Assembly (NCBI RefSeq): GCF_902652985.1
Contig: NC_047023.1
Span: 23,808,001-23,872,000 of the forward strand
DNA length: 64,000 nucleotides
From: Pecten maximus
Lineage: Eukaryota
Direction of reading: 5' to 3'
The notes beneath the pieces were generated by a model. It worked only from the letters and a program-made list of their open reading frames with translations. It was not told where the DNA came from and searched no databases. Positions 1-64,000 of this stretch are shown here, piece after piece. Position numbers and translations under genes: made by a program. Each line of letters starts with the position of its first letter. Within the stretch, counting starts at the first letter, position 1.

Positions 1-243
1 GCCATGTTGTTTTCAGATTGGTCTCAAAACGCAATATGCATAACTAGGCACCAAGGGGAACCTACATATGAAATTTGAGAAAGATCCCTTCAGTACTTTC
101 TGAGAAATAGCGATAACAAGAATTGTTTACGGACGGAGGGACGGACGGACGGACGGACGGACGGACGGAGGGACGGACGGACGACGGACCACGGACGCAG
201 GGCGATTTGAACAGCCCACCATCTGATGATGGTGGGCTAAAAA
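1..243 (-). mobile_element. Non-autonomous Helentron/HINE-type element, 5' end (partial), in an NRK intron
   Basis: (GGAC)n microsatellite at ~129-197, then the palindrome agcccaccatc-tgat-gatggtgggct and an A-run. This is the reverse complement of the usual HINE 5' end (T-run, subterminal IR/hairpin, GTCC microsatellite). Confidence 0.75.
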
Positions 244-401
244 TATCCTTTCAGTACCTCTCAAGAAATAGCAATAACAAGCATTGTTTACAGGCAAATG
301 ACAGACTATCGACCACACAAAGGATTTCAAAAGGATTGAATTCATATAAATTTTCCAATTACATTTAAATACATCTAGCAAGTGAGTTATGGCTGTATTA
401 C

Positions 402-3400
402 CTTCTTCTTCTCCAACAGACAGTTCTGTTAACCTCCAGAAAATATCTTTTGTCAAACACTTCATTAAGAGGTCTGAAATGTAAAACATAAAACATTTTC
501 ATATACATAGAAGTTCACATGTATTGCTGCAATTATGTATTGGTCGTCTGAACAGTGCATGAATTTAAATGTGGTCTTTATATGATTACAATGTTTTGTC
601 AATATCAGTTGTATTAGATATATATGTATGATACTTTCTTCAAATTAAAAACCACTTTTTTTTTAAAAATTTGATTAACAAGTAAAATTGTAAAAAAAAC
701 ATCATTACTTGTAGTTGTAAAGAAGAAAACCGTCTACTAAAAGGATGGGGATGCTGTGATCGCCTGGAGAATGGGTCTCTTTGGGTCTGGCCCACTGCTG
801 AATATTTCTAACAAGTTTATCCATCTCCATGGCTTTCATTTCTGAAAAAGTTTTAAAACAAAAATATGAACTGAGAAAGTATAATCACATTTACACTATT
901 CGTATTTGTGATGTGTAAGCATGTATCACATAATATAAGGAAGGTAACTAAATATATATATGTATATATTCTTTATTCAAATCAAGCCATGATAATAAGT
1001 TCAGTGTATTAAAATTAGTACACAATGGAACAAGAGGCCTAATGGGCCTGACATACTAACCTGGTTCTCAGACTCTGCCTTTCAGCTAATTAGAAGAACT
1101 TGTTAAATATGTGTGTTAACAAATTTGACCACTGTAACCTTGAATATGAACATGAATATCAAGGTCATGATAAATTTTTTTTCACAAACTTTGTCAGGTG
1201 TCATCCAAGACACCCACTTATTAGCCATATGTCCTGATTCTAGACCTTTTAGTTAATCAGAATTGAAGCTGTTTGAATGTTTTAACAAATTTGGCCCCTA
1301 AGACCTTGAGTTTCTTTCGAATTTCATTTCTTTTTGCAAATCTTATGGAGCTGCATCCCAGGAATCAACCAGTCAAATATCTTAAGGCCTTTTGGTTTTT
1401 CAGAGGAAGAATGATTAAAGGAAAAAGTTGATGCTGAGAGGACAATAGAGAGGCGATTGATGTCACACCACAGCCTTAGCTCACCTGACCCTTTAAGGAC
1501 CAGTTAGTTAGCTTCAAACACATGAACATACCATCCCAATTTTCATGATTCAGTTCTGGAATCCATGTCAGTCTTTTATCCCCTGGTTCCTGAAATTAAA
1601 TAGTCCATACATTAACACATTACACATGCTGATGCAGTTGAAGAGGAAGATTTTTTACCTCTTTTTCTTTTCTCATTTTCAATGCAGATGCTTATCATTA
1701 TAAAGAAAAAATAATATGCATCATAGATAATATAACATACAAAGGGGGTGGGTGGTTTGGAGATAAGGGTGTAGTGTATATAGTAATTGCTTTTTCTGTA
1801 CATTTGCTTTTATTGGATCTAATTTTGTTAGAATTATCTTAATTTTTTTCTCATCTTAAATTTCCCCTTTTCATTTTTTTTTTTTTTGTAATTTGAAAAT
1901 TAGTAACAAGGGAAACCAGTGAGTATGGGAAATTTTCCATTTGATGTAGGTCATAGGTCAAAATGTAGGTTGGAGTGACATAATTTTGACAAACCACTTC
2001 ACCTACAATGTAAGTGACCCACACCCCAATTATGAAGTTCTGTCAAGTAGTGTAGGCGATTGATCATGAGCCCTGAGAAATAATTTCTTTGATGTGGTTC
2101 ATAGGTCAAAATATAGGTCAGAGTGACCTACAAAATGTAATTTTGACATATGACATGCCGCCTCAACTAGGTGAATCCAAGCCCGAAGTATGACGTGCCA
2201 GATGTTAAGAAGTGTAGGAGACAGAGCCTATATACATGTAGGTCAGTTACCTTCTTCTGAAACAGGATTCCGATGTACACATCACCGCAAGTAGGTGAAC
2301 ACAAGATCCCAAGTATGAAATGCCCAATGATGGCAAGTAATGTAGAAGATAGAGACCTGACAATTTTATTATCTTAGGAAGGTCATAGGTCAAAATGTAG
2401 GTCATAATGACCTGATTTTGACATGATGAGACACTGCATCACCTAGGTGAATCCATACCCAAAGTATGAAGTTCCAGTGTCAAGTAGTGTAGGAGACAGA
2501 GCCTATAATCAAAACAAGACATAATGTGCAGAAGGACAGATGGACGGGAGGAAGGACAAAAGGATGGAAGCCAGGCAAAAAATATATTGCCCCCTCCCCG
2601 ATGGGGGTATAATAACTAACTAACCAAATAGTAATCATCCTGATGGATAGCGGAGCAGTTTGGCAAAGCAGATAAAAGTTGTCCAACCAAAGTTGATTTA
2701 CCGCTATTTGTAGCTCTGCAAGGAAAAAGGGAATATGCTAAAATCAGAACACAAATTTAATATAATACAGAAATTTTAACACAAGTATATATAAGATTCA
2801 TAGACGAATCTTCATCTGTCAATTAAGTCAAAGGTCTTTTCCCAATCACACTTCAAATTCAACTGAATGGCCACAACTAGGGGTTCAGAACTTGAGGTGA
2901 ACCAACACATCAAGTTTAAGAAATATCTTTCTACCTCTATATATTTATATTACTTTCTTATGAAATAATTCACAATAACAAACTGCATCTGCAAATTCAG
3001 TAAACTCACAATATCAGAAGTGAATCCCCTAAATTATTCTACCTAAATACTAATAGCTCCTTTTATTTCACATTATCAAAGTATATACACGTAATTCAAA
3101 GACAGACAATTGCAAGTTTTTCATTTTTGAAATTTTCTTTGGCAATATTTATTACAATTAACAATTTCATATATCCTTTCATCCAAATCTAACATTGCTA
3201 AGAAATGTCATTGAACCATAATCAATTTTCAGTTACTTAACATTATTTAATGGTAAATTTATGAACGCAGGCTTAATATAATTATACACATCAATGGCTT
3301 TAAAATTTACAACTTGACATAGTTTTTGATAATCATCCAACAGTTGTTTGAAGTGGCGGATTGAGTTTGCATTTACAATTTGAACCTAAAAATAATTCCA

Positions 3401-5817
3401 AATATCTACAATTCCGGATGTAACTAAAGGAGCATACATTGTATGAAGTGTCCTGTTACCTAAGACAACAAATTTATATCAATGACTTGTTTTTGATAAT
3501 CATTATCATATGAAGGGAAATAGTCAAAACGCTTATAAATACTTCATATGGTATGAAATTGCAATGGTACAAAATGGACATATGGTACAAAACAACTGGC
3601 GACTTTATCCACAGACGATCAATAATGTGAAATATTGTGTTTGGCCGATAATTATATTTCCCTCATCTATGATATACATCTAACCATGAAATTGATCAGG
3701 ACTTGGAGACACTATTGTTTCTTGTTCAGATTAAACAGCTATAAAGACTTATCTAGATCTAGGCTAGATCTTTTGCTATAATAATTGAAACAGATGGCAG
3801 CAATGCAAGTATATCAAAGAAGAAGAGCCAATTGACAGTAATGATATCGAGTCGCCCAAACTTTCATATAGAATACGTCGTTGATTGGCCTAGGACAGCA
3901 TATACTATTAAAGGCCGTTCATGTCAAAAACGAGATACATTTAACGCGTTAAGCTTTAACGCGTTAACACATTTAACGCGTTAAACATAACATTTAACGC
4001 GTTAAAACTAGTTTAACGCGTTAAGTCTTAACGCGTAAAGCTTTAACATTTAACGCGTTAAATGTAGTTCTCATTTAACGCGTTAAAGACAGTTTTATCA
4101 CGTTCATAATCATTTTTACGCGTTAAATCTTAACGCGTTAAACTTTATCAGATTAACCAATCAGTTGCACCCTTGCATCAGCATTCGGATGAAAGTTCTT
4201 CAGGGAAACAGTTTAATGACAGAATATTACAGTACGCGTTGACAGAATATCAACACGTCAAAAAGAATGTTGATATCTCTGAAAACCGATTTAAACAGAG
4301 ACCGTATCAAAATAATCAATTTGTGCAATGAATCAACAATTTCTTTTTCCTCTTTCACTGTGCTTCATTCTTTTGGTCATTTGTGTATTCATGAAGGTCT
4401 GTAAGATACATTGTTGTACATTACTGTAACTGGTACATTCTGATGACGTCACATTGTTTACTGACGTTCCGAGTTGTGTATGCACTCACCGACACGAAGG
4501 TGGCATTTTGTTCTGGGATATGGTAGTTTTGTCATCTTTGAACATTGATGAGATAATACAGAACATCTCACAATATACCATGTTATAAATGCAGTTTACA
4601 GAAAACGAGATGTAGAGACTGTATTTATCACTCCAACATCCATCAGCCTACTACAAGTATTTGTCGATAGTTCGTCTATCTGGTCGGCTGCCATGGCAAC
4701 ATTGATGACAGTAAATATTCCTACAACTGGCAAATATAAAAACACGATTAGAATTTAAATTTAAAAGTAAACAGTAGTAAATTATTTAAAAGATAACAAC
4801 AACAATTACGATAGCAATAGTTGACGGTAGAGTCAATTCTCTCCAGAAAACTGGCTCTGGCAGCCATACTGTTACAAACAAAAATGTAGTCCTTTAAATA
4901 CATAGTAGATACAGGGAATTCGATTGGTCTGTTATTTTAGTCATTTTAACGCGTTAAAACAAAAGCTAAGACTTTTAACGCGTTAAATGAATGAAGCTGT
5001 TTATCACGTTAAATGCTAGCTAAGTAACAAATTTAACGCGTTAAAATTCCATGAAAACATTTAACGCGTTAAAGCTTAACGCGTTAAATGTATCTCGTTT
5101 TTGACATGAACGGCCTTTCATAATATACGGACATGACAAATAACGATGTTGTTCAGAAGTCAGATATTGGTTCAAAATTCACGACCTTTGCGAAAAATAA
5201 TAATGTGGGTGTATATTTTGTGGTATCAGTATAGTTTAACTGAATGAAAACAGATTAATTTTAAAATGTTAAGAAGTAACTGATCATGATTAGGTTGGGG
5301 AAAACCGACAACTTGCGTATGATACATGAATTTGTGTATTATACGCCAGTTCGAGTATGGATTTGTTAATTAAAATAGACAAAATTGATTAAACAGTAAA
5401 TTTTGAAATATTTGATTTAATGGCAATTTGATTGATGACAAGGTAAATAATATTTTACTCAAATATGTTTATTGAAAGCGTTGTGATTGTCTAAAGAAAC
5501 TTGATATTACATTACCAGAAGTATTGCATCAATTTTTGGTACTTCCCAACGTTCAAACAAAAAATCATAACAGTGATTTTGGCTATATTTAGTCACAAAA
5601 CTATGTCGTACTCGTTTTATAAAATAATAACATACAAGAGTACATACTCTTCTATGTTATATTTTTTAAAACGAGTCAGGCACCTGCGGCCGTATTATAC
5701 GTATACGCAATCGCGAGTTTCCCTAACCTGATAACCTCCAATCAATGTCTGGATTATCCAAAACACATCTTACCCGGATATTCCTACAATCAATTTTCTA
5801 ATATGGTCTCCAGACAT
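402..5817 (-). CDS. NMRK1: Nicotinamide riboside kinase (NRK1/2 family), 3'-partial. Exons 5817-5774, 2715-2625, 1589-1532, 841-709, 473-402
   Basis: Spliced translation MSGDHIRKLIVGISG|ATNSGKSTLVGQLLSALPNCSAIHQDDYYL|EPGDKRLTWIPELNHENWD|EMKAMEMDKLVRNIQQW...IPILLVDGFLLYNYK|PLNEVFDKRYFLEVNRTVCWRRR. The P-loop GISGxTNSGKST, QDD and ILxxxGFLLxNYKPL motifs match NRK. All introns are GT-AG with consistent phases. Remaining exons lie left of the window. Confidence 0.93.
1029..1513 (-). mobile_element. Degenerate Helentron/HINE-type element
   Basis: Begins aacaagaggcctaatgggcct (reverse complement of the 3' hairpin plus CTTGTT end). Has agctcacctg subterminal IR near 1478 and internal gaccttga/aaggtca motifs. 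Confidence 0.65.
1905..2612 (-). mobile_element. Degenerate Helentron/HINE-type element with internal tandem repeats
   Basis: Recurrent ggtcataggtcaaaatgtaggtc units (~1950, 2097, 2381), a degenerate GGAC-like tract at ~2530-2570 and terminal hairpin ccccctccccgatggggg. Confidence 0.55.
3906..5122. mobile_element. Non-autonomous DNA transposon (MITE), IS3EU-like termini, in NRK intron 1
   Basis: 62-bp TIRs (3906-3967 and 5061-5122, 61/62 identical), TAT...ATA termini, 6-bp TSD ATATAC (3900-3905 and 5123-5128) and 13 perfect subterminal TTAACGCGTTAA palindromes. Confidence 0.9.
5292..5729. mobile_element. Old MITE with degenerate terminal inverted repeats
   Basis: Left end aggttggggaaaaccgacaacttgcgtat resembles the reverse complement of the right end, aggttagggaaactcgcgattgcgtat. 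Confidence 0.45.
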
Positions 5818-5946
5818 CGTGCACGTGTTCTCCAAGATGCGCAACAGATGTAAAAGTACATGTAGGCTAGACTGCTGCTTCATACACTGATAAATAGGCC
5901 GATTATTTCTCACAAAACTATGTTCTTTCAATTAATATGCATCATG

Positions 5947-6216
5947 CTATTTACTTTCTTGAAAGTCTACTTTATCATCTTCATCTGGACCTGTATCCGA
6001 GCCGTTTTCCTCGTTTTCGAAATGCTGAGGATTGACGTTAATGCGGTCCAGAAAAGCGGAAAGAAGACGTTTATTTAGATGGTCTGTTTGAGTTATTTTT
6101 CGCTCTGATGTTTCTTCTGTCTCGGCTGTGTCCTTTTCCTCTACAGAAACTTTTTGTAGGTCGTTTTTCAATTCAGTAACCGCCTCTTGGTCGTTCGGCC
6201 TTTCATTGTCGGCCAT
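5947..6216 (-). CDS. Intronless 89-aa acidic small protein of unknown function, directly upstream of NRK (candidate first cistron/uORF)
   Basis: Strong start context (agtATGG). Protein-like composition: acidic N- and C-terminal tails around an amphipathic core KITQTDHLNKRLLSAFLDRIN. Less AT-rich than its flanks and not in a repeat. Confidence 0.75.
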   Translation of the reverse strand: MADNERPNDQEAVTELKNDLQKVSVEEKDTAETEETSERKITQTDHLNKRLLSAFLDRINVNPQHFENEENGSDTGPDEDDKVDFQESK

Positions 6217-6448
6217 ACTGGTTTAGAGAAATATTAATTTTCGCAATAAAGAGAAAAATCGGAACGCATAAAATTAATTTTGCTGTCTTAAAAAACATAT
6301 TGACGGGTTTTAGATGAGGCGAAAATAAAATTATCCCTTTGTATTATTTTTTATTCTAAACGCAATAAAACTGGTGCTAGATTACTAGATAAACAACGAA
6401 ATAAGTAAAAGTAGATTTTCGATTGATTTTAAAGTCAAGATTGCACAA

Positions 6449-6470
6449 CCGGAAGTGATTTACCGGAAGT
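6449..6470. promoter_or_regulatory. Tandem ETS/GABP sites in a probable bidirectional promoter (small ORF/NRK leftward, CCDC124 rightward)
   Basis: CCGGAAGT at 6449-6456 and 6463-6470, between head-to-head housekeeping genes. Plus-strand splice-donor-like sites (acag/gttatgtaagt) at ~6604-6615. Confidence 0.55.
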
Positions 6471-7388
6471 TACATATTACAGCCGAAATCGAAACAACAA
6501 ACTATAGCTAACATATTTCGTTTTTAGGAGTTTATGTAATTGATACAGAACGACTGTATTGGCAGTTTGATTATTGAGTCTTGGAAGTTCCGACTTAACA
6601 ACAGGTTATGTAAGTGTATAATTTTAGACGATCGATTTCAGACAAATTAAAGACATTGCTATGTCTGTTGAACAGGTTTTAGGGGATTTCCGATTTAGAA
6701 CGAATATTCATACCCTGCCTACACTGCTCTCCGACGACGACCATCTGTCAGGAATTGTCCGTCCGTCGTCCAGAGCTACGTTATCGCAGCTAGTTCTAAT
6801 TCAGTACATAGCAATGCCAAAACTGAAAAACGCACATATGTCATTTGTTCTATATTCAATTCATTTATCTGTTTTCGTTCCTATAAGGCATGTGCACATT
6901 AAGAAAAGACTGTTAGCTACCTGATAGACGTTCTCGCTTGTCATGCGGGCCGCCATCCCCATATACGTCTAACTAATTACAGGATTTTTACTTTTTTAGT
7001 GTTTTTCTTATTTGGTTAGGGTATTTCTACCTAAACGGACCAAAATTGACTCGGAATTACCGAAACCAGGGACATATATATCTTATTATACGTCCCTGCC
7101 GAAACAGAGAAAAATGAGGCTTAAATTAGCATTATTTTCAGAGAACGGAACGAAATACATTTGTATATGTTCTACAATGCCCAACTGTATGTATCATATT
7201 ACAGGTTTAATTTTTATTTGACTGAAAAGTATTTAAAATAAATGTTTTAATCATTTGCGATATGCGGCCCGATTGTCGTCAGAGTTGAATTACCGAAATG
7301 GCAGATAATGAAATTGAAATAGATATTTTTTATGAGATAATGGTTCTTATTAGCTGATTCCTCAAAATGGCATATCTGTGGCATACGT

Positions 7389-7663
7389 TGTAGCGGAACT
7401 GGATCATCGGCGACCAGTTAGCTCAGTCGGTAGAGCATCTGACCAGTGTTCAGAGGTCCTGGGTTCGAACCCCGTTCTCGCCATGCATTTTGCCGCACGT
7501 ACTACCTTTGGTGCCGTGATCATGACCCAACCTTGTTTCAAGTGTGGTGAATACTTGACAAGGGGATACCTGAACCTGGGTTGTGAGTTGTTAAGGCTAG
7601 TGTTCGGAGGTCCCGGGTACAAACACTTGTCTGGCTGTGCATTTCTCCACTTCTACTTCTACA
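7389..7663 (+). mobile_element. TRIM-like mini LTR retroelement with tRNA-derived LTRs (Helenus-like), degenerate
   Basis: Starts TGTAG and ends CTACA. First repeat has Pol III A box (7419-7430), B box (7462-7472) and a TCTGA/TCAGA anticodon-like stem. TGGTGCCGTGA at 7509-7519 is complementary to the tRNA-His 3' end (PBS). Purine tract at 7557-7568 and a second degenerate tRNA-like copy at ~7595-7663. Confidence 0.6.
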
Positions 7664-7931
7664 TGATATTGACTAGCCCCTGTGGACAGACATCTGGCAT
7701 TGTAAGAAACGCATGCCCAAGTTTCAGCAACTTTCCTTAGTGTAAGGAAATTCCTTAACTTAAGTACATTGTTTCTTAATAAAGCAGTCACATACGTTAA
7801 TCTGCCAAACATATTTGGATTTTTTTTGAAGTGATGAAACATGTTGCCTTTTGGCAATCTGCAGCAACTATGATTTTTACAAATTCTAAGGCAGCTGTAA
7901 AGTGCTTGAAAGGCATATGTGCAGTAATGCG

Positions 7932-8283
7932 GAGGCCAACTCAATTTGCACTCTTCTCCTTCTAGAATAAAACTTCCGGTCACTTGATTTGTAGCTTCTG
8001 CTTCTGGCAGATCTTCTACCTCTTCCGTCTCGAAACTGGAAGATTTATCTTCCAAGATGGCGGCGACCATGTTTAAGTGTGCGACATGCAGATCTCGAGT
8101 GATGAGTTTCACTAAAGAAGGATTTATGTCGCATACATGTACAGGTTTGTGTTACAGTGTTTGAAACTTGAAAACTTGTTTGTTTTAGGTTATGTTCTTC
8201 CGGCTTACTTGATTTACATATAACAGAATGCTATCTTCTGAGAAGGCTTCTCTTCTTAGAAGGGTGCAAATTGAGTTGGCCTC
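7932..8283 (+). mobile_element. Internally deleted DNA transposon (26-bp TIRs) retaining promoter motifs and a zinc-finger-like first exon
   Basis: TIR gaggccaactcaatttgcac(t/c)cttct, 25/26 identical. Inside are an ETS site acttccgg, a YY1-type caagatggcggc, and ORF 8057-8144 MAATMFKCATCRSRVMSFTKEGFMSHTCT ending at a GT donor. Confidence 0.6.
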
Positions 8284-9188
8284 AGGCCTGAGATCATATG
8301 ATGACCATGTGTCCAGGCTGATACTGCCGTTGCACACCTGCGCGAATGACAAATTTGAGGCCAGTTTACAGCCAATGTATGATCACTGTGGAACAACTAT
8401 AACTACAGCATGACATATTCTATGATGACTATATATAGAAATTATAGCTCCAAGTTATGATTCTAATTATACAACGATCACTACGGCCTGTAAAATTAAT
8501 ACACTGTACAGTAACCCTGTGACCACCACAAGTATCTCTCAATTTATTTCAGGGATCTGCAACTTCTGTATCATATAGCTAGATCAGATGTAATGGGCTG
8601 TCACTAAATAAAGGGGTGGAAGAAAATGTTTTAGAAAAATGTGCTTTATTCTGATTGTTGGATAACACCTAACTGTATTCTGATCTGTATGAAGGGAGGT
8701 AAACCTCATATCACTAATTTCAAATGAATAATTATTATTTACATATAATAACAAACCAGAAATAATAGATCACAGTCCATATTGACTGAATCTTGGATTG
8801 TTGTATCCAGTTTACTATACCCTAACTATAGGGATCATCTCAGATGGTTAAAATGCAAACTTGTATTCTAATTTGTATAGAATATTCATCTTAATTTTAC
8901 CTCAAAATGAGCATGACTGATATATCTAAGGCATAAAGTTACATAATCATGATCAATAAACTTAAAATTTAAAGGTTGCATGGGGAACAGTTCTCTCATG
9001 TGGTCACCTGTACTTTTTTATATAAGTAATTAAAGGAAAATTTCAGTTTTATGATATTTCAGACCCCCACATCAACATGGCAATGCTTTCCATCTGTCTG
9101 TTAACACTTTCGATTAATAAGATATATCGTACAAGTAAATTTTTTTTAAAACAATAATTTGCAGATTTGATTTTTAAGACCATTGAAG

Positions 9189-12100
9189 ATGCCGAAGAAA
9201 TTCAAAGGAGAAAATTCCAAGGCTGTTGAAGCAAAAGCAAGGAAAGCAGCTGTCCAGCATGCCGAGAAAGAGAAAAGAGAACAAGCTCTGGAAGATGCAT
9301 ATTGGAAAGACGATGATAAACATAACGCAAAAAAAACGCAACGGAAGGTTAGAAATAAATTTAGACCCATAGCAAGAATCTTTCTCCTGGCTTGATCTGA
9401 GGTTGTATTAGCTCTTAACATAAAAAGGACATTTTTTGCTGTCTGATCCGAGACTTGCAGAAGATTAAACATTTAAGTTTTTTTTCTGATGGTGAAATTT
9501 TTTTCTGTCGTAGACCTTACTCCATAAGCTGTAGAATATCCTTTGTATGCACCATTTCCCCAGAATGAAACAATGAGGTGCATTGAACCCTCGGTCCAAC
9601 ATTAAATTTTGAGTCTGATGTGGAACAAAAATGGCCAACAGGCAGCCATCTTTGATTTTGATAGTTGAAGTTTGTTAATTCCAGGGTTTGCATTGAAGCC
9701 ATCCCAATAGCCTTTTAAGCATAGAAAATTAAAAAGACCCCATTTTTTCTGGAAGATGATTCAAATTATTCACAAGGACCCCATTTTATCTGAAAAGGAC
9801 CCTATTTATGAAATATGCAGCGCAAACCCTGATTACTATATATCTTGAGAAGAACAGGAAGGGTATTCCTCAAACTTAATATGTTGGTTCCCCTTAATCC
9901 ATATTTGTGCCCATTCAATTTTGTGTCTGATCAGAAAAATTAAATTGGCAACAGGCAGCTTTCATGGATTTTGACATTTGAAATTAGTTATTACCTTGTC
10001 ATGACAAGGACTGAAACAATGTTTCTGAAACTTGATATGTTGGTTCGCCTGTCTATATATAGTTGTGCCCTTTTAATTTTTAGCTTGATCATAATCAGGA
10101 AAACAAGAACGCCAACAGACAGTCTGGATCTTTGATTTTGACATTTGAAGTTTCTTGTGGCTATTTCCTGGACACCTTTTTATGACTTTCTTAAGTTTCA
10201 TATATATAGGTTCTCCATAAGTCTCAGGTTTTAATTTTGACACTGATTGTAAAAATAAAATTGACAACAGGTGGCCATTCTTGATTTTGATGGTTGAAAT
10301 TTAGTATTGCTGTTTCTTGAAAAGCTGACTGGCAGGATATTTCTGAAACTTCATACTGGTATATATAAATGTTCATGGACTTAATTTATGCCTGTACAAT
10401 TTCAAGACTGATTGGAAAAAAACTTCTTGTTATGTGAATACTACATGTAAGTGTTGATGGAAGAGTAAAGAGGAGAAAAGTACATGTACAGAAAAGTTCA
10501 ACCTTACACTTACATAGAACCAATAATATACAGTGGTGGGCCAAAAAGATCTCTGGTTTTTAGCCTCTTCATGCTTATGATATATACAATGTAGTTGTGT
10601 TTCCGTGAATGGCACAAATTTCGATTTTATTATTTTGCCAAAGTTATTGCCCTTATGTTTATCATGCTTTGATATGAACTTGTACATTCTCAGTGGCATT
10701 TTGACTAGACAGTCTTGTATTTCAGTATTTATATTCTGTTGATACAATGAATATATAATGCATTATTTTTTGGCATGAGATATGCATAAATCATTATAAT
10801 TGTTCCACACTGGCAGACACCACAGCATTTGGGAGGCATGAATAAATCATCTTATTTAATTAGTACTCACTGGTATTTTGTGCAAATTTATATCCTGATG
10901 ATCAACAGAAATATAATCATTGTTTAGCAAATTTCTATAAATACTAAGTGCTTAATTTGATCTTCACTCCATGAAATAGATCAATCAGATGATAAGGTAT
11001 TCACAGTGGATGAATAAATAGCAACATGTAATTACAACAAATAAAATGTGTGAGACATTTGGGAGTAAAATATTATACTATGATGTTATATTCAGGATGA
11101 CAAAGAAAAGAAAAGACTGGAGCAGCTGGATAGGAAAAAAGAATTACAAAGACTTCACGATGAAGAAATGAATAGCATCAAGTCAAAGGCTTCCACAGGA
11201 GGGAGTTCAAAGGTCACTCAGTCTCAGATACAGAACCAGATTGCAATGGAAAAGAGATTGGCACAAGGTAAGTTTGAAGTGTGGAAGTTTTGGTTTGTAA
11301 AGTTGAAAAGAAAGTACAGATAAAATATAGTTACTGTTAGTATTTATATAGACAATAATTAATTTATTTACAATTAATAACATATACATGTACATAGATA
11401 TTGTGTATAACTTACATGGCATGGTAGGCCTATAGTCAGAGCTATAGCCAAGTTGTTGACGTTCTGGTTTTTCTCATTGTTGGTTTCTTAAGATCACTAT
11501 ACACAAGTTACATGTATTATTGCTTAAAATCAGAGGAAATAATTTTTCTCCTGCCCCAAAAATTACAGTAACTCAGGTGGAGTTGAGAATGGTTAGAGAT
11601 GTTGTTTTTTAGTTCACCTGTCCTGCCCAGCCCATGGACTTCTTGTTTTCTTTCTTCATGACATGCTCATGCAATGTTCAAAATCAGCTGTCCATCTTTG
11701 GAATTAAAAATTAAGGCTACAAAGTTCCTTTACATTAACATTTTCCAAATATTACACCACTTATAGACAAGAGTCAATATGTGACTGGAGGTCTTCACAG
11801 TCCTACTGGTTAATTACTGAATTTACCACCATCTGTATAAGAGAAGGATTTGGAAACTTTTTACAACAGAAAAAATCATTTATGGAAATAAGAAAAAGTA
11901 CACCCTGACATGATATTACTGTTTCTGAACATTGAAAACCATTCACATGTGGTAATGTCTTCTCATCTAATTATACTCCATGCATGGGGTATCAGCTCTA
12001 CTATGAAGGCATATTTTGTGACACTTATATTATAATTAGTGACACTACTGGTATTTGCTAATATGAAAAGTGGACTTGTGAACATTTTGAATTGATAGAA

Positions 12101-12750
12101 AAGTCATAGTACACTTTCCTAGGACTATTTGTTCTGGTCAGATTATCCTAAGAATATTATTACCATTATATCTCATACAAATGTATTTTACAAATGATGT
12201 TTTAATTCATGTTTATAAACTCATTAAATAAGCGACGGCAACTAAAGGTAATGCTTTGCCAGATGAGGTGCCGATTGAGGAAAATGTCAACCGACTGCTC
12301 CCAACAGAAGGAGAAGCTCGTAGTGTAGAAGATGCTCTTTCAGTACTCAGGTAAGTAAAGCTCGCAGTGTAGAAGATACTCTTTCTGTACTCAGGTAAGT
12401 ATCAAACCAGTAAGATAAAGACTTGGTAAAACCTAAATTGACTGGACTAAGCTGACATGTACGATGATGTAACAATAATGTGTGTGTGAGAAAATAATCA
12501 AAACTTTGTCTATCATGGGCCTGGTCATGAAACAGACCCAAGTAAGATTTTATTAACGTCACCCTAGGGTTTAGTTGGGGATTTCCCCTTCACAACATTT
12601 GAATGAGGTTGACATTGACATTTTGATCATGCCACATCAACATTGCCTGGCATGATGTGATGATGTCAATATTAGATAGACAATGAGACGATCATGGCAA
12701 CATAAAAGTAATCATTCATCACCTTTTGAATGAGATGGGAATCTCAACCA

Positions 12751-12781
<31 letters not shown>

Positions 12782-13280
12782 GGAGGAGGAGGGGGGATAT
12801 TCATTGGTGACAAGCATGAAGCTTCTGAGGTATTGTCAGCTTGAGAACTTTAAGGATTGAGATCCCCTTGTTTGATCACCCTCAAGGGGACGAAAGATTC
12901 TATTATTCTTTCTTGACTGTATTAAGTTTATGTATACATTCCTAAAACTTGACTACAGTGTATATGTCTGTGAAAACGTAATTATAAGTTCTTTTTTATC
13001 GATTCATTACTTCAGTTGATTAGACTAGTATATGTTAATGTACAGATTGAGAACTTACCAAAAACTGCTTTAAACATTTTGCAGTGTGAAAGAACCAGAA
13101 ATAGACATGCATCCGGAGAAGAGAGTCAAAGCTGCCTACCAAAAATATGAGGATGAACGTTTACCACAATTGAAAAAGGAGAACCCAAACCTAAGACTTT
13201 CACAGTTAAAACAAATGCTACGAAAAGATTGGATGAAGTCACCAGAAAACCCTTTGAATCAAAGGCTCATGCAATCATAG
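9189..13280 (+). CDS. CCDC124: Coiled-coil domain-containing protein 124 (Lso2/Oxs1 homologue, ribosome hibernation factor), 214 aa. Exons 9189-9347, 11096-11267, 12233-12350, 13085-13280
   Basis: MPKKFKGENSKAVEAKARK N-terminus, EENVNR and EARSVEDALSVLS motifs, and HPEKRVKAAYQKYEDERLPQLKKENPNLRLSQLKQMLRKDWMKSPENPLNQ C-terminus. GT-AG introns with phases 0/1/2, total 645 nt. Confidence 0.96.
9470..10420. mobile_element. Degraded repeat cluster (HINE-type internal repeats) in a CCDC124 intron
   Basis: Repeated aaatggc..acaggcagccatct..gattttga units (~9630, 9943, 10262). Related units occur at ~16420-16760 and ~18420-18960. Confidence 0.5.
12314..12401 (+). repeat. 44-bp tandem duplication of the CCDC124 exon-3 end including its splice donor
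   Basis: aagctcgtagtgtagaagatgctctttcagtactcaggtaagta (12314-12357) is repeated at 12358-12401 with 3 substitutions. Confidence 0.9.
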
Positions 13281-13548
13281 TCTGGATTAAATGATATATG
13301 GGACTTGGTTTGCTGATACCATGCGCATTGTCAATATTGAGCTTGAGCTGTAACATCTAAGTTGGAACAGGTAGAGCAGCATCTCAGCATCTGATAGCAG
13401 AACACTTACAGTCTAAATATTGGATTGTGATTAAATAGTTGCAGTGAAAATGCACAGTGTTCAGTGTAACAGAAACTGGTCAAAAAGACACCTATTGTTA
13501 CTAATTTATCTGGCAGTAATCATAAGCTCACCCCTATCAATGTATTGT

Positions 13549-14063
13549 TAACTCGTCTGGTCCAAGGGAGGACCAAAGTGATGCTTATGCCATACCATGG
13601 TGTCCATCGTCCATAAATATATCAACAGTTTCTTTAAATTAACTAAATTTGACTGAAAGTATCCCCAGGTAGTGGGAATTCCAGTCCAAATTGTACAAAT
13701 GGTTTGGCTGACACCCCTGTATTGCTATAGTGGCTTATTCTATTAATGACCCCCCCCCCCCCCCCCCCCCCCCTCCCCTCTGTGATAAGGGTTAGGACCC
13801 TAAAATAAGATTTTGTCTTAATTTAAGGCCAAGTATTGGAATCAAGTCAAAGGTCAAGGTGATTAGGCCAAAAGGACAAGGTCAAATTTAGCATCTTTTC
13901 ACAGTGATGAAAATTTTGTTGGTAGGAATTAAATAAGAAGTCAACTCGCCAAAGATCCAGGTCATTAGTCAAAAGTCAAGGTCATTTGGGCCAATGGGAA
14001 GTGTTCTGCCACAATCATTGTAATAGGCAGGTGAGTGATACAGGCCCTGTGGGCCTCTTGTTG
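13549..14063 (+). mobile_element. Helentron/HINE-type element downstream of the CCDC124 stop codon
   Basis: 3' end gcaggtgagtgatacaggccctgtgggcctcttgtt is near-identical to the 3' end of the 17172-18265 element. Internal aaggtca repeats and a poly-C tract. Confidence 0.7.
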
Positions 14064-15555
14064 CTAATTTATCTGGCAGTAAACGCACCCCTTTCTAATG
14101 CAGTTCAGGATACATGCCAAAAAAGCACATAAAATGTACCCCTATACAGAATTTACTTCAGTGATTATGTTTTCGGTTTATAGCAGGACAAATATGGATA
14201 TGAAGCAATTTTATTTTTGATTTGGTTACATACCCAAAGTTTACCAAGATAACCTAATGTAGGCACTACCTAAATTGTGTAGGTCGGTATGTTCTTCTAT
14301 TTTTAGTAATAGATCATGATCATATTATTGTCTTATTCAGGAAGACTGCATTTAATTTTGTGATAACACATACTATATAAAGACTGTTTACTTTTGTTTG
14401 TAATACAACATGAAATGTTTCCATTTTTTGCCATATCTCTGATGTTTTCCAATTAAAGTGCTAGATCTGTTATATGACAATAATTATATTTATGTATTTT
14501 ATGGAATAGTTTTGATATATTTAATGATATCAAGCAATCATCATTAATTTTGGTTGTTTATTATACTTATTTATACATTGTATATCCAATTTGTAAATTG
14601 GTTCTAACCATGTTGAGTGTGAGATTTACGATGAGATGGATGTTAACACTGTACACCTGCTGCAAGTGATATACCAGAATGGACCAATTTGGTCAACATT
14701 GAGAGATTGTCTTTACTAAAGAAGAACATATGATGTGAATAAGGAAGTCAATTTCCCTTGTGTTTGTTTACTTCAAGTAATGATTTGAAATAGTTAGATA
14801 TGGATATTTATTATAATAAAGTCAGACAAGTGGGGGACTTGCTATGGTAAGTCAGTATTTTTATTTTTTGCCTTCTGCTTTGCGTATGAACTTGTCATGG
14901 ATTTTTCTCTGTAACAACTCAAATGATATTTAAATTCTTATTGGTATAAAAATATATAGCATTATCTGAAAAGTGGCTGCCATACATTCCCTGTGTTCTG
15001 CTTGACCTCCAGTCATCGTCCTTGGTACTCCAGGTGTTACATCACTTTCGATCTCTGCATCACATGTGTATACATATACAGGTATGCATGTCATGAAAAA
15101 ATTGATGTCTCAGTCACAGTCATCTTAAGGATGAAACAAAAATCGCTGTACCTTTAAATTGCCTGGCTTTGAACTTGGTTGTCACTCCTCTGTCATCTTC
15201 AAAAGAAATGCTTCAAGTTTAGCGATGGGCCATTTTTTTTCCTGACACCAATCAAATAGCTTGTTGTGTGCCTTTAGTTTTGCCATGACATAGTTTTGTC
15301 ATGACATATTTCATTGGTACAGAAAGTGAAAGTGTACATACCCCTGAAGTATCAAGTACACAATGTTCCAAGATAGACACCATCACACCTGCATATTTAT
15401 GTATGTATATGATAAAATTAAAAGTTTTTCTTTTCTTGATATATATGTACATGTACAAACATGTCAATATAAAACAGTCTTCCTTTGTTATTTTTGGTCC
15501 TATGTTTATATATATATATATATATATAGATATATACAATATGTAAGTATAACTG

Positions 15556-15779
15556 AAGACACACCTGTTAGTAAAGCATACACGCTTTCATCATAAAATC
15601 TTCAGCTGCTTTTTATCTTAGTAGGCATCTCGTTCAGTCAGAAAAATATTGATGACGACATACATTTAGTGTGTTAGTGTGTTGGCAGCCACATATGGTT
15701 ACAGAGATGTCTACTAAGATGTAAAGCATCTGAAGATTTTAAGATGAAAGTGCTTATGCTTTACTAACAAGTGTTTCTT
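15556..15779. repeat. Fold-back inverted repeat (~75-bp arms), probable MITE
   Basis: aagacacacctgttagtaaagcata...cttagtaggcatctc pairs with gagatgtctactaag...tatgctttactaacaagtgtttctt. Confidence 0.75.
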
Positions 15780-16767
15780 AAGTATTCTTTTTTAGATATA
15801 CTTACCAGACACTGAGAACCAGAAAATGTGCACGGATGAGAGTTACATATAACTCAAAAGAATTCTTTCATCTGTTTCGGAAGGCATCACATGGCAGTTA
15901 TATATGATCATAATACACATTTTTTTGGTCACTGAAACATAATCTGCACTCCATACCATGCAGTCTTTTGGAACAAAATAGGAATATTGACCTTTTGACA
16001 AATTCTGCACCAGTATTGGTCATGGAAAACAGGAATGTTTATGGTCAAGTGGAAGTTACTCCAATCCGAATATTTGTTTAGTCAAGATAATCATACCAAC
16101 ATCTTTTTTTTTTGTATTAGAAAAAGGGAGTGATTTTGAGTGATATCTTTTTAAGTATAGACACAATGCATCACACTCATTTTAAAAAATACTTTTTTGA
16201 TGCAAGGAATGCATGGCTCATAAGTTAAGATTGTTTTGGATCAAATATATTTTGCTACTATTTAAGTTCTGCTTGTAAATAGTTGTGCAAACATATACAA
16301 TTTTGAGACTGATAAGAAAATTAAAATGGCTTACATGTTTTATTTTGACTGTTTATATTTCTCAGAACGCAGGTCTATGATCCTTCTTATACTTAAATTT
16401 AAGACTGATCATTGAAACAAAATAGCTGCCAGACAGCCATGTTGGATTTTTAAAGTTAAATATTGTTATAGCCAGGTCATTCCTTCGAAAGCTTTTCATT
16501 GATCTTTCTCAAATTTCATATTCTAAGATAGCTTGAATGAAGTTGTTCATGATCAATTCTTTGGACTGATGAAAGAAACAAAAACGCTGACAGTCAGCCA
16601 GCTTGGATTTCACGATTGAAGTTGGTTATTATTTCACAGAAAGTACCATTGGGATCTTTCTCAAATTAAAATTTTCCTACCCTCTAAGGCCTGTTGTTGT
16701 CGTGTTTAATATTGATATGTATGTTCAATTTTGAGAAATAGAAACAAATGGCCTACAAGCAGCTAAT

Positions 16768-17052
16768 GCTGTGATAGCTCAGTCAATTAGAGCGCCGGGT
16801 GAGAGATCATCAGGTGAAGATCCTTGGTGAGTGGTTTGATGCTAACTACCCTTTTCTTACGGAGCTGAGAAACGGGCAGGTCTATGCTGTCATGGTTGTG
16901 TCCTTGGTCAAGATTATGTTCCCTTATTGATCTGGTTGGCTTGTGACAGGCCTCCTGTATGTTGTTCAGTGAGGTAGTCACCAACTACTACAATGAAACC
17001 CGGCCTCAAAATGACACTGGCTGTGCACGATAAACCCAGTAAATAAGCAAAC
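16768..17052 (+). mobile_element. Degenerate tRNA-derived SINE (CORE-like central domain)
   Basis: A-box-like gatagctcagtcaattagagcg, degenerate B box, central gttgtgtccttggtcaaga and an A-rich tail similar to that of the 42747 SINE. Confidence 0.5.
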
Positions 17053-17171
17053 ATACTAATTGTAAATATGTATGCCGACAGAGCACTGACTGAGATGAAA
17101 CCTAGAGTCATGTATTCAGTAAGGCAGTAACCAACTAAAGTTTATCATCACTTTTTCCCATATTGTTCTCA

Positions 17172-18265
17172 TTTTTAGCTCACCTGCCTGAAGGGCAAGC
17201 GACCTTATGCCGTGGTGCGTCGTCCGCCGTCCGTCCATCCGGAGTCAACCTTTTCATTTAAACAACTTCTTCTCAATAACAAGGAGGTCCAGGGACTTGA
17301 TATTTGGCCTGTAACATCCTGGGGTAAAGGGCTACCAAGTTTGTTCAAATAAATGACCTTGACATTCATTCAAGATCACATGGGTCAAATATGCTATTAT
17401 CTTTCAAATGACTTCTGCTCAATAACCAAAAGGCAGAGGGACTTGATATTGGGCCTTTAGCATTCTGGGGTGAAGCGCTACCAAGTTTTTCAAATAAATG
17501 ACCTTGACCTTTATTCAAGGTCAAATAGGTTATAATCTGCAAACAACTTCTTCTCAGTAACCAAGAGGCCCAGAGACTTGATATTAGGTCTGTAGCATCC
17601 TTGCGTGATGGGCTACTAAGTTTGTTCGAATGAATGACCTTGAACGTCACTCAAAGTCACATGGGTCAAATGGGCTAAAGTATGTAAACGACTTCTCCTC
17701 AATAATAAAAAAGTCCAGAGACTTGATATTAGGCCTGTAGCATCCTGGGGTAAAGGAATACCAAGTTTGTTCAAATAAATGACCTTGACTTTCATTCAAG
17801 GTCACATTGGTCAAATAGGCTAAAATCTTTAAACGGTTCTCAATAATTAAAAGGCCTAGGGTCTTGATATTAGTTCTGTAGCATCCTTGGGTGAAGGACT
17901 ACCAAGTTTGTTCAAATGAATGGCATTGACCTTCATTCAAGGTCACAAAGGTCTAATAGGCTATACTCTTCAAACGACTTCTCAATAACCAAGAGGCCCA
18001 GAGACTTGATATTGGGCTTGTAGAATGCTGGAGTGAAAGGCTACCAAGTTTGTTCAAATGAATGACCTTGACCTTCATTCAAGGTCACAAGGTGAAATAG
18101 GCTTAAATCTTTAAACAATGATTATGCGATAGCCAAGTGTCACCAAAACTTGATATTAGGCCAATGGTATGCTGGAATAGTATAGTATCTGTAGAAATGA
18201 CCTCGATCAACTTCAAATTTGCTGTAGAGCCAGGTGAGCGATACAGGCCCATTGGGCCTCTTGTT
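17172..18265 (+). mobile_element. Complete non-autonomous Helentron/HINE element with about 7 internal 135-146-bp repeats
   Basis: 5' tttttagctcacctg, then a (GTCC)-like microsatellite, tandem units containing gacttgatatt and aatgaccttga, and a 3' end of caggtgagcg + hairpin aggcccattgggcct + cttgtt. Confidence 0.9.
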
Positions 18266-21200
18266 CATTGTAGTTGGTTGTTGAATAAGACAAACGGACA
18301 CTGACAATGACTAAGATAGTTATGATTTAATTCAAATCAAGATCCACCATGAGTGGGAACCCAACAAGTCGATTGCCTTGTTCCCCAGACCTGGTAAAGT
18401 CGACTTGTGTTTCACAAGAAAACCAAAATGCCAACCTGTTGGCCATCTTGGACTTTGCCAATTGAAGATATGTTGTACCGAAAGGATCCCATGCAAAGCG
18501 TAACTCCTGGAAGTTTCTAGAATATTCTAGAAAGGCTGAATGTAATTCCAAAGCAAGGAAGTACATCTTCTGTGATGGTTGGCATTTTGGTGACCTTGAC
18601 ATTACTCTTGTGATGTCAAACAATTCCTTGTCAAACCTTTTTCTCATATACATTTTTATAAAGGGAATTACTGATATATCAGAAAATGCCAGAATACTTA
18701 TATGTCCATGTGCCCTTGTGAGGTGTATGTTCTCGTTTATCCCTAGTTGTGCCCATTCTATTTTGAACCTGACCGAAAAAACAAAATGGTCGGCAAGCAG
18801 ACGTCTAGGATTCTGTGAAGTGAAGTTTGATACCGCTATTCTTGAGAAACACTGGGTCAAGGGAGGAATTTTTTTAAACTTGATATGTTCCCTTTGATTT
18901 TGTATTGTGTTGTCACTGATCTGAAAACAAAATGGCTGTTAAGCAACCACTTTGGATGTTAGCTAAAGTTCGTTACCCATATTCATCAAAAGGATCTTGA
19001 GGTTTTATACAACGCATAATCAGTTGTTTCACTTACACCATTAGCCGAGACTCCATTCCCTCAATCGCTCATTTGATCCTCAAATAATGTGAAACTTCTA
19101 TCAAATAAAAGTTTGAAAACATAATGTTATTGGTTAGGTTTAATAGCATATAAGAGCACACAATAACTTGAAAGACAGTAACCCTGAGAAAAGGCTTCAT
19201 ATAAGTTGCATATTCATGATAAATAAAATGTTTTAATCAGTAACCCTGATATTTACAGTGGACTGATGAACCCCAACCAAGGGAATACACGTTTTTTTTT
19301 TTACATCTGGGGGAGATAAAAGACCACTTAATGGTGGACGCCAAGATCCCTTCTTGGCTCACATAGACGTTTTTGTGGTATTTTTGGGAAAATATATGAA
19401 TTTAAGTCAATTTGAGAGTGCTTAAATCACTGTACTGACAACATGAATCAGTCTAGACACACATATCACGTAATTCCAGTCAATATATACACTGTAAGAG
19501 AAAGTTATTGGCTGAGCCGTTTTAGAGGTTTCTAAAAACGTTGATCTGTAGTCATTGATGGACCAGACCGAGTTATGTCTGTCAATCCACTCGATGGTAG
19601 TGATATTGTTGACGAAGTGGTCATTCTCTGTTTTCGAAACATGCGTATAACTCTTGCATTCAAGATAAAACCCAGAAAAAGGAAGAAGCCCTGAAGTCCA
19701 TTGAGGCAAATATTCATGTAAAGAATGGGTTTGATGTTGATGACTGCACTAAGGAAGCCAAAGATCCACGTGCCTCCCAACAATATTGATATCTTCGTGT
19801 ATATTATACAGTAATTTCTTTCTTGCTTTTTGCTTCTCACGGTTTTTGCACTTAGTTTTGTTCCATGAAGACCATGTAGAGATATACCAAAACAAATCAT
19901 ATTAAAGATCAGACACAAGGCAATTGGTATACCAAATACAAATAACGATACCATCGGGTTTTCGATCCAGCAATAGCCGCCACTACCAGTTCCGTAACCA
20001 ACGGTGTCGCGAGTACTGCTGATGCTGTCGACAACGACACAGCTGACAACCAGTATCAATGGTAAGCCATGTGCCACAATAAATGTCTTTCTGAAATGAA
20101 ATGTAGAAGTTTTATAAGTCATCATAGTTTTTGCGCCAAATTTACTGGCCAAGTCAAATGCCATTACACTGGTCCACATGAAAGAACACAGCCAGAAGTA
20201 ATGCTGGGATATCGCTATAATCACACATAATGTTCCTGCAATGTACGAGGCAAGTAGAAACAGGATCTGTGCTGTAAGAAGGGAAGTTGAAAATGCCATT
20301 AAATTTTTTCCGTGCAATGTCCGTAGGGATGAAAACACGCAGTGCATCAAAATCAGAGCCAACAAGCATATGATTGAAACTGCTATCATCACAACTGTTA
20401 GAATTTGCATTGCTCCATCGACTTTCAATGGGATTACTACGTTAGTAAGGTTGTCACAGACATACAGAACGTCACTGTTTAAATCAAAATTAGTGACAAT
20501 CTATTCGATGTTGTTGATGTACGCCTTGTTATCATTGATTTCGTACTCGTTTGCTGTGGAAGACAATAGTGTACAGTCGATGGATACTCCTTCCTTACAC
20601 AATCCCAGAAACGTTATGATTGGCTGTTTACTGGTCCTGTCAATCCTAAGGTGAAACCGGGTGCTATATAGGCTAATAGTGATGTTTGAGTTTTGAGGTC
20701 TGATATACAAGTTATTGTCCTCAATGAAAGCCACCTCTGGTGCAGTGTACTGCGTGATGTGCGTGTTGTTGCATGTCAATGTCTTATTTTCGGTATTGGT
20801 TAATTCGGCTGACACATGATCGAATTGTCGTACTGTGCCTAGCGTTTCAGTCACTACAGCCTCAAGGTCATCTTGAGTACTAGTGTTGACGATCATATGG
20901 TATATAACCATATCATCAGTGAGAGATTTATCACTGAAGGTTGGACTTGTCAGTTGAAAATCTGTAATCATTATAACGCCTGATCTGAGCAAACCCAGAC
21001 TGAGTAGTCGTAAAATATTTTGAATGGAAGATGTCGACATAACCCCATCATCAATAGCGATGTTGATAGAAACATTGTATCCTCTCATTCCATTGTGATC
21101 AAAGGGAATGTTATTGGTAGCATTGTAAAGTGCGAATTTGTCATCAATGCAATGTCCGTAACTTGGCACGTGGTTTTTAGGACAGAGAAGAGAGTGGCAT

Positions 21201-24200
21201 CCGTTTTTGTCAGGATACCATGCTTGCATTTCCAGGCAATCTCTTTGTCCCAATGTATACCAAGATCCCGAATTGGGGTTAAAGTTAAATAATATATTAA
21301 TCCCAACCATTTCATCCGGGCCTGGTATTAATGGACCTAGATTGTGTATTCCGCAATAAAGATCAGAGTCGTTGCCATTTGAACAAAGTGCACAGTGGGG
21401 ATTTCTTTTCAATGACGTTGAGTCATATACTGGCGCAAGGTAAGCTTCGCACACGGTCGAAAGGGATGCACCGATTGTCTGCTCATGTCCTACACACTCT
21501 AGAGGGGAGTCTCTGTCTTTTACTTGACACTTCATTCAAGGTCACAAGGTGAAATAGGCTTAAATCTTTAAACAATGATTATGCGATAGCCAAGTGTCAC
21601 CAAAACTTGATATTAGGCCAATGGTATGCTGGAATAGTATAGTATCTGTAGAAATGACCTCGATCAACTTCAAATTTGCTGTAGAGCCAGGTGAGCGATA
21701 CAGGCCCATTGGGCCTCTTGTTCATTGTAGTTGGTTGTTGAATAAGACAAACGGACACTGACAATGACTTAGATAGTTATGATTTAATTCAAATCAAGAT
21801 CCACCATGAGTGGGAACCCAACAGGTCGATTGCCTTGTTCCCCAGACCTGGTAAAGTCGACTTGTGTTTCACAAGAAATCCAAAATGCCAACCTGTTGGC
21901 CATCTTGGACTTTGCCAATTGAAGATATGTTGTACCGAAAGGATCCCATGCAAAGCGTAACTCCTGGAAGTTTCTAGAATATTCTAGAAAGGCTGAATGT
22001 AATTCCAAAGCAAGGAAGTACATCTTCTGTGATGGTTGGCATTTTGGTGACCTTGACATTACTCTTGTGATGTCAAACAATTCCTTGTCAAACCTTTTTC
22101 TCATATACATTTTTATAAAGGGAATTAATGATATATAAGAAAATGCCAGAATACTTATATGTCCATGTGCCCTTGTGAGGTGTATGTTCTCGTTTATCCC
22201 TAGTTGTGCCCATTCTATTTTGAACCTGACCGAAAAAACAAAATGGCCGGCAAGCAGACGTCTAGGATTCTGTGAAGTGAAGTTTGATACCGCTATTCTT
22301 GAGAAACACTGGGTCAAGGGAGGAAATTTTTTAAACTTGATATGTCCCCTTTGATCTTGTATTGTGTTGTCACTGATCTGAAAACAAAATGGCTGTTAAG
22401 CAACCACTTTGGATGTTAGCTAAAGTTCGTTACCCATATTCATCAAAAGGTTCTTGAGGTTTTATACAACGCATAATCAATTATTTCACTTATACCATTA
22501 GCCGAGACTCCATTCCCTAAATCGCTCATTTGATCCTCAAATAATGTGAAACTTCTATCAAATACAAGTTTGAAAACATAATGTTATTGGTTAGGTTTAA
22601 TAGCATATAAGAGCACACCATAACTTGAAAGACAGTAACCCTGAGAAAAGGCTTCATATAAGTTGCATATTCATGATAAATCAAATGTTTTAATCAGTAA
22701 CCCTGATATTTACAGTGGACTGATGAACCCCAACCACGTTTTTTTTTTTTTTTTTTTTACATCTGGGGGAGATAAAAGACCACTTAATGGTGGACGCCAA
22801 GATCCCTTCTTGATCTCTTGGCTCACATAGACGTTTTTGTGGTATTTTTGGGAAAATATATGAATTTAAGTCAATTTGAGAGTGCTTAAATCACTGTACT
22901 GACAACATGAATCTGTCTAGACACACATATCACGTAATTCCAGTCAATATATACACTGTAAGAGAAAGTTATTGGCTGAGCCGTTTTAGAGGTTTCTAAA
23001 AACGTTGATCTGTAGTCATTGATGGACCAGACCGAGTTATGTCTGTCAATCCACTCGATGGTAGTGATATTGTTGACGAAGTGGTCATTCTCTGTTTTCG
23101 AAACATGCGTATAACTCTTGCATTCAAGATAAAACCCAGAAAAAGGAAGAAGCCCTGAAGTCCATTGAGGCAAATGTTCATGTAAAGAATGGGTTTGATG
23201 TTGATGACTGCACTAAGGAAGCCAAAGATCCAGGTACCGCCCAACAATATTGATATCTTCGTGTATATTATACAGTAATTTCTTTCTTGCTTTTTGCTTC
23301 TCACGGTTTTTGCACTTAGTTTTGTTCCATGAAGACCATGTAGAGATATACCAAAACAAATCATATTAAAGATCAGACACAAGGCAATTGGTATACCAAA
23401 TACAAATAACGATACCATCGGGTTTTCGATCCAGCAATAGCCGCCACTACCAGTTCCGTAACCAACGGTGTCGCGAGTACTGCTGATGCTGTCGACAACG
23501 ACACAGCTGACAACCAGTATCAATGGTAAGCCATGTGCCACAATAAATGTCTTTCTGAAATGAAATGTAGAAGTTTTATAAGTCATCATAGTTTTTGCGC
23601 CAAATTTACTGGCCAAGTCAAATGCCATTACACTGGTCCACATGAAAGAACACAGCCAGAAGTAATGCTGGGATATCGCTATAATCACACATAATGTTCC
23701 TGCAATGTACGAGGCAAGTAGAAACAGGATCTGTGCTGTAAGAAGGGAAGTTGAAAATGCCATTAAATTTTTTCCGTGCAATGTCCGTAGGGATGAAAAC
23801 ACGCAGTGCATCAAAATCAGAGCCAACAAGCATATGATTGAAACTGTTATCATCACAACTGTTAGAATTTGCATTGCTCCATCGACTTTCAATGGGATTA
23901 ATACGTTAGTAAGGTTGTCACAGACATACAGAACGTCACTGTTTAAATCAAAATTGGTGACAATCTCTTCGATGTTGTTGATGTACGCCTTGTTATCATT
24001 GATTTCGTACTCGTTTGCTGTGTAAGACAATAGTGTACAGTCGATGGATACTCCTTCCTTACACAATCCCAGAAACGTTATGATTGGCTGTTTACTGGTC
24101 CTGTCAATCCTAAGGTGAAACCGGGTGCTATATAGGCTAATAGTGATGTTTGAGTTTTGAGGTCTGATATACAAGTTATTGTCCTCAATGAAAGCCACCT

Positions 24201-24994
24201 CTGGTGCAGTATACTGCGTGATGTGCGTGTTGTTGCATGTCAATGTCTTATTTTCGGTATTGGTTAATTCGGCTGACACATGATCGAATTGTCGTACTGT
24301 GCCTAGCGTTTCAGTCACTACAGCCTCAAGGTCATCTTGAGTACTAGTGTTGACGATCATATGGTATATAACCATATCATCAGTGAGAGATTTATCACTG
24401 AAGGTTGGACTTGTCAGTTGAAAATCTGTAATTATTATAACGCCTGATCTGAGCAAACCCAGACTGAGTAGTCGTAAAATATTTTGAATGGAAGATGTCG
24501 ACATAACCCCATCATCAATAGCGATGTTGATAGAAACATTGTATCCTCTCATTCCATTGTGATCAAAGGGAATGTTATTGGTAGCATTGTAAAGTGCGAA
24601 TTTGTCATCAATGCAATGTCCGTAACTTGGCACGTGGTTTTTAGGACAGAGAAGTGAGTGACATCCGGTTTTGTCAGGATACCATGCTTGCATTTCCGGG
24701 CAGTCTCTTTGTCCCAATGCATACCAAGATCCCGAATTGGGGTTAAAGTTAAATAATATATTAATCCCAACCATTTCATCCGGGCCTGGTATTAATGGAC
24801 CTAGATTGTGTATTCCACAATGAAGATCAGAGTCGTTGCCATTTGAACAAAGTGCACAGTGGGGATTTCTTTTCAATGACGTTGAGTCATATACTGGCGC
24901 AAGGTAAGCTTCGCACACGGTCGAAAGGGATGCACCGATTGTCTGCTCATGTCCTACACACTCTAGAGGGGAGTCTCTGTCTTTTACTTGACAC
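18074..24994. repeat. Direct tandem segmental duplication, unit ~3.46 kb (18074-21530 and 21531-24994)
   Basis: Near-identical sequence at an offset of 3457-3464, including the HINE 3' end, intergenic DNA and the GPCR 3' two-thirds. Confidence 0.95.
19532..21530 (-). pseudogene. 5'-truncated duplicate of the GPCR with a nonsense codon
   Basis: Copy of 22996-24994 lacking signal peptide and somatomedin-B region. GAG>TAG at 20501-20503 (NNIE* versus NNIEEIVT). The 7TM part 19532-20428 remains open. Confidence 0.85.
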
Positions 24995-27900
24995 TGACGA
25001 AGCTCACCTACATTAGGCGGTGGAGTCATAAAGAAACTACATTCTTTCTTAAATACTGTATTGAATTCTTCCGAATTTTGTGAAGGCAGATTTTTCGGGC
25101 AGAGTGCTGACGCTGTCCACTGAAACTAATTCTGCTTCCCCGTATCCGTAACACAGTGCGCACATCCTATTCTTAAAGACAACCTGGACAGGTCCGTTGG
25201 AGACGAGAGACACTGGTATATGTTCTAATGGAGACAGCGAGCCTGATTTACATTTATGTCTTGTGACGTCATCAGCAGATTCCTTGGGGCACGTTGTTAT
25301 CACTCTTAATGCTACAATATGCGATCCGTTTTGAATATTTATACATGTGCTGTCCCGCATAAAAAGAGCCAAAATAGTAGCGTAGTTGGAGTCCTTAGTA
25401 TTTTCCATATACCATTCTAACGGATTTTCTATGACCGTTAATATGCCTGCATTACTTCTGGACACATATAGCGTGTACCAGTCTGGGCAGCAGTCTCCAA
25501 ATAAAACACACTCCTTATCACAGTGGCAAATAGCGTTGTCCCTGTGTTTGATGGAACACAATTGGTCCAAATAACATGGAAGATTTAGATTGAGAAAGAC
25601 AAACGTAGATGTTCTGGTAGGTTTCTGCATTTCGCTGTTGTTAAAGGACGGAATTTCTTGGTCACTTTCATTAGATTCATGGTCTAACACGGAACTCGGA
25701 ATGTCCTGCACCTCTTCATTTAAGCTATCTTTTGTTGCACAATTCCAGTCAGCTAGAATAAAAAATGTATAATTAATTAGATTCTAACATAAAAAGAATC
25801 ATAATTATACCAAACTAAACTGTCATTCAGTCTTAAAAGATCGATCCTATAGCACAAATTATGGTTATTTTAGTCTGATTAAATTCTTGATCGACCTTGA
25901 TCCATTGACAAATGATAACTTAGCCTGGCCAACTTATTAGGGCTTTTCACCCAAGTGGTGAAAAGACCTATTGTTTCTGTTATGTTTCTTATTATTTTTC
26001 TTCTTCTGCACTTGATTTTGTGACAGCCATTCAGCAAATATGGTATAAGTTATGTTTAAAATGATGTAGGTATGTTTAATAAGAAGGTCTGAAGATGTTC
26101 ATGTAACAAAATTAAGTAGGTCAGAAAATTCAAAATGGCCGCCATGACGTCATACCTAAAATGTTTAAAACGACTATAACTCAAAAAGTATTCATTATAC
26201 AGAGGTTATGTCCTATATTATTTGTAGATAATAACTGGGGCTAACTTTTATTACAAGTTTAAGGTCAGAGGTCAAATAAAAAAGCTCGCTAAGGGGTCAA
26301 GTTAGTCTATTTTTAGAAAATCTTCAATTTTCAATATTTTTCCAAAACAAATTCTTAGTATGATGCAGAATGTCATTCTGATGAATTTAAAGTTTTCAGT
26401 TTTTCTGTGACACATACGGTTTCTGTTGTACGCCATTTATAATTTCCCTCTATATATTTCAATATAGAAAAGTGTGTTACATTTTAAACTTCTTCTCAAG
26501 TTCCACCAGTGGGATTCAGCTCAATCTTAGCTGAAATAATCCTTGGATAGTCCTGGCCAAGTGGTGTTATTTTTTAAGTTGGTTTGAAATCAAAGTTGGC
26601 CGCCATGACGTCATGTATTAAAAAGCTTAAAATGCCCATATAAAAAAAGTATTCATTTTACAGGGGTCAGGTAATTATATTATTTGTAGTTAAAGCCTGG
26701 CTCTAGCTTTTATTCACAAAAAGTTTTAGGGTCAGAGGTCAAATAAAAGCGTTCGCTATGGGGTCAAATAAGTCTATTTTTAGAAAATCTTCATTTTTCA
26801 ATCTTTTTCCAAAAAAAAATTCTTAGTATGATGTAGAATGTCATTCTGATGAATTTGACGTTTTTAGTTTTTCTGTGACACATACAGTTTCCGGTATACG
26901 CCATTTTGAATTTCCACTATATATTCTATATTAAAAATAGTTTTACATTTTAAACTTCTTCTCAAGTTCCACAAGTGGCATTCATCTCAATCTTAGCTAA
27001 AATAATCCTTGGATTGTCGTGGCCAAGTGGTGTTATTTTTTAAGTTGATTTGAAATCCAAGATGGCCGCCATGACGTCATGTATTAAAAAGCTTAAAATG
27101 CCCATAATTAAAAAAGTATTCATTTTACAGGGGTCAGGTAATATGTTATTTGTAGTTACAGCCTGGCTCTAGCTTTTATTCACAAAAAGTTTTAGGGTCA
27201 GATGTCAAATAAAAGCGTTAGCTACGGGGTTAAATAAGTCTATTTTTAAAAAATCTTCATTTTTCAATGTTTTTCAAAAAAAAAATTCTTAGTATGATGT
27301 AGAATGTCATTCTGATGAATTTGACGTTTTTAGTTTTTCTGTGACACATACAGTTTCCGGTATACGCCATTTTGAATTTCCACTATGTATTCTATATTAA
27401 AAATAGTTTTACATTTTAAACTTCTTCTCAAGTTCCACAAGTGGCATTCATCTCAATCTTAGCTAAAATAATCCTTGGATTGTCCTGGCCAAGTTATGTT
27501 ATTTTTTAAGTTGATTTGAAATCCAAGATGGCCGCCATGACGTCATGTATTAAAAAGCTTAAAATGCCCATAATTAAAAAAGTATTCATTTTACAGGGGT
27601 CAGGTAGTTATGTTATTTGTAGTTAAAGGCTGGCTCTAGCTTTTACTCACTAAAAGTTTTAGGGTCAGAGGTCAAATAAAAGCGTTCGCTATGGTCTATT
27701 TTTAGAAAATCTTCATTTTTTAATCTTTTTCCAAAAAAAGAAATTGAAGTATGATTCAAAATGTTATTCTGATGATTTTCATGTTTTTTGGTGTTTCGGT
27801 AACGTTTACCATTAACGCGGAACGCCATTTTCAATTAATTTGGCATCTGATATATAACGGCATCTGAGATATAACGTTAGTTGGACGAGGGGAGATAACT

Positions 27901-30116
27901 CGTACAAGGCTGTACGAGTTATTTCCCTTCGTCCACTCCTTTGTTGAAATGTAATATCTCAGATGCCAGATTAATCAAAACTAGAATGTGGATGACCTAT
28001 CAAGTGTTCTAAAATAGTTTTTTATGTTTGGAAATACCAAGCCTTTAGGTCATTAATGCTAAATAGTGAAAAGCCCGTCAAATTGTTCCGAAACAATTTC
28101 TAGTTGAAATAATTACCATTAATAGGCCTCACGTTTATTATAGTACAAAATGAGACACAATTCAAACCATTTTTATATATATAATAAATATATTATAAAA
28201 TGCTAGATTTTGAAGAAGAGGCTAATCATTGGAATGGTGGATGCCTAAATTCATTTCGAATATTCTGCATTTAAAAACCAAGCTGATTAAACACATAAAA
28301 TGATGTGTCCTCTGTTATTACATATTCCGGTCGCACATGTATCTGAATAAATGCAGACAGTTATAATTAGTTTATACCTTGGCTGGGAAAAGCGGATATC
28401 CCGTCAAACCCGCAACTATTTCAACACTAACCGCGCGGAACGAAACAATAAAGACCTGTAAAAACGTATCTCTGAGTACGTGAAGATTATCTGCACCTCT
28501 GAGCAATCATTCGAATTTATATGCTAAACAGAGAAAGGAATGTTAGACCCTAAAACACCCAAATTACCCTACAGTCCACTCACACTAAACTTCATATTGC
28601 ACGTGCACACTTGCAGATCGATGCAGGCAAATCAAGGAGTTTCTAATTGTACACATACTCGCACCTACCACTAATTCCTACAAAACTATATAACAGCCAA
28701 GACAGATTTCTACGTCACGGAAGCACATGTTCACGGAAATGTTGTTTATCATTTCATACATTTATTTTTTGGACCACGAATAGTTTAATTTGTGTAAATT
28801 ATGATACATGTTTACCTAGCACTTCTGCTGTTTTGGAACATTGCATGATTTTCTGGATTTTCCGTGATATAAAAATTGCGCGGAATACGAGAACGTTTAT
28901 AATTACATATACACTGATTAGACTGGTCCCTAATATACCAATGGAGATCCATACCCATTACCAATAAAGGCATAACCTAAATGTCAACACTTACTTAGAA
29001 ACACGGTTAAACACAACGAAAGAAAGATACATGTATATATACACAAGAAATATACAGGAATTTGTATAAAACTAAAACGCGTTAGCATGGCGCTCTATGT
29101 TCAATTATAAGCGGATTTATAAGCCGAAAAGATGAATATGAAACTATATTCAAGTAGGGGACGGTCATACAAATGAAAGAAAATTTTCAAAAATTGTGTA
29201 CACAGAGTTATTATCAAAGAATTTACAAAACATGACGAAATCTTATGGACACGGTTTTCCGGTTTACAGAGGTCGAATAATCATACATTTTATTATTCAA
29301 ATAAAGTAGAATATTGGCCTGGTCAGGAGAAATATCTTGGTCCTATACGGGGTCTACGAAATATCAAAACTATTTGACTTTTAAAGATATACTTCGGCAG
29401 TTTGAGATCTCCAAGGAAACAAATGGAATAAGTTTATATAAACATATCCAAATGACAAAAAATAGGGTCACTCTAAAATGACTTTTTTTTTTTAAATTCA
29501 TATGATCAATATTTCAGTTTCTACAATGACTTAATTTGTCTTTCCCTTTGCCCATGCGTTTGCCAGAATATAACATTGCCTGTGCGTATCGATATGTTCC
29601 AAATTTCGTACCATATAACCATTATTAATCCGACTTATAAGTTAACAGACTGGGATATTTTTCTTAATAAGACGATTATTTTTTATATTACGTTTTAGGA
29701 AAATGATCATTCAATAATCCAGGACAGACTACTTTTTTTTTTATTATAAAATGCACAAGTACGGATAAGTACTTAGTTGTATATACTTTTTTTGTCGATC
29801 CCCAGGGGTAATGTCTTGAGCTGGTCATGAGATAAATTCAACATGTATTGAGTTTGTCTTGAGATGAAATCAACGTGAATTGAGCTGGTGATAAATTCAA
29901 ACCGAAAGAGCTGGCCCTGACATAAATTCAACATGAACTGAGCTGGTCTTGAAATGAATTAAACAGGAATTGAGCTGGTCTTGAGATAATTTCAACATCA
30001 ACTCAATTCATCATCCCATAAAATCGACCAAAGCAGGATTCAACAGTTAAATGAAACTTACCTTTCCAAGTAAAACACAGCAGTATAATCATAATCCTGG
30101 TGTGGGGAGTAGACAT
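22996..30116 (-). CDS. Family-2 (adhesion/Methuselah-like) GPCR with N-terminal somatomedin-B domain. Exons 30116-30062 and 25752-22996; one +1 frameshift at ~25123-25125 (~936 aa if corrected)
   Basis: Signal-peptide exon MSTPHTRIMIILLCFTWK with a phase-1 gtaagt donor matches the phase-1 acceptor at 25752. SO-like CHCDKECVLFGDCCPD, Cys-rich repeats (NRMCALC, NPHCALC) and 7tm_2 motifs (HYFWLCSFMW, YCWI, LGGTWIFG, LNGLQGFFLF). Removing one base restores ELVQWTASALCP. Confidence 0.85.
25934..28105 (+). mobile_element. Helentron/HINE-type element carrying ~3.5 copies of a 461-466-bp satellite unit, in the GPCR intron
   Basis: Subterminal IRs gggcttttcac and gtgaaaagccc, a 5' hairpin, 3' hairpin aaattgtt-ccga-aacaattt followed by ctagtt. 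The ggccgccatgacgtcat anchor recurs at 26137, 26598, 27064 and 27530. Confidence 0.88.
27862..27968. repeat. Fold-back hairpin nested in the HINE (Crypton-like non-autonomous fragment)
   Basis: ggacgaggggagataactcgtaca-aggc-tgtacgagttatttcccttcgtcc with outer arms ggcatctgagatat and atatctcagatgcc. Confidence 0.6.
29815..30000. repeat. Minisatellite, ~31-bp unit (ttgagctggtcttgagataaattcaacatgaa-like), about 6 degenerate copies
   Basis: Repeated gagctggtc...aaattcaac units just inside GPCR intron 1. Confidence 0.7.
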
Positions 30117-30828
30117 CCTGCCGGTGATATGGACTCCTTTGACTGTGTAACTAAACATATATGGCTTTACCTTAGGATATTACGTCCCTGTATCGCTATC
30201 ACGTGTTCTTTGATTGGCAAATGGAACCAAAGTAATTAGGGAAAATAACGATTTCATTACACACTTATAATTATTCTATTAAACCTTTTATCTGTTTTTC
30301 CTCTCACGGGAATGGTACGTTGTTAATGGTTTTTGATATTATAGAACCAGTTCAATTAACAGAAATGGGTTGCTGATGTTTATTGAAATCGCACTAAATG
30401 TAAATATCATTCGTCCTTATGTAAATTTAAGGAATAACGAGATAATTGTTTTTCCTATTATGAATAAACTAATACACATAACTGGCATGAACAAGCCTTT
30501 TTAGCCAATGCTTCACGGGATAACTGTTATTGTATCTATTAAGGTGCAATATTGACTTATCATATACAACGTCAATCATCAAAGGTATTCATTATACCTC
30601 CGCAACGTCTCTTTGTGTGCAGGATTTTGTTTGGACAACTCATCCTATATATTTTATCAACACATGAAAGATATGCCCCTTTATATGATTGTAGATAGAA
30701 TCCTGCCCAGACAACTCTTCCTACAGTTTTTTTTATCCATTTTTGTCTCGAAACGGCACGCATTGATGTTGTGCACCTTTCTGCATTGATTTTTTTATCA
30801 TCGGTAACAAGCATAAGGGCAGCATAGT

Positions 30829-31032
30829 AATCAGAGAGAATTGAGTAGCCGGGTTATTAGTCAGCCATCATGGTTATAATTTTAGTTGTGTTTGTGATGA
30901 AGTCAGATTCAGAGTTGATTGAGTAGCCGGGGTATTAGTTAGCAATCCTGCTGACAGTTCTAGTCGTGTTTGGGATGAAGTCAGAATCAGAGTAGATGTA
31001 GTAGCGGTGGCCCTATTCAGCCATCCTGGTTT
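30829..31032. repeat. Tandem repeat, ~78-bp unit, about 2.6 copies
   Basis: gagtagccggg at 30843 and 30921, with a degenerate third copy near 31000. Confidence 0.65.
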
Positions 31033-33626
31033 TGTTAAAATATGCGGGTCGTATACATCCTTTCATTCAAAGAAATTGTATTGATTTTACTCAATTCCAC
31101 GTAAATATTGCTTGTAGATTATAAATTTCTTTATGCTAAAACTAAAGAAATTAACATTTATGTTTTGATTTTCAAGTCGGATAGGAAAAGAAAAGGGCGC
31201 GGCTTTTACTTTCGTACTCCTATTTCCTTCTCTGTCAGGCGCAAATTTCTTTCGGTGGTAATTGATGGTATATCTGCGGCATCCATATCAAGTAACTTGT
31301 CATTATGATTTAAGCATCGAGAGAAGCACAAAATTGCAAACAATGATAAGGGTTGGAAGACCAACATGAAATGTGTCTTCCGCCCTCAGACAAAAAAACA
31401 TCATCGTCCAAATGCTCATCAAAGTCAATGCAGGGGTTGCCGCACTCAGAAAAATAACATCAGCGTCCAAACACAGTCAGTCAAATTTGTGTGCAGAATT
31501 CATACAATGGCTTATACTGCGTAATCATCGAGAGCATGCCATTTTTCGAAAGTTGTCGTCAGAATGGTTATTCATTTAGCGTCAGATGTAATACAATTTG
31601 CAGGCCTGATTTTGCACCAAAGGATGTAAATGATAAAAGTAAATGTCGCTTTCTATAAGATTTCTCAATATTTGTTGCGTCCGTAACCTAATAAACCTTT
31701 TTATCTAGTATAGGTACTATGTAGTTGGATGATTTTTACAACTTAATTTGAGCCTAGTGATGGTTAATTTCTGTTTAAAATAAAAGATATTTTCAACCGT
31801 ACAATACTGGGTACTTTGCTTATCTTTTTTTGGAAGGTATTTATTTATTGTTTCCTTTTCAGATTGTGCCATCTTTTAAATTTCTTATTTGACAGAAATT
31901 GCATAATTAAGCCAGATGTATTCAAATCTTGGACTCTTGCAGGTGTTCTTCTTGCATTGCTCAGAAAAGTATTTTATTTTTGCGTAGCCTGTGAAGCATG
32001 ACGGATACTTAGGTATCACTTTGTTCGTCGTTACGCTTGGTCGTCGTGGTCGTGGTCATAGTCACTCAGTCAGTCGCACCTATTTTACTTCTGCAACGGC
32101 TTTCCAAATCAATTGGTAAATCTGTGCAGATTATGTATCAAGTTTGCACCATGTTTTCCATTTCTGCTGAAGGTATAGCCATTTTTACATAACACATTCT
32201 CATAATTAGCCAATTCCGTATATTTTATCACATGAGTTTGTAACTTGATAGATGACGTTATCATGAGGGGTTATAGTTCAAGTTCAATCCATATATCACA
32301 TTAAATTTATTAGTTATAGATCACCACACAAAATAAGTACAATAGATGTATCCACATATAACCTCAGGTGTTGTGTGAACAATCAACCAACCAACCAACC
32401 AGCAACATATAGCATATGGAGACCATGGCTCCCATGATGACATCCTTTCGGTGAAGAGGGCACAGGCGATAAACCCATTTCTATTGAATTTCTAGTATAT
32501 TGTGTTGTGGATAATGGACACAATTATGTTATGTGCACAAACAGAAATCAAACAATTACAAGTAACCCTTATCGTTATTATGGTGTTCCACCGAGATGTC
32601 ACTATTGACATAGCATCTTCGATCGAGGCGCAAGGGAATTTAAGGCTTGTTGTAAAACTGCTGCTAAGTGCATGTCAATATACACCATACATATTGACTA
32701 CGGTTTTATTTACTGATGGGGATCATCCCAAATGAGACGATCGTAAGATATAGCCTAGAATTATCCATCAACCGATAATGGAGGCAACAATTGCCGGGTA
32801 TACAGCTCTTTAGAACATTTCTATCCGGTTGACATTTTCCGACAGTTGGAATGAGCTAGATTTCATCAGGAATCAGATTACATTAAAATATATACATTGT
32901 ATGCATCTTTATTAATATCGTCCATGATATTTACTTATAAACCTATATATTCGCAACTCCCTCCTGACATCCAATGTTTCGTTTAAACATGGCGATCTAA
33001 AACAACATACAAATGTATAAAGGTTCAGAAAGAGTACTGTAAACTGGAAGATTGTACCAGTATGCTGTCATCAAATAATCTATGTAATTTGAATGCTTTT
33101 GAGCAGACATATCAGTAAGAGGAGAAAATAGGACTGATACAAAAGATATGTTTCATATCAATTTTATGTAATATTATTTACATCCTAAAGCAATGTGATT
33201 TAATATCTATCTATTCTCAAACAAACCGTTCAGTTTAAAGCTGTCAGCTTAAATGGAAGAATTAAACATTTTACCGGTTTGACATGCGACCATTTATAAC
33301 TTGTACATTGACTTTGTTTGGTAAAAACAAATAAATCCATATCGGTATTATAGCTATTTACTGAATTGGTGAGACAAATCTATTTAACCTTTGGCCTATG
33401 GTGACCTATATACTGACCATGAATTTAAGTAGTCCAATAGAATGGATGATTAAGATTAAAATTACAGTATTTCTCATATGAAATACTAACCAGGAAGATA
33501 CTGGCAATAAGGCAGGGACTGGGCGATGTTCTCGACATTTCCGTGGATCACCGTCCAAGGATTAAGTGGGGGTTAAGTAGGGAGACGGTGGTGACTGGTG
33601 TCTGGACGAATGGTCCGTGCTGCACG

Positions 33627-33782
33627 NNNNNNNNNNNNNNNNNNNNNNNNNNNNNNNNNNNNNNNNNNNNNNNNNNNNNNNNNNNNNNNNNNNNNNNNNN
33701 NNNNNNNNNNNNNNNNNNNNNNNNNNNNNNNNNNNNNNNNNNNNNNNNNNNNNNNNNNNNNNNNNNNNNNNNNNNNNNNNNN
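33627..33782. other. Assembly gap (156 N)
   Basis: Run of N. Confidence 1.
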
Positions 33783-34304
33783 TGTATTATTTTAAAGAAA
33801 CCTCCTTTTTTCTGCTCTATACAATTAGTATAAGAACCTCTTCCGTTGTCTTGTAATTTAGATATGTATATAACTACAAAGAATAGTAGGACCTATGTTG
33901 ACACAGAGTGAACAAATCCTTATAAACATAGTATCTAGTGGTAAGTACTGGATGTGTATATCACTCGGCCGATCGTCCCTGTAACACCCGGATGTCATGT
34001 AAGTACTGCACATAATTACACAGAGAGGACTGGTATTTCCAAACTGATGTGAAACCATTAACTTCAATTGAAGCTTCCCACCAAGGATTTGATACATTAT
34101 AAAGAGTAAGTAGAATTATTTGTGGTACTGTAGAATTTATAAGACATTTCGTGCCTAGCTAATGTGACGCGTTTTAATCTGACACCAGCGAATTCTTAAC
34201 AAACGTGTGTTTATATTTGTTTAATTATTGACATTTTAAGAAGGACCTTCGCATGCTTGATACTAGTTGTCCGGAATTCTTTTCTGTTTCAGTTCACCAA
34301 CGTT

Positions 34305-37300
34305 ATGCAATGTACAATGACATCTGTTATCATACTGATGGCGATGCTGCCCTATTGTGTATCCTACAAGGACCAATGTATGTATATCCGTATCATAATA
34401 TAATTTGAAAATGATATTTCATAAAACATTTGTAGTGTTTCTATGTTGAAGAAACGTCAAATCAAAATATCATGCGTATGTATTGTATAGTCATGAATAA
34501 TATGTATGTACGTAATTATGTGGTTTTCTGGCCGTGTATTGATGTTGACTCTTGTTGTAGATGTGAGGACCGGTGATACAGCCATCTTCCGGTGTCCTGG
34601 TGCATGGGAGAGGGTATGTATGATCATTTCGTCGATGCGTATTGCTAAAAATAGATCATGTAGTCATAAGTATGTGGTCATGTAGTAATAGCGACAGTAC
34701 AAACGAGTAAATATCGAATTTTCGAGGCTATCCTCACCTTTATTAAGACACAATTTAAGTTCAAATGATCATATACAGACATGGAAAATGAAACAGTTAC
34801 ATAAGAGTTTAGTATATAAACAACAAACAAAATAGTTATGTTTGTGTGGGGAACAGGTATCTTTATATATATTTATGTAAAAATGAACATGTTGATGGTG
34901 TGTAGGATGGAAGTTGTTGTTCAGTGTAATGTAACCAAGTTTTTGTCAAAGTACGGTACTCCCGTGAATGCATAGTTATTGATAAAATACTTTTGTTATT
35001 TATGTATATACATTTTTAATACAAAATACTATGATAATGAACTGTTCCATTAGCTTAGAGTGCTGATTTAATTCAGTATTGACTTATCTTATAACATAAT
35101 GTATAGAACCAGTAAATATTGACCAGGTCTTGACATAGAACAGCTATTTATTTACCATGCACAAATAGACAAACTCTATAAAGAGACAAAATATTTCGTA
35201 GGATCTCTTGGGATCTCTTAGGATACATGTAACTACTAGTTTCGGTTTTGAATGTACTAGTATGTTTTTCACACTGAACAAATTAAAACAATAAATGCAA
35301 GTTTGCTGATATCCTTTTAGACTTCCTGGATCCGAGGAACAGAAACGCTTAAATATGAAGAAGACATTATAGTTACTGACAAGCGATTTACGTTTAGAGA
35401 TGACGATGATGAACAGTTGATGGCATTGTCGGATACAGAACATGCGGACAGTAACATGTACGTGTGTCAATTAGATACAGGGGAAATATTGGTGGAATAC
35501 AAACTCGTAGTATCAGGTAGGTCTCATTTATAGACACAAGTATTGGGTACATATAACTATAATACTTGTAATAGGTAGGTCTCATTTACAGACACAAGTA
35601 TTGGGTGCAAATATCTATAATACTTGTAATAGGTCGGTCTCATTTATCTATGATACTTATAATAGGTCGATCTCATTTACAGACACAATTATTGAGTACA
35701 GATATCTATAATACTTGTAATAGGTCTATGTCATTTACTGACACAAGTATTTGGTACAGATATCTATAATACTTGTAATAGGTCTATGTCATTTACAGAC
35801 ATACGTATTTGGTACAGATATCTATAATACTTGTAATAGGTCCATCTCTTGAACAGACAAATGCTTTCAGTAGATATCTGTAATACCTTTCAAGAGAATG
35901 GTAACATTCTAGTTTGTGTTAATTTATTGAATATCCTATCAGCAATTTCGAATAAAACGATTTGTTGTTCCATGCTATTCGTTATATACAAATTTTACTT
36001 TATTTACCCATAACTGAAATACAAAGAATGATAAATGATTTGGTTTTTCTATTTTCATCAAGAACCTCCGGCGATCAGAGTAGTTAATGGCAGCTTCAGT
36101 GGACCCTTGATGGAGGTCAATGAAACCACAAACGTAAGCCTATGGTGTAACGTAACTGGAAATCCAGCACCAACTATCTCTTGGTTTGCCTACTTCAATC
36201 ACATAACACCGATAGGTAGGTAACGTGGCCCTTTTGGTTGTTGTAGCATATTGATAACACACACACATATACAAGTTTTAACCTTGCTTAATCAAAATTG
36301 CAGAATACTCAAAAATGTTTAAGAAATACAATACTAATAGGTCGAGAAAGTGATTCTCCTTTTAATTTATTATCTAAACAAATGTGTTTGTATTCTTAAG
36401 GGAGTCATATAAAATTGTGTGACGTCTCCAATTCAGAATGACGTATTGTCAGGAAAATTGTCAAGAATGCTTTTTAAAAGACAATTTAGTCGTCTAATAA
36501 GTTTAAATTCTACTAGGAAAGGACATACAAATGTATATCATTAAACAGACTAGTGACTGGTGTCCACTATCATCACCCGCTCCCCAATATTCCAATCAGA
36601 GCCTGCAATTGTGATGACTTAATTTGACTGTTTTTATACGAACGCAATTGTGCCAGTCTGTTACATATGCTGATCCACATAATTGCCAATATCCAAACTG
36701 GTTTGCTTCACGACCATACTCATTACCTAGCTATACATAAAAACGTTAGCATTCCCGGTTACTAATTATTCATTCTTATTTGACTTTTTAGAAATCGGCC
36801 TTTTTGGACCAAAACTGCACATAAGAAATATTTCAAGACATTGCCCTTGGCGATACTACTGTGAAATGAAGTTCCTCAAATATGAGGATAGCACGTTACG
36901 GAAGGAAATGAATCTAACAATCAACTGTAAGCTATTTATAGGAGGATGTATCTAGACCGACCATGCTAATTCATTTCATGATGCACATATAAGCTTTCAT
37001 AAGAACTTTTATTAGTAATCTACGACACTTCCTTATTGTTTACGTACATGTCTCCATTGACGTACAAAGTATAATAACATTGCATTGATAAGTTGATTTC
37101 ATAAACCAATATTCGTGGTAAGAGTATAAATACGTATTTCATGCTTTTCATCAATCTAAAACAACTGCCGGTAAGGACTGGTATATAATACACGTCTTCT
37201 TTTTAACCCCTCCTTACTGTATCGTTATTACATTTTCCGTATTTGTCACAATGAAAGAAATTTTTAAATTATTAAATATGAAAGATATACATGTTATTAT

Positions 37301-37786
37301 TCGTCTCTCTTCCTCTCCCCTCTTCCTCTGCCTGGCATCAGATCAAATCTCTATATTTCAAGTGTATATAATTAATATTCTCTTTCAGATTCGCCTGATA
37401 TTGTGCTGCAAATCTCGAAGAGATCACTTACAGAAACAGACTGGCATCCAATGAGGTTCAATGAAACAGAAAATCGCTTACCAGCAATCATTACAGACCG
37501 AATACGTTTGCATTGTTTAATTGACACGAGACCTTATATCTCTAGTACCTGGTTATTTAACGGTGTACCATTTGTGACGCACGTCGTAGGCAAGGTGGAA
37601 GAAATGGTAAACAATCCCCCTTTCCTTTACGATATAACCAATTTTAGGCATTTATTAGATGGTATGTGGGAGGTACTTACTGTAACATTGAAGTTTCAGT
37701 CTAATAAGTATTACGGTTTGTATGAGTGCCAAACAAACAATTACCTTGGAAACAAAACGGCTTCTATTCTCCTTTATGAACCATAG
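34305..37786 (+). CDS. Three-Ig-domain lachesin/amalgam/IgLON-like protein, apparently secreted, 335 aa. Exons 34305-34377, 34561-34613, 35321-35516, 36063-36215, 36792-36926, 37389-37786
   Basis: Signal peptide MTSVIILMAMLPYCVS. Ig1 (GDTAIFRC...SWIRG...DSNMYVCQ), Ig2 (EVNETTNVSLWCNVTGNPAPTISW...RYYCE) and Ig3 (LHCLIDTRP...YYGLYECQTNNYLG). All introns GT-AG with consistent phases, total 1008 nt. Confidence 0.88.
35517..35860. repeat. Intronic minisatellite, ~58-60-bp unit, about 6 copies
   Basis: Repeated ggtctcatttacagacacaagtattgggtacagatatctataatacttgtaata, starting at the exon-3 donor. Confidence 0.85.
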
Positions 37787-39158
37787 AAGTTATGACATAT
37801 GAGACAGTAAATATTGGGAAGATACGACTTCACACCATATTTGTTTTGTACTATTTGTAATTTCGAACACCATGTGGCTGCCATTTGTTTGTATCAGATG
37901 TCTTACTCGTCATTACGTCATGACAGTGAGATTCCCTAACTTCCAAATTAAACATGAATGATTTTAATATTAATAAAAACACATGTCATTGCTATTTTCC
38001 TTTGTACTTGTCCTTAGATGTACATAATGTATATTTAGTAATAACCCGTTAGGTACCTCAAGGGATTCGATGTGTAAAGTTTGTTCTATTCCTCGGGTAT
38101 TTACGTTTGGGCAAGATATTGGGCAAGATATTGAACAAATGAAAACAAACTACTGTATTGACTAAATTATACTATTTTTTATGAAAAATTTACAAAGATT
38201 GTAAACTTTTGGCAATAACACTCGAAATTGTGTGTTGTTTCGAACCAAGTAATCTACGTGATTAAAACATGAACATCTTGTGACGTCCACGTGCATCAGC
38301 TGTCGCAATATTCATATCTCACATCTCTAAAAGGAGACACATTTAGACAAAAACAGAATTATTATCAACTTATATAGTAATCGAACACAATAAAAGTCTT
38401 GAGGAAGAAGGGTCAATAGTGAACTTTAATCCTTTGAGTTTGACCTATGATCTCCGGAAAATGATCAGTTGTAAATATCAGGGCCTCCCAAATCACTGGT
38501 CATTGGTTAAGAATGGGATGGAAAAAGCGGCCACGCCCCCTCCTAAACTACTCCCCCCAGAAATGATTTACAATAGAAATAATGACTTCATCGCAACACG
38601 TTTTTCTTTTTTTACTTTTCCTTTTTACTGATGAAATAACTGAAGTTTCAAATTTCTCCAAAACACATCAACTTACTTGAAACCCTAGATTTGTATTTAT
38701 GTGTATAATTCTAGTAATGGTTATATAGGTGTATTGTATCGGAAAGTGTGGCAAAGGAGCATAACTAGGACTGTTTACATGGTTTAAACAATATCAACAC
38801 TTTACTATTGCAATGTATCTGCCAACATTATACTTTGCCTTCCAACATGAAACCGACAAAAGCAAGATTAAACCCTTAAAAATACACATGGACTGTTTGT
38901 AACATAGGTTATCAGAAGTATGTCATGAAAGCATATAAGCTACAACTGTGTTGGTGTAAAACACATTTAATGTCATTAAGAGTTTCCCGGTGTATCATAA
39001 AACACACGTACTTATATTTAAACTGATCCTTTAATCATATATAAATGTTAGATACATGCATACAAAATGACAATTAATACGTTAAAATAATGGTTGCCCA
39101 TTGTCATATATTTGTTTAAAAAGGAGAACAATATACGACATGTTTGAAAGATTACAGC

Positions 39159-42100
39159 TTAACCAAAAGACGTTCCGTGGTGTGAAGTTGTCTGAGAAGA
39201 TTTCTTGATGAACACTGGTGGATCAGATGATTCGAAGCTGGGGATAACCATGCTATGGATGAGGCCATGCGTTACAGTGTGGAAAACAATGGAATCTAGA
39301 TCATACACGACGGCTGCCAGCCCATTGCCTTTCCCGCTGAAGTTGTCGGCGGAATGTTTGGGATAGAGATACCAGCGGGCGATGCCATATTGCATCACTA
39401 GATGATGGTGAGGTGAAGACACATGCAGGGTAATCGTTCCGTACAGATCGTTGTGATAGGAGCCGACATACTGGTTGATATCACGATGGAATGGGAGGTT
39501 CGTTTCTAATTACAGAAGACAATGTGACGTCTTTCTTCATCCATGGTTCTGGGAAAGTACATACTGTCGTTTCGTTTAACCAGGGGGTTTCTCCTAACGC
39601 GATGTCAGCAAGGTAGTTGTGAAGCAGCGTTCTTAGAATGTAATGAGGGATCGGAACCGGTCATGGATGTAAATATTCCAATGTCGGAATCGGGGAAGAG
39701 TGTAAGAAGAGATGAGAACCCGGAAATGGTTCCGGTGTGGCGGAGGATTGGGTATCCTGTCAAGATCAAATTAATGTGATAATGGATACATCTTTATTAT
39801 AATAAAGTCGCAATATAGCGGGTTTGTGATTGGACAATCTCACTCTTCTTATTTTCTATATTCTGATCCTTCATGGGTAATATAAAGTCACCTTTATGTA
39901 ATAGAGATTCGCAAGCAAAGCTCTATAGATGTAAGATTCTGCAAAAGTACAGGCGTTATTTTATTAATTGGGTTGTTAAATAAGAAGATTTCATTTGAAG
40001 TACGGTTTGCAGTATGACAAATTCATTATCTAGGTTTTAGGCAGGAAATTTGGTCTCCTATCACCTGTCTGTTTTTTTTTTTTTTTATATTAATGCATGA
40101 AATCCATACAGGTGATATTAGGCCATTTTACGTCTAAAAGCTACATAACTAGTAATGCGCAGCATTTTTTTACGTTAACAATACTGTATTTTACTGATAC
40201 ACCATGGGGAAAGACAGGTCATTCCAGGCTAATTAATTTTATTTGTTCAACTAAATAATATTGCTCTAAAGACTTTTTTTTTAAAGATATCTTCAAAGCT
40301 TCGAATGCATAAAGGACCTATCAAAAGCAGGCTAATGCTTTCAAATTTGCTCACTCAAAACATTATTACACTGTGACATCATTTTATGTTTTCATTGTAA
40401 GAATTTGACCGGAACCGCTAGCATTACCTCGGTAGTAGCCATTCCTCCATCCAAATGCGTAACTGTACTCGGTTGTCGTGACTGGCACTTTGGGTCTGCT
40501 GAAGTACTTGGCAATAGAGGAATGTCGGATGGGATTCCGGGGATAATACATAGGGGATAGCACCTCACTGTCCACAACCTGCTCCCCCGAGATTCTTCTT
40601 CCACCATTGAGATGAAACATCATCCATTTCGTCATGTCTTCTGCATTACTCATAACACCTATTGCACCCACCATATTACTCCAAGCTCTGAACCAGAAAT
40701 AAAGGTAGTGGGAACTTAGTATTTTTTTTCAATGTGCGCTATATGTTTTGTAAAACCCTATATGAATATGATTATTCTCTCTCTCTTTTTTTTAAATATT
40801 CATGCCAATCTTTTATCATGTGCTAGAGTATGTTCAACTGCGCCGACGATTTATTCCAAATTACAAAGTATACACAGCTCTTATTGGGCATATATTAGAA
40901 ATAGAATTGATGAACAAGTAGTACAAAACAAGTCATTGTTTGTTTATATGCTTGCCTGAGTAAATCAAAAGGAACAGCGTGGCTATGTCCTGTGTCTTGG
41001 ACGGTGACATATCCTTGCGCGACCTTTGACACGTTGACGTCAACGGTTGAAAGGAATGAAGAGGATGTCATTCCTAGACGTGTATATAAGCTGTTCTGGA
41101 CAAGTTTCTCCCATGATTTCCTTCCGAGTTTTTCTGATATAGCAGTGACCAATCCATACATAAGATTGTTATATTCGTATACACTTTGGAAAGGGTAGTT
41201 CGCCTTCAAATATTTCATGCGTCTGTAAGTGAAAAAGTGAAAGCTTTTTCTAAAAAGTATTAATGTTAAAGATCGTATATTACCCTTTCTGTTGGGATTT
41301 TCTACCATTTTGAATCATATACACAATAACCACTTCTCTTAATCAGTTATACATAACAAATGATTAACATCACTGGAACGAGTTCTAAAATCATAAGCAC
41401 AATTTCTTGACATACCTGCCGATATATTAATTGTATAATAATAATTTTTAAAGTATCTGTTGAGCATTGATAAATTATTATTTTAACACAAAAGCAGTGA
41501 AGAATACCGACATAAAAACGAAGCAAAAATCCTAGCTCAAAATCAAAAAATGATGACAAATTATAAACAAGAAGCTAGATTAGCATGTAAACTCTTCAAG
41601 TACAAATATAATGAGACCAATTGCTCCGGCAGAGTAAACGTCTCGTGCTTCCACGACGACACCCGTCATTCAAATATATGTATAACAACAAGCATGAAAT
41701 ACATCTGCATTCATACAACATACAAGATATGGAGTATCTCCGAATGAGATCAGGATGTTGACAACTGTGCATATTGATATAAATAGTATGATACATGTAT
41801 AACGATTGATGGAATGCAAACCTGGGTAATGTTTGAAGTGTTAATGTCGGGTCGAGATGAATCATGTTGTGACTTGGAAACCCCATGGTGTGAGACAAAA
41901 GGTCCCTGATCGCCGCATATTCTGTTCGAAGGCTTGTAGAAAACTGGAAACCATTTCCTAAAATGTCGGCCACGTTAGAAAAAATGGTAAGGCTGAAACA
42001 ACAAATGTAAATGATAATCAAATATTGTTTCTTAAACACAATTATAATACATTGATATGTCGGAATATCGCTTAAAACTTTTACTAATTTACAAATGGTG

Positions 42101-43132
42101 TGACTTTGATAATAGCTCTCAATCTTTATCCACAAAGGTATGCTTTTATGAGTATATACTGTTAACGTATATATTTTAGCAGAAATCTCTTTCTTGCGTT
42201 TGGAGGCAATTCGCTTAATTATGATTGCGCTTATTGTCCTTTCTACAAAGTATTCATACGGATTATAATGTAAGTAAGCCAATACTTAATTGCGCTAATG
42301 GGTCAATATTTTGTAGTGCGCGATAAGTTGTGGGCGTCAAAATTAGTACGACTGCTGTATAAATATGGTCCAGCGGTGTCAATAACTATGCTAAAGAAGA
42401 CCAACTTTTAAAATGACAGCCAATGAAAGTTATACTAGATTATTACTCATCACATAATTAAGAAATACCCCCAGACATTAAAATTGGTTCGGATATCTTA
42501 TAAGGCTAACTTGTGTTTGGCTATCTGCTTCAGTAGAAGGGTTGCAGCGAAAGCTTTACTGACGGAGCCCAAGGCGAACAGTGTTGTGTTGGTTACCGGC
42601 TCCTGGGTAGTTTTGTCTCTCACTCCATATCCTTTAGAGAGCAGCACGTGCCCATCTTTTACCACGCTCACGGTAAGTCCAGGGTGGCTCGGATTACACC
42701 TGAGGACCTGAAAGGATATCCATTTAATGCTTCAGAATTGTATATACCCGTACGAGCACTCTGGGTGGCAAGCTCGAAACCCACGTGGGACAGTTGCCTG
42801 GTGCTAAGGTCGATGGTTTTTCTTCGGTACCCCGACTTTCCCCTACTCCCAAAACCAGGCACGTCCTGAAATGACCATGTCTGTTAATATGACGTTAAAC
42901 CAAATAAACCTTAACCAAACCAAAATAAAATATACGGGAATCAACAGGCATTGCTGTGGTAAATATATATTGGGCAAGACAGTCCAAAGATGTTTATAAT
43001 TAAGATGACCCACATCCTCACCTCTTGCAGAACATGGTCTACCGTACGCTCGAATAAGTGCCGACACAGCGACAAATGGCAAATGATGGTAATACATCCA
43101 ACAAACATCCATAACTTGTTATGGCCCGCCAT
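39159..43132 (-). CDS. Secreted beta-lactamase-fold serine hydrolase (gigasin-6/AmpC-like), paralogue A. Exons 43132-43022, 42707-42511, 41992-41822, 41222-40956, 40687-40428, 39756-39159; two +1 frameshifts in the last exon (pseudogene or assembly error)
   Basis: Signal peptide, SxxK (GSVSK), LLSHTMG, YxN (YEYNN) and HTG motifs. Internal exon sizes 197/171/267/260 match paralogue B. Extra bases at ~39647-39649 and ~39503-39506; removing both gives 533 aa collinear with B. Confidence 0.85.
42747..42925 (+). mobile_element. Truncated tRNA-derived SINE (V-domain-like) in intron 1 of paralogue A
   Basis: B-box-like agctcgaaaccc, central ggtttttcttcggtaccccgactttcc and tail gacgttaaaccaaataaacc. 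Confidence 0.55.
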
Positions 43133-45330
43133 AACTACATGTATGTTGGTCGGCCGGAATATCAAGTCGACACCTTATCGCTTTTAAACAATCATTATGT
43201 CAAGGTATAGCGGTTCCTTATCTGTCCCGGACATTTCTGATTAGTAAATAACCTCTCTAGATTTATATTTATAGATGGTTATAAACAGACAATAATTACC
43301 CTTTAGGAACGTCTGGTCTTAGTATAAATATGCTCTTAGTGACTTCGTGTAAAACTCTTTGTTTTCACATTTTATATTGAATTTATTACTTATTGCATCC
43401 CTGATTACTAGATTAACACCACGACAAAACATTGAGATAGCGAAATGTAATGTCAGGCATAAGAAAGATGTACGAAGCAGTATGCAGGTTAACATGCCAG
43501 GAACATCAGTGATCATGTAAACTGACAACTTATCCCTCCTCCTGGGACTGTGTACTGTAATGTAGTTATTAGTCCTACCTAATCGTCAAACAATTGTCAC
43601 ACCCCATCGATGTTTTACACGTGTCATTCATGACTACGTCGGAGTTTAAGATATCAGTTTTGATGGGGATGCTATTTATGAGAATCTCATCTAGAGGTGT
43701 CCATCACCTATTTGTGTCCCGCTTTGCTACTTGACCTTGATCACAAAGGGTCACGTAATCATAAAGGTGTTGGTACACTTTTTAGCCAAAAGTATTTTCA
43801 TTTTGTATAAAGAGTGGCCAAGTGACCTCCTCCAGCATCAGAGTCGTGACAAGCGTAAAGGATGTCTTGTCAGGAGACCGTTCAGTTCCTTAATGTAATA
43901 GTTCCCTTAGGAAAGCATTACAGAATTAAAGGAAGGTTCCTTAACTGAGATTTCCCCTTTAACCCTATACTGATTTTCTATGGAAAATTTTGATTTAAGG
44001 AATTTTCTGAATATAAGGAACTTGGCCCGATCTCGTGTCGGTACTGCTAACGTAGGATGAAAACTGTCCTCCATTTGGGTATTTGATAGTGGTTTGTAGA
44101 ACGTATTGGTATCATTCCCATGGGACTACTTTAAGTGTTTTTGGCCCTGTGCCAGTTGACCCTTGCATATCAGCATGCAGTTAAAGTTCTGACAGGTAGA
44201 GTGGAAGAGTGAAAGATGGATGCTTTGAGAAGGGAATGTTGGTTTGTAAAAAAAAAAGATTGAAATTATAACTACAATGCCCTGTGATACATTGGTACAA
44301 ACCAGGCGTGTTCGTTACAGCTGACTTAAGCTCCTGGGCGATGCTATAATCCTGCCTGGTCTTTGGTCCGTGCTAAAGAGAATTATAGCTTTCCAAATCG
44401 GGGGTGGGGGTGGGGGTGGGGAGTGATTTTGACATACCCTGGTGTATCGTCGTCCTCTGAAGTCACCCACCGCGACTAGATACTTGCAATTACCTGTAAT
44501 GCCACGGCTTTAGCTCCTCTGATACCACTGTCTGGAGAGTGTATCTACAGATTGAGTGTTGACACTTTGAGGATACGTTAATCTCATAGTCATAAAGCTG
44601 AAGATGAGTGCCCAACGTGTTAGTCAGTTGTTGCTAGTGTTTAACTATTTTTGTACTTGATGGTCTGTGTATATAGACTTGTATCTCACCTCGTTCATAG
44701 CATCAACAACTGTAAGAAATCTTACTCATTGAATGGTAATTTTAATATTAGATATCAAGCTTCATATGAAACGGAAGATGATAGTGACTAAACAATTGCT
44801 GTTAATTGCTGTTTGAAATAGCATGGAAAGTAACCATCCATATTTATCTACAATTCTATTATCATATCTTTATATACTGCTGTATCTCATAAAAAAGCTT
44901 CCTTATATTTGGAAGTTAAGCACTACAGGGATTTCAGTGCTTTGTTTATTTTTGTAGGGGATTTTGTTTTGTTTTAGTCACATTGTTTCCTCACGTGCCG
45001 ACAGCACGTCAAGGTATTCCGTAGCGGTTGAGACTCCGGTGTCTATTTTTATCCTAGATACATGGGAGGTACGTGTATGGTTGTTTATATGCTGTAATCG
45101 TGTGTGTATTATGATCGTGTCAAAAAGTTTCCTCCGTCGTCTCAGAACACACTTCCGGGATATAATATTTGTAGTTGGTACTTTTTAAGTGTGTGGCTGT
45201 TAAGTTTCGATGACTCTGTCCATCGCCGTGTCCAATACGGTGGCCCAATGTTGTGACACTTAAGAAATGCTTCGAGATACTTCCATTTCGCAGAAAAATA
45301 ACTCCTCATATATATTCATTTGTGCATTCA

Positions 45331-46422
45331 TTATACTGCTTTTGTTAGTTCAGAGGCGTGTTTACACTTCTCGATGTTCATAACCAAATGTTGCATCATG
45401 TTTTTCCTGTACCTAGCTTTAAATGCACGTATGATGCCAAGATCCAGCGGCTGGAGTTTAGATGTGGTATTGGCTGGAAGGTACCTCAGGGTAACATTGC
45501 TAAAAGTTAGGTCATGGGAATGTGAAGTGGCATTGTCCAAAAATACCAGTATGTGTCGTCGTTGTTTTTTCATATCGCTGTTGATTCTTCCAATCCAGTC
45601 CTTAAAAGTTTCCGATGTCATCCAAGATTTTTTATTGGAACGCCACAATACCGGTAGCTTGTCAACATTTATGTTGCCAAAACATCGCGGTTTTCGTGCT
45701 TTCCCAATTACCAACGGTTTCAGTTTTTCTCCTACGCTACTGCAACACATCATCACAGTTAATCTTTCTTTTGCTAGTTTTCCGCCTTTACATTCTTTTC
45801 TTTTCTCTGCTAACGTTTTGTCCGGTAAAGCTCTAAAAAAAAGTCCGGTTTCATCACAGTTAAAGATGTCTTTATTGTGGTAACCAGCTACAATACTCGG
45901 TACTCTGCGCTTGTAATCATTTACTGACTCTATATCCACATCGGCACTTTCACCACAGACTTTGAAATAACCAATAGAATAACGGTTTTTCCAGCTCTCC
46001 AACCATCCATTAGATGCCTTAAATTCCTCTAAATTTAATTCTTTTGAAAACTGTAGCGCTTTCTCATGAACGATCAGACCACTCAGAGGTATGTTTTTTG
46101 CTCTAGCTTGAGAGAACCACTTGAACACTGCTTCATTTAATTCCCCGTATTTTGATGAACTTGGAAATCTTTTTTTCTTCGACTCACAGTTTTCTTTAAA
46201 TTGACTGTTGTACTGTTCTCTCCGTTTTAATATGTCGGAGACAGTTGCACGGCCGATACCATATTTCAAGCTGAGTTCCTTTTGAGAAAGTTTAGGAAGC
46301 TTCTCGGAATCGGCAATTAATTGCACCTTTTTTTCCAAAGTTAAATCTGTCCGATGTCGCTTAGGTGACGGACTACTTGTATCCGTTAAAAGTCTTTTTT
46401 TACATGTTGGTGAAGAGGCCAT
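45331..46422 (-). CDS. Tigger/pogo transposase (psq-type HTH + CENP-B HTH + DDE_1), 363 aa, C-terminus probably truncated
   Basis: LTLEKKVQLI, YGIGRATVSDILK and FKASNGWLESWKNR motifs. Catalytic FNCDETG, LDNATSH and QPLDLG with DD30D spacing. Uninterrupted ORF. Confidence 0.92.
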   Translation of the reverse strand: MASSPTCKKRLLTDTSSPSPKRHRTDLTLEKKVQLIADSEKLPKLSQKELSLKYGIGRATVSDILKRREQYNSQFKENCESKKKRFPSSSKYGELNEAVFKWFSQARAKNIPLSGLIVHEKALQFSKELNLEEFKASNGWLESWKNRYSIGYFKVCGESADVDIESVNDYKRRVPSIVAGYHNKDIFNCDETGLFFRALPDKTLAEKRKECKGGKLAKERLTVMMCCSSVGEKLKPLVIGKARKPRCFGNINVDKLPVLWRSNKKSWMTSETFKDWIGRINSDMKKQRRHILVFLDNATSHSHDLTFSNVTLRYLPANTTSKLQPLDLGIIRAFKARYRKNMMQHLVMNIEKCKHASELTKAV

Positions 46423-46923
46423 GCTTAATTTTTAACGTCCGTTCACAACCATAGCAAATCAAACACTACCAAAATATCATTCTGTATTTTCTGACATTTA
46501 CTCACTACATAAATTCAAACACTGCCAAATTATGATTCTGTATTTTCTGATAATTACTCAGTACGTAACAGGTAAACTTATATGTGTATACAGTACAATA
46601 ATCCCCCCTTTGTACCCCCGCTGCACTGCTCGATCGTCACCTCGAGCGGAACGGTTGTGTACACATGCGGTGGGACAAACTCACGCAATTTTTAATCTCC
46701 ATTGAATTCCGTTCCGATATATGTCGGATTTACCAGGTACATTTAACTAACAAAGATAGGTTGTTGTTATAGAAATATGTGTCGGAATTCGGAACTGACA
46801 GTGACCGGAAATATCAGTGTTTTTATACACTGAGAAAGAGCGGAATTTCACGGGAATACGGTACAGTGTCGGATGTGACAGGATGTCGGAAAAGTCAGGT
46901 GTCGGATTAGACAGGTTTCACTG
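45331..46923 (-). mobile_element. Tigger/pogo (Tc1-mariner superfamily) DNA transposon, 3'-truncated
   Basis: 5' TIR CAGTGAAACCTGTCTAATCCGACAC (minus strand from 46923) next to TA. No matching TIR seen downstream of the ORF. Confidence 0.85.
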
Positions 46924-48815
46924 TATATATAGACAAAACCAATCTTCTTTCCTTCTGCTATTATTTCGTTCGGACGTTTTCATATCATTTATCATCTGTA
47001 CAAAACACAGGTACAGGCACGGGTGAGCACATATTAGCATACTTTATGCTATATACGGATTTTAGTAATATATTATGTGTAGGTTATAATAATATAATAC
47101 ATATTGTGATTTATATAAAGACTAAAGAGTGAATAACTGGAGGTTATTCCCCTTCGACCATTAGATATTCTTACTTGGTGCGTTAAACCCGTCCTCCCTT
47201 GCTAAAGACATCTTTCGCCGTCCCCTTAGTTTTCCTTTTTGGGTTGGAGGCAACCAGTGATTTCATTTGAATATTTTAATCGACGACATCACAACTCTAA
47301 TTTTACTGGGTTTTTTTTTGTTATTTTTTTTACGTCATTTAGTGACATTTTGTAGCTAGTTTTGCTCCATTATATGATAATTTGTAGTTAGTTTTACTCC
47401 ATTTTATGATAGTTTGTAGTTTTTGTAGATATATAAATAGTATATCGCTAATAGCAGCACGCAACAACTAGGGCAGTTGCCTGACATGTGATCAGATCCA
47501 GTAACGGATCCAGCTCCCCCCCCCCTTATCGAAAATCTTATCCCCGAAAGATAAAAAAAAAAAAAATTCGGCTCGCATCACCACTAAATTACTGGACCCC
47601 CCGATCAGATCAGACGAAGACTTTAAGTTATTCCTGGTGACATTTGTTATATTTATTCTTATATTCAGTATCACATTCTCTTTCATCCAGACGGATCGAT
47701 ACTTTTTCTCTTTCTTTTAAATCTAAACTTCAGTTTCATGCCTTTCTGAAATAACGTGTATAATGTTGAACAAAGAAGGACAACTCGCAATAACGAGTGA
47801 AAATTTCTCTCTTGAGACACGAGGTCAGTCCATTATTTACAACAATATGCACCAGCATATTTGTATCTAATTATATCTTCATACATTCGTTCTGTTAAAT
47901 GAGGCTATAGATCTATCTATATAGAGATCATTTTCAGTCTAGTTCAGTCATTTCGCCGAATAAGTACGTAGTTAAAAACACTTCAAATTCGATTTATATA
48001 TACATATCCGTCATATTTTGACACTATACAATTGATAATTTTTGAAATGTATATAACATATTAACACAAGTGACGAAGGGAGATTTAACCATTAAAATGA
48101 ATTCGTTTCTGATGGGCATAAGAACGCCCAACGCATTGCAGGAAACTAATATGGGCAGCGTTTCATATTTCCTTTGATATATTTCATGGGTGTAAATATT
48201 GCCAATACCCCGACACGGCGTACATTCCCACTACTTGCCACGAAAGGTAATATGAAAGAAGTTCGACCGTGAATTAAATAAAATATATTTCAATAATCTC
48301 TGGAGTGTTGAACTGATGTAACAGTCAGTAGCGCCTGCTCCCTTTCCCACCAAGGAAACTTTTCATACACTTTCTCCTGGAAGGAAGAATTTGAAAATAA
48401 TAATAATAATAAAAATAAATCAATGGAAAACAAACAGCGCAGAAAGGTTTTTATAATTAATCATTTCAAACATGACCTTCACGACGTTTTAAGTAAACAT
48501 GACGTTAACTTTGAAAATCCTGATGTCTTAATACTAGAAAACAATCTCAAACAAGCAGGTAGGGTCGGTTCATTTTCGCGTTTTCTCATGGCTACATGTT
48601 GCATGACATCCTGACCAGGATAATTGGACTACCAATTGGAATCTCTGGTAAACCTGGTGATGTATGGGATTAGTCAAATGGAACCTACTATAATCGGCTT
48701 GCTTTTATCCTACTGAAGAATAGAGGACACACATATGGGGTGTAGCGACGTTCCAAAGAACATAAATAAAAAAAACCCAAAGCGGAATGATTTAGACAGT
48801 GAATCATTTAATCTA

Positions 48816-51800
48816 TCATCCGATAAGCAATCCTGGAAGATCAGATGTCGTTTTCGTGAACAGTGGTGGGGCATGCGATTCAAAACTAGGAACCTCAATG
48901 CTGTGGATTCCTGAGCTGTGCGAGTCCAAATGAAACTGTACGTTTCTTAAATCCTTTATCTTATATAGAGTTCCCTCCCCTTCTCCATCAAAATGGTCTG
49001 TGGTATGCGTTGGGAAAAGTTTCCAGTTTCCGATCCCGACCTGCATATTAAGTTGAGACTGATCTCCCGCGTGGTTGTGTACATATAAATTGCCGTAAGC
49101 CTCGTTATGGTAGGTGCCGACGTACGAGGACACTGGCCGATGTAAGGGCAGATTCTTCACAATTGAGTGATGTGTAGTGACGTGTTTTCGCATCCACGGT
49201 TCTGGGAACGTGCACATTGTAGTAGCGTTAAGCCATGGAGTTTCTCCGAGTGCGTTATCAGCCAGATAATTCTCTAGAACTGTCCGGAACAAGTAATCGT
49301 GGTCCGATCCTGTCATTGTAATAAAAACACCAATGTCCATGTCGGGTATCAACGTTAGGAGCGAGGAGTATCCGAATGTAGTTCCGGTATGGCGGAGAAT
49401 CGGGTACCCTAGTTTAGAAATAAAAGCAACCTCAAATACAGGAACCATTGTTATAGACTTGAGCACATCAGTGTATTTTAAAATCGGAATGAGTGCAATA
49501 TGTGACCAAATTTGTGTAAAGAAACATCTTAGTTAGGCGAACTCACGGAAACATGAATGTCATATTTGATACTGCTGAAAGCTAAATTTTAATTTTAAAT
49601 TTCATTGTTGACGATGTTCCGAAAAAGGTCTAACAACAAATTAACAAAATAAATCAATACATGAAATGAAATGAAATGAAATTAAATAAAATGAAAAAAA
49701 ATATTAAAAAAAATGAATGAATAAATAAATAAATTATCAACCACGATTTATCTAATGTTTGATCTGGTCATATTCCTAGTCCTACAATGTATAGCTAGCA
49801 CAAACATGTAGCTTAGTTCTTTATTACCATTTTTGTCAAAACACTGACAGTGTATCCTCATTAAGAACGATTTTATAAGATGTACTAACAGAAAATCAGG
49901 GAGCGTCCTACGTATTCAGCCAGACACTGTTTGATTTTGATATTTTGTAATAAGGGAACTAATTAATGATACAACTTAAAGAGTTACAGGAATGCATGCA
50001 TGACACGCAAGCACCATGACTTTTTTACTCGCGCAGTGAATAATCGCCAACATTATACGTTTGTAGGGAAAACTGAAGTCTATGTTAGCAACCGCAAAAG
50101 TTAACATGTGTTATCAAGGTATCGTCCAAATAAAGATTAAAATCCAACAAATACATGGAGATAGGAAAAAACATTATTTAAAGGGTAGTTCCTCTAAAAA
50201 CAAAATATGTAATATGACAATTTACGATTACAAATGTAGAACTCAAGAATAATAGTCAAACACATCTTCTTTAATATCCTTTTGTACGCGAAATTGATGA
50301 AACAATTTTTATTTACTTTGCAGAGCTGGTATGAAATTAAAGTTCACGTGCGCTGTCTCTTGGTTCAGAATTACACGTACAATAAAACTGTATATTTTAG
50401 CAGTAATCTGATTTTAGCGTCTTTTTCGCGCAGGAAGCATTCCGCTAAATTATGATTTCATAACTGTAATTGTAGTTTATCTACATTGGTTGCTATGGCA
50501 ATCATTGCTGGGGCGCCAATTCATCATTAACCATATCTGTTATAATTTAGTTTCCCGCTAAAATTTGAGTGTGTCGAACTAACAACGTTTACAGTACATT
50601 GGTCACTACAGTCCTTACTGAAATAACACATACACGATCTCCTGACCGCACGAAACGAAAACAGAAACAAGGGTTTGAGAGTTACAAAGTCATATATCAA
50701 AATTCTAGTGCCCCTAGTCGGTAGTCAAACGTCATATACATCACTAACACCATTTACAGAAAAATAATATACCTTTGAACGTGAAAAAAATCAACAAACA
50801 ATGTTATTGGAGAAAACAAAGCACGTGTCCTAACGTGATTAGATAGTCGGTTATGGCTGTGGCCATCCCTGAAGTGTTTTACTGACGTAAGGTCGACTGA
50901 TTTATGGAAAGCAGCTATAGCTTATTAACACGTAAAAGTGATTCTGAATGGGTTATGCTTACCAATAGTGTCGTAGAGGTGTATATAATTGGTCTTAGTA
51001 GTCAATTTAAGTTTGTTTATGGCAGAGTATTTCGAAAGCTGACTAAGGATTAGCATGGTAATATAACTTTTTTTATACAGAAGGCAGATATACAATATGG
51101 AAACAGAAAAATAAATACAGGTTACACAACGAGTGGTTGTTAAGTATGGTACTTAAAGCTTGTATTTCACTCTCGTTAGCTATTTTCTAAAGGTTACAAA
51201 AGTCAAAGAGTGCCATATCTAACGAGTACGAGTCATGTGACCTGATTTCCACAGTGACGGTTTTACATTCTGTGTTCCATTTGTCTATAAATGCAATCTG
51301 ATTAAAATACAGATCCTAACACGATAGTATTAGGATCTGTATTTTAATCAGATTGCTATAAATGGTCAGTAAATCAGAGTGTGGTTCGGAGACTGTATAT
51401 TACAATAGATAGTGATTCGGTCAGTGTAGGAATACAGCTCCGTGTGTTTTAGATAAAAAAAGAGAGATAACAATGACTGTCTGTTGCTTTCGACATCAAT
51501 AGGTCACGAGAGCTTTCTAATTTTGTTAACATTAGTCATATAAGCCAGCACGAAAAATGTCGTTATAGATTTGTAATAATAATAATTCTGTTGTCACATC
51601 ATTATTAGAGCCATTCTAGATACGAAATTACAACGTTCCTTTGTCAGCGTTGTCACTGGGGCTCGGTATCGAGAAATGGAAGACATGACAACACTAAACG
51701 TCTAGGTTTTATAAAAACCATGCGAAAATTTGGGATATCGGGTATGTATACCAACAGGATTGTAAGACTTTTGGTTATTTACAGACGTCAAATGGCTTCC

Positions 51801-54800
51801 TTACTCAAAATTCCGAAACCTAGCCCCTGTTGGCGTTACCAATCTGACCGATTAGACATGGAATCTGTTCAAATGAAATATTCTTAGAATCGTTCTGACC
51901 TAGTGCCAAGACGACTTTTCTTTAGAATTTTAGAGTTGTTATTCTGAAAGTAACGTAAATCCAGTCGATGGAACAAGCGTTTCTGAGGAAACAATCGAGT
52001 CTATCCGTACAATACCCCTCCTACATCGCATCACTTCTAAATGATTACGGTTTATCAATGCACAAAAACAAAAACAAAAAACGGCCTTTATTTCAAACAA
52101 CTAGAAATGATGCAGATTTTAATAATTTTGCGATGTCCACACATGCTTTCAAAATGTATCATAAAGCTCAATTCGTGTTAAAACCATTTATTGAGAGTGT
52201 CGTTGATGATTACAAGAAAAACTTAAGGTATTGCTTCTAGAAAATTTGGCTATTCTTCTATTTGAGCTTACTGACGTCATTCATATGATAAGCGGGGAAT
52301 TCAAACACATTTCGATTCAGAAAAAAAAAAAAACCCCAAAAAACCAAACATATCAAACAAGGTCACAATCTCGCTTTTGCATAATATTGTGGTGGAAATA
52401 GGCCAAGCGTTTTTAGGTTGTTGAGAGTTACTTACGAAACGAAATGAATAGGACATCCCGTTAGGTTATCAACTATGTCATAAGACATTCGGAAATGTGC
52501 AAACACGCGTCAATGTTGACTATCTGTTGGGAGTTGGAAAACAACAATCTGGAGTTGGAATAACCGCCGGTGCTTTTCCCTTTACCAGTGTGAAAGATAT
52601 CCCATATACCAAATATACAACAACCACTCGTCGTGTAGACTTTACCAAATGGATTTAAACAGGATACTACAACACCCTTCCACCTTCTATTTACCATTTT
52701 TTCATCGGGGTCATCCATAGCGGGAGTGAGAAATCAATCCTAGAAGGCTAAATGTAACAGCATTTTACAGTATTACGAATTATTCAAACTAAATTGTATA
52801 TAATGTAAACATCTGTGTGTACATATTAGATATTAATTTACAATGGCGACTTTACCTCTGTAGAATCCATTTTTCCAACCAAAGGCGTAGTTGTTCTCGC
52901 TTGTAGTTACCGGCACATCTGGTTTGGTGAAATATCGACCGACCGTGGAGCTGCGTATCGAATTCCTGGGAACATAGATGGACGCCAGTGCGTGCGCGTC
53001 AACCACTTGGTGACCAGCCGAGTTTTTCCCGCCATTCAAATGAAACATCATCCATTTTGTCATGTCCACAGCATTACTCATTACCCCACCAGAACCCGCT
53101 AGCTTGCCCCAGAACCTGCCGAGTACAAAGACAATTAAAAACACGTACTCGTACAAAATAATGCCAACTGAAACCGAATGCATTTCTAGACAAATTTATT
53201 AAGAACATTTTCGAAAAAGACGATACAGCGATTTGGCCAAAGTCGTGGAAATCATTTTAGATAAAAAAAATCAATTTACGGTTTCTACACATGCCTTAAG
53301 CCCCTTCAAATAGAAAGAGCGAATTCGATAATTTCGATGGAGACCTGTGCGACCACGATTTGTTTCCTCGCGTGCATTCCGTTTTAGAAACACACTAGAA
53401 CGTGACGAGTTAGCGTCTGAAAGCCTGTGTGATATATGTCGACATTTTACAGCCTGTGACCTTGGATTTCCACTCAAGTTGCAAATCCATACGCGGCCTG
53501 AAGCTAATTACTAGGACAGTTTTAGCTGTGTCCAGTCGTATTTAAGCAGACCGCGTAGGATGATTTGTGAAGATAAGTAAAAAGGGGGTTTAAGTGTTGA
53601 CAGTTTAAATAAGTGTCTGTGTATTTCTGCAAAGCAGTAAGCCGTACTGTTTTTATATTGCGATTATCAACATAGCAGAAAAATGGAAAGCATTACATTA
53701 TACATGCTTTCACTGCATAATAAACTACGTGAGAAGTTTATAGTACAATAACGTACTGTAAATGTACGTGTGCCTCAAATTATAACGCATAAATTTATTT
53801 AATCAAGTTTGCGAAACGATGAAATGGCGCAAAACAAAACTTGTCATAGAAAATAATATCAAGTTATCAGCGCAATCATATTTGTTGCAGAATAACTACT
53901 TACAGCGCGAAAAGTGCTTACGTAAGATCACCGCTGAAATAGACACATTTACAGCAAACTACTTCCAACTAATTAGAATCCTAATCTACACAAACGTACC
54001 CTCCCAAACACCTGTGTTCAGAGTGTTTTCCAGAGGGTGTCTTAATTATATATATATTTTTTATCTAGTCAAGATATTAGCAACTGTATAATTACCGATA
54101 GCCTTCCGTAAAACTCAAATTTAATTTAGAGTACCTAATGTTTTTCATTTGAAAAAGCTCAAAAACTCTAATACACTGTATGGCAGCGTATTGCGATTTA
54201 GACAAACAGAGAGCAACACTGTGTTAATCGAACCTTAATTCCAACTCAAAATCGATAGCACAAGGCCGCCATATGAAAACAATATAGTTTCGCCTTGTGA
54301 CACAGCCAAGAATGCAATAAATTTCCCCCATCATGAAACTGATCATAAAACTTCCCGATGGTCTTCAGCAACCAGCTTGTCTCGAAACCCTGTGATGTTA
54401 CTGTTCCGTCATTAGACGACATATGTCAGGAAATAGTGATACTAGAGACAGATTAATACACCATAGGAAGGGAGAGCAGGGATGTTACAACCTAGAAATG
54501 GGAAATCAACAATTGGGAAATACAAATAATCACCCTATCGTACAGCTTAGTTGTAAAGATTGAGGCAAGAGGCTGATGTTAACTTGTCATTAGGTGTCCC
54601 GGATTTAAAGTTCTACTGGGTATACCATTTGACGCGGTCAATAAAGCTGTTATTGTAATTAAGACAAAACATCGTTGATGTGTAGGTGAAAAGATTTGAA
54701 AGGGCTATGTTGTCTGTTCTGACAAGGTCTTCATGACAAGCAGCATTGGATGAAAACAAAAGCATGACGGATAATATTCAGGGTAAAAGAAAGTCTTGTT

Positions 54801-57800
54801 TGTTTTTACATAACATGCTATTAAATACAATAGTTATATCAATTAAAACAGACGAGGATTTTGTGAGAATATGTCTTAGATCCTATGCGTTAAAGAGAAG
54901 CTACTCCGTACAAAAATGTTTACATTTGTCTAATTACCTATTTAGTTCCTCGGGTACTGGAACTATTGCTCCCGTGTCAAAATCATCCACGTATCCCTGC
55001 GCAACGTCAGTGTTTTTTCTGTTAACTGTCGTCATGAAAGTAGATCCGGTCATTCCGAGAGGCGTGAAAATATTTGTATTTATTAGTTGTTGCCACGTTT
55101 TGTGACCAAGTTTCTCTGAGATCTCGGTAACTAGTCCGTACATGAGATTGTTATACATGAAGGAGCTCCGGAAAGGATGGATTGATTTCAAATTCTTGAT
55201 CCGACTGGGAATTAGAAACAAAATATAGAAAAAGGCATTGAAATAAACTGTGATTTCAGTTGTGATATGAAGTATTATGACGAGGATAATAAAGCTGGTA
55301 AGTTTGATTTATATTTGTGCTATATACCAAAATTCGCACGTGGGAATGATATACATGTAAACGTGTTCTAAGTTTACATTAGCAAAGGTAGGTACAGTAT
55401 CGATTTTTTGTTTGCCATAACGTTACAAGACGCTTAAAGTCATTAACCTACAGGCTAGCACGATTTAAACATATACTCGAGAATATCCTTCGTATATTTT
55501 ACAAAGTAATAAAAGAATAATCATTGCCTTGGCTATAGTAAATCTGACATATAAAATACCACTCCAGACCTCGGCAGATTTTGAAGTGTTAAGTTCGTGT
55601 CGAGTCGGATGTAGTTGTTTCCGGGTATGCCTAAGGTATGGGCTAAAAGGTCTCGGAGATCGGCATTCTGAGTTCGGATATTGGTAGAAAATTGAAAATG
55701 GTCACCCAAGATATCTGCTACCGTTGAGTAGATTGTGAGGCTAAAAAAACAAGAACAACAAACATTAGAAAAAGGATTTTGATATATTTACTAGCTGGGA
55801 TGAATACATTTTTCATGATGTAAATACGACTTATTATTACAACTTATAATGTAGTTTTATATCTCGTAATTACGACACAGTATGTCGTAATTACGAATGA
55901 GTTATTTCGTTGTTACGCCTTAGTATGTCGCAAATATGACCAAATCATCTCGTTAATACAACTTGATATATCGTAATAACAACTAAGTTATTTCGTTTTT
56001 ACGACTTATTTAAGAAATAATTGACGATGATTCGTGTATTGTTGCAGGATATACAACGAGGACGAGGATATTTTGCAATTAAATTAATAACGAAGGCCGC
56101 AGGTCTGAGTTATTAATAAAAATTGCAAAATATCCGAGTCCGAGTTGTATATCCTGCAAAAATACACGAGTCAAAGTTGATTATTTCTATTCTACCATGT
56201 ACTGTTTAGTTCTGAGATCGACCTCTTTCTAATAGAAAAACAGCAAAGAAACCCCGAGAAAACCTTGTAATTTATTTCTTGAGTATTGCATTATTTGTTG
56301 ATGAAATGTACAGGCAATACAGTACTACGATCAAGAGCATCTATCATATGGCATTGATTTTGAAAATTTAAAAAAAAAGGATAAAAAAGAAAAGAAAAAA
56401 GGGGGGCCTCCGTAGGATTCGAACTCGCATCTTGATAAAAATTTATTGAAAGACTAACCCATTAACCCACTCGACTATAGTAACCTTTTATAAAACGGGT
56501 GAATATTAGATATATAAAATTGTAACAGCCGTGACTCACGAGCGTGTATTATTGGCACGAGCGTGGGTTATTGGAAAATATACAAGGTTTTAAACCAATC
56601 AAAACTGCCGTTACATAGCAAACATGTTAGAGTATGTCGTAATTAGGTATATGTTGTCTCGTAATAATAATTTAGTATGACGTAATACGGACTTAATTAT
56701 TTCGTAATTACGAATTAGTTATCTCGTTATAACGACATAGTATGACGTAATTACGAATTAGTTACCTCGTTATAACGACATAGTATGACGTAATTACGAA
56801 TTAGTTATCTCGTTATAACGACATAGTATGTGTTGTATACCGCCCTGTTTACTTGTCCTCATACGTATAACTCGCATCATTTACCCGCCCTTAATACTCC
56901 ACTGCTGTGTCATGATGTGGTGTCACGAGACACTGACACACCAATTAAGATGAATATGCATGATTAGAAACCAAAGTCAAAAGATTTTATTTGATCGACG
57001 CAAGCACTATTTTCTCCTTGGAAATTCCACTGGTTCTTTCAATATGTTATGTCATTTGCGCTAAAGCGTTTTAACAAAGTAGATAACCGAATCGGTTTAC
57101 TCTAAGTCACCTCTTTCTGAAAATAACACCACTTTTCATCAGGATAGGATTTTTTCCCTCTTTGTTAAAAACGACGTTGTCAATTCACAATTGAATAGAG
57201 CTAGACGTATACTGTATATATATATTCAAAGTGTCGAGTAAAAGCCTAATGACTACACAGTGCAGCAACTTTCGAATTTGTGGAAATATGTTATCCCAAC
57301 AACAGTTCCACAGAAAACAGTGTTCTATGAAAACCACATCATCCTATGAGTTCTTACTAAGTCGTAATTATGAGATGGTGTCAATTAAGCGCAAGACTAG
57401 TAATCCAAAGGGTATCGGCTCGATTCCAAACGGCGACATTGAACTGAATATAACTGATATTGACCTCTGTTACAAATAGGATCTCTATTATCATCATTAT
57501 GCTTAGATATATGATGCCAAAACAGTGAATCCTTCTTTAGCGGGTGATTCCCTCCATGGAACTCCATCACCCTTCCCCCCTTTATGATAAAGATTTTCCG
57601 TCACTGTAGTCTGACAGTTTTCTTAATATAGGAATATGACGTTTAACTGACACCAAACTTGAAAGACATCATACAAGTATCAGGACGTCAATCACTAATA
57701 TTGTTATGCTAAAATATTTCTTCAATTGTATGTTTCGGCTGATGTCATTTACAGAGATGCATTCCTATCTAATGCGTAATTCCACTTTTTCTTCTGCTCG

Positions 57801-60800
57801 TCTTACACCACAAAAAACATCCACGTAACAATGCTTCTTGGGATGATATAGAACGATTTGAAAGCTCTTACTTGTTTGGTCCGAGTTGTTTCATTAATAA
57901 CGTTGCTGCGAATGCCTTGCTGAGGGACGCTATACCAAAGACAGTGGTGTTCGTTGTGGGAGTTCCTGTCGACACGTCCCTCACGCCATAACCTTTCGCC
58001 AATATTACTTTGCCGTTCTTGACGACAGCGACCGCCAGGCCGGGGTTGTTATGGCGACAGCCGTGGGCCTGTGGGGACGGGATACGAGACGAATGGCTAA
58101 GACAGAATGTTTTTATAACACATTGAACTGGAAAATAGATGCATTTGGGGCCTGAGTATATCCAAAGATTTGCAAGGTTATTAAACATAGATTCGACCGA
58201 GGTCGTATACACACACTAGTTGACTGGCTGTAATTAGATGTAGTACTTTGTATAATCACAAACACATTCATCAATTGCTTGTAAACGTGATTACGACAGC
58301 GCACTATACTTTAATTTCCCATACGTGTTTATCACGGATTTATGAATGGATTCGAAACTACAGACGATATGGACATGACTTATTTCGGCAGAGAAGATTG
58401 AAGCCTTATACAGACTGTACCAATGGATGGAATTCTATCATTGCTACTCTGTCGGACACAAGTCATGGGTGATATTACTGATCCCCAAAACAAAGGAACC
58501 TGATTCATCAAAGTTATCAAACCCGGACAAAATCATAAACGATATTATGATACAGAAGAGTGTATTGTTAACGTTTCCACTGTCAATTGTCACACACTGA
58601 CACAACATGCTCATCATAAAACCAACCTCGAGGATAGTTGAACTTATTTCTGACTTGGTCTTACTTTCTTATATAATTGAAGTTTGGCAAATAAAGATGG
58701 ACACAGAAATATAAAGTTCAGAAAGTTTTCCTGAATTAACATGGATGTAAAGTATATAGTCATAGGGACAATTTATACTAATCTGTCTCACGCTCCTATT
58801 CACACTATAGCAACAGGACGGTAGTTAAGAAGTGTTAAACCTATAGCGACGGAATAAAAAAATAGCAACAAAAAAACCCCAACAAACTAAGCTACGACTG
58901 GAAAAGTATTTACTACTACAATGTACCTCTACAGTATCCTATTGTGGCTGAGGGACCCTACATGACTATCCACAGCTAACCGTAAACAGAGAGAAAGGGA
59001 GAGGACTAGAGTCAAACTCTAAACAGTAAATATGAATAGATACTCGTTGAAGGTTATAGATTTTCTATACTTTTACACCAAAACGGAGTACTCTCAATAA
59101 ACGATTTATGATGAGAGTACACTCTGGCTTTTTGTGTTATAGCTCAATAACATAAACATGTATTCAAGTTATTCCTTATAATTTAATTTAATATACACAA
59201 TCCTTGTGGAAATCTACTTTTATTGGCCCTTTTTGTTCTTATAAATTATCACGCCGCTGTAACAGCCAATTAAAAGCAATGTTACAAACGATGACGTCAG
59301 ACTTTACGTTATGGTCTGATGATATATGTTAAAGCCAAAGAAGAGGATTGTTGTAAGCAAATTATAGATGTGTGATGATAAGAGCTTATCCGTATAAAAA
59401 ATATGTGGAGTTAACATTGAAGAGATACCCAGATGTGAACATTTCTCGATTTCACAGATGTGAATTGACACAGTTTCATAAGGATTATGTTACATGTTTG
59501 ATAATATATCATACAAATATATCATGGGTGTCTTTACAATAGTCCAGAATATTTGACACGCGGTACTGGTAATCGACCGTTGTTCTATTGCACTTCAGCC
59601 TCGTGCAACAGAACAGTGGTCGGCTACCAGTACCTCGTGTCAAATATTCTGGACCTCTTGAATTTGGCCACAGTTTTCGACTTCTTGATAGCAGATCATG
59701 AGGTATCACAAAGTTGCTGCCACCTCTCTGAAGTACCGGTTACCATATCTCACAGTACGAGATAGTTTGGAACGCATAACAAGGAGTATATCTCTGATGT
59801 TAGTGATCGTGACGGCTGGTAGAGAGTGACGAAGTCCGGCAAACACTCCGAAGATGTTTCATTTACTGTATGTGTTTATAAAAATCTTACACTGTGACCG
59901 GAATCGCACGGGTACCCAATGCAATAAATAAAGTACTGGTGTGATTTGCTCCTTCTTTCGAGTACGGGTAACTAGGAGTGATGCAGTGTTCTGGATCAGA
60001 CATACCAAAGAGTAAAGCATAACCAGAAGTAGCAATCGAATACATCAATAACTTACATTAATCTGTGGTGATGAACTAACACACCCAATGTTTCTGATTG
60101 TGTTATACATGTGGCAGAACCATGATCTGAGAACAATTATTATTTCTCTCAGCTTGAACTACCTCAATAGTTTGGACACCAACCTTTAGCTGGAGACCTT
60201 CTAGTGTGCTGACACTTACGGGAAAAGACAACCAGTTCTGCCTCAGATTTTATCTATGTGCTAATGTCATTTAGACATATTTCGTTATGTTTTACAATTC
60301 AATTAAGAAATAATTGTTATTTTTTGTTGTTTGCGCGTCATTTAAAATATCTGTCAAAAAATGCCGTTCATACACCAGTGAACAACAAAAAATAACAATT
60401 ATTTCTTATATTTACATTTCAAAACTATTTTTCAACGTAATCTTTGAAAAAAATCATAAGAAACAGTATTCTACGTTCGTTATACGTAGTGACGAAACAG
60501 CTGAATGATCGATGTAACAGCGTAAAAGATACATGTAGTTCCAATTTGGCGGGAAAGGTAATCAAGTACACAAGTACACAAGTACACAAAATATAGTTCC
60601 ACGCAAATTCATTATTTTAATCATCATGAAAGAAAAATATTGAAATGTTGTCTTCAATTTTACAATTATTAACAAGTTTTAAAGTTGATAAAACATTATT
60701 TCATGTGTAATCAAACGTGATTTTATATTCACACTTCTGCATTCTACGTGGCACCGTCAACAATGTACTGTATGTATTCATACGCGGCAGGTTAATTGTT

Positions 60801-62513
60801 CACCTAGGAATGAACGCTAATTTTGTTAGTACCTTCATATAGAGAACCCACAGTGGAAATGTTAATATATTGTTTTAAACGAAATGTTAATTATCCCGAA
60901 ATTGCCCCGGTTCACGACTTATACCCCACTTGATAAACTTCGTAACAGTGTGTTATTGTTTTTGTTTACACATCGCAGCGTTTAACCACGTTAAAAGTCT
61001 CTGATTGGTTGACCGCTGCTTACTTTTACTATCACTTATTCTTTTTATTGTCTGTCAATAAAAAAAATCCAACATGGACACGTTTTAAAGTTAAGTCAAT
61101 GTCCCTAACCGTAGTCAATTTTGAACGAAACGGTCGCGACATCGAAAATACATTCAGGTCTAAGACTTAAACTTTCCTTTCTTTGGTTACATCGGTAGGT
61201 CGGTGTCACTCGGTACGAATATTCTCGAAAAAGGAGAGAGAGAGAGAAAAAAATCCACTTACCTTCATTTCGAATTTATAGCCTCAACGCAAAAATGTAA
61301 AAATCCATTTTGGAACAATTGTCTCGTGTCAGAAAACTGACAAAGAGATTTTGTATAAACACACTGACATTTGAAATACACATATTGCTCAACAATCCAG
61401 TAGGTTTCCGAAATATTTGATGATACATTGTGTCTTGAATAAATAAATTTCAGGATGTACTTTTAACATAATTAACAATGATAGCATACCTACGAAATCC
61501 AGGAGAGGACCGATAATTGAATGAATAGCGATTAGTCAGCTGTAACGTTCGATTTCGGGGTGTCATCTTTTAATATTTGCGCCGAGTTTTAATAATTAAA
61601 CGCACAAAAACAATTATTTTCGAACAGATATTTCATTTTGTAATATTAAATGATTTTTAAAATAATATATTACAAAAGGTATTAGTTGTTCATCTAAAGT
61701 AGATCATAACATTTCCTTCAATACGAACCATAATTTGTGGCTTAGTGATTTCGTTCACAGAATTCCTTGCTACGTTGGGAGAATTTTAACTCCTTAATCT
61801 TACATTAGACCTAGTTAAAAATCATAGGAAAACATGTTCCGCAACAAGTGACAGTTGGTAATTTTATTCATCAAACTCGAGTTAGTTAATTTTCAAGTTT
61901 AGAAAAGACACTTGCTAAAGCCTTTGCTTTTGAAATTTAAATCAATCGAGTTAGATCAACATCAGAAAACAGCTGTTACTTGTTGTAGAACCTCTATCTA
62001 ATGAATTGATACCACTTCATGCAAACGACTAGACTGGCCCCCTGTCTTTAGAATAATAAAATTATAAATAAAATTCAGCTTTATGATTTTGGTCCCTACG
62101 ATATGTCTGATGTGTCTAAGTTTCAAACTAGGGGCAGATAATCTAGTATTACAATTTAGCTTGGCAATTCTTAAAAAAAAAAACCACCAAAAAACCCCAA
62201 CTCAACTTAGGATCTGGAGGCCAGTCTTACAAATACGTATATTCGGTTTGTATACATATTAATACCAAGTCTGTATATTTATTGATAAAATCAACATCCT
62301 ATTGCGTTAACATTACATACGGTAATGAAATCACGTGCTGTTTGCACCGCAGTTTGTATAATCACACGGTATATTTATACACTTGTGTACACGATGCATA
62401 TTCACCTGTTGAATAACATGGTCCACCTGTGTCTCGAAGTCTGTAATGGCCGCAGTTGCACACGTAACATAAACCACTAAGTGTAACAGTCCGAACCAGC
62501 TTGGTGTCGCCAT
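48816..62513 (-). CDS. Secreted beta-lactamase-fold serine hydrolase (gigasin-6/AmpC-like), paralogue B, intact, 531 aa. Exons 62513-62406, 58068-57872, 55740-55570, 55204-54938, 53115-52856, 49408-48816
   Basis: Signal peptide MATPSWFGLLHLVVYVTCATA. PGLAVAVVKNG, SxxK (ASLSK), LLAHTLG, YxN (FMYNN), HTG and a C-terminal YVGTYHNEAYG (DUF3471-like) segment. All GT-AG, phases consistent, 1596 nt. Confidence 0.92.
51294..51355. mobile_element. 62-bp palindromic mini-transposon with 9-bp TSD
   Basis: Perfect 26-bp arms caatctgattaaaatacagatcctaa around a 10-nt loop. CTATAAATG on both sides (51285-51293 and 51356-51364). Confidence 0.85.
55825..56832. repeat. Palindrome-rich minisatellite (~21/42-bp units, tcgtaattacga and cgttataacg) interrupted by a nested element
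   Basis: Arrays at ~55825-56010 and ~56630-56832 share units such as gtaattacgaattagttatctcgttataacgacatagtatgac. Confidence 0.75.
56013..56632. mobile_element. Fold-back non-autonomous element (Crypton-like) with an ~80-bp-arm hairpin and an internal tRNA-like segment
   Basis: Inverted repeat at 56013-56188. Minus-strand A box (tagtcgagtgggttaa) and B box (gagttcgaatcc) at ~56406-56480. Confidence 0.6.
59542..59654. repeat. Fold-back hairpin, ~50-bp arms
   Basis: gtccagaatatttgacacgcggtactggta...tgcac-ttcagcctc-gtgca...taccagtacctcgtgtcaaatattctggac. Confidence 0.8.
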
Positions 62514-62974
62514 CTCGTTGTATATCAGACATGTACAATGTTGTCACGTGGTTGATAAAGTAAATGTGTCACACAGAAAGTTCTCAGGACAGTCAGATTT
62601 GGTGACATACCAGGTCTCACGTTCTCAGCGTAAACAGATACAAAGGTAGCTGGTAGATATTATCTAACAACGCTGTATCGGTGATTCTCAATAAAATTCA
62701 TTTGCTGGAATTGTTATGTATGAGGGTTTTTGTTTAAGTGAGGCATCAATCAATACTCTACAAAGAGTTTGAGATATTAATTCTTATATATTATATTGTT
62801 TTATCAAATCCACAATCTTCAATAGAAGGATCGCTGACAGTCTTTGGCAATGACTATATCTTGGCATGCGTATGCGGTTTTCTGGTTGTAGTTAGGGCGA
62901 TAAACAAACTATTTGTGTCTGGGTTCCGTAAACCAACATAGTCCATTGATTTGCTACTGATACCAACTACGATA

Positions 62975-63590
62975 CTTTACGTATGTATTGTAGTAACCTA
63001 AACACAACATTACGTACTTACTGTAGTTACCTAACACAACGTTACGTGGGTACTGTACATGTAGCTACCTAAACACAACGTTACGTGGGTACTGTAGTTA
63101 CCTAAACACAACGTTACGTGGGTACTGTAGTTACCTAAATATAACGTTACGTGGGTACTGTAGCTACCTAAACACAACGTTACGTGGGTACTGTAGCTAC
63201 CTAAATACAACGTTACGTGTATACTGTAGCTACCTTAACACAACGTTACGTGGGTACTGTAGTTACCTAAACACAACGTTACGTGGGTACTGTATCTACC
63301 TAAACACAACGTTGTACGTGGGTACTGTAGCTACCTAAATACAACGTTACGTGGGTAATGTAGTTACCTAAACACAACGTTACGTGGGTACTGTAGCTAC
63401 CTAAATACAACGTTACGTGGGTAATGTAGTTACCTAAACACAACGTTACGTGGGTACTGTAGTTACCTAAACACAACGTTACGTGGGTACTGTAGTTACC
63501 TAAACACAACGCGTTCCGTGGGTACTGTAGCTACCTAAATATAACGTTAAGTAGACACTGTAGCTAATTTAACACAACGTTACTTACCTA
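62975..63590. repeat. 33-bp minisatellite, about 18 copies
   Basis: Unit aacacaacgttacgtgggtactgtag(c/t)taccta, head-to-tail without spacers. Confidence 0.95.
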
Positions 63591-64000
63591 TTTTTGGTCA
63601 TCATCAACACAAACCCATCAACACAAAGTCCCTTAGCATCATCGTCGAATTATAAAAAAAATGTTGCAATCTAATTCATCTTGGCTCTATTATGTATAAA
63701 GGCGTTTTGTTATAAAAATGTTGTGATATATCCAAGTGCCAATTCTTATAATCAAGTCCCTAACGTTCCCAATAGCATTAATTTGCCGAATATAATACAT
63801 TTTGTACATCTGTTGAGGTGATAACGTTTTTGTAGTATATGTACCTTAAAATACCATTGAGATCAGCCTTCCAAGGTGTAAATAAACCGGAGACAACTCT
63901 GAGTGCAGACAAGATTGAACACAATGAAAATACAAACAGGTATTTCGGAAGGTACGTATTTGATCATTGACTACAACCGTTGTGACTAGCTAGGTGAAGG

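What the first reader, a model, noticed from the sequence alone, without database searches (positions are those of the whole stretch)
5774..6216. Candidate bicistronic unit: an uncharacterised 89-aa protein directly upstream of nicotinamide riboside kinase
Seen: an intronless ORF with a strong start context (agtATGG) ends at 5947, only 129 nt before the NRK ATG (5817), on the same strand and in the same frame. The spacer has no AATAAA or ATTAAA and leaves little room for a terminator plus promoter, while the obvious promoter motifs (tandem ETS) lie upstream of the small ORF. The peptide looks real, with acidic tails around an amphipathic helix TQTDHLNKRLLSAFLDRIN. I have an unverified impression that this motif recurs in small unnamed eukaryotic proteins. 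Known precedents for conserved-uORF bicistronic mRNAs are ASDURF-ASNSD1 and SNURF-SNRPN. Inference: one mRNA encodes both proteins, with NRK made by leaky scanning or reinitiation, giving translational control of NAD+ salvage or co-production of a partner microprotein.
Basis: partly seen in the sequence, partly recalled or inferred. Interest (0 to 1): 0.8.

Follow-up and report, generated by a model that had tools for sequence, protein, structure and literature searches.

The report
Two-protein mRNA: microprotein plus NRK
In this mollusc genome one spliced messenger RNA carries a conserved, never-described 89-residue microprotein followed by the animal's only nicotinamide riboside kinase gene, and the same pairing (down to overlapping stop/start codons, and a spliced fusion in mussels) recurs in related species.

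Summary
An 89-codon ORF (6216-5947, minus strand) ends 129 nt before the start codon of nicotinamide riboside kinase (NRK) exon 1 (5817-5774).

The bicistronic reading is supported. In four RNA data sets from four studies, one assembled contig runs from 6210-6232 through the small ORF, spacer and NRK exon 1. It is then spliced (GT..AG, 3058 nt removed) to NRK exons 2 and 3.

The small ORF is a real protein. 413 cluster representatives were found, nearly all of the 150 listed being 63-125 aa, with a near-invariant core [RK]E[IL]TQTDHLNK[KR]LLxxFLxR[IL]N. Named members come from bivalves, a snail, an insect and a choanoflagellate. There is no Pfam family, no solved structure and no paper.

The NRK linkage recurs in at least 13 other sequences. 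Stop-to-start spacing is -4 nt (ATGA overlap), 10, 13, 32, 91, 139 and 179 nt, and 1-6 kb in four. Mytilus splices the two into one 279-280 aa protein.

How NRK is translated is not shown. There is no AUG depletion, and the window has seven intervening AUGs, so I favour reinitiation or an internal start site. The microprotein's function is also unknown. It is one amphipathic helix between acidic tails and carries a TQT motif like LC8 clients.

This is a new, apparently undescribed example of a known kind of gene organisation.

The parts
6449..6470 (.). Two CCGGAAGT (ETS-type) cores. They lie between the two divergent transcription units, so this is probably a shared bidirectional promoter.
   Evidence: Sequence. 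CCDC124-like exon 1 contigs begin at 6469-6508 on the plus strand, and the small-ORF/NRK contigs end at 6210-6232 on the minus strand.
6217..6232 (-). Observed 5' leader of the bicistronic mRNA, 16 nt or less in the contigs. This is a lower bound for the true 5' end.
   Evidence: Contig ends lie at 6232, 6226, 6221 and 6210 in four runs. An Illumina adapter directly follows 6221 in X5. There is no coverage over 6307-6447.
5947..6216 (-). First cistron: the 89-aa acidic microprotein, stop codon included.
   Evidence: ORF. Homologues. Single copy in the genome. Fully covered by RNA contigs.
6037..6102 (-). Codons 39-60: the conserved core RKITQTDHLNKRLLSAFLDRIN, with a TQT(D) motif followed by an amphipathic helix.
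   Evidence: Invariant columns. Third codon positions vary in 22 of 22 codons, second positions in 2 of 22. AlphaFold2 predicts a helix at residues 43-61 with pLDDT about 90.
5818..5946 (-). 129-nt intercistronic spacer. It holds four AUGs. One (5883) is in frame with NRK. One (5861) opens a 23-codon ORF that overlaps the NRK start.
   Evidence: The spacer is not conserved against the nearest relative L008.
5774..5817 (-). Second cistron, NRK exon 1 (MSGDHIRKLIVGIS plus two bases of the next Gly codon), followed by a GT donor at 5773-5772.
   Evidence: Sequence. The splice joint 5774 to 2715 appears in four runs. Homologous exon 1 is present in relatives.
2716..5773 (-). NRK intron 1 (3058 nt, GT..AG). 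It contains repeat-derived sequence.
   Evidence: The joint 'skips 3058, CT..AC on the plus strand' appears in all four runs.
2625..2715 (-). NRK exon 2 (P-loop, ATNSGKSTL...QDDYYL).
   Evidence: RNA contig pieces. The only PDB hit is human NRK1, E 2.3e-5.
1532..1589 (-). NRK exon 3 (EPGDKRLTWIPELNHENWD).
   Evidence: The loose end of the contigs beyond 2624 reads on into this exon. tblastn gives 71% identity to Mytilus NRK.
709..841 (-). NRK exon 4 (approximate ends). Further exons lie at about 400-474 and beyond the left edge of the window.
   Evidence: Translation. The only PDB hit is human NRK1, E 0.0024. The whole-genome search places the last exons just outside the window.

Best explanation
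The locus is one transcription unit. Its mature mRNA, about 1.2-1.3 kb, carries two conserved coding regions.

**Structure of the mRNA (shown unless marked inferred)**
- Transcription starts a few to a few tens of nucleotides upstream of 6216. I infer that it is driven by a bidirectional ETS-type promoter shared with the divergent CCDC124-like gene.
- The first AUG has a strong context and opens the 89-aa microprotein. That this AUG is the one used is inferred.
- NRK begins 129 nt after the microprotein's stop. It is the only NRK gene in the genome, and its exon 1 is spliced onward to exons 2, 3 and beyond.

**The microprotein (conservation shown, role inferred)**
- It belongs to an old holozoan family, and the selection acts on the protein sequence.
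- It is predicted to be a single 19-residue amphipathic helix (residues 43-61, with T42 and the TQTD motif at its N-terminal end) between disordered acidic tails.
- I read it as a portable binding module. The same module is spliced onto NRK in mussels and embedded in Cdc123 in a choanoflagellate.

**NRK translation (inferred)**
- NRK is most likely made by ribosomes that resume after finishing the first ORF (termination-reinitiation).
- A possible addition is ribosomes that miss the cap-proximal first AUG and pass through the tiny out-of-frame ORFs.
- Either way, NRK output would be low and tied to the cell's reinitiation capacity, and the two products would be made from the same message.
For: **One transcript**
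- In runs X1, X2, X5 and X6 (four studies; X6 is a declared RNA-seq library), a single contig of 1158-1297 nt covers 6210/6221/6226/6232 down to 5774. It then joins 2715-2624 with the 3058-nt GT..AG intron removed and reads on into exon 3.
- No other joint enters exon 2.

**Real microprotein**
- 17 word-search homologues share an invariant core.
- A profile search found 413 representatives at E<=1e-3 and 71 at E<=1e-10.
- Across 10 loci the third codon position varies in 22 of 22 core codons and the second in 2 of 22.
- AlphaFold2 predicts a helix at residues 43-61 with pLDDT about 90.

**Linkage in relatives (stop-to-start spacing)**
- L004: -4 nt, an ATGA overlap.
- L014: 10 nt.
- L031: 13 nt.
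- L028: 32 nt.
- L034: 91 nt, with an uninterrupted 188-aa NRK ORF on a 1583-nt cDNA-like contig.
- L008: 139 nt.
- L026: 179 nt.
- L002, L003 (Mactra), L037 and L015: 1-6 kb.

**Fusion and copy number**
- Mytilus 'NRK1-like isoform X1' is microprotein plus NRK in one chain. Isoform X2 uses a donor about 17-18 nt further on, which restores a stop in the microprotein frame.
- NRK and the small ORF are each single copy here.
- NRK identity: window exons 2 and 4 hit only human NRK1 in the PDB. The Mytilus orthologue scores E 3e-33.
Against: - Assembled contigs can merge overlapping transcripts. They show neither starts nor ends, so a second start site inside 5818-6216, or a short small-ORF-only mRNA (AGTAAA at 5955), is not excluded.
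- Seven AUGs lie between the two start codons in the window, and synonymous shuffles show no AUG depletion in any species. Simple leaky scanning is therefore unsupported.
- Established knowledge is that reinitiation after an 89-codon ORF is normally inefficient.
- The spacer shows no conserved element against L008.
- In several relatives the two ORFs are kilobases apart. Mactra has AATAAA about 100 nt after the small ORF.
- The small ORF stands without NRK in some relatives: L005 lies between UcrQ and BRE1-like exons, and L033 and L040 show no NRK downstream. The pairing is therefore not obligatory.
- There is no translation evidence for either ORF.
Confidence: 0.72

Rival explanations
1. There are two overlapping but separate mRNAs. 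The microprotein mRNA and an NRK mRNA each have their own start site, the NRK one lying inside or just after the small ORF. The RNA contig merely merges them, and NRK protein comes mainly from the shorter monocistronic message.
For: - Contigs cannot show starts or ends (caveats).
- AGTAAA sits at 5955.
- In Mactra, L002, L015 and L037 the ORFs are 1-6 kb apart.
- Mytilus has an isoform X3 with a different N-terminus.
- Seven intervening AUGs make downstream initiation from the long mRNA inefficient.
Against: - The ATGA overlap and the 10-32 nt spacers in four relatives leave no room for a promoter.
- L034 carries both complete ORFs on one cDNA-like contig.
- Mytilus splices the ORFs together, so the upstream start site certainly serves NRK there.
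- Only one joint enters exon 2 in four runs.
Confidence: 0.2
2. The microprotein is a client of the dynein light chain LC8 (DYNLL) hub. The invariant TQT would dock as a beta-strand in the LC8 dimer groove, and the following helix would pair two copies.
For: - T42, Q43 and T44 are nearly invariant (90% or more) and D45 is invariant across 130 members.
- TQT is the canonical LC8 anchor, and Asp is common at +2 (PMC6607443).
- One relative carries three tandem copies of the unit, and a choanoflagellate Cdc123 carries two. Such multivalency is typical of LC8 clients.
- The genome encodes several intact LC8 genes.
Against: - Position -2 is a bulky Ile or Leu and -3 is usually Glu, both disfavoured in binders.
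- AlphaFold2 puts Q43-D45 at the start of a confident helix rather than in a disordered strand.
- T-x-x-D is also a classical helix N-capping box (established knowledge), which would explain its conservation without LC8.
- The conserved stretch is 20 residues long, far more than an 8-residue LC8 motif.
Confidence: 0.2
3. The microprotein acts directly on NRK as a subunit, regulator or localiser. That would be why the two are kept on one message.
For: - The Mytilus in-frame fusion is a 'Rosetta stone' case.
- The linkage is kept in at least 13 other sequences.
Against: - The family is found beyond molluscs, in an insect and a choanoflagellate, where linkage to NRK could not be examined.
- In L005, L033 and L040 the microprotein gene stands without NRK nearby.
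- The same module is embedded in an unrelated enzyme, Cdc123, in Stephanoeca. This suggests a general tag rather than an NRK-specific partner.
- No binding test was run.
Confidence: 0.3
4. The small ORF is only a regulatory upstream ORF, or a chance ORF, and its peptide does not matter.
For: Its position upstream of the NRK start necessarily lowers NRK initiation.
Against: - The protein-level conservation is extreme, with saturated synonymous change.
- Hundreds of homologues exist across phyla, many not next to NRK.
Confidence: 0.02

Closest known systems
ASDURF-ASNSD1 bicistronic mRNA (animals)
   Same: A conserved microprotein of roughly 90-100 aa is encoded upstream of, and on the same mRNA as, a conserved enzyme-like main ORF. 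Both ORFs are under protein-level selection.
   Different: - The proteins are unrelated.
- The upstream ORF here ends before the main ORF in the window, but overlaps it (ATGA) or is spliced to it in relatives.
- Translation of both products is not demonstrated here.
- The comparison rests on my knowledge of the literature, not on a test.
SNURF-SNRPN bicistronic transcript (mammals)
   Same: A small upstream protein and a downstream protein are encoded by one spliced transcript from one promoter.
   Different: That locus is mammal-specific and imprinted, and its ORFs lie on different exons. Here both start codons lie in exon 1, and the pairing appears across molluscs and unnamed relatives.
Termination-reinitiation coupling at overlapping stop/start codons (calicivirus VP1/VP2, influenza B M1/BM2; AUGA/UAAUG type)
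   Same: Relative L004 has ATGA, with the NRK start overlapping the microprotein stop. L014, L031 and L028 have gaps of 10-32 nt. This is the geometry that the mechanism uses.
   Different: - The window itself has a 129-nt gap with four AUGs.
- No conserved TURBS-like element was found. UGGGA occurs in some relatives only as a by-product of Trp-Glu/Asp codons and is absent from the window.
- The mechanism is untested.
Mytilus 'nicotinamide riboside kinase 1-like isoform X1' (RefSeq XP_076105253.1, XP_071170386.1, XP_063434168.1)
   Same: It has the same two modules in the same order and the same divergent CCDC124 neighbour. The N-terminal 85 residues are a member of the microprotein family.
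   Different: In mussels a donor inside the microprotein tail removes its stop, which yields a single 279-280 aa chain. The window has two in-frame stops, and its RNA contigs show no such splice.
LC8 (DYNLL) client motifs
   Same: A TQT anchor followed by Asp, a disordered acidic context, and multivalent copies in some relatives.
   Different: The residues flanking the anchor are unfavourable, the motif is predicted to start a helix, and no binding evidence exists.

Membership tests
Eukaryotic bicistronic mRNA with a conserved upstream microprotein ORF | Both ORFs lie on one mature, spliced transcript | tested here: met
   One contig per run in four runs from four studies spans 6210-6232 down to 5774 and is spliced to exons 2 and 3. 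This is contig-level evidence, not single-molecule evidence.
Eukaryotic bicistronic mRNA with a conserved upstream microprotein ORF | The upstream ORF is conserved as a protein | tested here: met
Eukaryotic bicistronic mRNA with a conserved upstream microprotein ORF | The arrangement is conserved in other species | tested here: met
   Same-strand, small-ORF-first pairing occurs in L002, L003, L004, L008, L013, L014, L015, L026, L028, L031, L034 and L037. It is absent in L005, L033 and L040.
Eukaryotic bicistronic mRNA with a conserved upstream microprotein ORF | Both ORFs are translated from that mRNA | not testable with these tools
   No ribosome profiling or proteomics was available.
Eukaryotic bicistronic mRNA with a conserved upstream microprotein ORF | No promoter or poly(A) site lies between the ORFs | tested here: inconclusive
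   The spacer has no AATAAA or ATTAAA, but AGTAAA sits at 5955. Contigs cannot show starts or ends.
Nicotinamide riboside kinase (NRK1/NMRK1) | N-terminal P-loop G-x-x-x-x-G-K-[ST] | tested here: met
   GISG|ATNSGKST is split over exons 1 and 2.
Nicotinamide riboside kinase (NRK1/NMRK1) | Sequence similarity to solved NRK1, colinear along the chain | tested here: met
   Exon 2 matches 2qg6 residues 12-39, E 2.3e-5. Exon 4 matches residues 59-106, E 0.0024. Both have no other PDB hits. The Mytilus orthologue scores E 3e-33.
Termination-reinitiation (overlapping stop/start) coupling | Stop and restart codons overlap or lie within a few tens of nucleotides | tested here: not met
   The window gap is 129 nt with four AUGs. 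The feature is met in relatives L004 (-4), L014 (10), L031 (13) and L028 (32).
Termination-reinitiation (overlapping stop/start) coupling | A conserved upstream RNA element that holds the ribosome (TURBS-like) | tested here: not met
   The window ORF has no UGGGA, read directly. The spacer and the ORF tail are not conserved against L008.
LC8 (DYNLL) client | TQT anchor | tested here: met
   T42, Q43 and T44 are at least 90% conserved in 130 members.
LC8 (DYNLL) client | Favourable flanks (H-bonding residue at -4, basic at -3, no bulky hydrophobic at -2) in a disordered segment | tested here: not met
   The flanks are R(-4), E/K(-3) and I/L(-2). PMC6607443 lists a bulky -2 residue and high charge as disfavoured. 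AlphaFold2 starts a helix at Q43.
LC8 (DYNLL) client | Physical binding to LC8 | not testable with these tools
   This needs ITC or a pull-down.

The most novel reading that the evidence does not exclude
An ancient holozoan microprotein family has escaped annotation. It is a single helix that serves as a portable docking tag, possibly for a hub such as LC8. In the lineage leading to molluscs and some unnamed relatives it became operon-like, coupled to the sole NAD-salvage kinase NRK. The ATGA and 10-32 nt forms would then be genuine cellular examples of termination-reinitiation after a long (about 90-codon) ORF. The mussel fusion would show that the tag works on NRK itself.
Probability: 0.25. 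Interest if true: 0.85.

Novelty: new member of a known kind. Interest (0 to 1): 0.68.

Why it matters
- **A rare kind of gene organisation.** Conserved two-protein mRNAs are rare in animals, and each has taught something about translation control or about hidden microproteins.
- **A natural series for experiments.** The same gene pair is seen overlapping, 10-180 nt apart, kilobases apart and spliced into one chain. This makes it a good system for asking how a second long ORF gets translated in an animal cell.
- **An unannotated protein family.** The microprotein family has hundreds of cluster representatives, with named members from an insect, molluscs and a choanoflagellate. It has no Pfam model, no structure and no literature, and standard annotation misses it or merges it into NRK.
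- **A possible control on NAD+ salvage.** The downstream gene is the only NRK in the genome, so any control exerted by the first ORF bears directly on NAD+ salvage from nicotinamide riboside.

Tried and rejected
- **Family and structure searches.** Pfam gave nothing for the 89-aa protein or for 130 family members. A PDB profile search and the ESM Atlas gave nothing usable.
- **Literature.** Full-text searches for the core peptide strings, for 'nicotinamide riboside kinase' with 'bicistronic', and for NMRK1 with 'upstream open reading frame' found nothing relevant.
- **Earlier scan notes.** None exist for this place.
- **Complex prediction.** The microprotein core (residues 28-72, two copies) was folded with an LC8 dimer encoded in this genome (L017:1489-1755). 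The job returned no verdict. It is evidence neither for nor against binding.
- **Leaky scanning.** I tested for AUG depletion between the two start codons using synonymous-codon shuffles in eight linked loci. None was significant (lowest P 0.08, L031). The window and L008 each have seven intervening AUGs.
- **Read-through fusion in the window.** Rejected. Two in-frame stops lie between the ORFs.
- **TURBS-like UGGGA.** It is present only where the tail encodes Trp-Glu/Asp, and it is absent from the window, L008 and L014. I regard it as a coding by-product.
- **Other NRK fusions.** Eight longer NRK homologues, including Lingula, ticks and mammals, carry no microprotein motif.
- The taxa of the unnamed metagenome and Logan contigs could not be determined. 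The nearest named NRK to L034 is Lingula at 47% identity.
Full report
**1. What is in the sequence**

All features below lie on the minus strand.

- An ATG at 6216 opens an 89-codon ORF that ends with TAG at 5949-5947.
- After 129 nt, an ATG at 5817 opens a 44-nt coding exon. It encodes MSGDHIRKLIVGIS plus two bases of the next Gly codon and ends at 5774 before GTAAG.
- The next exon (2715-2625) completes that Gly codon and continues ATNSGKSTL...PNCSAIHQDDYYL. Further exons follow at about 1589-1532, 841-709 and 474-400.
Searched one at a time, exon 2 and exon 4 hit nothing in the PDB except human nicotinamide riboside kinase 1, at colinear positions (E 2.3e-5 and 0.0024).
- The Mytilus orthologue matches human NRK1 at E 3e-33.
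- The spacer has no AATAAA or ATTAAA. The variant AGTAAA overlaps the last codons of the small ORF at 5955.
- The two ATGs share a frame, but TAG and a TAA five codons later separate them.
- The small ORF's AUG has A at -3 and G at +4.
- Two CCGGAAGT cores lie at 6449-6456 and 6463-6470.

**2. RNA evidence**

The stretch 5760-6460 is held by 18 listed runs, half or more of its sampled words in each, from 7 studies of one organism. I laid four runs from four studies on 2500-6700.

- In each run one contig (1158-1297 nt) covers the genome without interruption from 6232, 6210, 6226 or 6221 down to 5774.
- Each contig then jumps to 2715 and runs to 2624. The jump skips 3058 nt, with ends CT..AC on the plus strand, which is GT..AG on the minus strand.
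- Each contig continues with letters that match exon 3.
- The removed intron shows that these contigs derive from spliced RNA. One of the runs is a declared RNA-seq library.
- The small ORF, the spacer and NRK exons 1-3 are thus joined in the assembled transcript. No other joint enters exon 2.
- The contig 5' ends cluster within 22 nt. In run X5 an Illumina adapter follows position 6221 directly, and coverage is zero over 6307-6447.
- The observed leader before the first AUG is therefore very short (16 nt or less), although contigs can fall short of the true end.
- Two variants appear in the contigs of runs X5 and X6. By my codon reading, 6108 changes Ser37 to Pro, which is the residue seen in relatives, and 6124 is synonymous. 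The ORF stays intact.

Limits: contigs can merge overlapping transcripts. They show neither starts, ends nor abundance.

**3. The small ORF is a real, old protein**

- The word search found 17 homologues of 82-150 aa. They share 15 invariant residues within RxITQTDHLNKxLLxxFLxxxN.
- Across ten loci, the third codon position varies in all 22 core codons and the second in only 2. Pairwise codon differences are 544 synonymous against 94 non-synonymous. This is the signature of strong selection on the protein.
- A profile search of 1.84 billion cluster representatives found 413 at E<=1e-3 and 71 at E<=1e-10. Nearly all of the 150 listed are 63-125 aa.
- Named members:

| Organism | Group | Name given by the source |
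|---|---|---|
| Mactra antiquata | bivalve | hypothetical protein |
| Candidula unifasciata | land snail | unnamed protein product |
| Trichogramma pretiosum, T. kaykai | insects | uncharacterized / hypothetical protein |
| Stephanoeca diplocostata | choanoflagellate | none; Pfam D123 (Cdc123 family) |

- In the choanoflagellate, two copies of the motif sit in the acidic loop of the Cdc123-family protein.
- One unnamed relative has three tandem copies of the unit.
- None of 130 members matches any Pfam family. No solved structure matches. No paper in the library holds the core peptide.
- With the family alignment, AlphaFold2 predicts one confident helix at residues 43-61 (pLDDT about 90). The rest is mostly low-confidence and largely without secondary structure.
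- Many members carry an acidic-aromatic patch in the C-terminal tail, such as EDWE, DPWE or EDFE. The window has VDFQE.

**4. The pairing with NRK recurs**

I looked downstream of the small ORF in every fetched contig. NRK exon 1 lies on the same strand in the loci below.

| Locus | Gap from small-ORF stop to NRK ATG | Note |
|---|---|---|
| L004 | -4 nt | ATGA: the NRK start overlaps the stop |
| L014 | 10 nt | |
| L031 | 13 nt | |
| L028 | 32 nt | |
| L034 | 91 nt | |
| window | 129 nt | |
| L008 | 139 nt | nearest relative |
| L026 | 179 nt | |
| L002 | about 1 kb | |
| L003 (Mactra) | about 1.8 kb | |
| L037 | 3.3 kb | |
| L015 | 6.2 kb | |

- L034 is a 1583-nt contig that carries the small ORF, the 91-nt spacer (which has no AUG) and an uninterrupted 188-aa NRK ORF. 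This is the layout of a bicistronic cDNA. Its nearest named NRK is that of the brachiopod Lingula, at 47% identity.
- In three Mytilus species, RefSeq annotates 'NRK1-like isoform X1' (279-280 aa). This is the microprotein fused in frame to NRK.
- The Mytilus locus shows how the fusion arises. A donor (A|GTAAGA) inside the microprotein tail splices to the exon encoding LKNGIKLKNVFIIGISG. An alternative donor about 17-18 nt further on (isoform X2) shifts the frame, so the microprotein frame stops at TAA early in the next exon and the NRK frame starts at an out-of-frame AUG inside the microprotein tail.
- Mytilus also has a divergent CCDC124 gene upstream, as the window does.
- The pairing is not universal. 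In L005 the small ORF lies between a UcrQ gene and BRE1-like exons. L033 and L040 show no NRK for 3.5-7.8 kb downstream.
- In this genome both the small ORF and NRK are single copy.

**5. How it most likely works**

- **Shown:** one spliced assembled transcript carries both ORFs, both ORFs are conserved, and the order and strand are conserved.
- **Inferred, microprotein:** the first AUG, in strong context in all eight tightly linked loci (A or G at -3, G at +4 in seven), makes the microprotein.
- **Inferred, NRK:** translation from the same mRNA needs a special route.
  - Simple leaky scanning has no support. The window and L008 each have seven AUGs between the two starts, and synonymous shuffles show no AUG depletion in any locus.
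  - The ATGA overlap and the 10-32 nt gaps in four relatives are the geometry of termination-reinitiation. I take that as the most likely ancestral route.
  - In the window, five of the seven intervening AUGs open ORFs of only 3-12 codons. The very short leader could also let some ribosomes miss the first AUG. Serial short-ORF reinitiation is therefore a possible variant.
  - I found no conserved RNA element in the spacer.
  - An internal start site producing a monocistronic NRK mRNA remains the main rival, at about 0.2.
- **Role of the microprotein:** the mussel fusion argues that the module can act in cis on NRK. The Cdc123 insertion in a choanoflagellate and the NRK-free loci argue instead for a portable docking helix with its own partner.
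- **The TQT-Asp motif:** it matches the LC8 anchor, but its flanks are unfavourable (PMC6607443) and it is predicted to cap a helix. I rate LC8 binding at about 0.2.

**6. Comparison with what is known**

This is the ASDURF-ASNSD1 / SNURF-SNRPN kind of gene: a conserved microprotein upstream of a conserved main ORF. I found no description of this pair or of the microprotein family. In mussels the sequence is public, but it is labelled as an NRK isoform. I file the locus as a new member of a known kind. It has two unusual aspects: the full natural series from overlap to fusion, and an unannotated holozoan protein family.

**7. Organism**

The assembly size (918,306,378 bases in 3983 contigs) fits my recollection of a published scallop genome, and the nearest named relatives are bivalves. 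I did not test the identity of the organism.

**8. Verdict**

The translation route and the microprotein's function remain open. Interest is 0.68.

Noticed in passing
window 6469-6609 (+) and about 9176-9347 (+): A divergent neighbour gene. Exon 1 (non-coding, donor GTAAGT at 6610) is spliced in RNA contigs to an exon beginning ...ATGCCGAAGAAATTCAAAGG (MPKKFKGENSKAVEAKARK...EDAYWKDDDKH). From memory, this is the N-terminus of CCDC124. Mytilus has a Pfam-confirmed Ccdc124 gene in the same head-to-head position (L013 1454-4293).
   Followed up: partly
window 7412-7483 (+): A tRNA-Thr (AGT) gene or tRNA-derived element lies inside the first intron of the CCDC124-like gene.
   Followed up: partly
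window 3950-4150 and 4950-5110 (NRK intron 1): Two blocks of many short TTAACGCGTTAA-type palindromic repeats lie in opposite orientation, about 1 kb apart. They look like the ends of a foldback or MITE-like element. RNA contigs from other copies lie partly on this region, with joints at 3966/4138, 4174/4206 and 4234/4524.
   Followed up: no
window 5610-5690: A near-perfect inverted repeat (aaaaaatataacatagaagagtatgtactcttgtatgttattatttt) lies just inside NRK intron 1. Very short contigs of high depth map here, suggesting a repeated element.
   Followed up: no
window about 7975-8145 (+): Inside the CCDC124-like intron there is an ACTTCCGG motif. It is followed by CAAGATGGCGGCGACC and an open exon (MAATMFKCATCRSRVMSFTKEGFMSHTCT) that ends at a GT donor. 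This may be a nested gene or another first exon.
   Followed up: no
window 130-200: A (CCGT)n-type microsatellite lies within an NRK intron, next to repeat-like sequence.
   Followed up: no
P0040 (Stephanoeca diplocostata) and P0052: The microprotein core motif occurs once or twice inside the acidic loop of Cdc123-family (D123) proteins. This is a second, independent fusion context for the module.
   Followed up: partly
G000 contig C8, 34.87-34.91 Mb: At least five intact intronless LC8 (dynein light chain, PF01221) ORFs are clustered within about 40 kb. More copies lie on C8 at 14.01 Mb, on C11 and on C12.
   Followed up: no
C-terminal tails of family members (for example L002, L003, L004): The frequent Trp-Glu/Asp in the tail necessarily writes UGGGA in the mRNA 20-60 nt before the stop. 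This is the core of the viral reinitiation motif. It is absent from the window, L008 and L014, so it is probably a coincidence of coding.
   Followed up: partly
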